From: Eledone cirrhosa
Lineage: Eukaryota
Reading direction: 5' to 3'
Assembly (NCBI GenBank): GCA_964016885.1
Contig: OZ024741.1
Location: forward strand, 132,246,001-132,310,000
Length of the DNA: 64,000 nucleotides
In this document: positions 1 to 64,000 of the stretch, one piece after another
Layout: the number at the start of each line of letters is the position of its first letter
How positions within the stretch are numbered: position 1 is the stretch's first letter
Notes under the pieces: model-generated
What the model was told of the DNA's origin: nothing
The model's database searches: none
What the model saw: the letters and a program-made list of their open reading frames with translations, nothing else
Made by a program: the position numbers and the translations under genes

Positions 1-969
1 ATATGTGTGTGTATATGTGAGTATTACAAGTACGTATGTGTGTGTATTAGTTGAAATTATATTGTGAAGTGTTATGCACCACCTAGATTTGCATGAGACT
101 AAAACTATCAATTAAAGAAAGGCATTTTTTTAAGGAAATTAAAAATTGAAAAATGAAGTACGCACTTAGGATCATATGTACTGTTAATACGTCATGCTTG
201 AGTCATGAGAGCAGTTGACCGATCAGAAAAAAAGGATGATTGCTGAAGCGATATAACAACTATAACGTCTATAGCTTCTTAAAGTTATGTGGCACGCACC
301 GTGATACGTCCAGCATACGCATGCGCAGAGTAAAATAATTTAGAAATTCTCTTCTCAAGGTAGTCGTTCAACTTGCTAGAAGTACAGCTACCAAAACACC
401 CTCAAACATCGCTATTGTTTTAAAGAACAAAGAAAGATACATAATGTAGACGTAGATAATTCACTCTCACACGGACAACCCCTACACTACCTAAGAACCC
501 CCACACGATTTGATTCCAGGAAGGTTCATCCCATATATCAGAAGTTTGCTCAGTCGTAACCGACCTTGGTTTAAACAACAACTGCAACATATCCGCAGCT
601 AGCCACATGAATGCAGTTGATTTTCTTGTGAGAAATCGGGCCCTGACGAACCGCTTCCTCGTTGTACCGGTGTCTGTCGTGACCTCTGGTGTCCCCGCAC
701 TACTGATTTCCTCTGTAAAATTGTAAATATGGCGACCCGCTTAAAAAGGGAGCTCCGTGATGTGGGGTGGCTGTTGCAGTGGGTGTCTCTGGCCATTGTC
801 CGTGGTAACACCTTAGCTAATTTGTCCGCGGCGTGCGGTTTACTCACCTCTCAGCTTGGGGTGTAGTATCACTGCCCCCCCCCCCCTCTCTGGCTTTCTT
901 TCGTTGCTTCATTCCTTTCTCTTTTTCTTCTTTTCATTTCATTTTTTCTTTCTATTTTGTTCACTTTAA

Positions 970-1029
<60 letters not shown>

Positions 1030-1334
1030 AAACAGCTTCGTAAAAATTTTAAAAAATGTTAAGTGAATAGCAGCCTAATCTCTCACAAACCGCATCCCTA
1101 TCGTCTTAAAAGAAAAAGAAGGAAGGTCACTGGATAAACTAGGATTAACTGTTTACACTCCACTCAAAAACAAAAAAACAACTCGTGACAGTCACACCGC
1201 CTGCTTGATCACTGTGAGTGATTTATCAACAACTATAACAGTACACGCACAAATATTTATACATGTAAACATGGAATCACACGCATTCATATACACACAC
1301 ATATGATTGGCTCTGTTGTTGTTCATGTTATAAT

Positions 1335-1525
1335 ATTGTTTCTACTTTTAGTTCAAGGCCAGCAATTTCCTCAGTGCATTACTGGTGCTTTATTTTATCG
1401 ATCCCATAACGATGAAAGGAAAAGTTAACCTCGGCGGAAATTGAAATCAGAACGTAAAGCGCCATAACCCTATGCTGTAAAGCATGGTGTCTAACGCTCT
1501 ACCGATACTGCCAATCCACCACCCT
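1335..1525 (-). mobile_element. tRNA-derived SINE family 1 (octopus OR-like, Meta-type core)
   Basis: Matches the family consensus tggcagtatcggtagag (A-box-like), gagttcaaatcc (B-box) and gcctttcatccttacggggtcgataaaataaagtaccag. Confidence 0.8.
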
Positions 1526-2308
1526 CATGTTATAATAATGCCACAAAAAATATAGTAAAACGCACTCACTGACGGGTTTGGGTTGATTTTCGTTTCAGTA
1601 TATTTTTTTTATATTTCTATAATTAATTCGGCTGGCAATCAATGTTTATCATTGATTGACCAACAGTTAAAAATATAAATATAAATATAGTTTCTCATAA
1701 ATATATTGTGTCCGAATTAAATAAAAGAAAAGAAGGAATCAACGTTGGAACCCCTCTTATCGTAGCTGTTCGAATTGTGTTGACTTTGGATTTAAAACTA
1801 CAGCATCAACAACAAAGTACTGAAACCAATTAAAATTTTCTTCCGAATCACCGCGAGAGCATTTTAATAATTTAGCTTAATTAATGTTCACTTTATATAT
1901 ATATAATCACAGAACCAAATCCAAGCACATACTACCTAAAATACCTGCATTTACTACTCGCTGCTTAAGGGTTAGTCCGCAGACAGGTTAGGGGAGACAT
2001 TTCCCCGGGGGATGGTGAGAGAGACGCGTAGGAATAGCCACTCCAACTTGCATTGAGCACTAAATACTAATCGATCAACTCATTCGTACGTTTACACCAA
2101 CATTCCTATAATCTGTTAAGAACAAGACAACAAGTTAAGGTTAAAGGTCATTTAATCTTAAGATACGGCCATCTTGCAAAGCACGAAGTACAGTCGCTAT
2201 CGTTTTACTGAACTCGTTGTAAATTAATCTCTCTGATTCCCATTTACATCAGCATCCACACTTTAACACCCATTATATGTATATATACATATATATATAC
2301 ACACACAC

Positions 2309-2342
<34 letters not shown>

Positions 2343-2352
2343 AATTTAAATG

Positions 2353-2390
<38 letters not shown>

Positions 2391-2658
2391 CATTTAAATT
2401 ATACACATATAGATAGATAGATAGATTTCTTGATTTGCCACATGAGATATATTTATGAAGATAGTTATACACATATATATATACATTATATATATATACA
2501 CACACACACACACTCTATCTCTATCTCTCTCTATCTTACACACACACACACGACCATGTCTACATTCGCAAATATAGATCAAGTTATGCGTGTATTTCAT
2601 ACAATATCTTGTGCACACTTCTGTCGGAAATATATATATATATATATGCATACACACG

Positions 2659-2696
<38 letters not shown>

Positions 2697-3092
2697 CGTG
2701 TGTATATATATATTGTATATTTGCATGTACAGATGATTAGATGTATCGTAGATATATTTGTAAAGTATGCGTGTATACATATAGATATGTGTATGTACAC
2801 GTATGTGGGTATGCATTGTCCATTTTTATTGTAACCAATTTTCAGGATATTAGTTGAAGATTGCTAGAAGATTATCCTCGAATAGGTATTATGGAAGAAA
2901 ACTAGAAGTCTCTTAAATTATGTCATGATTGAGAGAAATCATGTGCTTTCTAATCCCCTCCCCCCACCTCTCTATCTCTCTGTCAATCTCTCTCTTTCTC
3001 CTTTTTCTCTCTTTTTATATATATTTAGAGAGAGAGAAAGAGAATGTGTGAGAGAGAGAGAGAGAGAGAGACATGTATAGAAAGACACATAC

Positions 3093-3167
<75 letters not shown>

Positions 3168-3230
3168 TTATTCCGGTTTCAATCGGGGGTAACATGAAAC
3201 AGTTCTAGTCCTGTAGAAGCTTTACTATAT

Positions 3231-3261
<31 letters not shown>

Positions 3262-3262
<1 letters not shown>

Positions 3263-3491
3263 ACGAAGGAAATGTGGTAAGGAACCAGATGGACCATAAA
3301 GCACCAAAGTACTCAATATTTAGAGTAGTAGAGTGGGTAATAGGAACGAGTAGGACCCCGACGGTGAGCTCAAGCCGTTTCGACGGCTGATTCTGTACTA
3401 AAAAAAAAATAATAATAAAATGATTTTTTTTTTTAGTCCAGAATTAGCCGTCGAAACGGCTTGAGCTCAGCCGTCGTGGTCCTACTCGTTC

Positions 3492-3493
<2 letters not shown>
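3262..3493. mobile_element. Fold-back element of a multi-copy family (also 23353-23541, 38135-38271, 38330-38576, 39621-39801, 41761-41962, 50660-50735, 51130-51305; single arms at 26885-26950 and 54190-54250)
   Basis: Shared aacgaaggaaatgtggtaaggaaccagg..gtactcaatac..gacggctgagctcaagccgtttcgacggc. Contains a hammerhead-like 3' half GAAA-CGGCT TGAGCTC AGCCG-TC. All copies sit in (TA)n. Confidence 0.85.
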
Positions 3494-3571
<78 letters not shown>

Positions 3572-3572
<1 letters not shown>

Positions 3573-3714
3573 AGAAATATAAGCTTTCACCGTATTTTTG
3601 AGAAATCTGGGGGTTCTAAACCCCACTATCAGGCTAAAAAAATTTCTTTAGTCAAAAATACGGTGAAAGCTTATATTTCTAATTTCAAACTCGCTCAAGT
3701 TTCAAAACACACTT

Positions 3715-3720
<6 letters not shown>
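3572..3720. mobile_element. Small fold-back element; same family as 25921-26087
   Basis: Inverted arms tagaaatataagctttcaccgtattttt/aaaaatacggtgaaagcttatatttcta. Confidence 0.7.
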
Positions 3721-3752
<32 letters not shown>

Positions 3753-3761
<9 letters not shown>

Positions 3762-3946
3762 AAGAATCAAAGAACTGTTCAAAACATTATTGTGCTTACA
3801 GCTGTTTCCTCCGTGAGGAAACAGCTGTAAGCACAATAATGTTTTGAACAGTTCTTTGATTCTTATATTTCATATAACTGCTCTGTAAATCATCTGATGT
3901 TTTTACATTGAGCTACTTAACTTACTGGTAATAAGCTAGTAATACA
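3753..3946. mobile_element. Fold-back element truncated within a hammerhead (GAAA-C AGCT G-TA)
   Basis: Perfect arms of about 60 bp around cgt at about 3812-3814; the right arm extends further. Confidence 0.8.
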
Positions 3947-4041
3947 TTACTGCCTACCACTATTTAGGGTTTGTATAAAAAATACATTATAACTGCTAAA
4001 GGTTTTTGTGTTTTCATAACCATAAATAGTACAATTAATAC

Positions 4042-4075
<34 letters not shown>

Positions 4076-4315
4076 CATATGTGTGTATATATATAATACA
4101 TATATATATAAGTATATATATATATATATATACACACACACATATAAATATGTGTGTGTGTGTGTTTAATATTAAGTATAAATCGAAGTTGTAGTCGCAA
4201 TATAGCAGATACCTATACATATGTATATGACTGTACCCAAATGGCTATTTCTTGTTCTATTTCTTATTCTATTTTCCCACGAGGGACTAACGTTCGGAAC
4301 ATTGAACTAACATTG

Positions 4316-4506
4316 CGGTGGATTGGCAGTATCGGTAGAGAGTCGGACACCAAGCTTTGAAGCATAGAGTTACGTCCCTTTATGATCTGAGTTCAAATCC
4401 CGCCGAGGTTAACTTTGCCTTTCATCCTTACGGGGTCGATAAAATAAAGTACCAGTAATGTACTGGTTAAAATGCTGGCCTTGTGCCAAAAATAAAAACA
4501 ATTATT
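4316..4506 (+). mobile_element. SINE family 1
   Basis: Full copy with A/B boxes and core. Confidence 0.88.
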
Positions 4507-4539
4507 TCAATGATATCCAGGTCCTTACTTGATAAAGCC

Positions 4540-4636
4540 TTACATTTTACGCCACCATTCGTGCTAAACGTGAAGAATAATGTCCGTAGAAAATTCCTAG
4601 CCCTCTTAGATTTTCACTTCCCTGTAGGTCATAAAT
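4540..4636 (+). mobile_element. Short internal PLE fragment
   Basis: HFTPPFVLNVKNNVRRKFLALLDFHFPVGHK aligns with [31 protein letters not shown] of the 21149-22186 ORF. Confidence 0.75.
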
Positions 4637-5289
4637 GGCTGTGGTGGTGGGGAAATTGGTTCAAAATAGTTGTGAAAGAAATCTTCAATAAATATATAAC
4701 CTTTCGAGATAATAGGTTGAACAGTGAAAATTCTGCAGAAGCTTTTTTGTACATAGTAATATCTTTAGATTGTCAACACACTATGTGTTGACAATTTAGA
4801 GATATTACGATGTAAAGGATCTGGCGAGAAACACTGATTCTACACATACGGCAAACTCTGCCTATATATTTGGACCAATGTTTGATGATGGTGGAAACGG
4901 GTGCTTGACTGGCTAATATAAATAATTGACAGCACTTGCTTCTTTTTTTGGTCCCCCAACTCGTCTGCACATACCAGGTTTCCAGAAAAGAACCCTAGCA
5001 GCAGGCTCATTTTGACGTTTCGCATGTTTGGCGAATGTGTGATCCGAAGAATGATTTAGTTATTACGTGTGTTCTCGGGGATATGTTCTAGACCTTTCTC
5101 AACATTCACGAATGTGCCATTAATCCTTTTTACGAGTGTATTTATTAGTGTCCATGACTCACATGCATAGAGGAGAATTGACTTAACCGCTGATTTGAAT
5201 AGCCTCATTTTCGTTGTTTTCTTGATCGGAGATATTCACGCATTGATAAGGAGTTGACACCCCCATCCCCACCCCACCCCCACCCATCC

Positions 5290-5440
5290 AAAAAAACCCA
5301 TGCTTTGCTTATCCTGGTGTCCACATCGTGCTCTGTGTTCATGAAACTACCAAGATATAACAAGTCATCCACTTCCCGATCTCCGAACCGTCTAGGCCCA
5401 TACATTTGTTTATTTGATGTTGCATTCAGATACATGATTT
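5290..5440 (-). mobile_element. Old RTE-type LINE RT fragment
   Basis: VDDLLYLGSFMNTEHDVDTRISKAW resembles VEDFLYLGAKIGNMEDDVVERKSKA of the 43-kb LINE. Confidence 0.65.
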
Positions 5441-5786
5441 TTTTTTATCACCATTCAAGAACAGTCCAATTGACTACGCTGCAGCCTCACACTCTTTTAG
5501 CACTTGCACTATACGTAAAAAAACTATAAGACAGTATTGTCTTTCATATCTCAGCAATTGGGCATAGGTAAGTAAGTGCTGACACACTGCAGCGACAGTG
5601 AAATGTAAGCATCCGTCATTCTTACCCCATTGCTGAGGTAGCTGACATCACAACTTAAAATACCTACAAGGAGACTAAATGTTATTCTACGTAAACATAT
5701 AATGTGAGCCCTGTGTGGCTAATAAAGGAATAATCATTATAAGAGTGGTGGATTGGCGGTATCTACCGATACTGACAAACCACCAA

Positions 5787-6143
5787 TAATAATTGTTTCT
5801 ACTTTTGGCACAAGGCCAGCAATTATCCCAGTGCATTACTGGTACTTTATTTTATCGACCCCGTAAGGATGAAAGGCAAAGCTGACCTCGGCGGGATTTG
5901 AACTCAGAATGGCAAGGGCCGTAACTCTATGCGCCAAAGCATGGCGTCCCACCCTCTACCGATACTGCCAATTATAATAATTGTTTCTACTTTAGGCACA
6001 AGGCCAGCAATAACCCAGTACATTACTGGTACTTTATTTTATCGACCCCGTAAGGATGAAAGGCAAAGTTAACCTCGGCGGGATTTGAACTCAGAACATA
6101 AAGGGACGTAACTATGCTAGAAAGCATGGCGTCCGACCCTCTA
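5787..6143 (-). mobile_element. SINE family 1, two tandem copies
   Basis: 5787-5972 and 5977-6143. Confidence 0.88.
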
Positions 6144-6399
6144 TGACAACTATAATGACGGCAATAATAAAAAAAAAAAAGGAAACAAAAGGAAAGAAAG
6201 AATAGGGAAATATAGAAAAAAAAGAGAAAGAACGGGAAGGGGAGGGGATGGCAAGAGCTATCGTGTTGCAGAAGAGAGGGGAGGGATGAAGGGGTGATTG
6301 GGCTAGGGCAAGAGGGCAGAAGTGCTGCGCCCTGCGGACAAGATGGCAAAAGCATTCCCAAAAGCATTAATTTATTATTATTATTATTGATGGGTGGTA

Positions 6400-6838
6400 G
6401 GGTGGTTGATTGGCAGTGTGGGTAGAGAGTCGGACGCCATGCTTTGCAGCATAGAGTTACCGCCTTTTACGGTCTGAGATCAAATCCCACCGAGGTTAAC
6501 TTTGCCTTTCATCCTTACGGGGTCGATAAAATAAAGCACCAGTAACGTACTGAAGTCGATTTAATCGACTTTCCCCTCCACCCCAAATTACTGGCATTGT
6601 GCCTATACTAGAAATCATTATTGCTGGGTGGTAGATTGTCAGTATCGGTGGATAATCGCACAAAACGATTTGCAGCATAGTCTCTTTACGTTCTGAATTC
6701 AAATCTCGCCGAGGTTAACTTGGCCTTTCATTCTTTCGAGGTCGATAAAATAAAGTACCAGTACACACCGTAGTTGGTTTAATAGACTGTCCCCTCCGTC
6801 AAAATTGTTGGCCTTGTACCTAAATCAGAAACCATTAT
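6400..6838 (+). mobile_element. SINE family 1, two tandem copies
   Basis: 6400-6622 and 6626-6838. Confidence 0.88.
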
Positions 6839-7302
6839 AGATAAACATATTGTATACGGTTTCATATATTCCGAACCACAGTGTACTAATGATATTGCTA
6901 AGTGTATTAAATATATTTATTTAGTTAATAACATTTACCTGCTATTTGCGTCCTGTGGATTGTGTCAATACACACACACACATTATTCATAATGTACATA
7001 CACACAACGTATGGTGAAAATAAATTTTATAATTAATTATCAAGTTTCTACAAATATATCGCCTCGTGCCAAAGTGAGAAAATAATATTGACCATTTCAG
7101 GATGTATGTCTTTCCCTTTATCTGCCTGTATGTACACATGTGTGTAGGTCTCTCTCTCTCACACACACACTCTCTCTCTCTCCCATTCTCTCTCTCACAC
7201 ACACTCTCTCACTCTCTCTCATACACACTCTCACACTCCCTTTCACTCTCTCACTCTCTCTCACAAACACTCTCTGAATCTCTCTCCCTTTCTTTCTCTC
7301 TC

Positions 7303-7345
<43 letters not shown>

Positions 7346-7414
7346 CCATGGGATAAATACATATATATATAATATATATAATATGAGATCAAAGATGGTT
7401 AAAAGAGTTCCATG

Positions 7415-7485
7415 TATTTTATTATGCGCATTTCAAAAGCAAATATCATCATGAGATGACATTTGCGTTTTCGTCAGATAAAATA
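7415..7485 (-). ncRNA. Type I hammerhead ribozyme
   Basis: TATTTTAT-CTGACGA-long stem II (GCAAATGTCATC/GATGATATTTGC)-GAAA-T GCGC A-TA-ATAAAATA; perfect 8-bp stem I. Confidence 0.85.
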
Positions 7486-7727
7486 GGGAGACATATGAAG
7501 GTTAAAAAACACTTGTGAATAGTGCAGTTTTAAATCAACATATGATATCTGCATTACTTTATTGTACTACTATAAAACTTACCTCCTACATATATAATAT
7601 ATATATAGTAATCAAAACTGAAACAATTTGTATATACACTTTGAGCATGTGGATGTATAAACAAGTCGAACTTATTACCTATGTGCATATATATGCATAT
7701 ATATATATTAATATATATATTAATATT

Positions 7728-7827
<100 letters not shown>

Positions 7828-8180
7828 TGTGAGTGTGTGTGTGTGTGTGTAATATACACACACATTATTCATAATGTACATACACACAAGAACACGTTAT
7901 TCATATGAAGGTTTAAATATTTATGCATCCTACGCCCAACTGTATAAAACAAAGTCAATTGCTTGACCTTTCCTCATCAGATGTATCAATAATGGCTGAT
8001 TATGTCTATCGATTTCAGAGAATGGTTCGGGGAAAGGAATTGTGACTGCCATGCTTGTTCTCCTGTGGCATTAACGGAGAACGTGAAATAATAAATACAA
8101 ACACACAAATACATACACGCAGTATAGATAGTGACTAACAGTGTACAGAGATATACTGACACACGATACACACGAATGGC

Positions 8181-8237
<57 letters not shown>

Positions 8238-8450
8238 CGTTTCTGAATTTGTTTAGCAAGATTCTTTATCTGAAATCGTGTGTTGAAACCGATATTGTTA
8301 TACTTTGGGAGGGTCATGTTGCCAATAAGAAACACACGCACCAGTTGCTTTCACTTCAATTTATTATATATTTATAAATTTATAAATTTACAAATCTACA
8401 AATTTATAAATTTCTGGTTGGTTCCACAACCAGATAGTTGTTTATATATA

Positions 8451-8493
8451 GTCATAGTCCTTTCGTCACACACTCTGTGACCTCTTCGGTGAC
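8451..8493 (-). ncRNA. Hammerhead ribozyme in PLE pseudo-LTR (core variant CCGAAGA)
   Basis: GTCA-CCGAAGA-G-GTCACA/TGTGAC-GAAA-GGAC-TA-TGAC. Confidence 0.6.
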
Positions 8494-8698
8494 TGGGGAT
8501 TCCTTTCTTTGTTTCTGTGCCTTTCCTTTCTTCTGTCCTACGCCATTTTGTTTCTGTGTGTGTGTTGTGTGCTCAGTTTGCGCATGCGCCACATCCGGGT
8601 GTCTGTGTGTGTTTGTGTTCATTTATCTATTTGTTTATTTATTTACATGTTATTGGTTGGTTGTTTGTTCTATGTGTGTGTGTGTTTTCATTTTGTCC

Positions 8699-10132
8699 TT
8701 AATTGTAAGTTGTGATGTTGCTGTTCCACTCATATTTTCTATTTAATTTTGGTTGTAATTCTTTTATGTTTATTGCCTCTGTAATTTGTCTAAACATTGC
8801 ATCTGTTCTGTGTGTAGATTCTATTTTTATTTCTATGTTCTCTAATTTACCCTTGTGTTCTATCTTAGCATGTTGGTAGAGTACAGATGATTCTTTATTA
8901 TCTTGAAGGTCTCGCCAGTGTTCATTTATCCGTTCCCCTATACTACGAGCTGTCTCACCTATGTACACTATATTTTTGCTTCTACATTGTCCTTCAGTAC
9001 ATCTTATGCTATACACTACATTTCTAGTTTTACAGTTAATGTGGGGGCTTATTTTACAGGTTATACATTTCTTATCTATACATGAGGGTCTTTGGAACGG
9101 GTATGTCTTGCTAATAAGTGTTTTTACGGAGGTACCTGGTCTTTCTACTATCTTAATATTGAGTTTATGTTTATTTAGGGCCCTTCTAAATTTGTAGGCT
9201 AGTTCGCCTCTAGGGGTTGTATCGATGAACATTACACTCTGGTATTTATTGCTATCATACCATGAGTTTATTCTATTGGCCTTGTTCCTAGTTCTTTCTA
9301 TTCTATTCCAAAATTTGCTCCTATACAAGGGGCAGGTCCCATTTATGTCATTATTTACCATTTTTTCCCATTTGGTTCTGGCTCCTCTATACACTCTGAT
9401 TCTATCTCTCTGATTGTAGCCAGAGAACTGCATACGGTGGATGAAGTGTTGTATGTGTCTCTCTAGTTCTTCGGGGTTGCACATGCGGGACACATTTCTC
9501 ATCACCCGTACCAAATCCGCAATCAGTATGTTGATTTTGGTATGGTCCGAAATGGCCGAGTTTCGGTGGATCAGATGTTTGGAAGTCATGGGTTTGGCAT
9601 AATGGGAATGGAGGATTTGTTTTTGGTTGTTAATGGTATCTAACCAGAGCTCTGTGTCAAGTACAGGTAATCGATGGTTGGGGTGTCTACTTGGGTAGTC
9701 TATAGTAACTATAATGCTCTGGTGGATGGAGTTTGCTATTTGCTGGATGCTTTCCATTGTGTTTTTCTCTAGTTCCTGACTGTTCTCTAGTGGGGGTGTC
9801 TTAACTACGATGTTTATATCATCTACGTAGCGGGAGTACATTATCAGGGTTAAGGGGTCTTCTAATTGTTCTTTAAGTTTAAGTTTAATTCTACTGTCCC
9901 ACCATACCATGAATAGGTTAGCTATGTCGCCTGCAATGCTAACACCAATGGCTGCTCCTTCCTCTTGGGCATATGTTTTTCCATTAAATTTGAACATATG
10001 TTCCTTAAGGGTTAATTTTATGCTGGCCCCTACCGCATGTGCAATCATTTTCTTCAGTTCATCGTGGTTTTCGGGTGTCCGTATGGCTCTGGTCCACCCG
10101 TTCCATCTATCTGTGTGGGTTTTCTTGGCCAT
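8699..10132 (-). CDS. Penelope-like element ORF (5'-truncated): reverse transcriptase plus C-terminal GIY-YIG endonuclease, Neptune-like
   Basis: 477-aa ORF with RT motifs [23 protein letters not shown] and LPVLD, a C-X4-C-X2-C linker (CIDKKCITC), and GIY-YIG motifs [21 protein letters not shown]...H, RQITEA and LN. Confidence 0.92.
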
Positions 10133-10213
10133 TGAGGTAATGGTAGGTGGTCTGGCTCTTGCTGGTCTTGTAGGGCACAGGTTGCTAAGGTCATATGTGT
10201 GCCCTACAATATA

Positions 10214-10431
<218 letters not shown>

Positions 10432-10459
10432 ATTATATATATAAGTTTAATATAGATAT

Positions 10460-10560
10460 GGCTTCTATAGGAATAGAACTGTTTCATTAGAAAGAAGTCT
10501 TCAGGAAAGGCTTTCCTGGTGATCTCTTTCGAATGAAACAGTTCTATTCCCGTAGAAGCC
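10460..10560. ncRNA. Head-to-head pair of hammerhead motifs (10460-10511 minus, 10509-10560 plus)
   Basis: CTGAAGA..GAAACAGTTCTATTCCTATA-GAAGCC and CTGGTGA..GAAACAGTTCTATTCCCGTA-GAAGCC; same family as 37987-38085. Confidence 0.6.
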
Positions 10561-10639
10561 ATTCTATATTAAACTTGTTCCTTACACTCTACTAATGTAT
10601 TGAGTCCCTTACTGTGATTACGCCTGATTGAACCCGGGC

Positions 10640-10694
<55 letters not shown>

Positions 10695-10735
10695 GAAAGG
10701 TATAGAAAACATTGTCGCAAAAAGCCAACAGTATT

Positions 10736-10801
<66 letters not shown>

Positions 10802-11009
10802 TTGACTGGTGAACGGGAAGTAATTAGAAGTGGCCCTAACGTAGCATAGTTCATCATAGGGATGCATATGGAAGCATATGCATATACAGTATGTTTATGT
10901 GTAATAAACATACGGGAGTGGAGTCTCGCAATTAATTTATTAATATAAACTGTTATCATGACATAAATAGCTCAATATCTCAGTAGTGGTGAGAATGCCA
11001 GATAGCTAT

Positions 11010-11223
11010 TTCTGGTCAATCTGCCTTCCCTTTGAGTTTGATAAAGTAACAGTTAAGTACTAGGTCTAAATTCATCGACTTTTCTTTCTTCACAAGCTGT
11101 TGGCCTTGTGCCTAGATCAGAAATCATTATTTTTGCCTTTCATCCTTACGGGGTCGATAAAATAAAGTACCAGTAATGTACTGGGTAATTGCTGGCCTTG
11201 TGCCTAAAGTAGAAACAATTATT
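11010..11223 (+). mobile_element. SINE family 1, two partial copies
   Basis: Core and 3' end (gctggccttgtgcctaaagtagaaacaattatt). Confidence 0.75.
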
Positions 11224-11456
11224 TTTCTCAACCCAAGTTTTATAGGGAAAAGGCGGAACTTGATAATGTTGAAAAATGTTCAACTTCACTTCCACTGCGT
11301 GACTTCCGGAAGCATTTCATGGCGAGACGCGGAGTCCTACTTCACACAAAATTCATATTAAAAATAACATCTATTTCAGTAGTGGAAGTCGGGTGAAGGT
11401 TAGTTGCTGAAATAAGTAACAGTAACTCTACTTGTTATTGTTTAACAGCCTGTTAG

Positions 11457-11539
<83 letters not shown>

Positions 11540-12419
11540 CTCTCTCTCACTCTCACTCCCCCTCTTTCTGTCTCTCTTTCTCTCCCCTTCTCTCTCTCTC
11601 TCCCTCTCTATTTCTATCTATTTATCTGTTTATCGATCTATCTATTTATCTCTCTCCCTGTCACTCCTCCTCTTTCTTTCTCTCTTTCTCTCCCCACCCC
11701 CTCTCTCATGTTATGTCTTTTTCAGCGGAAGAAGTGTAGTGCCCATAATATTTGTACAGGATCACGAAATTGGTGCAACAGAAAGATAGGAAACAGCACA
11801 AGATAGCTAAAGGGTACTAAGATACGTAAAAAGAGCGAAAGGTCTGTTTATGTGTATGAAGTGTCGAAGTGTGTGTTTTAGTCTAACACTAAATATGTGA
11901 ATGCGTATGTGTGTGTATGTGTGCATGTTTTTAAGTTAAGGTTGTGTGTTAATGTAATCGCACGAGTTCGTTGCCAGTGGATAGAAATAACATCATGCGT
12001 GTTCTTTCAGTGGGAAACCTGTATTAAATAAAAATTCCTTTACTTTTCATGCATCACTAGCTTATTGTATCAAATTGGATACAGATGGTGTTTGTTGTTG
12101 TTGTTGTTGTAAACCCTAAGGCTTTCGACAAGAAGTTATTCTTGCACAATATAAAGCATTCGATCAACTTGTGTTGTTGCTGTTGTTTTGATGTTTAACC
12201 TCCTATCAAATGATTGGACAGACATATGATAAAATGTGTACCAGTCCGGACCACCCCTTCATTTCCTCTGGTATTGCTTATCGGAAAATGAATTATCAAA
12301 CATGTCCTTCCGTTTTCAAGACGGTGGCGTATAATTTTAATGGGATTTAGCTTCTATTTCAACCAGAGGTTCACACATCAGAACATGTTGTTGGTGATGA
12401 TGTACACTTAGAGAGTGGT

Positions 12420-12790
12420 TTTCTACCTAGAACAAAATTACATGACATGATCTAATCCAATCCAATCCAGAGCCTCCTCACTCCTGTTGAAGGAACTCCT
12501 CCCTGGTTGACCTCCACTGCTTTCTCTTTAGTTTTGAACATGTCAGGGGTGTAGTTCTACTTACAACGCTTGGCCAATTGCGGGTTGGAGAGGCTATTTA
12601 ACCCATAGTTGGGGTAGTTGTTCGTTGACTCTGAGGAGATCATCCGTCCTTTTAACAGCTCATTTTTTTTTGTGATACTGGGGTTCTACTTATTCCTTTT
12701 CAGACCATGGTCTGATGGGGGAGCCGGTTTAGTCGCCGACTACACGAACATGAAGCAGGTTGGATTGGGTTCTATGGTACCAGTAGCAGG
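12420..12790 (-). mobile_element. Degenerate repeat, probably a LINE 5' region; paralog of 56290-56760
   Basis: Shared blocks gtcaggggtgtag, cttggccaa..gcggg, ctatttaacccatagttgggg and ttttaacagctc; tatttaacccata also occurs in the RTE 5' UTR at about 46165. Confidence 0.5.
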
Positions 12791-13938
12791 CAGAAGCCTG
12801 TCTTGGCCAAAATATGACATGAGGAAAATTCAGGAACTCCCTATGTTTAGTCAGCTTGATTTACAAAAAATTATCGTTGGTATAGACATAACTCGTGGAG
12901 AGGTGTAGCATCTCTGTCCACTTCAAGGATGGACTATCTCTCATACATCACTAAACTTCCTTTAAATCAAATGTGGTTAAAGCAACGGGTTATATTGGTA
13001 TTTCATTTGTTATATGCACAACGTAGACTATAGTTGAGTATAGAATAAAATACAAGTAAATCTATTCCACATGCCACTACTATAACTGAAACTTAAGAGT
13101 CAGTCCGCCTTGTGGTACTGGTCGTGAGGGACGTTCAACTATTGAGGAAACGTCGAGAAATTTCCTATTTCAATAGTTTTATTGTTTTGTTTTTTTTGCT
13201 TTGTTTTTTTTGGGGGTTTTTTTTTGTGTTTTTTTCAGCTCTTCTAGCAATTCTCTGTGTCTCGGAAATGCGAGTAAGCCATTAACACGACTCTCTCTTG
13301 ATCATCATTTATGATTTTAACGTCTCATAAACCATCGTCGGAGATAGAGTTGTGTACTGTGATTGGCTATATGGTTAAACGTCTTTTGTTCTGAACTCGC
13401 ATGCAAATTATAATAGTTTTTCAGGTAAGCAAATAAATATTTCCAGGAAATACAATTTTATTTTATATATTTAATTATCAATGTTTGCATAAAATCTGTT
13501 TCGGAATAATCGTACATCATTAGTACAAAGTGTGAGGGAATTAATTATATATATCATATTTAAATATTTCATGATGGACGGTGAGATGGATTTATAGTAG
13601 CGAGACTGATAATATAGATTTACATAACTACTATAGATTAGTCACTATATCGGTTTATCATGATCAATCAACTTCCTGAAACGATCGTCAAACAAGGAAC
13701 TAATTAAGCACTAAACTTCGCATTTTACTTTCATTGTTCAATACGCACACACACACACAGCGGAAAGATTGACAGTCCCATCCCACCAATCAACCTCTGG
13801 AAACCACTACGGTTTCGGTTCATTAAGGTTGATACCGTCCCTTCTAATGCTTATTGGGACATAACAAAACAGGCAGAGACAAGCTAAGTCGTTGTTTTTC
13901 CATTGTCTTTGTTCTGTGCGCCCCCTATTTTGTATATA

Positions 13939-14066
<128 letters not shown>

Positions 14067-14299
14067 GAGCGAGAGAGGAGGGGAGAATGAGAGAATGGGG
14101 AAGAAAGAGAGAGAAAGATAATAAATACAAGCCAAAATCAGGGTGGAATTTTCGGGAGACAATAGTGATACTAAACTATAGACAAAACTAGGCCAACACA
14201 TGTCTACTTCTCCACAATGATAAAGCTGACAGTCACAAGATGACATCAGTGGTATATAATACAGAAGTAGAACAGGGTATATAATGGTGATGATAACAC

Positions 14300-14560
14300 G
14301 GATGAAGAGGAGGAAAAGGATGGAGATGAGGAGGATGAAGATAAGGACAAGGATAATAATAATATAGTAATGGTGCTTTTGATTATGATGCTAATGATGG
14401 TAAGGATGATAGTGTTATTGATGATGATGGCGACGATGAGGAGGAGGAGGATGAAGAAGAAGTGGAGGAGGAGGAGAATGTGGAGGAGGAGGTGGGGGGG
14501 ATGATGAAGACGACGGCGACGTGGTGGTGTGGGTAGTGGTGATAATTATGATAAATAAGG
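14300..14560. repeat. Low-complexity trinucleotide mosaic (GAT/GAG/GGT/AAT)
   Basis: Direct observation. Confidence 0.85.
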
Positions 14561-15232
14561 GTAACAATGTTGATTGAAATAGTAAATATAATGGCAATGA
14601 TAAGGATGTTAATATTTCCGCCGAACTGTTCCCCCTCCTTCACATATATTCATACAGTCCGATAAAAACACACATACATCCGAGCTCCCACGCATGTGCG
14701 CACACGCACTCACGCACACACACGCATGGTTTATATATGTATACTAGACCACCCGTGACCCGTTGGGTCACGTTCACTTAAAAATATCTTTTTTAAATCA
14801 TCTTCATTTAAAAATAGTTTTTAAATAGTTAGAATATACACAGACATGTATATAATGTAAAATAAAAATGGAAGGCCCATATATATATATATATATAAAC
14901 GGAAAAAATGAAACGAAATTTCATTTCCCACTCTTAGTACGGCTGTTACTTAAATATAAGTATCTATACGTACATACATATATGTATACAGACGTACAGT
15001 AGTATGTATATATATATATACATACATGCACACATATATATATGTACGTATGGATTCACCGAACATTTATTATAACATTTATTATAACATTTATTATAAC
15101 ATTTTTTCCGTTTATCGTTTTCGGTACCCCGGCCGATTAACTCACTCGATATGCAAATTAGGCTGCTCAGCCGTTAATATGCATAAGGAAAGTTTATACT
15201 TCCAGACGTTCAGCCATCTGGCAGGAAGGTAT

Positions 15233-15275
15233 ACGTTGATGACGATAGCTAATAAGCTGGAAACTAGTACAGCGT
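15233..15275 (+). ncRNA. Hammerhead ribozyme, tandem unit 1 (core C3 mutated to A)
   Basis: ACGTTG-ATGACGA-TAGCT AATA AGCTG-GAAA-CTAG-TA-CAGCGT. Confidence 0.7.
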
Positions 15276-15665
15276 TCCTTTGTCAGTGTTGAACAAATGA
15301 GCAACGATGGTTGCTAGACACTGTACGGCTTATTTCGGGATGTTTGTTTACAAACACACCGAGCATTATAATAAATGTTCGGTGAATCCATACGTACATA
15401 TATATATATATGTGTGCATGTATGTATATATATATACATACTACTGTACGTCTGTATACATATATGTATGTACGTATACATACTTATATTTAAGTAACAG
15501 CCGTACTAAGAGTGAGAAATGAAATTTCGTTTAATTTTTTCCGTTTATCGTTTTCGGTACCTCGGCCGATTAACTCACTCGATATGCAAATTAGGCTGCT
15601 CAGCCGTTAATATGCATAAGGAAAGTTTATACTTTCAGACGTTCAACCATCTGGCAGGAAGGCAT

Positions 15666-15708
15666 ACGTTGCTGACGATAGCTAATATGCTTGAAACTAG
15701 TACAGCGT
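15666..15708 (+). ncRNA. Hammerhead ribozyme, tandem unit 2
   Basis: ACGTTG-CTGACGA-TAGC..GCTT-GAAA-CTAG-TA-CAGCGT, 433 nt after unit 1. Confidence 0.8.
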
Positions 15709-15911
15709 TCTTTTGTCAGTGTTGAACAAATGAGCAACGGTGGTTGCTAGACACTGTACGGCTTAATTCGGGATGTTTGTTTACAAACACACCGAGCATT
15801 ATAATAAATGTTCGGTGAATCCATACGTACATATACATATGTGTGCATGTATGTATATATATATACATACTACTGTACGTCTGTATACATATATGTATGT
15901 ACGTATACATA

Positions 15912-15947
<36 letters not shown>

Positions 15948-16350
15948 TGTGTATGTGTGCGTGTAATTTCATTCAACATCACCACCAGCTCTCACTCTCT
16001 CTCTCTCAATCTACTCTCTCACAACCACTATCTCTTTAGCTTTCTCTCAATCTTTCTCCCTCTCTAATTATGAAGGTACCCGGAAAAAAAACCCGTACCC
16101 CGAGAACCCATGCTCCGATTTACGCGAACCTGTTTTATTCCATTTGAATTCCCATTTCAGGAGCAACTACATCGTGCACCGTTTGGCTGTATTAAATTAC
16201 AGACAAGCACACAATCACAGTAATATATATATATAGTAATATATATATATAAAGGAACGATCGACGTTCGTCAAATCGGACCGAGGGAACAATGTTTCTG
16301 TTGGTCTTTCCAATTGCTAATACTATCTATCGGTCGCAACTCCAGGTAGA

Positions 16351-16472
16351 AGGAGCAACGTGAAATAAAGTGTCTTGCTCAAGGACATAACGCGTCGCCT
16401 GGTCCAGGAATCGAACTCACAACCTTACGATTGCGAATCCAATTCTCTAACCACTCAGCCACACGCCTTCAC
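16351..16472 (-). mobile_element. SINE family 2, 5' part
   Basis: Same tRNA-like head and gtccttgagcaagacactttatttcacgttgctcc. Confidence 0.82.
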
Positions 16473-17022
<550 letters not shown>

Positions 17023-17168
17023 AATTTTACCTTATTCATGTTTGCGTGTGTCCACTCTGGTAGTAAGAATCTATCTCACATCATTGAGTGTATGGTATAC
17101 TTCTAATAGTTGGGATTGTGTCTATGCCTTGCAGTTGTAAATTCGATGTGTGTGTGTGTGTGTGGGGG

Positions 17169-17236
<68 letters not shown>

Positions 17237-17617
17237 ATATATATTTATTTACATATTTAGATATTTAGAGGTAGTATGAAATTCTATAGAGGGGTGACAA
17301 TATTTTTATCGATATTTTTTTTAACAATTGTACACGGCACACATGAATCGAAAAATACCATGTTAGAAAGCTTAAATGCTTTTATTGTACCAATTTTTAT
17401 GCATTCCTTTCTAACAAAGTACAAGGTGTGCACCCATCTCTGTTTTTAACCAATTCAATTTTTTTTTTTATATATTAATACTTTACGAGCTGGATTCTAT
17501 TTGATCATATTACTAATCGATCAGGGTTTTCCAGGTGCTAAACCATAACAAGTGTTTATTACGTGTCTAAACTATAATAAAGGAAGGTCTGCGGGACTGC
17601 GTACGGTTTATTTGAAT

Positions 17618-17737
17618 AAATAATTCTTTCTACTTTTGGCACAAGGCCAGCAAATTACCCAGTACATTACTGGTACTTTATTTTATCGACCCCGTAAGGA
17701 TGAAAGACAAAGTTAACCTCGGCGGGATTTGAACTCA
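17618..17737 (-). mobile_element. SINE family 1, 5'-truncated
   Basis: B-box, core and 3' end. Confidence 0.82.
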
Positions 17738-18512
17738 TAATGAATGAATATTACATAGTTTATCTACTAAATTTCGTAAACAAATATAATTTCGTAAAAA
17801 TAAATAATTTAAAATTGACTTCTTTTCAAAGTTGCACTTTCGGTATATCGTTGCCACCACCACCACCACTTCAACTACCATATATATAGAAAGAGAGAGT
17901 GTTTGATGTCAACACTTCCGGTGGCGATCACTTAAATAAACATACTAATTTTCTGTCACTAATTTTCTCCTAATGCAGTTTATATATAATATCGTCTTTT
18001 TTTAAATGTATCATGGATTACGTTACTGATTACATAAGACAGTGTAACAACGTCTTCGTTCAATTTCTGTTTATACTGTCAATTACGATTTTATTTGATG
18101 TATCATATCTACATGTATATATACTTGCGTATAATATCAATATACACACTACACATGCTAGCAGAAAACGACCCGAAGGGTGGTTTTTATGCTAGTTACC
18201 CTAATGGATAACAGAAGCACATCATATTATACTGCACAACACTCTGTAATGCCCATTAACCTTTAAAACACCGAACTACAGTTGTATACTCAAGTCAACG
18301 TGGAAGCCTGCTGGAAATAGTAACTAAACTCTTTTACATTTTTCCATCTTAAAAAATAGGACACATTCTGTAAAATAAGACAGGATGGTCACGACTGGAA
18401 TACCTTTGGTCGAACCTCAACTTAATCAGGTCTGATATAGAATTAAACAATAACTACATATTTTCTATACTACTGCACATCATTACATTATATGATATAG
18501 GATGTATAATAT

Positions 18513-18605
18513 ATACAAGGTATCCCCCAAAAATGTATACACACTTTTATTAGAATGTTATTGACGTGTGTATACATTTTTTGTTGGGGGGGGGGGCACC
18601 CTGTA
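18513..18605. mobile_element. Tc1/mariner-type MITE
   Basis: TIRs tacaaggtatccccc..aaaatgtatacac / gtgtatacattttt..ggggcaccctgta in a TA context. Confidence 0.6.
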
Positions 18606-18691
18606 TATATAGACTTACATACATACATACAAACATACATACATTCATACGTACACACACATATATATGTAAGTGAGTGTGTGTATTAGTA

Positions 18692-18731
<40 letters not shown>

Positions 18732-19631
18732 ATAAGCGAAGTTACACAAACATTATTTTCACCGTCTACCTGGCCATATGTGTGGCTATACAACAACAAC
18801 AACAACAACAACATATTGTAATGAGTCTCTTAGGATCAAGAAGTAATGTCCTAACACCCCGATGATGGTGTTGATCAAAAGCATTCCATGATCAAAGGCA
18901 TGAAAACAGCTAGGATTATTTAATCGTTTTATGGATATCTAGGACGATATTATGTAATGCCTCCTTTCTGAGTTAAGATAGTGTAGTGTGGGGTTAGTTT
19001 GAGGGAGATTTGACCGCTATTTCTGGTTACATTCATTAGCGTTAACCATGGTAGACTGTGCCGGGAAAAACATGTTCATGGATCATGACTGGAGTGCTTT
19101 TGATCATGTGTCTGTTCGAGCACCGGCTGACCAAGGGTCAAAGAAAATACAAACAGCAGCACTAATAAAAACAATAACATCATCATTATCAACGACAACT
19201 AAAACAACAACAACTACTGCTACAATAAGAACAGCAACCACCACAACCACCACTACAGCAGCATAACTAACCTGATATCCAATGCAGCAGAAAGCTGGTA
19301 GCCATTCCAAAAGAATCAAGCAAGGCTTGTAGTATACGGATGCGAGCAACAGTTTGAAATGTTCAGCGTATCCATCACATTACACTTTAGCTTATCATTA
19401 GCTTATCAAGCAGCCGGATGGGGTATGGCGAAAAAGAAAGAAAGTAGCCGTAGTAAACGAAAGAGAGAGGAGGAAGAGATAAGGAGGGATAGAAGAGAAA
19501 GGGAGAGAGTGAGAGAGAAAGAGAAAGAGAGAGAGAGAAGTATAATAATGACGACCTATTTCTGGTCTCGTCATAGCCTATTGGGTGAGAATCGGAGCGC
19601 TGGAAACCGGGTCGATTAGGTTGATGGAGAA

Positions 19632-19673
<42 letters not shown>

Positions 19674-19694
19674 GTACATATGTGTATGTATACA

Positions 19695-19766
<72 letters not shown>

Positions 19767-19800
19767 TGTCTGTGTCTGTGTTTGTGTGTATTTATATATC

Positions 19801-19845
<45 letters not shown>

Positions 19846-20138
19846 CTTCTTGGTTGACTTATTTGTGTATGGCTAAAATATGGAGGAGCGTTTGTTTTTT
19901 AAGGTGCCAAGGTTAAATAAACCGATGAGGTCAGCCACCTGAGGCCTGTCATAAGATTCATGGATACGACCAACTGTGAATTATCTTCCTCTTTTACCCA
20001 CAGTTACTGTGGAACAGTAGCGATTTCCTCGCTTCATAATTATTCTGATATAGAGGTCACTGAGGGCTTTCAGTGGGAGAAGTTTTGATATGGGATGGTA
20101 AAAGCCCATGATATGCAGGCTGCTTTAATCTCGAGTTA

Positions 20139-20191
<53 letters not shown>

Positions 20192-20231
20192 TACAAATAT
20201 TAATAAAATAGATGTTCTTTTGATCAATTAC

Positions 20232-20284
20232 ATTTTATTATACATATTTCGGATGTACAACAGTACGTCCTCATCAGACAAAAT
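20232..20284 (-). ncRNA. Hammerhead ribozyme
   Basis: CTGATGA-GGACGTAC TGTT GTACATCC-GAAA-TATG-TA, in a short element (about 20186-20342) between (TA)n tracts. Confidence 0.7.
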
Positions 20285-20339
20285 ATAATGATACATGACA
20301 TACCCTCAGATGTTAAATGGTTAAGATTTAATCAAGGTA

Positions 20340-20421
<82 letters not shown>

Positions 20422-20545
20422 GTAAGAGGTGAGTTTTATTGTAGAACAATAAAGCAATGCAGATATCAGATAAGTAGCACTCAACAGTTTATTGGACTGG
20501 AGTATATATAAGAAGAAATTAAAAGATGGTTAAAAAAGTTCCATG

Positions 20546-20729
20546 TATTTTATTATGCGCATTTCAAAACAAATATCATCCTGGGATGATATTTCCGTTC
20601 TCATCAGATAAAATAGGGAGACATGATATGATGCATGATATGATGCATGATATATCCCTATGTTATCTGATGAATACGCAAATATCATCCCAGGATGATA
20701 TTTGTTTTTGAAATGCGCATAATAAAATA
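20546..20729. ncRNA. Head-to-head hammerhead pair (20546-20615 minus, 20659-20729 plus)
   Basis: CTGATGA-long stem II (CAAATATCATC/GATGATATTTG)-GAAA-TGCGCA-TA; same family as 7415-7485. Confidence 0.8.
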
Positions 20730-20789
20730 CATGGAACTTTTTAACCATCTTTTAATTTCTTCTTATATATACTCCAGTCCAATAAACTT

Positions 20790-20849
<60 letters not shown>

Positions 20850-20946
20850 GTGGTGGAACACTGGAAGGTAATATCCGTAGTGGTAGAGCACGCAGTCCAT
20901 GGGACGAGTTAGGTAGAAGTGGTTACACAACAGTTAGTTCACCATA

Positions 20947-20986
20947 CCGAGAACAATTGTTTCACCTTAGCGGATCTTCAGCTCGG
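20947..20986 (-). ncRNA. Hammerhead ribozyme in the 3' UTR of the second PLE
   Basis: CCGAG-CTGAAGA-T CC GCTAA GG T-GAAA-C AATT G-TT-CTCGG. Confidence 0.82.
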
Positions 20987-21148
20987 AATGTGCATGGTTA
21001 TAGGAACAGGAAGGACAGCCGTACGAACGCGCATGCGCAAGAACCCGGTCACTTCACACAGGCAATACTAGACTGCGTGCGAGAGGTGTAAGGGAGAAAA
21101 CTGCGAAAGTCCGAAAAGTTTTTAGGTTGAAAATAAAATTACAAAGAA

Positions 21149-22457
21149 TCAGTCCGGTGCCTTGTATTTATGCAATAGGTGTTTGGCGACGTGTGGACAA
21201 TGTGTGAAAAATTCACTACTTGTGTTTAGGCAATCACTATTGCCTAATCTCTTTAGAATAGTTATTCGTTCGTCAATACATAAGCCATACGTCGGATTTC
21301 CCCTTGCGTATGGCTTGGACTTAGTGATGATTTTCCATTGAATGGAGTAGTCTATACTTGAGTCCTTGAGGGACCATACGTGGCTTGCGAGTTTCGTGGA
21401 TGAACGTCTGTCCGGGTATCTGAAGGTAGACTGGTGGTTCAGGAAACGTTCCTTGAATCGGCCCTCCGCCATGCCCACATAGGATTTGAACTCCTGTGGT
21501 TCGTTTGGTCGGTTGGAAGTGACCACAGCTTCATAGATTACAGCTGGTGTGTTGCATTGCTGTTGAAGGGGGAAAGCTTCAGGCTTACAGCAAGAGAACC
21601 CTGGTGGGGTGTTGTTCCTAGGGCTGCTGGTGATGTGGGCCTTCATGTTCTTAGCGCAGGTGTATCCTAGTTTAACTTTGTGTCGGTTAAAGATGGAGCG
21701 GTATTTATGACCTATGGGGAAGTGTCTATCTAAGAGGGCTAGACATTTTTTTCCTACATTGGTTTTAACGTTGAGTGAGAAGGGAGGAGAGAACCAGATA
21801 GTTTTTCTATTGTTGCGCTTACGTTTCTTAATGGTGTTGTTGCTAGTGGGAGAGTAAGTGATAGGTTGTGAGAAGCCGCTGTTAGCCAACGCCGTGTTAT
21901 AGTAGGGTGCCGTCCTGTCAAATATAGCCTTATTAGAGGAGAGGTTTGAGATTCTAGTACTGATATTCTTAACGAAGTTTCTAAAAACAGTGGGAGGATG
22001 GCATGAGTCCTTGTGAATGTAGTTCTCGTTTAGCTTATGGAAGGGTCTGTGGGTGTGTGTGCGAAGGTCTAAATTAATGTCTAAAAAATCTACGCTAGAG
22101 AGGTTGGTGGCTACTGTTATCCTAAGACCTAACTCATTGAAAGTAGAAGCTAAGTCTTTTTTTAAACCGGTCGAGGTCGTGACCACTTTTATGGCTCGAT
22201 AAAGTCAGTCCATCGTCACGGTGTATTCCCGTGTGGAAGTCCGGGAATCTAACACGTAATATATCTAAGATAAAAAGGCCAACCAAGTCACATACGTCAG
22301 CACTGTCAAACGATCCCATGCAGACGTTGAACAGGTCTGAAGATGTAGACTTCTTTCCCCAGGCTACTCCGTCGTTGAAGAGGAGGGTTTTCCGGCAGTG
22401 AGCGATGATTTCCCTGTCTAAACCATCGACGGTGGTATAAGTGGTAGCGAAGTCCAA
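21149..22457 (-). pseudogene. PLE RT/GIY-YIG pseudogene (ORFs 22134-22457 and 21149-22186 joined by a frameshift; homology continues upstream to about 23050)
   Basis: The RT catalytic motif HRDD is in the 107-aa ORF; the thumb and GIY-YIG are in the 345-aa ORF; several conserved Cys appear decayed (FSCCKPEAFPL). Confidence 0.85.
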
Positions 22458-23054
22458 CGCTGAGATCGACGGGTAAAAATCGACAATGTCAAACTGCGTG
22501 AACTTCGCTTTTTGGGATTTTAAGGAGTTAAACCACTTAATTACGGAGTCGCTGTTCTCAACTGGGACAGGTTGGACTTGGTCCTAATGGTCTTAACTAT
22601 GTTTCTAAGTATGGCCTTACTGACTAGTCCCATATCTGTGCGTGTCGGGTTTATTAGTCTACATGTAGGGTTTGAAGTAAAGTCTACCTTGTGATCTTTC
22701 AGGGTGAGGAACGCCTCCCGCTTAGCTAGAGATTGTAGCTTCTTATCTACCTTAAGGTCGGTGGCTTCTGTATTAATGTCGTGTAGGCCATAGGGTTAGC
22801 TTTCTTATATTTAGAAGTAATAGCGTTATGGGCCAGGTGGCGGAAAGTGGTGTTGTCGACTTCGTAAATATTAGTTTTCTTAATATCGTTTCTGAGTTTC
22901 GTTTGAAAGGTGTTAGTGTGTTTGAGAAAGGAAATGTTAGCGACTAAGTCAAGAAGGTCCGTCTCGAAAGGAGCAAGTTCAGTTACCTTCGGAGGGAAGG
23001 CTCTCGATTTCAGGTTGAAGATGTTGTTGGTGCCTGTAATTTTGCCGTCGAAAG

Positions 23055-23093
<39 letters not shown>

Positions 23094-23097
<4 letters not shown>

Positions 23098-23330
23098 TAA
23101 AATGGCGAGATGTGTGGTTGCAATTAAGTATTCTCATTTCGTTGCTTCGCCCTTCGTGTCTGTTTACATTTTTTTCTCTTTCCCTCCCTTTTTTTATCCC
23201 AATAACTATTTTAGTTATTGTTCGCCCTAGGCTGAGGTATCTTGTCTCAACGCGAAGAAATACCTATGTTTCGTAGCAGACAACTGACGATGGATATTGC
23301 CCTCTTTCGCCCGTAACTTTTATTTTGATT
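23094..23330 (+). repeat. Diverged repeat family (also about 41476-41695 and 54650-54860)
   Basis: Shared aata(a/g)ct..tttagttattg..gcga(a/t)gaaatacc..CTGA(C/T)GA.gga; abuts (TA)n. Confidence 0.6.
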
Positions 23331-23537
23331 ATATATATATATATATATATATAACAGAGGAAATGTGGTAAGGAACCAGGTGGACCTTAACGCACCAAAG
23401 TACTCAATACTTAGGGTAGTAGAGTGGTTAATAGGAACGAGTAGGACCCCGACGGCTGAGCTCAAGCCGTTTCGACGGCTAATTCTGGAATTAGCCGTCG
23501 AAACGGCTTGAGCTCAGCCGTCGGGGTCCTACTCGTT

Positions 23538-23887
<350 letters not shown>

Positions 23888-24070
23888 AAGTATGAATTCC
23901 TACGTGTAAAAAATACATATAGGGAAACAAGTATTATCCAACCGTATGCCAATGTGGTTCTATGGCGGGTTAATAAATTAACAAGCCAGAACATATAAAG
24001 TCAAGGTCTAGCAAATAGAGAAAAAGTTTTAAAATAAATTTTACAAAATTCGGCTGTACTTACTATATGT

Positions 24071-24152
24071 GCCTTTACCGCGGTTTCAAGCTCCAGAATA
24101 AACGGAAAATCCAAGCGGACTTCCATTGAGAAGGGAGCTATCTTCAGAAGGC
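24071..24152 (-). ncRNA. Hammerhead ribozyme (antisense arm)
   Basis: GCCTT-CTGAAGA-T AGCTCC..GGAGCT T-GAAA-C CGCG G-TA-AAGGC. Confidence 0.85.
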
Positions 24153-24532
24153 TCTTAAAATCTATTTTAAAACTTTTTCTTTATTTGCTAGACCTTGATT
24201 TTATATGTTCTGGCTTGTTAATTTATTAACCCACCATAGAACCACATTGGCATACGGTTGGATAATACTTGTTTCACTATATGTATTTTTTACACGTAGG
24301 AATTCATACTTCATTATTATTGATCTCCCCCTAAGGTAGAGATAAAACTTGGCCGTTTGGACTGCTGCTATTTCTAGTGGCAGGACATTGACCTGTCCAC
24401 CCTGCCTTTTGTCTTTGCACACGGCACCAGACAGAATTATTTCTTTCATCATTCGCTCTCATTTGGGAATGGTTTTGTATGGCGTTGTTTGTGATTTGAA
24501 CTCGGGAATTTTATATTCTCCGAGGGAGAAGA

Positions 24533-24614
24533 GCCTTCTGAAGATAGCTCCCTTCTCAATGGAAGTCCTCTTAGATTTTCCGTTTATTCTGGAGCTTGAA
24601 ACTGCAGTAAAGGC
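24533..24614 (+). ncRNA. Hammerhead ribozyme (sense arm)
   Basis: GCCTT-CTGAAGA-T AGCTCC..GGAGCT T-GAAA-C TGCA G-TA-AAGGC. Confidence 0.85.
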
Positions 24615-24687
24615 ACATATAGTAAGTACAGCGAATTTGTTTTAATTTATTTTAAAACTGTTTCCCTATTTGCTAGACCTTGATTAT

Positions 24688-24789
<102 letters not shown>

Positions 24790-24818
24790 AGAATATTTTT
24801 CTTACTCGAAAATATTAT

Positions 24819-24889
<71 letters not shown>

Positions 24890-24938
24890 ATATATATGTA
24901 AGAATATTTTTCTTACTCGAAAATATTCTTACATATAT

Positions 24939-25039
<101 letters not shown>

Positions 25040-25249
25040 GTTAAAGTGTACATCTATATATGTATACGGAAGTATTAGTATGCATATAAATACACATATG
25101 TATACATATGTACATGTACCGAGCTTTTCACTAGACACTTTACAGTGAGTGTCCAGCTAGTCTGTATGTAAACAGACGAACCGGGTTTTAAAGTCATACG
25201 AGTTTTCAAGGAAACACATTTCCTATATTCTCCAGAGAGCCAGACAGGA

Positions 25250-25292
25250 ACATTGGACTAGTTTCGATGTTATTACATCTCATCAGCAATAT
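25250..25292 (-). ncRNA. Hammerhead ribozyme (antisense arm)
   Basis: Reverse complement of 25576-25618. Confidence 0.88.
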
Positions 25293-25575
25293 ATACCTAT
25301 CTTTCCGGCTTCTCTGGAGAATTGTAAAAGCACATATCGTTATATGCTTTTTCTATGAAAATCAGTTATGGGCAGACTAATTTGCATAGAACGTGAGTCA
25401 TTGTACGCACCGGTTCAGCGGAAACGATAAAAACGAATAACGAAACGAAATTAAATTTCGCGTACAATGACTCACGTTCTATGCAAATTAGTCTGCCCAC
25501 TACTGATTTTCATAGAAAAAGCATATAACGATATGTGCTTTTACAATTCTCCAGAGAAGCCGGAAAGATAGGTAT

Positions 25576-25618
25576 ATATTGCTGATGAGATGTAATAACA
25601 TCGAAACTAGTCCAATGT
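25576..25618 (+). ncRNA. Hammerhead ribozyme (sense arm)
   Basis: ATATTG-CTGATGA-GATGT AATA ACATC-GAAA-CTAG-TC-CAATGT. Confidence 0.88.
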
Positions 25619-26084
25619 TCCTGTCTGGCTCTCTGGAGAATAGAGGAAATGTGTTTCCTTGAAAACTCGTATGACTTTAAAACCCGGTTCGTCTGTTTAC
25701 ATACAGACTAGCTGGACACTCACTGTAAAGTGTCTAGTGAAAAGCTCGATACATGTACATATGTATACATATGTGTATTTATATGCATACTAATACTTCC
25801 GTATACATATATAGATGTACACTTTAACTTAATTGTTTAAGCGTCAGTCATACAAAAGTGAGTTAGAAGCGAAACGAAATTTAATTTCGTTTCGTTATTC
25901 GTTTTTATATATATATATATGTAAGAATATTTTCGAGTAAGAATATTTTCGAAACAGCGAGCGGGTTTGAAATTATTAGAAATGTAAGCTATCGCCGCAT
26001 TCTGACTAAAGAAATTAAAGAAATTATATAGCCTAATAGTGGGGTTAAGAACCCTCGGAGAAACGGAAAAAGATGAGTATTGAC

Positions 26085-26164
<80 letters not shown>

Positions 26165-26166
<2 letters not shown>

Positions 26167-26470
26167 CGTTTCTGAATTTGTTTAGCAAGATTCTTTATCT
26201 GAAAACGTGTGTTGAAACCGATATTGTTATACTTTGGGAGGGTGATGTTGCTAATAAGAAACACACGCACCAGTTGCTTTCACTTCAATTTATTATAATA
26301 AATTTATAAATTTAGGAATTTATAAATTTCCGGTTGGTTGGTTGGTTCCACAACCAGATGGTTGTTTATATATTGTCAAAGTTCTTTCGTCACACATTCT
26401 GTGACCTCTTCAGTGACTGGGGATTCTTTTCTTTGTTTTTGTGCCTCTCCTTTGTTCTGTCCTTGTTTCT
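26165..26470 (-). mobile_element. Solo 3' pseudo-LTR of the 8235-10209 PLE family
   Basis: Near-identical to 8235-8540, same terminus (tttcgtttctgaatttg) abutting (TA)n. Confidence 0.88.
26375..26417 (-). ncRNA. Hammerhead ribozyme in solo pseudo-LTR
   Basis: GTCA-CTGAAGA-G-GTCACA GAATG TGTGAC-GAAA-GAAC-TT-TGAC. Confidence 0.7.
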
Positions 26471-27062
26471 TATATATATATATATATTTATATATATTAT
26501 ATATATATTATATATATATATTTATATATACATATTTTATATATATATAAAATAGTGTCAATGGAAATTCAATCTTCTTTCATCAAATAATTGTTTCTAC
26601 TATCAAATAATTGTTTTTAATCTCTTACAGATATTTCGAATGAAATCTGACCTCAAATTATTCAAATTTTGTTGTAAAAAACATCTTACATCTTCAACTA
26701 TAGAATAGATATGATTTTCGAATCACACTTCACCCTCTTCAGAGAGAAAAGTCAATATAAAGCATCGAGTTATTCCCTTCTCTGAAAAGATGGCAATTAC
26801 TTTCTATAAGTCTATTTCTTTACTTTGTTTTGAGAATTGATAATATAGTTCTACCTTTTACACACATATATATATATATACATATACGTTCAGAAATACC
26901 TGTCGAAACGGCCGATGTCTCAGTCGTAGGGGTCCTGACTCTTTTCCTATGTATATATATAAATGAAATTGACTTGTAAATAGCTGGTCATTCCATAGTT
27001 ACGTGCAGCAGTAACTAAGTTCTCTGAGAGATATCAGTCTTGTCATACAATGTGACAAGACT

Positions 27063-27134
<72 letters not shown>

Positions 27135-27136
27135 TC

Positions 27137-27182
<46 letters not shown>

Positions 27183-27186
27183 TCTC

Positions 27187-27262
<76 letters not shown>

Positions 27263-27332
27263 AATATATATATATACAATGTGTTACAAGGCTGCCATAT
27301 ATATATATTTAATATAGAAATGGCTGACACAA

Positions 27333-27637
27333 AGTGCGTTCAAAAATAATTCGACTTTATTTTTCCCCACCGAAACTAATGCCGCGTAAGCAAAATCCTT
27401 TGGTGCAATATCTCTGCTCGATGCGTTCAGTCATCTTGCATGATAACAAAATCCGACGAGTGCTCACAACACGCCTGAATTCTCGGGGTAACTTCCGGGA
27501 ACTGACGCGGCCTACTGGCGCGGAAATTTTCGCGGATACGCAGGAATGGTGGCATTACCTCTCAACCAAAGGACTTTGCCCACGGGGCATTAGTGGGTGG
27601 GGGAAAATATAGTCGCATACTTTTTGAACGCACCACG

Positions 27638-27639
<2 letters not shown>
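27333..27639. mobile_element. Mariner-type MITE with imperfect TIRs of about 70 bp
   Basis: gtgcgttcaaaaa..ttttccccacc..ctaatgcc..gcaaa.tcctttggt and its inverse at 27565-27632. Confidence 0.7.
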
Positions 27640-27687
<48 letters not shown>

Positions 27688-27721
27688 CGTGTGTGTGGTG
27701 TGTGTGTGCGTGCGTGTGTTT

Positions 27722-27786
<65 letters not shown>

Positions 27787-27804
27787 CATATATATATATA
27801 TATA

Positions 27805-28025
27805 TTGCATTATCGGTAGAGTGTCAGACACTACGCTTTGCGGCATAGAGTTATGACCCTTTACGTTCTGAGATCAAATCCCGCCGAGGTTGACTTTGCC
27901 TTTCATCCTTAAGGGGTCGATAAAATAAAGTACCAGTCACGCACTGGGGTCAATTTCATCGACTTTTCCCTCCCCCCAAAATTGCTGGCCTTGTGCCTAT
28001 ATAAGAAACCATTATTATTATTATT
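27805..28025 (+). mobile_element. SINE family 1
   Basis: Core plus (TTA)n tail. Confidence 0.86.
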
Positions 28026-28146
28026 AAATCCAATAATAAAGAACCCATTATTAAATTCAATACTACAACTCAAGCGAACTCAACTTACTTAATTTGCAGT
28101 GTTTCAACGAAAAAAAGTGTGTGTGTATGTACGAGTACAACTCACT

Positions 28147-28778
28147 AGCTGATTGGACGAGAGCAAGGTGAGCTCTGTAGCTGATTGGACGATAGCAAGG
28201 TGATCTCTGTAGCTGATTGGACTAGAGCAAGGTGAGCTCTGTAGCTGATTGGACGAGAGCAAGGTGAGCTCTGACTAGAGCAAGGTGAGCTCTGACTAGA
28301 GTAAGGTGAGCTATGACTAGAGTAAGGTGAGCTCTGACTAGAGTAAGGTGAGCTCTGACTAGAGTAAGGTGAGCTTTGACTAGAGCAGGGTGAGCTCTGA
28401 CTAGAGTAAGGTGAGCTCTGACTAGAGTAAGGTGAGCTATGACTAGAGTAAGGTGAGCTCTGACTAGAGTAAGGTGAGCTCTGACTAGAGTAAGGTGAGC
28501 TCTGACTAGAGTAAGGTGAGCTCTGACTAGAGTAAGGTGAGCTATGACTAGAGTAAGGTGAGCTCTGACTAGAGTAAGGTGAGCTCTGACTAGAGTAAGG
28601 TGAGCTATGACTAGAGTAAGGTGAGCTCTGACTAGAGTAAGGTGAGCTTTGACTAGAGCATGGTGAGCTCTGACTAGAGTAAGGTGAGCTCTGACTAGAG
28701 TAAGGTGAGCTCTGACTAGAGTAAGGTGAGCTCTGACTAGAGTAAGGTGAGCTCTGACTAGAGTAAGGTGAGCTCTGA
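28147..28778. repeat. Minisatellite: about 4 x 32-bp units followed by about 24 x 21-bp units (gactagagtaaggtgagctct)
   Basis: Directly visible tandem array without spacers. Confidence 0.95.
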
Positions 28779-28883
28779 ATTACGGTGTGAAACCAGAGGG
28801 AATGAGGAGAAGAGGATAGAGAGAAAGTGGGGAAAGAAAGAAGAGAGAGTTAGAGAGAGCCAGGCAGAGACAGAGAGAGAGAG

Positions 28884-29056
<173 letters not shown>

Positions 29057-29287
29057 TAGCGACACAGAAGAACTACAATAGTCCTAAATCGGTACTTTAT
29101 TTATCGACCGTGAATTGATGAAACGCAAAGTTGACGTCACTGCTTGGTTTGAATTGAGAGAGAAAAGAACTGGAAAATTTTTCGGAAAGCATTCTATCCA
29201 TCAGTTGAAACGACCCTTCATAATATATATATATATTAATTTGCATTGAGAAAGAGGTCATTTGATATAGTATCAAGGATTCCATTG

Positions 29288-29560
29288 TGAAGGCGCATTG
29301 CCTAATGGTTAGGATGTTTGACATAAGCTCATAATGTTGTCGGTTTTATTCCTGGACAAGGTGCCGCGTTTTGTTCTTGAACAAAACGCTTTATTTCATG
29401 TTGCTCCAATACACTCAGCTGAGATGAGTGAATACCAAGAGCAGCTGGGGAGTTAAACCTGCGATAGACAGGCGTTCTGTCCAGGGAGAGTCTTGTACTT
29501 TCAGTCGCTCAACGCCAAGGTAGTTAGAGATAAGCAGCGGCCTGATGAGACTTCGGCTTA
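29288..29560 (+). mobile_element. SINE family 2 (diverged, different 3' part)
   Basis: tgaaggcgcattgcctaatggttagg..ctttatttcatgttgctcca..cactcagctg. Confidence 0.72.
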
Positions 29561-29908
29561 GAAGAAACGTTAACTCAACAAGGATTCCATTAAACAATAA
29601 GTTACAACAAATCCATAGAAATTACATTTCCTGTCAATTCAGAAAGGCAGGAGTCGCTTTAGAAGTGATGGAAGAAAAAGAATCAGTATATTTGGGGGTG
29701 GTGTGCGGGGGAGGTGTAGTGAGATAGTGAGAGCTTATGTAAAAAAAAAAAATCAGCCGGATGGCCTCTTTCTAAAATTCTAATCTAGGATGTGATGATT
29801 CTATATGGAGAAGCAGCAATGTCCCAGTTACGCAAGCAGTAGCAGTACTTAATTTAGGTTGCACTGAATATGAGTAGTACACATGCATGCGCTCGCGCAT
29901 ACATATGT

Positions 29909-30102
<194 letters not shown>

Positions 30103-30106
30103 ACGC

Positions 30107-30155
<49 letters not shown>

Positions 30156-30156
30156 C

Positions 30157-30218
<62 letters not shown>

Positions 30219-30832
30219 GAGAAAAGTCAACAAGGAAATATAATACAGGAGAAAAAGACATTACAATGATGATATATTAGTTTATCATCACCTGATATAG
30301 TTGAGTGTCTTAACGTCTCGGACGCTAGTCTGTTTTTGAATAGCTATCTGCTTCTTTTTCTTCTGTTTTTATTGCAAAATAAAAAGGACAGGTTTTTCAT
30401 TATGAATGCAGAGATAAACAATAGAGTTTCTATAAATGTATGAATCAACAAATTTATACATGAAAGTACTTATTCAGTGCCCTAGAAAACAATATATATA
30501 TAGTTTCGTGGGTGTTTGTTTTCTAATTTCTGATTAGAACGCAGACAGGCACCTTTCATATATATAATAAGAGATGTGTGCATGTGTGTGTGAAATGTTA
30601 TAAAACTTCCGTAAAACTACCAAATTCTCAACAGGAGTTTCACGACATTCGATTAGTTCTTACTTTTCTAGCTTAGAAAATGAGCGCCACATTTGAAAAC
30701 ACAAGCTTCTCATGAAAAGGTGAGAAAGAAAGTGAAAACATATGTGAAGAAAGAGAGGTAATAAAATATGGTTATGAACTCTGATATTTCGGCTTTAAGA
30801 GCACTTTAGAATATACACAATTACACATAGTT

Positions 30833-30947
30833 TGGACTGGTCAAGAGTTCAGGTTGGGGTGGCGAAGAGGGGAACTATAATCTAGAATTTATCTCTAGTT
30901 TATATTTCTCCTCTTCACCACCCCCATCTGAACTCTTGACCAGTCCA
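30833..30947. repeat. Isolated inverted repeat (hairpin)
   Basis: tggactggtcaagagttcag..ggggtgg.gaagagg / cctcttcaccacccc..ctgaactcttgaccagtcca. Confidence 0.8.
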
Positions 30948-31426
30948 TTAACACAATTGAGATACACACACATATTTACAGAAAATATTCCTCCCCCTAC
31001 AAACAATTTGTTCTGTGTGAAAAAACACAACCAGCACCACTACTACCATGACTACACCTCTCTATATATACATGAGACTCCATTTTTCCAGTCTCCTTCT
31101 CAACAAGGAAGATGAAAAAAAACTTGCCTCAACACTTAATTTTAAATCTTTAATTTTTAATTTTTTTATTTTTAATTGTAATATTCAACATTTGATAAGA
31201 TGAATTTTACTAATACATCTAAACCGGTTATACTTTATCAATTTTATATGCATTATAAAACTCTTTTCTTCAAACTCATTTCTTCAAAAATATCACTTTG
31301 ACGAATCAAAGAAAGGAAAAAAAAGAAAACAGATCCTTAAATGTATTTTCCGTGCTATTTCCAATTGCACCTTCTCTCTCTCCCCCCCCCCTCTATCTCC
31401 CCTCTCCCCCCCCTCTCTCTCTCTCC

Positions 31427-31500
<74 letters not shown>

Positions 31501-31788
31501 ATATATATGAGTGTGTGTGTGTGTCTGTGTGTGTATGTATATATATATCTATATATCGAATGTATATATGTATACATTTTATTTTGTCTGACCTGTTTAG
31601 TTTGACTTGTTTTTTGGCTTAGGTGGTTAATGCCTTCTTGACTGCCTCTTCAGTTTGTATGGCGTTTATAACATATGTTTATAGCTCTGGTTTTTTAAAC
31701 TATGGAACGCTTGCCAGCATAACTCTGAATTTGCGTTACGTTTCGCTTTTTCTACCCGCCGAAATGCGATTCTCGCTGAATTTATATT

Positions 31789-31910
<122 letters not shown>

Positions 31911-32398
31911 GAATGTACGAACAACACCCAGATGTACATACAAATGCAGGTACAGACATTTAATTAAGCCTGAATACTGGACTTCAATGGAAAAAGTGGC
32001 CAATGATAATATTAAATATATGCGGAAGACAATGAATTGAGATTGTAAGTGGAAGATCATTGCAGGTCTAGGATTGTAAACAATATGAGAAATCAATACT
32101 ATTAATAGTTAATGTTAGTTGTGGAAGTGTACATAATATATATGGAAATGTAGTGAAAAACGTTAATACATGCTGGGTGATGTGTTTATTATCTTCGTAA
32201 ATAAAAGTGGTCAGCGTGAGTGTTTGTTGCAGTTTAACTTGGTGAAAACATGGTTATGTATGGTCGCCCGCAGAATTGGGAGAATCCTAGCCTACTGCGG
32301 TGTTATCCCAGTGTAGGCAGGAATTTCCATTGGTTCGAATTGAAGATATACACATACATACATACATACATACATACATACATACATACATACATACA

Positions 32399-32429
<31 letters not shown>

Positions 32430-32435
32430 GTATGC

Positions 32436-32473
<38 letters not shown>

Positions 32474-32475
<2 letters not shown>

Positions 32476-33085
32476 CATAAATCATGTCCTTAGAATCACT
32501 AGATAAAATATTAACCATATAAAAAATCAATTAGACCAAGCTATAAGAATAATGGCTCCTATGAAGAAATTTTCGACAAATAACCGAAAGCGACCTCTTC
32601 GCGGTGGCCCCAATAGAGTACTTATCCAACATTTCAACAGCATGTGGAAACTAACTAAATAACCGTCAACCATACACAATTAGGTGTAAATTCAAACTTA
32701 GAAGAAATGTGTACATACCGTAATTACATCTCTACCATGGTTTCGTCCGTATTTTTAGACATCCAATAGCAGAAAATGTCCAGAGTTTCGGACTCATCAG
32801 GAGCGAACTCTAAATTAGACATTTAATTTTCCAAAATGATCATACTCTATTGGGGCCACCGCGAAGAGGCCGTTTTCGGTTATTTGTCGAAAATTTCTTC
32901 ATAGGAGCTTTTATTCTTATAGCTTGGTCTAATTGATTTTTTATATGGTTAATTATGCTAATTGGGAGAAGAAATGGTATATATTTTATCTAGTGATTCT
33001 AAGGACATGATTTATGATATATTGCTCTGATAATTTAATTTATTAATTCTTCATTGAGCCACAACGTGACCGGTTACAAAACATA
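32474..33085. mobile_element. Fold-back element with an HHR in the unpaired centre
   Basis: 32474-32620 is inverted relative to 32843-33019, with an indel of about 30 bp. Confidence 0.85.
32730..32803 (-). ncRNA. Hammerhead ribozyme with extended stem II
   Basis: CTC-CTGATGA-GTCCG..TGGACATT/GATGTCTA..CGGAC-GAAA-C CATG G-TA-GAG. Confidence 0.8.
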
Positions 33086-33114
33086 TATATCTATGACTTT
33101 ATGTATATGTAAAC

Positions 33115-33188
<74 letters not shown>

Positions 33189-33231
33189 ATATGTATGTAT
33201 ATGTATATGTGTGCGTGTGTGTGTGTATAAT

Positions 33232-33912
33232 GTGGGTAATATTATATTAAATATTATCCAATTACTAGTATGAGAATAGCCCAATGTAAATAACAAGAAA
33301 TGCATTATAAATAACAATCAAATAGTGTTTAAAACATTTAATCACTTACGATCGTTTCATCCTAGAATAAGGCTAGATCATCGGAGTATATAATAAAGGT
33401 TAAAACGCATATATAATATCAGAAGTGTGTGGAGGATACATAATATGGGAAGTAAGCATAAGTATCAACATTTATGTAAGAAAAGATGGCAAAGACGGAA
33501 AAAGCATATGAAAAATATGAGCATATAAATACAATAAAATTAGGAGCAGTTAAAAGCATTAAACATTTTTTTTTTTTTTTTAACATTTAAAAACAAATTT
33601 TTTTAATTAAAAAGTTTTTTTTAAACTAAATTTTTTTAAATTTTTAATGCTTATAGCTGCTCCTAATTTTATTGCATTTATATGCTCATATTTTTCATGT
33701 TTCTTCCGCCTTTGCTATATTTTCTTATATAAATGTTGATACTTATGTCTACTTCCATATTATATATCCTCCTAAAGTTCTTATGACAAACTTCTGATAT
33801 TATATCTGCGTTGTAACCTTCATTATATACTCCGATGATTCCGGCCTTGTGCTAGGATGAAAAGATCGAGATTAAATATTTTAAACACCCTTTGATTGTT
33901 ATTTATAATGTG
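33232..33912. mobile_element. Older, diverged fold-back element
   Basis: 33303-33560 is inverted relative to 33645-33910 with many mismatches. Confidence 0.8.
33344..33387 (-). ncRNA. Hammerhead motif (core CCGATGA); decayed inverted partner at about 33829-33872
   Basis: ACT-CCGATGA-TCTAG..CTAGGAT-GAAA-C GATC G-TA-AGT. Confidence 0.6.
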
Positions 33913-33966
33913 TATATATATTTATACATATATATATATACACACACACACATATATATATATATA

Positions 33967-34479
33967 TGAAAATTAGAATTGGTGGTCTGAAATAGCGATA
34001 TATATATGAATGTATATATAGTGTGTTTTGCAATACACTGTATGCTTAATTAAAAGCATTTTGAAGACCTTACGCTATTGTTTTAAAGTACTATACCCTA
34101 AAGTCTTCAAAATGCTTTTAGTTAAGCATACAGTGTATTGCAAAATACACTATATATACATTCATATATATATCGCTATTTCAGAGCACCAATTCTAATT
34201 TTCAATTTTTGCTGGATCGGCAACCGCTCTGTATATTCAGTTCCTGAGTATTACTGGAATTCTATAAGAATCCAATATTCATAATTTTCAGCAAGCACGG
34301 GGAGTAGTAAGCTCTGAGGAGTACCATCAGTACGAAACAGAGATCTGTCAGCTTATCTCCCTTTGTTTGCTGAAAAAAAGAAGTAAGTGACATAGTCACT
34401 ACTTTAAACCAATAGCGTAAGGTTTTCAAAATGCTTTCAATTGAGCATACAGTGTATTGCAAAATACACTATATATACA

Positions 34480-34483
<4 letters not shown>
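33967..34483. mobile_element. Retrozyme-like element: antisense arm plus about 319-bp sense monomer with terminal redundancy
   Basis: ttcaaaatgcttt..gcatacagtgtattgcaaaatacactatatatacattca occurs at 34106 and 34425; one canonical HHR lies between. Confidence 0.88.
34285..34376 (+). ncRNA. Canonical type I hammerhead ribozyme with extended stem I
   Basis: Core 34308-34355: TAAGCT-CTGAGGA-GTAC CATCA GTAC-GAAA-CAG AGAT CTG-TC-AGCTTA. Stem I continues with GGGAG/CTCCC and TTTTCAGCAAGCA/TGTTTGCTGAAAA. Confidence 0.92.
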
Positions 34484-34547
<64 letters not shown>

Positions 34548-34694
34548 AAATAGGATTTCGCTTCAAGCATAACTTTATACAATATGTATAAAGATTTCGT
34601 ATCTCCAAAGAAATACAGTTTTAGGAAGCCGTAGCTATGCAAACACCGGGAGGCTAACGCCCTCTGGTGATGTCCAGCAGAAGCAAGGCGGACA

Positions 34695-34738
34695 ACCGTC
34701 TATGCATTTCAGGCTTAACTGGCCTTCGTCAGGACGGT
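34695..34738 (-). ncRNA. Hammerhead ribozyme (antisense arm, core CTGACGA)
   Basis: Inverted partner of 34975-35018. Confidence 0.87.
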
Positions 34739-34974
34739 CCCTCCCACCGCTTGCGACTGCTGGACTAGAAGACAGCCGAGAATATATACTTTTCTCGTCT
34801 GTGTAAATGAGGTGATTAATCTCATTTGCATATGAGATTAATCTTTTTTATTATAAGTTGAGCCAACTTATGCAGCTTCATATGAAAATGAAATTAATCA
34901 CCTCATTTACACAGACGAGAAAAGTATATATTCTCAGCTGTCTTCTAGTCCAGCAGTCGCAAGCGGTGGGAGGG

Positions 34975-35018
34975 ACCGTCCTGATGAAGGCCAGTTAAGC
35001 CTGAAATGCATAGACGGT
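34975..35018 (+). ncRNA. Hammerhead ribozyme (sense arm)
   Basis: ACCGTC-CTGATGA-AGGC CAGTTAA GCCT-GAAA-TGCA-TA-GACGGT. Confidence 0.88.
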
Positions 35019-35798
35019 TGTCCCCCTTGCTTCTGCTGGACATCACCACAGGGCGTTAGCCCCTCGGTGTTTGCATAGCTACGGCTTCCTAAAACTGTAT
35101 TTCTTTGGACATACGAAATATTTATACATAGATATATATATCATCCAGTGTTTATAGCATCAAAAGCAACTTATGTATTAAGAAACCAAAGGATGTCGTG
35201 GCACATTTGAAATTGTGTGTAATTCTCTGTATATCTTTCAGGGAATGAACCGCAAAAACTGAGTCATCAACGAAAAGAAGCACACGGATAAATATATTAA
35301 TGCCCTTTCTGGGGGATATTTGCCTAGATAGGTTTAACAGTTCACTCTGCTGCAGATATATACACCACCTGCGAACTCACCCGCCATATTTTCACTCACC
35401 ACATTCAGGAATAATAGAAGAAGCGTTGGAGCATTGACAACCGGAAAGGGCGCTTAACTCTCGCTTCTAAATAAGACCCTAACAAATACGCCAGAGTAGA
35501 AATGCCCGACTCTCTTCTCAAATTACTCCGGACATCTCTACCTAGATGAATAAATCCATCTGAAAGCGTTAGACACGTTTACGTCTATGAAACAAAGGAT
35601 AATGCAGAGATAAGTCAAACTGTAAACATAAATACTATATGAATGTGCGTGTGTGAGTGTGTGTGTTTGAGTGCATTTGTATGTTTCTACATATATATAT
35701 CATAATAATAAAAATAAATAAATAAAAATATATATTGGCAATATTATTACAACAACATGACCCTTCCCAAGTATGACAATATATATATATATATATAT

Positions 35799-35861
<63 letters not shown>

Positions 35862-35944
35862 GATGTAGGGTTGCAATTAAATGTATCTGTAGGCGGTATG
35901 CCATTTGAGCATTCGATGCTCGTGCAGAGCAGAGTATATTATTA

Positions 35945-36133
35945 TGGTGAATTGGCAGTATCGGTAGAGGGTTGGGCGCCATGCTTTCTAACATAGTTAC
36001 ATCCCTTTACAGTCTGAGTTCAAATGCCGCCGAGGTTAACTTTGCCTTTCATCCTTACGGGGTCGATAAAATAAAGTACCAGTAATGTACTGGGTATTTG
36101 CTGGCCTTGTGCCTAAAGTAGAAACAATTATTA
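35945..36133 (+). mobile_element. SINE family 1
   Basis: Full copy. Confidence 0.88.
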
Positions 36134-36406
36134 TAGATAACGAGGAATCAGTAATGCATCAAAACACAATTTATTAACATATTACATATGTTTTTCCGTC
36201 GATCGGCTCAAGGTAGGATCTGTTACAGATCGAACCCGACTCAGCATTCGCATGGAATGCTTTGAATACACAAGATGTGTTTGAGGAACTTGCGAATGCA
36301 GAGTCGGGTTCGATTTGTAACAGATCTTGCCTTGAGCTGATCGACGGAGAAACATATGTAATATGTTAATAAATTGTGTTTTGATGCATTACTAATTCCT
36401 CGTTAT

Positions 36407-36412
<6 letters not shown>
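36134..36412. mobile_element. Fold-back element with a hammerhead 3' half (GAAA-C ATAT G-TA)
   Basis: 36134-36252 is inverted relative to 36291-36412. Confidence 0.85.
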
Positions 36413-36471
<59 letters not shown>

Positions 36472-36540
36472 CATATACTGTACCGATTGTGTTGTTATTT
36501 CTGTTTACCTTTTACATATATATATATATATATATGTAAA

Positions 36541-36583
<43 letters not shown>

Positions 36584-37542
36584 TTGGAAAAAGGAAAAGG
36601 AAATGCTGACAAATTGTTCCCAGTGAAAAATAGTTTAATTAGGAATAAGTAAAAATTAGTAATAAGTATTGGTTAGTATTCAGTTTTGGTTTTAAGTTTT
36701 TACCGGTTGCGCACTTCTAATGCTTTTCAAAAATAAATTTGAGATAGAGCGTCCGTGATGTTTGCTCTAATCTGATTAGTTTTGGAAATTCTACCTGTTT
36801 TATGTGAAAAAAGTGGCTCCAGATGTATTAAAATAAGTTTCGCGCCAATTCGTGTTGCAAAAATTCTTGTGGTCAAAACAATTTTGATTGGTCGGTAGAG
36901 GTCATGTGAATGTTAAAAATTGATTTTGCGCCAAATGTAGGTTTGTCTCGGCTGAGTGAGAAGTCACTGAAAAATAAGTCTTTTAAGACAAATATGTGTG
37001 TGTGTGTGTGTGTAGTAGTAGTAGTAAAGAGGTTCATTGTTGTGATAATGGTCACTAGGGATATGTGTGTGAATTGCAGTCATGTTTTACTGAAAATATC
37101 GAATAATGTACACCATTTGTACCAGTATCACAAAAATACTGGTCCATGCACACACACACATACACACATACACACACATACACACACATATATACACACA
37201 CACACATACACACATACACACATACACACACATACACACACATATATACACACACACACATACACACGCGTACACTAACATACAAAGAGACATATACACA
37301 CACACACTTCTCCGTATAAGACAAGAGCTGAAAAATATCTTTTAACATGTTAAAATATCCCCCACACACGTACAGACACATTCCTACTGACCGATCCCTC
37401 TACCACGAATTACTCTGCTACACACACACACACACACACACACACTTGTCTTAATAGGCACCTTAACTGTTGACCTGTCAACATGACTGCAATTCACACA
37501 CATCCCTACTGACCATTATCACAACAATGAACCTCTTTACTA

Positions 37543-37586
<44 letters not shown>

Positions 37587-37793
37587 TTGTCTTAAAAGAC
37601 TTATTTTTCAGTGACTTCTTAGAAGTGCGCAACCGGTAAAAACTTAAAACCAAAACTGAATACTAACCAATACTTATTACTAATTTTTACTTATTCCTAA
37701 TTAAACTATTTTTCACTGGGAACAATTTGTCAGCATTTTCTTTTCCTTTTACCAATATATCATAACTCGTGTGTTACACCTCTATTCTTTTAA
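36584..37793. mobile_element. Fold-back element, same family as 40610-41427 and 48089-48517, with a CA-rich centre
   Basis: Shared aaaatgctgacaaattgttc..ttaccggttgcgca; the right arm has an internal deletion at about 37620. Confidence 0.8.
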
Positions 37794-37814
37794 ATATATA
37801 TATATACATATACA

Positions 37815-37898
<84 letters not shown>

Positions 37899-37986
37899 GG
37901 TAAGTTATTCCGGGTTGAATCGGAGGTAACCACGGTAAGTAAGGTACTCAATACATAGCAGAGTATAAAAGTTTTAATATAGATGA

Positions 37987-38085
37987 GATTCTACAGGACT
38001 AGAACTGTTTCATTCTTTAGAAATCATCAGAAATCTGATTCCTGATGATTACTCAAGAATGAAACAGTTCTAGTCCTGTAGAATC
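37987..38085. ncRNA. Head-to-head hammerhead pair (37987-38035 minus, 38037-38085 plus)
   Basis: GATTC-CTGATGA-T..T-GAAA-CAG TTCTAGTC CTG-TA-GAATC. Confidence 0.78.
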
Positions 38086-38098
38086 TCATCTATATTAA

Positions 38099-38136
<38 letters not shown>

Positions 38137-38267
38137 CGAAGGAAATGTGGTAAGGAACCAGGTGGACCATAACGCACCAAAGTACTCAATACTTAGGGTA
38201 GTAGAGTGGGTAATAGGAACGAGTAGGACCCCGACGGCTGAGCTCAAGCCGTCGGGGTCCTACTCGT

Positions 38268-38334
<67 letters not shown>

Positions 38335-39225
38335 ATAAAGGAGACAAAACAAATACAGGGATGAAAAAATAATTTATATTGGGTTCACGCTTGGAGGAAA
38401 TGGTATATAGATAACAAAGAGGGTGTGGTAAGATACCAGGTGGACCATAATGCACCACAGTACTCGATACTTGGGATAGTAGAGAGTAGAGTGGGTAATA
38501 TGTAAAGATTCAGGATCCCAACGGCTGAGCTTCGGCCGTTTCGACAGCTCAGCCGTTGGGGCCCTGAATCTTTTCATATATATATATATATGTGTGTGTG
38601 TGCGTGCGTGTGTGTATGTCTGTCTGTGTCTGCCGGTCTATCTGCATGTCTTACTGTCATTCTATAGTTGTCTATTTATATATATATTTCCCATTGAAGT
38701 CTCTTTAAGGTCATGCACTAGGATGTCTGCAGTCCAATGACTGAAACCAACAAAAGTAATATAAAATCATGTCTCGGTACAAACGAAACAAAACTTCAAT
38801 CCACACATAATGTGGAAAATGAGAATATTCATTTTAATAATGTCACTTACTTTTGCGTTACCAAATGGTTTTGTGGCTTCATCAAAAGGTCCACCGCCAC
38901 TAGCCGTCATGCGATCTAAAGAAGGTGCACTCAGGGTTCTCGCAGAGGAGCCATATGTGTGAGTGTGTTGTTGTTGTTTTTGTTTGTTTGTTTGTTTGTT
39001 TGTTTGTTTGTTTGTGCGTGCGTTCAACATGTGAACGATATAAACAACGTCAAGAAGCCCGAAAAACCGGTTATTCTGCTAACGAACTTTAGTGAATGAT
39101 ACATTCTTTCTAGGGATAGATATGTCTTTTAACTATTGCCTTCAAAATGGCAAAAGCATTGTATTACCAAATAGTTAAATAAATAAACAAACAAACAATA
39201 AATAATTAAATATATATATAGATAT

Positions 39226-39259
<34 letters not shown>

Positions 39260-39456
39260 GTTTACCCCCTTTTAATTTCAGTTTATTTTGATCATGCCTT
39301 TATTTTTAAATTTTCTCATTCCTTGTATTTTGATCATGCTTTATTTTTATTTTTTATCTTTATTTGTTTTTTTTTCATTCGCACCGTTTCCTTTCGCTAT
39401 ATGTCTCTCCACCACTCCCCTACACACCTTTTGAACTCTGTTCCCACACACTTCTC

Positions 39457-39488
39457 ACCTGAGGAAGGGCTTATGCCCGAAACGTCGT
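39457..39488 (+). ncRNA. Minimal hammerhead motif, weak stem I
   Basis: CTGAGGA-A-GGGC TTAT GCCC-GAAA-CG-TC, in an element at about 39260-39580 between (TA)n tracts. Confidence 0.6.
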
Positions 39489-39576
39489 CCCCCACCTACC
39501 CCCCACTCTCCTGAGCGTGAAATTAATAAACATTTATTGTACTGCCTCTCTGTTTTGTCCCTCTTCAAATTTTTCC

Positions 39577-39622
<46 letters not shown>

Positions 39623-39799
39623 GGGAAAAGTTTAACACCGACTACGGACCTCAAGCCGTTTCGACAGATATTTCTGGATATTTATAGTCCACAAATAGCC
39701 GTCGGGGTTAAACTTTTTCCTGTTACCCACTCTACTACCCTAAGTATTGAGTACTCTGGTGCGTTATGGTCTATCTGGTTCCTTACCAGACCTCTTTCG

Positions 39800-39855
<56 letters not shown>

Positions 39856-39969
39856 CCGATAAAAAAGAGTACGCAATACCGAAGTAGAATTTAAATATCA
39901 ATTTTATTAAGGCTACATAGGGAGTCTAGTTACTCTGGAGTTTCGCCTGTATATATATACATGTGTGTG

Positions 39970-40015
<46 letters not shown>

Positions 40016-40069
40016 TATATAGATAGATAAATATACACGGGTGTGTATGATTGTGTATAGAAGATTATA

Positions 40070-40374
40070 TTAATAAAAGGAATTCCAACTTTGTCTGATT
40101 TACTCGTCTTATTTACATAGAATGAAATAGTATGGTAGAATATTAAATGTTAAGTGTTAATTGAACAAGTACTTTCATGCTTTCGCAATCTTCAGGTTCA
40201 TAATGTGTGGTGACATTATGAACCTGAAGATTGCAAAAGCATGAAAGTACTTGTTCAATTAAGACTTAACATTTAATATTCTACCATACTATTTCATTCT
40301 TATACCATTATAAATTTTAAAGGATTGTAAATAAAACGAGTAAATCAGACAAAGTTGGAATTCCCTTTATTAAT
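40070..40374. mobile_element. Fold-back element, HHR in each arm
   Basis: 40070-40206 is inverted relative to 40213-40374. Confidence 0.88.
40162..40257. ncRNA. Head-to-head hammerhead pair (40162-40200 minus, 40219-40257 plus)
   Basis: TGAAC-CTGAAGA-T TGC (G/A)AAA GCA T-GAAA-GTAC-TT-GTTCA. Confidence 0.85.
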
Positions 40375-40395
40375 ATATATACATATATATATACA

Positions 40396-41477
<1,082 letters not shown>

Positions 41478-41692
41478 CTTCCTATCTTTCCGTTGCTATA
41501 CCTTATATGTTTGTTTACTTGTCTCGCTCGCTTTACGCGATTTACTTGTCCCAATAGCTTTATTTAGTTATTGCTCACACCAACTGGAGGTATATGATTT
41601 TTAAAGCGATGAAATACCAATGAAGGTTGGAAAATCACTGATGAAGGACTATTTTTTTCATATGTAACCCATGTGCACTCAGTTCTTCTCAT

Positions 41693-41762
<70 letters not shown>

Positions 41763-41959
41763 CGAAGGAAATGTGGTAAGGAACCAGGTGGACCATAACG
41801 CACCAAAGTACTCAATACTTGGGGTAGTAGAGTGGGTAATAGGAACCAGTAAGACCCCGACAGCTGAGCTCAAGCCGTTTCGACGGCTAATTCTGGACTC
41901 AAGAGTCCAGAATTAGCCGTCGAAACGGCTTGAGCTCAGCTGTCGGGGTCTTACTGGTT

Positions 41960-42099
<140 letters not shown>

Positions 42100-42326
42100 G
42101 AGAGTAGGAAAATGTGAAGTAGTTGCAGATGTTAAAGAACTTTATTGATAAGGACTTTACAATCTGCAACTTCTTCACATTTTCCTATTCTAAATATACT
42201 CCGTCATACCTATATGTAGTAAGTACGTAGAGTGCTTGAATTGGATTGCATCAATATTTACTGTAAATAAATATTTTTGTTATTTCTGTTTACCCTTTAC
42301 ACACACGCACACACACACATATATGT

Positions 42327-42614
42327 ATATATATTTCTTTAAATAAAAAATATATTTCACCAATTAATCCGTAAATCACAGCAGTCAAATCCTGGATGGT
42401 CACCAAAGGAGAAGATCCAACCATCTGTGTTTACACAGCAAATGCATATCTGTGAATGACTCGAACCACGTGTTGCATTTTATAAAAAATACAGACATCG
42501 CACCGCGTCATCCCAGTGGATGTATATAGGTACCTTTTAAAATGATTAATCTCCTTTGTATATATTTCTTTAAATAAAAAATATATTTCACCAATTAATC
42601 CGTAAATCACAGTG

Positions 42615-42670
<56 letters not shown>

Positions 42671-42895
42671 CACTGGGATGACGCGGTGCGATGTCTGTAT
42701 TTTTTATAAAATGCAACACGTGGTTCGAGTCATTCACAGATATGCATTTGCTGTGTAAACACAGATGGTTGGATCTTCTCCTTTGGTGACCATACAGGAT
42801 TTGACTGCTGTGATTTACGGATTAATTGGTGAAATATATTTTTTATTTAAAGAAATATATACAAAGGAGATTAATCATTTTAAAAGGTACCTATA
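42327..42895. repeat. 231-bp monomer with terminal redundancy, then (TA)n, then an inverted monomer
   Basis: atatttctttaaataaaaaatatatttcacc occurs at 42331 and 42562; 42665-42895 is a circularly permuted reverse complement. Confidence 0.85.
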
Positions 42896-43002
42896 TTTGA
42901 AGTTCTAGTTAAACTTTAATTAGTTACCTACCTAGCTATATGTGCTTACACACTTTACAAATTATTCCCTGAGATTGTTTCATGTGTTTATTTTATATAT
43001 AT

Positions 43003-46000
43003 CTATCTATCTATATCTAAGCCGGGTAAAATTCCCGAGATCCATGGACGAGTTCTCTCCAGCGGTCTCTGTCCCTCATTATCGCTGCCATGTCCTGCAT
43101 CTCCAACAGACCAGTGTCTGTCCTTAGGGCATCAACATACGTTAACATTGGTCTTCCTCTTCTAGTGTGTCCATGTAGGGGCTCCCAAAGGAGTACTGAG
43201 TGCAATGTCAACTCTGGATGTCGGTGAGCATGTCCAGCTAACCTCAGTCTCCTCTGTGTCACTTTTGAGCTGACTTTTGGGATGCTCCCATACAGTTCTG
43301 AGTTTTTCATCCTCAGTGTATACTGATTAATGTTCAGAGCCATCCTCAGCATTCTCGTGTAGCACCCATCCACCATCTGAGTGAGTTTCTTGGTCAGTGT
43401 CCAAGTCTCAGACCCATACAGCAGCACAGACTCCACTACAGCAATGAAGAGGCGGATTTTCAGGTCTCCACGAAGGTCCGACTTCCACACCGATCTCAAG
43501 ATGTGGCACGCCGCCTAGGCCTTGCTCTTCCTCTCAACCACATCATCTTCCATATTCCCAATCTTTGCTCCCAAATACAGGAAGTCCTCAACCAATTCCA
43601 GCGGCTTTCCGCCTACATTAGTGATCCCCTCTGGCTTCTCAACATTCTCTACCAGATATTTTGTTTTAGTCTCATTCATTCTCAGCCCCACACTCATCGA
43701 CACAGTCTCAACCTCCCGCATCAAATCCTCTGCCTCCTTCACTGTATCTGTCACCAAAACTATGTCGTCGGAAAATTCAGCATCCGATACCTTTTTCGCC
43801 CTAACTCTCCTGCTCTGAGCCGGTGCTACAGTAAAGCCAGAGTCCTGGTGTTTCTCCAGTGCAAGGCGCATACAATAGTCCACTACGATGATAAAAAGGT
43901 AGGGAGCCAATGTATCTCCCTGGAGCACTCCAGCCAGTATCTCAAAGAACTCTGTCATCCCATCAGGTGTAATGACTTGGGCTTGGTGTTGGTGTAGAGT
44001 AGTGATATCAGGTCCACTATCCTCTTGGGGATTCCATAAGCCTGTAAGATCTTCATCAGGCAGTAACGGTCCACAGAATCAAAGGCCTTCCTAAAGTCAA
44101 TGAAAACCATGACCGCAGGAAGGCACTTTACTCTAACTCCCTCTAATATCCTCCTCAGCATCAGGATGTGACTGGTGGTTGATCTACCCTCTCTGAAGCC
44201 GTTCTGGTTGTCCCTGAGCTTCTGCTCCATCTCGGGCTGGATCCTGTTAAGAATCATCCTGTTGAGGGTCTTTGCCACAAGTGACGTCAGTGAGATCCCC
44301 CTGTAGTTGTTGGTGTTAGAGAGATCTCCCTTCTTTGGCACTGGGACGATGTTACTGATCCTCCACTGATTCGGGGCAACTCCTTTCTCCAGTGCCCCGT
44401 TACAGAACCCCAGGATGATATCATCAAAATCACACCTCTTCATCACCTCTAATGCCACTCCATCTTCTCCATGGGCCTTGCCCTCCCTGATCCTCTTCTT
44501 GGCTCTCTGAAGCTCCTCTCTGGTGAAGGGCTCTGTCTCAACATCCAGTTCCTCAAACAGCCGCCTGATCTCCCCAGTGCTCTGGGCTGTGGAGGGTGGC
44601 TCTCCTAGTAGGGTCCTAAAATGGTCTAGCCATTTCCTCTTCCTATCCTCGGGCCCCGTTCCCTGGATCTGACTCGAACACCTTCTCTTCCTCCCTGTGA
44701 TCTCGTTGATGATCATCCAGCTCTCCTTACATCCAGATCTGTCAACCGCTCTCTCCACACTTCTGATCTTCTCTATCAGTGCCTCCTCTCTGACCTCAGT
44801 GTAAGCGGTACAGAGCTCTTCCCTCATCACCTCCACAGTTTCCATCCTCTCCTCTGTAGGATCAGCATAGAATTGGTCCCTGGCAGCTTTCAGGTGTTCT
44901 CTGGCTGCATACACTTTTGGGTTTGCAGAGCTGACGTGCTTCCCTTTGTTCTTTTTCCTCGGCACCAGGGTTTCACTTGCTTCCGCCACTGCATTGGTGA
45001 AGTGCCCGTACCTCCTCGTCACACTCTCCTCAGTCCATCCAATCTCTCTCTCCTCTGACTCTCCACACAGAGCACTAAACCTATTTCTCACTTCCACTGT
45101 GAACCTCTCCTGTAGCTTATCATCTTCCTTGAAAGCTCCCCAGTTATAGATTGTTCTCCGGGGCTGAGCCTTGCTCTTTCTTAAGCTCACGCGGACCTCA
45201 CTCATAACAAGCCGGTGGTCACTACCCAGTGTACTGAAATAGCTGTATGGTTCCGTGTTCAGAACACTATTCCGCCACTTTTTCCTCACCAGAATGAAAT
45301 CAATCTGGGACTTGGACAGGTGCATATCTGAGATGTAGGTCCACATCTTCCCCAGATTCTTCCTAAACCTTAGGTTGGTCGCCATCAAGTTCACCTCCAG
45401 CAGGGTGTCTCTCAGTAGTCTTCCATTTCGGTTGGTTTTGTTATGGAAGTACCAGCAAGGATCTTCACTGCCCTCCTTACTCAGATGTGCATTGAAGTCC
45501 CCCAAAACAAGCAGGATATTGTGTGCCTGAGTGGTGTTGACAGCTCTACACACCTCCTCATGGAACTCTTCCGCATTCACATCACTGTCCCCCTCGGTTG
45601 GACTATAGGCTGAGATGACTGTCAGTCTTGGGTTTCCATTGAAGGTCACCCTCAACACTCGCGAGGAGATAGGCATTATTTCCCTCACCAACAGATTGGT
45701 TTTTGCACTGAACACAAAACCCACTCCTCCTACTGCAACATTTGTTGTGTTCTTCACTGCCGATGTAGTGATGAGCTGGCTCTTCCTCCCGATCATCACA
45801 CTCCTCACGGGCTCATCGTGTAGAATCCTGTGTTCTTGGATCGCAAGTATCTGTATACCACTCTCCTCGAACAGATGTCCCAACTCCTCTCTCTTCTCCA
45901 GCGTCCGAATAGTCCTCACATTCAAAGTGCCCATTTTGATGGCTCTTCTGCAGGACAAAACTGCATTCTTTATATTTGTCTCAGAGACAGCTGATCCATC

Positions 46001-46325
46001 ATCCACTGGCCCTCTCTGTGGTTCTAAGCCAGCAGAGTCATAACGACCAGGCTGCTCCTTGACAGTGTAATTAGGGGCTCTAACCCTAGTGCTGTTAGAT
46101 CGACTCTCCATATTTCTTTTCAATGGCTGACAATACCTTACCGGCGCCACTCGAATAAGGTAGTTATTTAACCCATAAATGGAGCCCTAACATGTACTAC
46201 CACCCCGGGCCAGGGCAGACCTGGGAGTCATGACAACTAAGGGGTAACTCCACATTCCCCACATCTCCTGAACTCCCGAACTGGAGACTTGCCACTGGAT
46301 GTAGTTTAATGTCATACCCAGGACA
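43003..46325 (-). mobile_element. Apparently full-length RTE-clade LINE with (TAGA)n-like tail and 14-bp TSD
   Basis: Single APE+RT reading frame; TSD tattttatatatat at 42989-43002 and 46326-46339; tail tagatatagatagatagat starts at the stop codon; about 175-nt 5' UTR. Confidence 0.93.
43017..46150 (-). pseudogene. RTE LINE endonuclease/reverse transcriptase ORF with one frameshift (about 43984) and one in-frame stop (about 43515)
   Basis: APE motifs GTLNVRT, IQEHR, GDFNA, IDFILV, SDH; RT motifs PKKGD, NYRGISL, QNGFR, FIDFRKAFDS, GVLQGDTLAP, FSDDI, FLYLG; C-terminal LLYGSETW and RLRLAGH. Confidence 0.92.
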
Positions 46326-46707
46326 TATTTTATATATATATGTGACAATCTATTTCTAGTTTATATAGCTAGGTAGGTAACTAATTAAAGTTTTAAAATA
46401 GCTCAATACAATTACAGGCTGTGACACTATAACACTGTGATATTGTATAGTGAAGGTCACCTAACCTTGTGATACTAGTAGTATTATTGTTATTATTGTT
46501 ATCAATATTGTTGTTATTATGCTTACATTTAGATGTAATTATGTATAGTATATTAAAAGCAATACATACATATATATAAAGATAAAGATTCCATGACTCT
46601 TTGTGGAGTAGTAGAGGCACCATCACACGGCGTGTCTAGAGCACATTTTAACCTGGCGGAGCCCAACCCTCACCAGGTTTGAACACAGCCGATCTTTTCT
46701 ATAGAGG

Positions 46708-47018
46708 AAGAATCGACCCCAGTAATGTATTTCAAGTATATCTTGTGGATCGATAAAATAAAGTACCAGTAATACACTGGGTAATTGCTGGCTTTGTGCC
46801 AAAAGTAGAAACAATTATATATAATATATATAGGGCGGTGAATTGGCAGTATCGGTAGAGGGTCGGATATGCTTTCCAGCATAGTTACGTCCCTTTACGA
46901 TCTGAGTTCAAATCCGGCCGAGGTTAACTTTGCCTTTCATCCTTACGGGGTCTATAAAATAAATTACCAGTAATGTACTGGTTAATTGCTGGCCTTGTGC
47001 CAAAAGTAGAAACAATTA
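46708..47018 (+). mobile_element. SINE family 1: small partial, fold-back-like copy (46708-46817) and full copy (46832-47018)
   Basis: Consensus match. Confidence 0.82.
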
Positions 47019-47039
47019 TATATAATATATATATGTATA

Positions 47040-47920
47040 AAGCGTCCGAAACTCTAATGATCCCCAGAAGACAACCGATGAACGGGAATTGCCCTTACGA
47101 GTTTCCTATGTTTCTCCCACGTGTTTTACTAATTATGTATATATTATTACACTAATAGACACGTGTTTCACTGTTAGTTAAATCATCAGTTCACTCATTT
47201 TGGAATGGATACGGTTTATTATCTTCTCTTTAAGAAGAGTTCTAAAAAAGGCATAATAATTAAGCGTTATGTATGTAGAGAGAAGAGTGTAAAAGATTTT
47301 ATCTTTTCTTCTTTCAGGTCGTGTTGTGTAAAACAACAAATGAAAAGAACTAACTTAAGTTTTTTAGTAGAGAAAGAGATAGAAAGTAATTTAGAACAAA
47401 TATTCTTTTGGAAATTATTTGGAAGAACTATTTAGGTTTAGAGTGAATGCAGGGAGAGAAGGTTGTATGAGCGAGGGTCAAGGAACGAAGGTGAATGCCT
47501 TTGGTAGCTTTTTGGGTGTTAATTAGAAACATTTTAGAAGTTGGGGTATCCAAAAGATGTTAAGGAATGATGTCTGTGGGCTGTGTGAGGGATCCGTGAT
47601 TGTGTGGGGCTTATTAGTCCGGACTTTTTCAGTTTTCTGGAAACGTGTGGACAATGGTTTCAAAAATCTATTCTTGTATTCAAACAGTTATTAGTGTAAC
47701 ATTTTTAGGATGTTCCATCTTTCGTGACCTCGTTCAATTTGAATAGCGTCAAGATCAGGATCTCAAATTCAAGGACTCAAAAGACCATTGCGTTGAGGGG
47801 GAGGGGGCACAGCGGGCCAAATGTTGGAGGGGTCTGTTATAATGCTTATTTGCAATACAGCTGATGAGTTACTATTCGTTTTAATCAAAATGCAATTAGT
47901 GGAATAAATGAACAATGAAC
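47040..47920 (-). mobile_element. Degenerate 3' fragment of a PLE related to 20849-23055
   Basis: The minus strand near 47635-47690 translates to about NCLNTR..F.NHCPHVSRK, matching DCLNTSSEFFTHCPHVAKH; a hammerhead-like motif lies downstream. Confidence 0.6.
47152..47195 (-). ncRNA. Decayed hammerhead motif
   Basis: CTGATGA..GAAA-C ACGT G-TC; stems I and II are poorly paired. Confidence 0.5.
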
Positions 47921-47974
47921 AATTTATGTATGTACTTTTATATATATATATATATATATAGTCTGTATCTCTCG

Positions 47975-48082
<108 letters not shown>

Positions 48083-48088
48083 ATATAT

Positions 48089-48517
48089 AAAAGAATAGAG
48101 GTGTAACACACAAGTTATTATATATTGGTAAACGGAATAGAAAATGCTGACAAATTGTTCACAGTTGAAAAATGGTTTAATTAGGAATAAAAGAGTATTA
48201 GTGATTGTATGGGTTAGTATTCAGTTGTGGTTTTAAGTTTTTAAGTTTTTACCGGTTGCGCATTTCTAAATGCTTTTCAAAAATAATTTTGAGATAGAGT
48301 GTCCGTGCTGTTTGCTCTGATCTGAGCAAACAGCACGGACACTCTATCTCAAAATTATTTTTGAAAAGCATTTAGAAATGCGCAACCGGTAAAAACTTAA
48401 AAACTTAAAACCACAACTGAATACTAACCCATACAATCACTAATACTCTTTTATTCCTAATTAAACCATTTTTCAACTGTGAACAATTTGTCAGCATTTT
48501 CTATTCCGTTTACCAAT
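48089..48517. mobile_element. Near-perfect fold-back element (arms about 195 bp)
   Basis: Centre tttgctc-tgatct-gagcaaa at about 48311-48330. Confidence 0.9.
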
Positions 48518-49002
48518 ATATATATATATATATATATATGTCTACCAAATAATACTCATGAGGCATTGGTCCACCTGAGGCTATGGTTGAAGATACTAAA
48601 ATAATAACATATTCTTCATGAGAAGTGTGTGCATAGATGCTTATGTGCGTATATATGTATGTGTGTGGTGCTTGAGACAGGCTGATGGTGGATGTGAAGG
48701 TGTGGAGACTATTTCAATAATTCATAAGCAAACATTGAATCAAATATTTTTATCTATATATCTGCATATATTTTACTGTCTGTTACTACCTGTCTATGCC
48801 AGTCTATCTTTGTGCTTCCCTCCCACTTCTCTCTGCCCAACTACAGATAGTTTTTCGATAAAGCAGTAAAGCAATATGCTGAAGTTTGAATGTGGCCAAT
48901 CAAACATGAAATATTTGGTGACAGATTTATTTACCGTCATGAGTTATTCACATTGAATTGTTTTCAATACTACTTCAAACATTTGCACTGATTGTCGATC
49001 TC

Positions 49003-49096
<94 letters not shown>

Positions 49097-50730
49097 CATT
49101 CAAAGTTATAGATGCCATGTTTGAGATATTCTCGAACATACATACGTCTTGTCTCCCCAAATAAGTTCAAGGAAAAATTCAAAGAATAAATCCGAGCATT
49201 TAATCATTACAAAATAGTGAATGACATATATCCATACATAATTATCCAATGATATAAATGTATAATAAAACATATAAAACTTTAACAGGAGATAATCTGT
49301 ATAGAGTGTAAGAATACATAGTTCGTTACAGTATCATATTAAAATTTTTACACAAATTCAAAATATAGATACCTGATAAAAACCATATATATTTCCCTCA
49401 TATGTACCCTTCACAAATAATGAATACATTTCACCAAATATCGGTGCAGGTAGATAATCGATCTGGATCTTCAGTGAGGGTATCGATCTATCTAAACTTA
49501 CAACCGTTAACATACAGAACTGAAAACGATGAGAGAAGCACATGGTATTATCAAAAAATCAACACAGGCGGTCATAGTCTGCAATGACATGAAAGGGTTC
49601 ACGACAACTAGAAATAGAAGCCTAACCCCTCAATATATTAACAGCTCAACCAAGTAGGAGCTTAAATATATTATATTCAAAGTTATAGATGTACCGGTAT
49701 TTGGTGAAACGTATTCATGATTTGTGAAGGATACATATGAGGGAAATATATATAAATTTTTTGACACTCTTCTTCTTCTTCTTCTCGTTGTTCCTTTCTC
49801 AGTATTTGGATTGCTAGATATCAACCTGTGTTCTGTAGGTTTAGGTATCTTAAGGCGCACAGAGTTGTGCTGACACGCAATAAAAATAAGACCAATAATA
49901 ATGTATATATATCTATTAAATATATTCTCATTGTATGGAAAAAATACAAAGACCTTATGAGTAAGGATTTCGTAAAACTTGAATTCATGAAGTTAATGTA
50001 TGATTTTTAAAGTTTATTGAGACTATATAAGGGAACGAAATATAAGGTGTTGTATTAAAAAATGAAAGGTGGGTACAGAATAAATAATAATGAACATTAC
50101 AGTGCTCAGGTACACTACAAATATATAAAGAACTGAAAATGAATGCACATAAAAATGAAGGTACGAACGAAAGAAGGCCTGAAAGAACTCTATAAGAAAG
50201 AATTGACGACATAATATTAAAACTGTACTTCTGAATAAATAAACGATGACTCATTCACGTGCAATGTTGATATAATTCACTTGTGACACAGATTATATGG
50301 TATTTGTTATTTTTCAATAGTCATTTAATTGCTATTCGAACATTCAGTAAAGAATAACGAAAGGAATATAAAAATAAAATGGGAAAAAGAAGCATATAAA
50401 CAATATGCCCCACACTGTAAAGTGGTCGTGTAGGCGCCACTGAAAAAAGCACCCAGCCCACACTGTAAATGAGGTTGGTGTTAGGAAGGGCATCCAGCTG
50501 TAGAAATAAAGCCAGAATCAGTTCCCATATGAGCAAGACAAGGTCAGCCGACCTGGCACTGCCTACAACAGGACAACCCATCTAACCCATACTAGCGTGG
50601 AAGAATGAACGTAAAACGGTGATGATGATGATGATGATATATATATATATATATATATATTACAAAGAGAGTGTGGTAAGACACCAGGTGGACGAAACGG
50701 CCGGAGCTCAGTCGTCGGGGTCCTGAATCT

Positions 50731-50774
<44 letters not shown>

Positions 50775-50778
<4 letters not shown>

Positions 50779-51072
50779 AAAAAATTGAAAATGCAACTGG
50801 AATCTTTTAAGAATATTTATTTAGTTCTTATGATTTTCCAAAGTAAAATTGAGATGGAGGGTTTGTGTTTCTGTTGTGGTTTGTCTCTGATGCGAGACAA
50901 ATCAAAACAGAAACACAAACCCTCCATCTCAATTTTACTTTTGAAAATCATAAGAACTGTGAAACCGGTAAAGTAAATAAATAAATATTCTTAAAAGACT
51001 CCAGTTGCATTTTTAATTTCTTTTCCTTATACTTCCACCCGTGTGAGACATCTTTTTAAAAAACCTCATTTT

Positions 51073-51076
<4 letters not shown>
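50775..51076. mobile_element. Fold-back element
   Basis: 50775-50888 is inverted relative to 50894-51030; flanked by (TA)n. Confidence 0.8.
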
Positions 51077-51132
<56 letters not shown>

Positions 51133-51356
51133 GATAGAACCAGTTTGAAACTGGTTAGATACTTGGGGTAGTAGAGTATGGCTATATTATAAAGAATCGG
51201 GACTCGACTGCTGAGCTCTTGCCATTTCAACAACTAGTTCCACACTCAGTCTGTAACTAGTTGTTGAAACGACAAGAGCTCAGCAATCGGGTCCCGACAC
51301 TTTATAATATATATATATATATTGTTATGGTAATTATTATTATTGTTGTTCTTGTT

Positions 51357-51565
51357 AATATTGTTTCTGATTTAGGCAAAATGTCAAGGAGAGAAAAGTC
51401 GATTAAAATGACCCCAGTACGTTATTGGTACTTAGTTTTAACGACTCCGCAAGGATGAAAAGCAAAGCTAACCTCAGCGAGATTTGAACTCAGGATGTAA
51501 AGGGACGAAACTCTATACTGCAAAACATTTTGTCCAACGCTCTACTGATAATGCCAATCCACCGC
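51357..51565 (-). mobile_element. SINE family 1 (diverged)
   Basis: Consensus match. Confidence 0.78.
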
Positions 51566-51896
51566 TTTTCAATAATAATAAATAATAAATAAATTTTTAA
51601 AAAAACCATAGGTAGAATTATATCACTGTATTAGTTTTACGTAAGTTTCACCAAGAACAGAAAATATCAACAAATTATATGGAATCAAAACTAATTAAAA
51701 ATAAATGAAAACATCCCTACATATGTAATTTTTCAAATTCATTTGGATCTCAAGAAACTTCAAAATGTATAAAACCATATAAAACTACTCAAATTAGAAA
51801 GAGGAACATCTCTTCTGCCGAAGATATTTTGCAATGACATCATTAGTTTCATTTCTATAAGGTTTTAATTCGATACCATATATTAGTATCTCACTA

Positions 51897-52065
51897 TGAG
51901 CAAGACACTTTATTTCATGTTGCTCCAGTTTACTCAGCTGTAGAGGGGAAACTGGTATGCATGGGCGACTGCTGGTCTTCCATAAACAGCCTTGCCCAGA
52001 CTTGTGCTTTGGAGAGGGAACTTTCTAGGCGCACATTCCATGGTCATTCGTGGCCGAAGGAGGTC
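51897..52065 (+). mobile_element. SINE family 2, partial
   Basis: tgagcaagacactttatttcatgttgctccagtttactcagctg. Confidence 0.7.
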
Positions 52066-53546
52066 TAGACTATGATGAATAAGGAGGCTTAACTGTGAAA
52101 ACTGCGAATTGTAAACACTTTCAACTATTCCTTTGTATACAGAAAAATATAAAGGATTATTCTTATGCTTTCATTTTGGGGATTTTGTTGCCTCGTCATT
52201 AAATAACACTCATACGAAGGAATATTGCTATGGCAACGCTATTTATCATACAGAATACCCGCACTATAGGCAAATGAGCATCTTCAGCAGATGTTTTATA
52301 CACGCCACACATAAATAAGCTCTAGCTTATTATTGTCTCAGTACCGAGTGGGGTAGCTGTGACCTGATTACAGCTTTAAAACACCCATAGCCAGACTTAT
52401 ATTTGTTTGTAATACATAAATTTATTGTATATGCTTTCATATACACCTTTAATATACTAAACCTGTTATTAAATTCTTAGGTTATACAAGAAGATACCTC
52501 TCAAAATTCTTTAACATTTCCAATTATATTGAACTATTGTAAATATTTATATAAACAAAAGTATCATCATCTTAGTAGCATCTTTCCAGCTCACTATAAA
52601 TTGCTAATATATGGAAGTGTGGATAGGTGTTAAATTCCGATCTATGCTATCCCTGATTAGATCAGAGTATTTCCGCATATTACTTTTACAACAACAAAAA
52701 AATAGAGAGTTTTCAATCGACAGTTTCTTAGAATCGTTTCTCTGTACTTTTATATACCGGAAACTTCCCTGGCGTTTCAGTGTATTTTCTTACTTTGTAG
52801 ATTTCCTTTGGAAATAAATAGCTTTACATCTGCTTTGCTTCCGAGCACTGAATGTGTTATTATATAACTTTTAGCGGATGGCTGAAGAGGCAGTATTGTT
52901 TCCTGTGTTGTGTGTGTGCCGTATATTTCTATCCTCGAGGAAATATTTTACTTTCCTTTAAATGAAAATGCACGCAGATATAGGTAAACAAAATTATTTC
53001 ATTTTCAACCAACGAATTTTTCTTTCTTCCCTTCTCGCTTTCTCTCTTTTTACACCCACCCCTCCCTCTCTCTCCCTCTCTCGTTCTCTCTCTCTTTCTC
53101 TCCCATTCCCTCCCTGCTTTCCCAGAATGCCATTTTACTCCTCCCGGCCTTACTTATATGTTGGGTTCGATATGATCGACTAAATGAACAGCCCCAGCAT
53201 GGCCATAACCTGATAGCTGAAACCAGTAAAGCAGTAAAAATGAGACGGGCTTGAGCTCGATGCCAAGTTATCTTTTTGAAATGTCGCCATAACAACACTG
53301 TAATTCCTAACACTACCAGAAACCTACACGTAGTATCTCTTTACACCTCGGTACTCAAACTCCCAACTCTCAACCTACTGACTAATGCGTAGCATTCCCC
53401 TAGCTAGTATTTTTTGGCTTCACTTATACTGGCATTCATTATCCGTCTTCGTCAAAAAGGAGGTAAAATCTGTTTCGACTCGAGCCTAGAAGCTCATCAG
53501 GATCAGGCCGGTGCTTATCCCGAAACATATGAAAGGATGAGAACTT

Positions 53547-53665
<119 letters not shown>

Positions 53666-54272
53666 CGTGTGTGTGTGTGTGTGTGTGCGTGTGTGTATGC
53701 GTGTGTGTGCGTGTGTGTATGCGTGTGTGTGTGTGTGTGAGAGAGAGACTTTGAGTGTATGTATGCGCGAGTGTGTATATACATACATAAACACAATATG
53801 TGTGTGTATACATACATATACAAACATGTGTGTGTGTACATATACATATGAGTTGGATTGTTTTGAAAAAGCTGATGCAATGCAAGTCAAAAATAAAGGT
53901 ATGAGAACTAAAGTGAAGTAAGAAAAACAAAACACTTATCTCCACCTCATATTTCATTATATTTCATGGTTAGTAATTATATATGTCCATTTATGCATAA
54001 ATATCTACAATACAAGTGTCTACTTGTGTTATTTCTTGGTTTGCCAAATATACCGCTATGTATGTATATCCGTAACAAGATCAGCGGCAACCTGCGAAAC
54101 TCAGATTGACAATATATATATATATAAGTGTGTGTGTGTGTGTAGGTGTGTATAGGTGTGTATATATATATATATATATATTTATATATAGTCCAGAAAT
54201 AGCCGTCGAAACGGCTTGAGCTCTGCCGTCGGGGTCATACATTTTCCTATATATATATATACATATATATAT

Positions 54273-54303
<31 letters not shown>

Positions 54304-54449
54304 GTGAAATAAAATAACAGGGACGATTGGTTACTCCCCACCACGCCCAATGGCTGGCGACGCGCGCCCCGCCACCGATCAGCCCAAGGCCCGATCTGTA
54401 TCGAGTGCTCACCCTGGTGAACCTACAGTAACTCCAAGTTACACTCCCT

Positions 54450-54485
<36 letters not shown>

Positions 54486-55186
54486 AGGGAGTGAGTGAAA
54501 GTGTGAGGAAGAGGCTAGCCGAGAGAGGGTGACTAGCAGAGGGGGAGGATGAAAGTAAGAGGGAGAAGGAGAGAGAAGGAGGGGAGAGAAAGAGGATAGC
54601 AGTAAGGGAAGAGAAAAAGACAGGTCATAGCGAAGGGGAATAGCATATATGAATGAAAAATGGTGTGCTGTGTTTGTTGCGAATGAGATACATATGAAGT
54701 AAACAAATTCTTTTTATCTCAATAACTTTATTTAGTTATTGTTCGCGCTGGCTGAAGGTATATGATCTTTAATGCGAAGAAATACCTATGATGGCCAGTA
54801 GATCACTGATGAAGGATAGTCTCGGCTTCGGCTTCTCTTTCTAATTTTTACTTCATATTTATATATATATATATATATATATTGTTGGAAATAACACGTG
54901 ACAACTAAGTGTTCGATGGCTGTCTTCTAGCGACCGCAGTTAGTTCGTCCACTCCGATTTTTTGCAGAACGGAATCCCTGTTCGATCATAGAATACCACG
55001 AGCGTGCCTGTTACGTAAGTTGGATAATTGATTTCGGATTCATAGAAACACTTTAAACGTATATCGTTTGATTTGTCCAGGTCTATCTTTTTAACCTGTT
55101 AGTTTTTTCGTTACTTTGGTATTGTGTGGTTAGATTTTGCCTACCACAATGTTCAATTTGTCAAGCTATTTAAACGTATGTTATTA

Positions 55187-55216
<30 letters not shown>

Positions 55217-55222
<6 letters not shown>

Positions 55223-56263
55223 ATACTTTGGGAGGGTCATGTTGCGAATAAGAAACACACGCACCAGTTCCTTTCACTTCAATTTATTATAATAAATTTA
55301 TAAATTTAGGAATTTATATATTTCCGGTTGGTTGGTTGGTTCCACAACCAGATGATTGTTTATATATTGTCAAAGTTCTTTCGTCACACATTCTGTGACC
55401 TCTTCAGTGACTGGGGATTCTTTTCTTTGTTTTTTGTGCCTCTCCTTTGTTCTGTCCTACGCCATCTTGTTTTTGTGTTGTGTGCTTAGTTTGCGCATGT
55501 GTTACATCCGGGTGTCTGTGAGTGTTTATATTCGTTTATTTATTTGTTTATTTACATGTTACTGGTTGGTTGTTTGTTCTATGTGCGTGTGTGTTTTCAT
55601 TTTGTCCTTAATTGTAAGTTGTGAAGTTGCTGTTCCACTCATGTTTTCTATTTAATTTTGGTTGTAATTCATTTATGTTTATTGCCTCTGTGATTTGTCT
55701 AAACATTGCGTCTTTTCTGTGTGTAGATTCTATTTTTATTTCTATGTTCTCTAATTTACCCTTATGTTCTATTTTAGCATGTTGGTAGAGTACAGATGAT
55801 TCTTTACTATCTTGAAGGTCTCGCCAGTGTTCATTTATCCGTTCCCCTATACTACGAGCTGTCTCACCTATGTACACTATATTTTTATCTCTACATTGTC
55901 CTTCAGTACATCTTATGCTATATACTACATTTCTAGTTTTACAGTTAATATGGGGGCTTAATTTACAGATTATACATTTCTTATCTATACAGGGAGGTCT
56001 TTGAAAAGGGTATGTCTTGCTAATAAGTGTTTTTATGGAGGTACCTGGTCTTTCTACTATCTTAATATTGAGTTTATGTTTATCTAGGGCCCTTCTAAAT
56101 TTGTCTCTCTAGTTCTTCGGGGTTGCACATGCGGGACACGTTTCTCATCACCCGTACCAAATCCGCAATCAGTATGTTGATTTTGGTATGGTTCGAAACA
56201 GCTGAGTTTCGGTGGATCAGATATTTATCAGATAAATATCTGATCCACCGAAACTCAGCTGTT
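55217..56263 (-). mobile_element. Truncated copy of the 8235-10209 PLE family with an internal deletion and a terminal fold-back
   Basis: Colinear with 8295-9194 and then 9455-9580. ORF 55608-55877 encodes the same GIY-YIG C-terminus. Ends in a perfect hairpin at about 56197-56263. Confidence 0.9.
55369..55411 (-). ncRNA. Hammerhead ribozyme in PLE pseudo-LTR
   Basis: Same motif as 26375-26417. Confidence 0.7.
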
Positions 56264-56289
56264 ATATATATTTATTTATTTATTCCCCT

Positions 56290-56760
56290 CGGAAAACACC
56301 ACCTGTCAATGGATATGAAATCCGAAATATAGGAACCAACAAATCTCTTCCTAGGTAACTATATCTCTGGTTTACTTTTTACACCATTTTTACGTTCTCT
56401 ACGTCTCTTTTTACGCTTCTTCCTTTTCACTCCTGCTGGAAGAAGCCCTCCTTGGTCGATATCCACTGTTTCCTGTATGGTTTTGGCCATGTCAGGGGTG
56501 TAGCTGTACTCACCACACTTGGCCAAAAGCGGGTAGATGAGACTATTTAACCCATAGTTGGGGTGGATGGCCGTTGACTCTTAGAAATTTAACCACCCTT
56601 TTAACAGCTCCTGTATTTTGTGCTGCTATGATTCCACTTACCCTTCTCACCAGACAAGAGTCTGGTGGAGGAGCTGGTTTAATCACCGACCATTCGACCA
56701 TGAAGGAGGTTGTACTGGGTTATATAAGCTTTATCAAACGATAGGAAATGAAGTGTTATG
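56290..56760 (-). mobile_element. Degenerate repeat, probably a LINE 5' region; paralog of 12420-12790
   Basis: Visible colinear similarity with 12480-12790. Confidence 0.5.
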
Positions 56761-58217
56761 GGGCTCAAGGAAGGAGATCTTCAGGAGATTCAAGATTTTT
56801 GTAATTTAACAAAACTATTTCGTTTTATTTTGAATATGTTTTGTTTTTCATTTTGTTTTTTCAATATCAGTAATCTGTTGTTGAATAGTTGTGTTCCAGA
56901 CTAGGTGTATGTTATTAATAATTGAAATAGAAGATTTCACCGTAACTTTGACTAAATAAAATAGTCTAATGTGTATTGATGGCCATTTTTTCCCGTTATG
57001 TGGGTTAATACGCCCCATTATTATGAGGCTATTTTATTTAGTCATGGTTAGGACGAAATCTTCTAATTCAGTTTTCAAATTCCGTTCGCCGTTTTATAAA
57101 CATACGTTGTTATTGGTGTTTTCGTCTATGGTTGTTAGTATACTTCATGTCTTTGTCGAGTTTGATATATTAGATCAATGAACAATGCTGTCAAGTAAAT
57201 ATATTTTATGTATTAACATTGTGTATGCACTAAGAAAATATAGAATCCACCAAGTATATACTCAGACACGCCAACATACACATGTACGTATATGTGAAGC
57301 GAAGTCTATTTGTTGTGATAAATTCGAAGAAAAGATAAACACCAAAATTCGAGTTTAATAAATAGCTTCACGTCACTTCATAAAGGATACAATTGATAAT
57401 ACGCAATATGATAAAAGTATTCAATAAGTCTCCCTGTACGGGGGCGGTCACTTCTATATTCTTGGGACAATTCCCGTTAACAAAAGTACGCTGCTTAGTC
57501 AAAACAGAGTGTGTATGTGTGTGACAGCAAAATCAAGCAACAGCCGAATCTTGGCGTGGTGAGAAAACAAGCGAGCATGTTGCTGACTAACCTAGGCCAG
57601 AACGACAGCTATCTTTATAACGATCATTTGTTACTTAGAAATGTCTAACTCTTGGAATTTGGTGCTGTGATTCTTCCATGAGCAAAAGTTATCTACATTG
57701 ATATCTCTTAGGTCATAGGTCAGTGTTCGGATGGTCGTAGCCTTGGGAAAATCAACTGTAGAAAAATGTTCCTCACTACAGTAGCTCTACGCTTAGATGG
57801 AAACCGGAGATTTTGATCTGTAACTGTAGCGAAAGAGGAAACAATGCCGTCTCTGATACCATAGGTCAGTGTCCTGGTGGTTGTAACCTTGGCAAAATCA
57901 ACCGTAGGAAAATCTTCCTCACTACCTACATATGTGCGTTTGCATGTGTATCTGTATGTGCATATACATGCGTATATGTGTACAAATGTGTATTTGTATT
58001 ACAGTATATATATACAATGAATATATAATATTTGTGTTAAAAAAAACTTTTATTCATGTGTGTATTATTTATCTACGTAAGAAGGTAATATATTTTTTAT
58101 GTGTGTGAATATAAAAACGCCAAAGAAGTGCTATCTATAAGAGGTATGTCCTATTAAAAGAAATTATGTATATATCTCCATAGGACTGGCATATTTGTTT
58201 ATAGAGATTGTATATAG

Positions 58218-58550
58218 TGAAGGCGCGTGGCTTTGTAGTTAGGGAATTCGGCTCATGATCGTAAGGTCGTGAGTTCGACTCCCGGCGGCACGCTGTGTCC
58301 TTGAGCAAGACACTTTATTTCACGTTGCTCCAGTCCACTCAGCTGGCAAAAAATGAGTTGTACCTGTAATTCGAAGGGCCAGTATTGTTACATTCTGTGT
58401 CACGCCGAATCTCCCTGAGAACTACGTACGCTAAGAGTACGTGTGTTTGTGGAATGCTCAGCCACTTGCACGTTAATTTCACAAGCAGGCTGTTCTGTTG
58501 ATCGGATCAGCTGGAACACTCGTCCTCGTAACCGACGGGGTGCCTTCCAC
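58218..58550 (+). mobile_element. tRNA-derived SINE family 2
   Basis: gaaggcgcgtggct..gttag (A box), gagttcgactcc (B box), then gtccttgagcaagacactttatttcacgttgctccagtccactcagctg. Confidence 0.85.
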
Positions 58551-58585
58551 ATATTGAAAATATCAAAGGAACTACCACAGGTATT

Positions 58586-59015
58586 AGAACTGTTTTCTAC
58601 ATTTGACACAAGGTCAGTAATTTAAAGGAAAAGTCGACCAAATCGACCCCAGTGCGTCACTGGTACTTTATTCTATCAATCTAAGATAACCTTGTCGAGA
58701 TTTAAACTTAGAAAGTAAAGGGACGTAACTATATGCCGCAAAGTATGTTTCCAACGCTCTACCGATACTGTCAATCCACCACCCTACCAGAGCTATTAGA
58801 ATTGTTTCTATATTTGACACAAGGCCAGCAATTTGAAGAGAATGGTAAGTCGACCAAACCGACCCCAGTGCGTTACTGGTACTTTAATAAATCGTCCCCA
58901 TAATGATGAAAGGCAAAACTAACCTCGACGGGATTTGAACTCAGAGGACGTAAAGGGACGTAACAATATGCCACAAAGTATTTTGCCCAGCGCTCTGCCG
59001 ATACTGTCAATCCAC
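58586..59015 (-). mobile_element. SINE family 1, two tandem copies
   Basis: 58586-58785 and 58800-59015. Confidence 0.8.
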
Positions 59016-60769
59016 TAACTTACCACAGGTATCATAATGAAAATTAGTTTGGAAAACGTTTGTAATTTAATATCACGATTATTTTCTAGAAAATCATCAC
59101 CTAAAAACGGTTGAAAAGTTATCAAGAAACGAAAAAGACATATGTCGAATTTATCAGGTTTAATGGGAGCTACCGCAACTTTGTGTTGACTTAAAGTTTT
59201 GAGGGTGTAATTTGATTGACGAAATCTGCAGGGAAGCCATTTGGAGGAACTGTTGATTTTCATCGATGATACATTTAATCCGCCACGTGGTTTAAGAAGA
59301 TCCTCTGGCCCTTTGGTGTCTTTATGAGTGTATATTTTGTTGCAAATATTTGGGTCCGTTTCCTGGTGTGATGATAGCATTGTCCTTACTTCCCATATCA
59401 TGGAGGGTCTGAAAAGGATCATGGACGCTGCCCTTCCTCCTCTGGTTAATCTTTGAAAAGAATATGACAAAACAAGCAACGTAGCGGGTTTCTAAGTATT
59501 ACATATAATCCAAAAAGATTTGCTTTCTACGCTTTCTTTTATTTGATTGGTTTCCAGGAGGGAACTGTCTCAACATATTTCACTGGGCTTTCAGGATCAT
59601 TAAACCGTTGCCAGTCGACGGCTGCAGAAAAATTCTGACATACAGATATTCATTTAGATGTCGGACGACACGCGCGTTATTGAACACACTGCGCTATTTC
59701 GATAAGTACAAGGTCGGTATACTATCTATTGAATATTTCTCTACTTGCAAAGAATCCTTCCCATAACGGAATTCTTCCAATATTGCTTGTTTTAATTCGA
59801 TAGGATAATTAGTACTGTTTCTTAATTCCATAAACTGTTCTTATGGACATGATACGAGTGAAATGTTCTTATATTAGCTTGTCTAGCTTGTATTCCCTTC
59901 CAAGTGGAGATTTTGGCATAAGTTAAACTGTTTAAATGCTTTTCTGATTTTATATTTATCTTTTCAATGAGATGTCCATGTATATTAGTGATAAATCATT
60001 TTCTGTTTGAAAACGAGATCGGTGTAGTCGATATTGCGGGACCTAGATAGAGGACACAGTATAGGTGATGAGCAAAAGAGAGACGAGTGAGTTAGGAATG
60101 ACTGAGTGTAGATAGTACAAGACCAACTTTCTCCAAGAGGCCACACTAGTATCGGGGTTGAAAAAACAGAAGGATGAGACATATTTGTGGTCTAGAGATA
60201 GAGTTGAGTGTGTGGATCAGAGACTTCAGCCAATCAGTCGAGTGTACTGTCTTTTCTATATTGAAGTTATGAGTTCTCTAGGAAAGATCATTGGTGATGG
60301 TCATGCCTCGAATTTATCATGAGATTGAGGATTCTAGTTGCAAAATATTCATGTTTGAGTTGGGGGTGATAATGTTTTCTTGATATGTGTAGTGATGCAG
60401 ATATGTACTGTTCTTTCACGTATTACACATTATACACACCGCGTATTCAATAGATTAGTACTACATTCATTGGATTCATTGTAAGTTATAACTGTCAATA
60501 CATCAATAAAATTCACACAGCATGTATTCTATGATGTATTGTCTCAATACAATAGCATCATTGCAAGCAATATACAAAAGCAATATTAAATACAGCATCA
60601 TACAATCAGGAAAATATATAGTCGGTTATAAGTAAGCCAAGTATCACTCCCACACCGCCTCCACTACCAGCTCTATTACAAAAGCAAATGCTGCTTACAC
60701 ATGATACATTCGGAGGTGTACCAGATGTTGCAGTGAGAAAGGCGCATGAAAATATTGAAAAGGTATTAT

Positions 60770-61222
60770 AATAATAGTTTCTTATATAGGCACAAGGCCA
60801 GCAATTTTGGTGGAGGGGAGTCGATTAAATCCACCCAGTACGTTACTGGTGCTTTATTTTATCGACCCCGTAAGGACGACAGGCAAAGTTAACCTGAACT
60901 CAGTTAATTTGAACTCAGACCTTAAAGGGGCATAACTCTCTGCTGCAAAGCATGGCGTCCGACCTTCTACCGATACTGTCAATCTACCGCCTTGAAAAGG
61001 TATTATAATATTGATAATGATTTCTGATTTAGGCACAAGACCAACAATTGGGGGTGGGTCATTTGAATCGACCTCAGTGTGTTACTAGAGCTTTATTTAT
61101 AGACCCTGTAAGGACGAAAGGCAAATCTAACCTCGGCGGGATTTGAACTCAGAACGTAAAGGCCCATTACTCTATGCCGCAAAGCAAGTTGTCCGATGGT
61201 CTACCGATAATGCCAATCCACT
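60770..61222 (-). mobile_element. SINE family 1, two tandem copies
   Basis: 60770-60992 and 61015-61222. Confidence 0.82.
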
Positions 61223-61227
61223 GCTAT

Positions 61228-61660
61228 TATAATAATAATTTCTTTATTGGCCACACAGGGCTCACATTAGGAAAACATTAAGGACGGCACAGGACGATGC
61301 AGTGTGGGTTTTTGAATGTAAGTATTTTAACGAAAACAGTGAAAACTGTAAATTCAAAGAAAAACAAAATCCCCAATAACGGAAAACTTCCGAGGGTCAC
61401 TTGTGGAGAAATCCCACAAAAAACTACGTTCACCCTGGCTGCTAGGGCAAGTACCCCCTCCTAGTTATCTTCCCCAATCTATAGGCGCAGACTCAGAACA
61501 GGTCCATTCACTCTGGCTATTCTCATCACTCTCACCGACCTGTCAAGAAATATTTTGAATGGTAGCACTTCCCTCTCCACCCTGATTTTCGTCTCAAGTG
61601 AAACCTGAAAAAGTTAATCAGGGCTTCGCCGAAGCTTTGAAATGGGTCCAGTATATGAGT
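61228..61660 (-). mobile_element. 3' end of a LINE (ORF C-terminus, AATAAA and (TTA)n-type tail)
   Basis: The minus strand reads approximately LINFFRFHLRRK.RVEREVL...RIARVNGPVLSLRL* (one frameshift), then aataaagaaattattattataat. Confidence 0.5.
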
Positions 61661-62340
61661 AATAGATTTAGAACCGAACGTAACCAATGAACAAGTGAGA
61701 ATAGTTAGGGTCTATTCTGGTTCCCAGAGCCAGATCAGTGGCATGCTGATAGATTTCTCCAAAAAAGAAAAGACAGTAGAGTCAAATAAGGAACTCAGTA
61801 AGGCGGAAGAGAGTAAAAGTGCTAGGCTGGATTGTGGTGCTAAGGTTCAGAAACTGTTGAAGGCAGAGAAAGTCATCGTGAAGGATGAAAGTATAAACAG
61901 AAATGAAAAAGAAGCAACAGGGGCCATAGGGGAAGGAGAAGGAATCAAAGAGCTGGAGATTGGTTTATATGGCGTAAATGGGAGAGGAAGTCGGCGTCCA
62001 ATGGCGAGAGAATGACGTCAAGAAATTTAAAAATGAGTTCAGTGGGGTAGCTGTACAGAAAGACAGAATGCATGAAGGAATCGAGGTCACAGAACTGGCC
62101 AAGATTCGGCATCCAGTGTGATGGTCAGTGGCTGAGACTCGAGAAGTTGTTCGTATGGGTCGACAAGGGCCAGTGTTTTGTAGAAGAATGCGCAGTTTCT
62201 TGCGGCGCAAAAACCATTCAGCATCGGCGCGAGTTTGAAACCCACCGCAGGTATATGTGACGGGTATCAATCGTAGACATCTACCGAGAAGGGAACACTT
62301 AGTTTCAGAGAGGTGTAAGACCTGTGGTAGACTAGTAACA
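61660..62340 (-). mobile_element. Degenerate LINE endonuclease-region fragment (CR1/Jockey-like, uncertain)
   Basis: Remnants resembling CGDFN..HAEW and L..TDH in the 61965-62270 translation; higher GC than the flanks. Confidence 0.3.
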
Positions 62341-63095
62341 GTGAGGGAGGGGGTGTATGGAGAATGATGGTAGTCAAAGTGGGGGTGTGAAGTTGGATGT
62401 GGTGTGTGCGGAGATCACTGGATATATTTATGTGTGTATATATAAAGTATAAAAGTGTGCGTGAATAAATATTTTCAAATATATGTTAAACGTGTTGCGT
62501 GTGTGTCCGTATGTGTGCATATATATATGTATACATATGATACTTTACTTAGTTTAATATCTCACATACCACTAATAGGTTGGTGTTCTTAACCGCGGTT
62601 ATTTCGATATATAAACGGAAATAACCTCTGTTTTACAGTTTAATACGCAAAGGAAATTATAGCAGTTTAATTCCTGTCTATAGGAAGTTTACTTTTACTA
62701 CAAATGGTGAAATAACAATAAAAAGGTGATTATGTAAAACCTGAAAAGAAACTGAATACTGGGACATGAATCACATATAGAGGAAATCTGAGTAGCGACT
62801 GTTTCCATCTTATTGCACTTTTTTTAGAAATATATATTTCAACTCTATTTTCATTGGTGATAAGCTTACAGTGTGTGTATATATCTATATATATATATAT
62901 ATGATATAAATATTCCAGTAGGTACTAAGTACCCACGGAAATATATATGGTGTCTATAACAGTGGTTTTTCAATGGTACTAATTTGAGATACCAGAATTA
63001 TAAAAATGAGCGGAACAAGTAAACATTAAACAATCTTTTAAATAAATTAAAATACGATTTAAATATTCACCTGTTTCTATTATATATATTCTAGT

Positions 63096-63175
63096 GCTGT
63101 GACCGACGTTTTCGATTATCAAAGGATTGGAAATTCAGAGAATTTCCAATGGAAAGAATCACCTCTTCAGACAGC
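63096..63175 (-). ncRNA. Hammerhead ribozyme with long stem II
   Basis: GCTGT-CTGAAGA-..ATTGGAAATTC TCT GAATTTCCAAT..-GAAA-ACGTCGG-TC-ACAGC. Confidence 0.7.
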
Positions 63176-63505
63176 TATTTCCATATCACAGGGCACAAAA
63201 GCTTTGTAGTAGTAAATATATTGCTTTCTGCCCAATGCATGAGGTCAAGCCGTTAAAGTGACCTACACATAATTAGGCCGTTAGGAAAAAGCGGGAATTA
63301 TAGACTTGTTGAAATTTCATGTTACTAGAAATTGCAGCACGAGACAACATTTTTTTTCTCTACATAGAAGGAGAATACAAATAAATGATATAAATATTCC
63401 AGTAGGTACTAAGTACCCACGGAAATATATATGGTGTCTCGTGAATTGGGCAGAAAGCAATATATTTACTACTCCAAGGCTTTTGTGCCCTGTGGTATGG
63501 AAATA

Positions 63506-63585
63506 GCTGTCTGAAGAGGTGATTCTTTCCATTCGAAATTCTCTGTATTTCCAATCTTTTGATAAGCGAAACCGTCGGTCACAGC
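63506..63585 (+). ncRNA. Hammerhead ribozyme (inverted partner)
   Basis: GCTGT-CTGAAGA..GAAA-CC GTC GG-TC-ACAGC. Confidence 0.7.
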
Positions 63586-64000
63586 ACTAGAACAGGTGAA
63601 TATTTAAATCGTATTTTAATTTATTTAAAAGAATGTTTAATGTTTACTTGTTTCCGCTCATTTTTATGCATCTGTGTATATAAATGTTACTAGATATAAA
63701 TTCCTTATAATTATCTCCAATTCATTTGTCGAGCAATATTTGGCCATGACTGCTACTATGGTAGTAGGCTGGCCGCTGTCTTATTAACCATTCGCTTTCC
63801 ACTGATTGACCTCGATGTCACGTGATTGATTCTTTTTGAATTTGCCACAGACGAAGAGGCAGTGACTTTATCAATGGCTAGGAATCCAGTCCACGCTTCG
63901 CTATTTCCTTTCCACTGAATTTTTTTAATAAGTTTCCAGAGTCCTCGCTATGCCTGGAGACTTACACGGAAAAAGACTTTCCTGATGACGGAATGATTTT

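Follow-up and report, generated by a model that had tools for sequence, protein, structure and literature searches.

A 319-nt hammerhead repeat of Eledone cirrhosa as a candidate animal non-LTR retrozyme probably moved by Penelope-like element proteins

A 319-nt repeat of Eledone cirrhosa, found as an insertion at 33967..34492 of the 64,000-nt stretch of contig OZ024741.1 analyzed here (the window), qualifies by its sequence, at the level of the family, as an animal non-LTR retrozyme: its unit has 34.8% GC, no frame longer than 43 aa and a type I hammerhead. Its length lies within the 150–450 bp of such retrozymes, as a first, sequence-only reading of the window had proposed. The repeat is not an autonomous Penelope-like element (PLE), but it appears to be moved like one. 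We favor, with somewhat better than even confidence, the reading that PLE proteins move it mainly from a circular RNA, with a linear minority.

The insertion consists of two arms that meet at 34090, with their 3′ ends facing outwards into (TA)n. Unit coordinates run from q1 (34106) to q319 (34424) in an arbitrary register. Sequence comparison identifies the antisense arm (33967..34090, minus strand, 124 nt) as the reverse complement of q294 to q99; it abuts the sense arm at 34090, lacks the hammerhead and ends in a tail, q69–q99 (33967..33997, minus strand), present at this outer end only. By analogy with the mechanism described in PMC11167929, we infer that this tail would lie between two reverse-transcription start sites. 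The sense arm (34090..34492, plus strand; about 400 nt or 1.26 units) begins at q303, runs through one full unit and continues to q68, ending without a tail inside a TA run; its first 16 nt have diverged. On the left, the target site is a (TA)n/(CA)n microsatellite (33910..33966), and on the right a (TA)n microsatellite (34483..34545), into which the TA run inside the element passes without a break; target duplications are unreadable within these (TA)n flanks. An internal copy of the tail occupies 34174..34199 (plus strand), and family 3′ ends cluster at both its borders, 34173 (q68) and 34199 (q94). Loose (TA)n ends behind 34199 occur in 56, 42 and 51 contigs of three runs of one sample, which is possibly the assembly's own source and is not independent of the assembly.

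The sequence-only reading had noticed the same roughly 60 nt at both ends of the sense arm, 319 nt apart, and comparison bears this out: 34093–34173 and 34412–34492 are 91% identical over 81 nt at a spacing of 319. The absence of an ORF from the monomer likewise stands, since the unit at 34106..34424 (plus strand), read as a circle, has longest ATG frames of 28 and 43 aa and is thus non-coding. Sequence and tree assign this unit to subfamily 1a (C3–G8 core), from whose majority sequence it differs by 11 substitutions and one extra A. The crossing of 34106/34425 by the antisense arm had also been taken as evidence for the template. This argument fails: the register was chosen arbitrarily, q319–q1 is ordinary contiguous sequence and the crossing proves nothing. 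The seam of a ribozyme-made circle would be 34349/34350, which is crossed only by the sense arm. The inverted arm itself had been left unexplained, the PLE footprint that accounts for it having been missed. An assembly artefact was rejected, given that the arms differ by about 6% and that there are hundreds of like loci.

Descriptor search and folding place a type I hammerhead with an extended stem I at 34285..34376 (plus strand). The core motif CUGAGGA (34314–34320) is followed by a stem II of 4 bp (34321–34333), by GAAA, by helix III (34337–34348), and by a GUC ending at 34349, with the predicted cut after C34349; the CUGANGA/GAAA/NUH core, the three helices and the open helix I are those of type I. 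Stem I has 7 bp and a long interrupted extension, with a bulge after 6–7 bp in clade 1 of the family. The fold has a z-score of −6.9, and none of 200 shuffles was equally stable. The hammerhead, GUC site and long interrupted stem I of the earlier reading are confirmed. This copy's minimum-energy fold (−33.1 kcal/mol) is, however, more stable by 2 kcal/mol than the active one (−31.1 kcal/mol). Rfam hammerhead models gave no match, neither at the gathering score nor at E values up to 5. A miRNA hairpin was rejected, the miRNA-type Rfam matches being hairpin and TA artefacts below the gathering score.

Across 32 aligned units, both partners have changed in 10 of the 25 named pairs, a count that is uncorrected for kinship. 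The double changes include the 3–8 core pair, three of the four stem II pairs and one helix III pair; the 3–8 pair is C–G in 15 units, U–A in 16 and U–G in one. Among 43 core matches in the 3′-end sample described below, at least three of them spurious, 35 are U3–A8, four C3–G8 and four other. Each paired change is probably a single event between subfamilies, with few events overall, and the covariation of the helices and the 3–8 core suggests a ribozyme under selection.

Helix III comprises 4 bp when A15.1–U16.1 is counted, a pair that the earlier reader had omitted in describing a 3-bp stem III that could cleave as a monomer. Together with its loop (12 nt) it forms a palindrome, which in clade 2 is perfect and occurs in three spellings and in clade 1 is one base off. 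The self-duplex is calculated at −12 to −24 kcal/mol versus −1.8 to +0.4 kcal/mol for the hairpin, and the self-complementarity survives the double changes between subfamilies. A U3–A8 core and a palindromic helix III are described for PLE hammerheads in the accessible text of PMC4209133, where the palindrome is read as dimer cleavage. Because helix III stays palindromic across the subfamilies, the hammerheads studied here probably cut as dimers through it, and the proposal of monomer cleavage is weakened, although a helix III of 4 bp may still allow it.

A relaxed hammerhead descriptor found eight matches in the window versus 0–1 in each of 10 shuffles. An inverted pair at 34583–35130, with 253-nt arms that are 96% identical and a minimal hammerhead in each (34981, plus; 34732, minus), would represent a different PLE-type family. 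Another inverted pair of minimal hammerheads lies at 25256–25612 (25582, plus; 25286, minus), and at 20239–20607 and 7423–7477 (minus strand) there are three further hammerheads of type I whose helix III is palindromic, two of which belong to one family. Inverted-arm insertions sit between microsatellites at 32510–32953, 33280–33880, 36129–36414 and 36579–37760, that at 33280–33880 having a core that resembles a hammerhead's but deviates in its first box. PLE reverse transcriptase (RT) or GIY-YIG fragments occur on the minus strand at 8699–10219, 21149–23133 and 55608–56108. The first and last of these belong to one PLE family with a hammerhead-like motif in its 3′ region, one with a tail of about 60 nt and one without. 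As coding partners of the 319-nt element, all three fragments were ruled out by their different 3′ ends. A broken non-LTR retrotransposon at 43017–46186 (minus strand) carries an AP endonuclease and an RT, as read by eye from its translation.

In the 3.0-Gb, microsatellite-rich host genome, where the unit measures 318–319 nt, exact patterns matched 3370 times close to the 3′ end of the element, 1386 times across the tail border and 493 times at the clade 1 cut site; a DNA search returned 2840 first-look candidates, of which 40 were scored. A tree of 67 full units resolves two clades (support 100/100) and four subfamilies. These are 83–97% alike, with members 3–4% from their own majority sequence, and the family appears to be moderately old; the copy at 34106..34424 belongs to the minority clade, with C3–G8. 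Upstream of the hammerhead, 23 of 23 distinct family loci remain within the unit, a chance 16-mer (L052) being excluded from this set, and so do 29 of 30 matches (26 loci) followed downstream from the tail, the remaining one ending there. Among these 23 + 26 sampled loci no ORF-joined copy was seen and no frame for RT and GIY-YIG, which is absent from the unit as well; nor was there a case of the repeat as a mere pseudo-LTR of a coding PLE, the outcome that had been named as counting against a retrozyme.

The search for tandem arrays recommended at the outset was positive: it found one array of about 8 units and another of about 17, such arrays being rare, together with nine head-to-tail pairs of the clade 1 cut-site motif versus 493 exact motifs. 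Hammerheads in at least two consecutive units, the tandem hallmark of retrozymes, are thus present at the level of the family; the copy at 33967..34492, with a single hammerhead, is what Li et al. 2026 (10.64898/2026.07.22.740005, as far as its accessible text goes) call a "monomer derivative". The array of 17 units (L103; G000:C1:82.390–82.396 Mb) has units 83–95% identical (mean 88%), with related pairs 3–9 units apart and neither end at a family start site, and has been reshaped at the DNA level, with internal duplications. Elsewhere (L104–L107; G000:C1:56078396–56078904), a 163-bp deletion unit without hammerhead forms a tandem of four, in which one base alternates and which still ends at the q94 tail; as a subfamily it was rejected, being confined to one locus. 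At locus L026 (2674–3217), a beta-tubulin-like processed fragment, read by eye, lies beside a family copy.

The ends of dispersed copies were sampled in 55 loci with 88 arms, taken from the first 100 listed of the 3370 3′-end matches; 21 loci came from the pattern search and 34 were fetched, most loci from earlier searches being left out. Two of the loci (L131 and L133) seem to have arisen by segmental duplication, and a few short arms are maybe neighbors or noise. Whereas the 5′ ends vary, the 3′ ends are fixed: 45 of the 88 arms end at q59–74 and 39 at q93–106, the two end sites lying about 26 nt apart, and 36 of the 39 tail ends run directly into (TA)n. Adjacent inverted pairs number 31, of which 27 combine one tail end with one tail-less end, one has two tail-less ends, three have an unclassified end and none has two tails. 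Such one-of-each pairing in 27 of 28 classified pairs has a p of 1e-7, and it recurs in the insertion at 33967..34492.

Inverted truncated arms, a one-sided tail and a bias to microsatellites are PLE traits according to PMC8557442, and in vitro work showed that a PLE protein can cut the two strands and extend them, starting at a pair of internal RNA sites on either side of the tail (PMC11167929). Because PLEs start at two internal sites, no RNA 3′ end is needed. With the truncated inverted arm, one-sided tail and microsatellite target all present, the repeat appears to work as a PLE-mobilized element. Coding PLEs of the same genome share its end design, an internal TA run, an optional tail of about 30 nt and then (TA)n; long PLE frames of 844–1096 aa with a CxxxxCxxC linker exist there and would be Neptune-like by this motif alone. 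A comparison with 30 GIY-YIG and three long-frame loci, out of 10597 endonuclease candidates, found no coding partner with homology above shuffles beyond the TA runs, which weighs against our preferred reading. One coding PLE family (L138–L165, e.g. G000:C1:267.12 Mb) has a minimal U3–A8 hammerhead with a stem-loop II similar to the one in clade 2b, and at L139 the 319-nt element has a copy inside the terminal TA run of a coding PLE of this type.

The template that these proteins would have copied can be approached through the arms that exceed one unit. The predicted cut is read through by 63 of the 88 arms, 55 once and 8 twice, the longest arm having 748 nt; 62 of 72 read-through junctions are exact and one has an extra base. 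We then compared haplotypes at sites polymorphic within a subfamily, using all loci then in the set, some of which came from biased patterns. Successive passes in one arm differ at 44 of 569 sites (7.7%; 100 arms) and the paired arms of an insertion at 40 of 837 (4.8%; 94 pairs), versus 35.9% in matched controls. Passes and arms being far less discordant than the controls, each insertion goes back to a single haplotype. Such uniformity is expected of a circle or of a homogeneous multimer but not of random jumps; the circular or multimeric template of about 319 nt proposed at the outset thus gains family-wide support. Passes are slightly more discordant than arms (p 0.03), and two insertions (L029 and L216) combine units or arms from both clades, which may reflect nested insertion, conversion or a template switch; both points tell somewhat against a circle.

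A minority of arms begins exactly at the first base after the predicted cut: 4 of the 88 sampled arms, from three loci. Genome-wide, clade 2 5′ junctions were sought with patterns of two non-family bases before a 20-mer, under one scoring rule. The cut site gave 11 junctions in 20 matches; upstream positions gave 2/17 (−5), 0/4 (−3), 0/2 (−2) and 3/6 (−1), and downstream ones 3/9 (+1) and 4/7 (+6). Position +3, with three junctions in the first 30 of 127 matches, four among the first 100 listed and an overall figure of about 4–5, is swamped by a one-base variant subfamily (10 matches read by eye, 60 assigned to the variant from their first two bases). The rule misses fold-backs, which add two loci at the cut, one at +1 and two at +6, and the cut-site count includes two doubtful loci (L207 and L213). 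By eye, nine cut-site loci are clean and two are fold-backs on an AGCU palindrome; one locus is common to the 88-arm sample. The Poisson p for 11 junctions is 4e-5 against the mean of all neighbors and 0.003–0.014 against the downstream positions, pattern stringency varying slightly. Clade 1 gave two junctions in five matches and has no control positions. At one locus (L222/L223; G000:C10:13520551–13520621), both arms begin exactly at the cut, joined by an A/T homopolymer of about 30 nt that is perhaps an untemplated addition after run-off. Taken together, the 5′ ends are suggestive of an RNA that is cut in vivo and of cut linear RNA being copied on occasion, while the AGCU palindrome at the cut could by itself favor junctions there. 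Five arms of 459–490 nt (L208, L210, L211, L212 and L215) cross the cut once and stop on reaching it a second time; a closed monomer circle would not predict such stops, and a partly cut dimer would fit them better.

The sequence of events that we consider most likely begins with the transcription of multi-unit copies, whose hammerheads would cut at GUC, probably as dimers, the units then being ligated into circles. A dimer of the borrowed PLE RT-endonuclease would nick both strands of a TA tract and copy one RNA, most likely a circle, from internal starts at q68 on one strand and q94–99 on the other; both cDNAs would run back round the unit and be joined at their far ends, thereby writing the 319-nt repeat into (TA)n. 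In a few per cent of arms the template would be the cut linear RNA, with run-off at the cut. We prefer the circle because multi-unit sources are rare, because a fixed internal start erodes length, and because selection for cutting fits closed, reused units best.

The alternative that survives best retains the same element and the same proteins and replaces the circle by linear templates, namely multimers transcribed from young homogeneous tandems and partly cut by the hammerhead. We regard it as unlikely, yet worth serious attention. A homogeneous uncut multimer would give equal read-through and haplotype results, and the clustering of 5′ ends at the cut site, including the five on a second pass, and the small excess of discordance between passes sit well with it. 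The arrays of 8 and 17 units are possible sources, and the main in vitro substrate of the anole PLE was unprocessed RNA, the hammerhead not being required (PMC11167929). Linear multimers are, however, difficult to reconcile with the scarcity of head-to-tail pairs in clade 1, and present arrays are heterogeneous (mean identity 88% in L103), yet passes keep one haplotype. A fixed internal start would also shorten the element in each generation, so that the family should erode, and selection for cutting would be hard to explain if cut units were dead ends yielding arms of 141–168 nt.

Considerably less probable is pseudo-circular copying, in which linear cut monomers would be read with end-to-end template jumps at the cut. 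Jumping would account for arms that stop at the cut on first or second arrival. Jumping RTs add bases at junctions, however, and only 1 of 72 junctions has an added base; jumps between random molecules would mix haplotypes, which is not observed, and the L029 chimera switches elsewhere than at the cut. That a long coding PLE left the repeat behind as a truncated pseudo-LTR, or that it is a satellite or palindrome at the DNA level without an RNA stage of its own, we consider very improbable and largely refuted for the sampled copies: every end feature is that of coding PLEs, pseudo-LTRs and retrozymes are related (10.64898/2026.07.22.740005), and L103 shows internal duplications at the DNA level, but the loci stay in the unit on both sides and the dispersed copies have fixed 3′ and variable 5′ ends.

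Returning to the circle copied by PLE proteins, we see an even chance that the copies form a fossil record of a retrozyme life cycle. In that record the RNA would be cut in the germline, the 3–8 pair would have switched while the palindromic helix was kept, and a PLE RT dimer would copy a ligated circle for more than one round from both sides of the break, using two internal starts. If true, this would tie the circle route to the tail mechanism established in vitro and settle if hammerheads of the PLE type are active in vivo; the movement of retrozymes and such cutting in vivo are open points in the accessible texts of PMC7229834, PMC8557442 and PMC11167929. The family supplies a 319-nt substrate with named starts and a named cut, which makes circle versus linear template a simple in vitro test. 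A search of main texts (supplements may list such families) found no paper on a cephalopod retrozyme and none on 5′ ends at the cut site. The kind of element is already known; this moderately old family contributes the excess of 5′ ends at the predicted cut site and the covariation of the ribozyme across subfamilies.

Compared with metazoan non-LTR retrozymes, as described in the accessible parts of PMC7229834 and 10.64898/2026.07.22.740005, the family shares the type I hammerhead, the low-GC non-coding unit of 150–450 bp, the occurrence as monomers, dimers and arrays, the presence of PLEs in the genome and the proposed mobilization by them. It differs in that its copies are mostly dispersed inverted pairs of 0.3–2.3 units rather than arrays. 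A PLE tail, two start sites and cut-site 5′ ends are visible in the Eledone genome and go unreported in those parts of the two sources. In contrast to Xenopus (10.64898/2026.07.22.740005), no homologous pseudo-LTR was found in 33 Eledone loci. A plant LTR retrozyme (type III, with PBS and PPT) was rejected, and no LTR design was seen at the locus or in the 88 arms.

With EN+ PLEs and the non-autonomous Chlamys/MRC1 (PMC8557442 and PMC11167929, in their accessible text), the Eledone element has in common an inverted 5′-truncated arm, a one-sided tail of 30–40 nt, the (TA)n bias, partial tandems and a hammerhead. Unlike EN+ PLEs, it lacks an RT or GIY-YIG frame, and the whole is a closed unit of 319 nt. 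At the hammerhead cut, where the Eledone DNA copies pile up, Frangieh et al. 2024 (PMC11167929) detected no RNA-seq ends. Its ribozyme resembles the PLE hammerheads of Cervera and de la Peña 2014 (PMC4209133, accessible text) in C3–G8/U3–A8 covariation and palindromic helix III, and departs from them in a helix III that is not minimal but has 4 bp and a 4-nt loop, in a long stem I, and in combining both core types in the subfamilies of one family.
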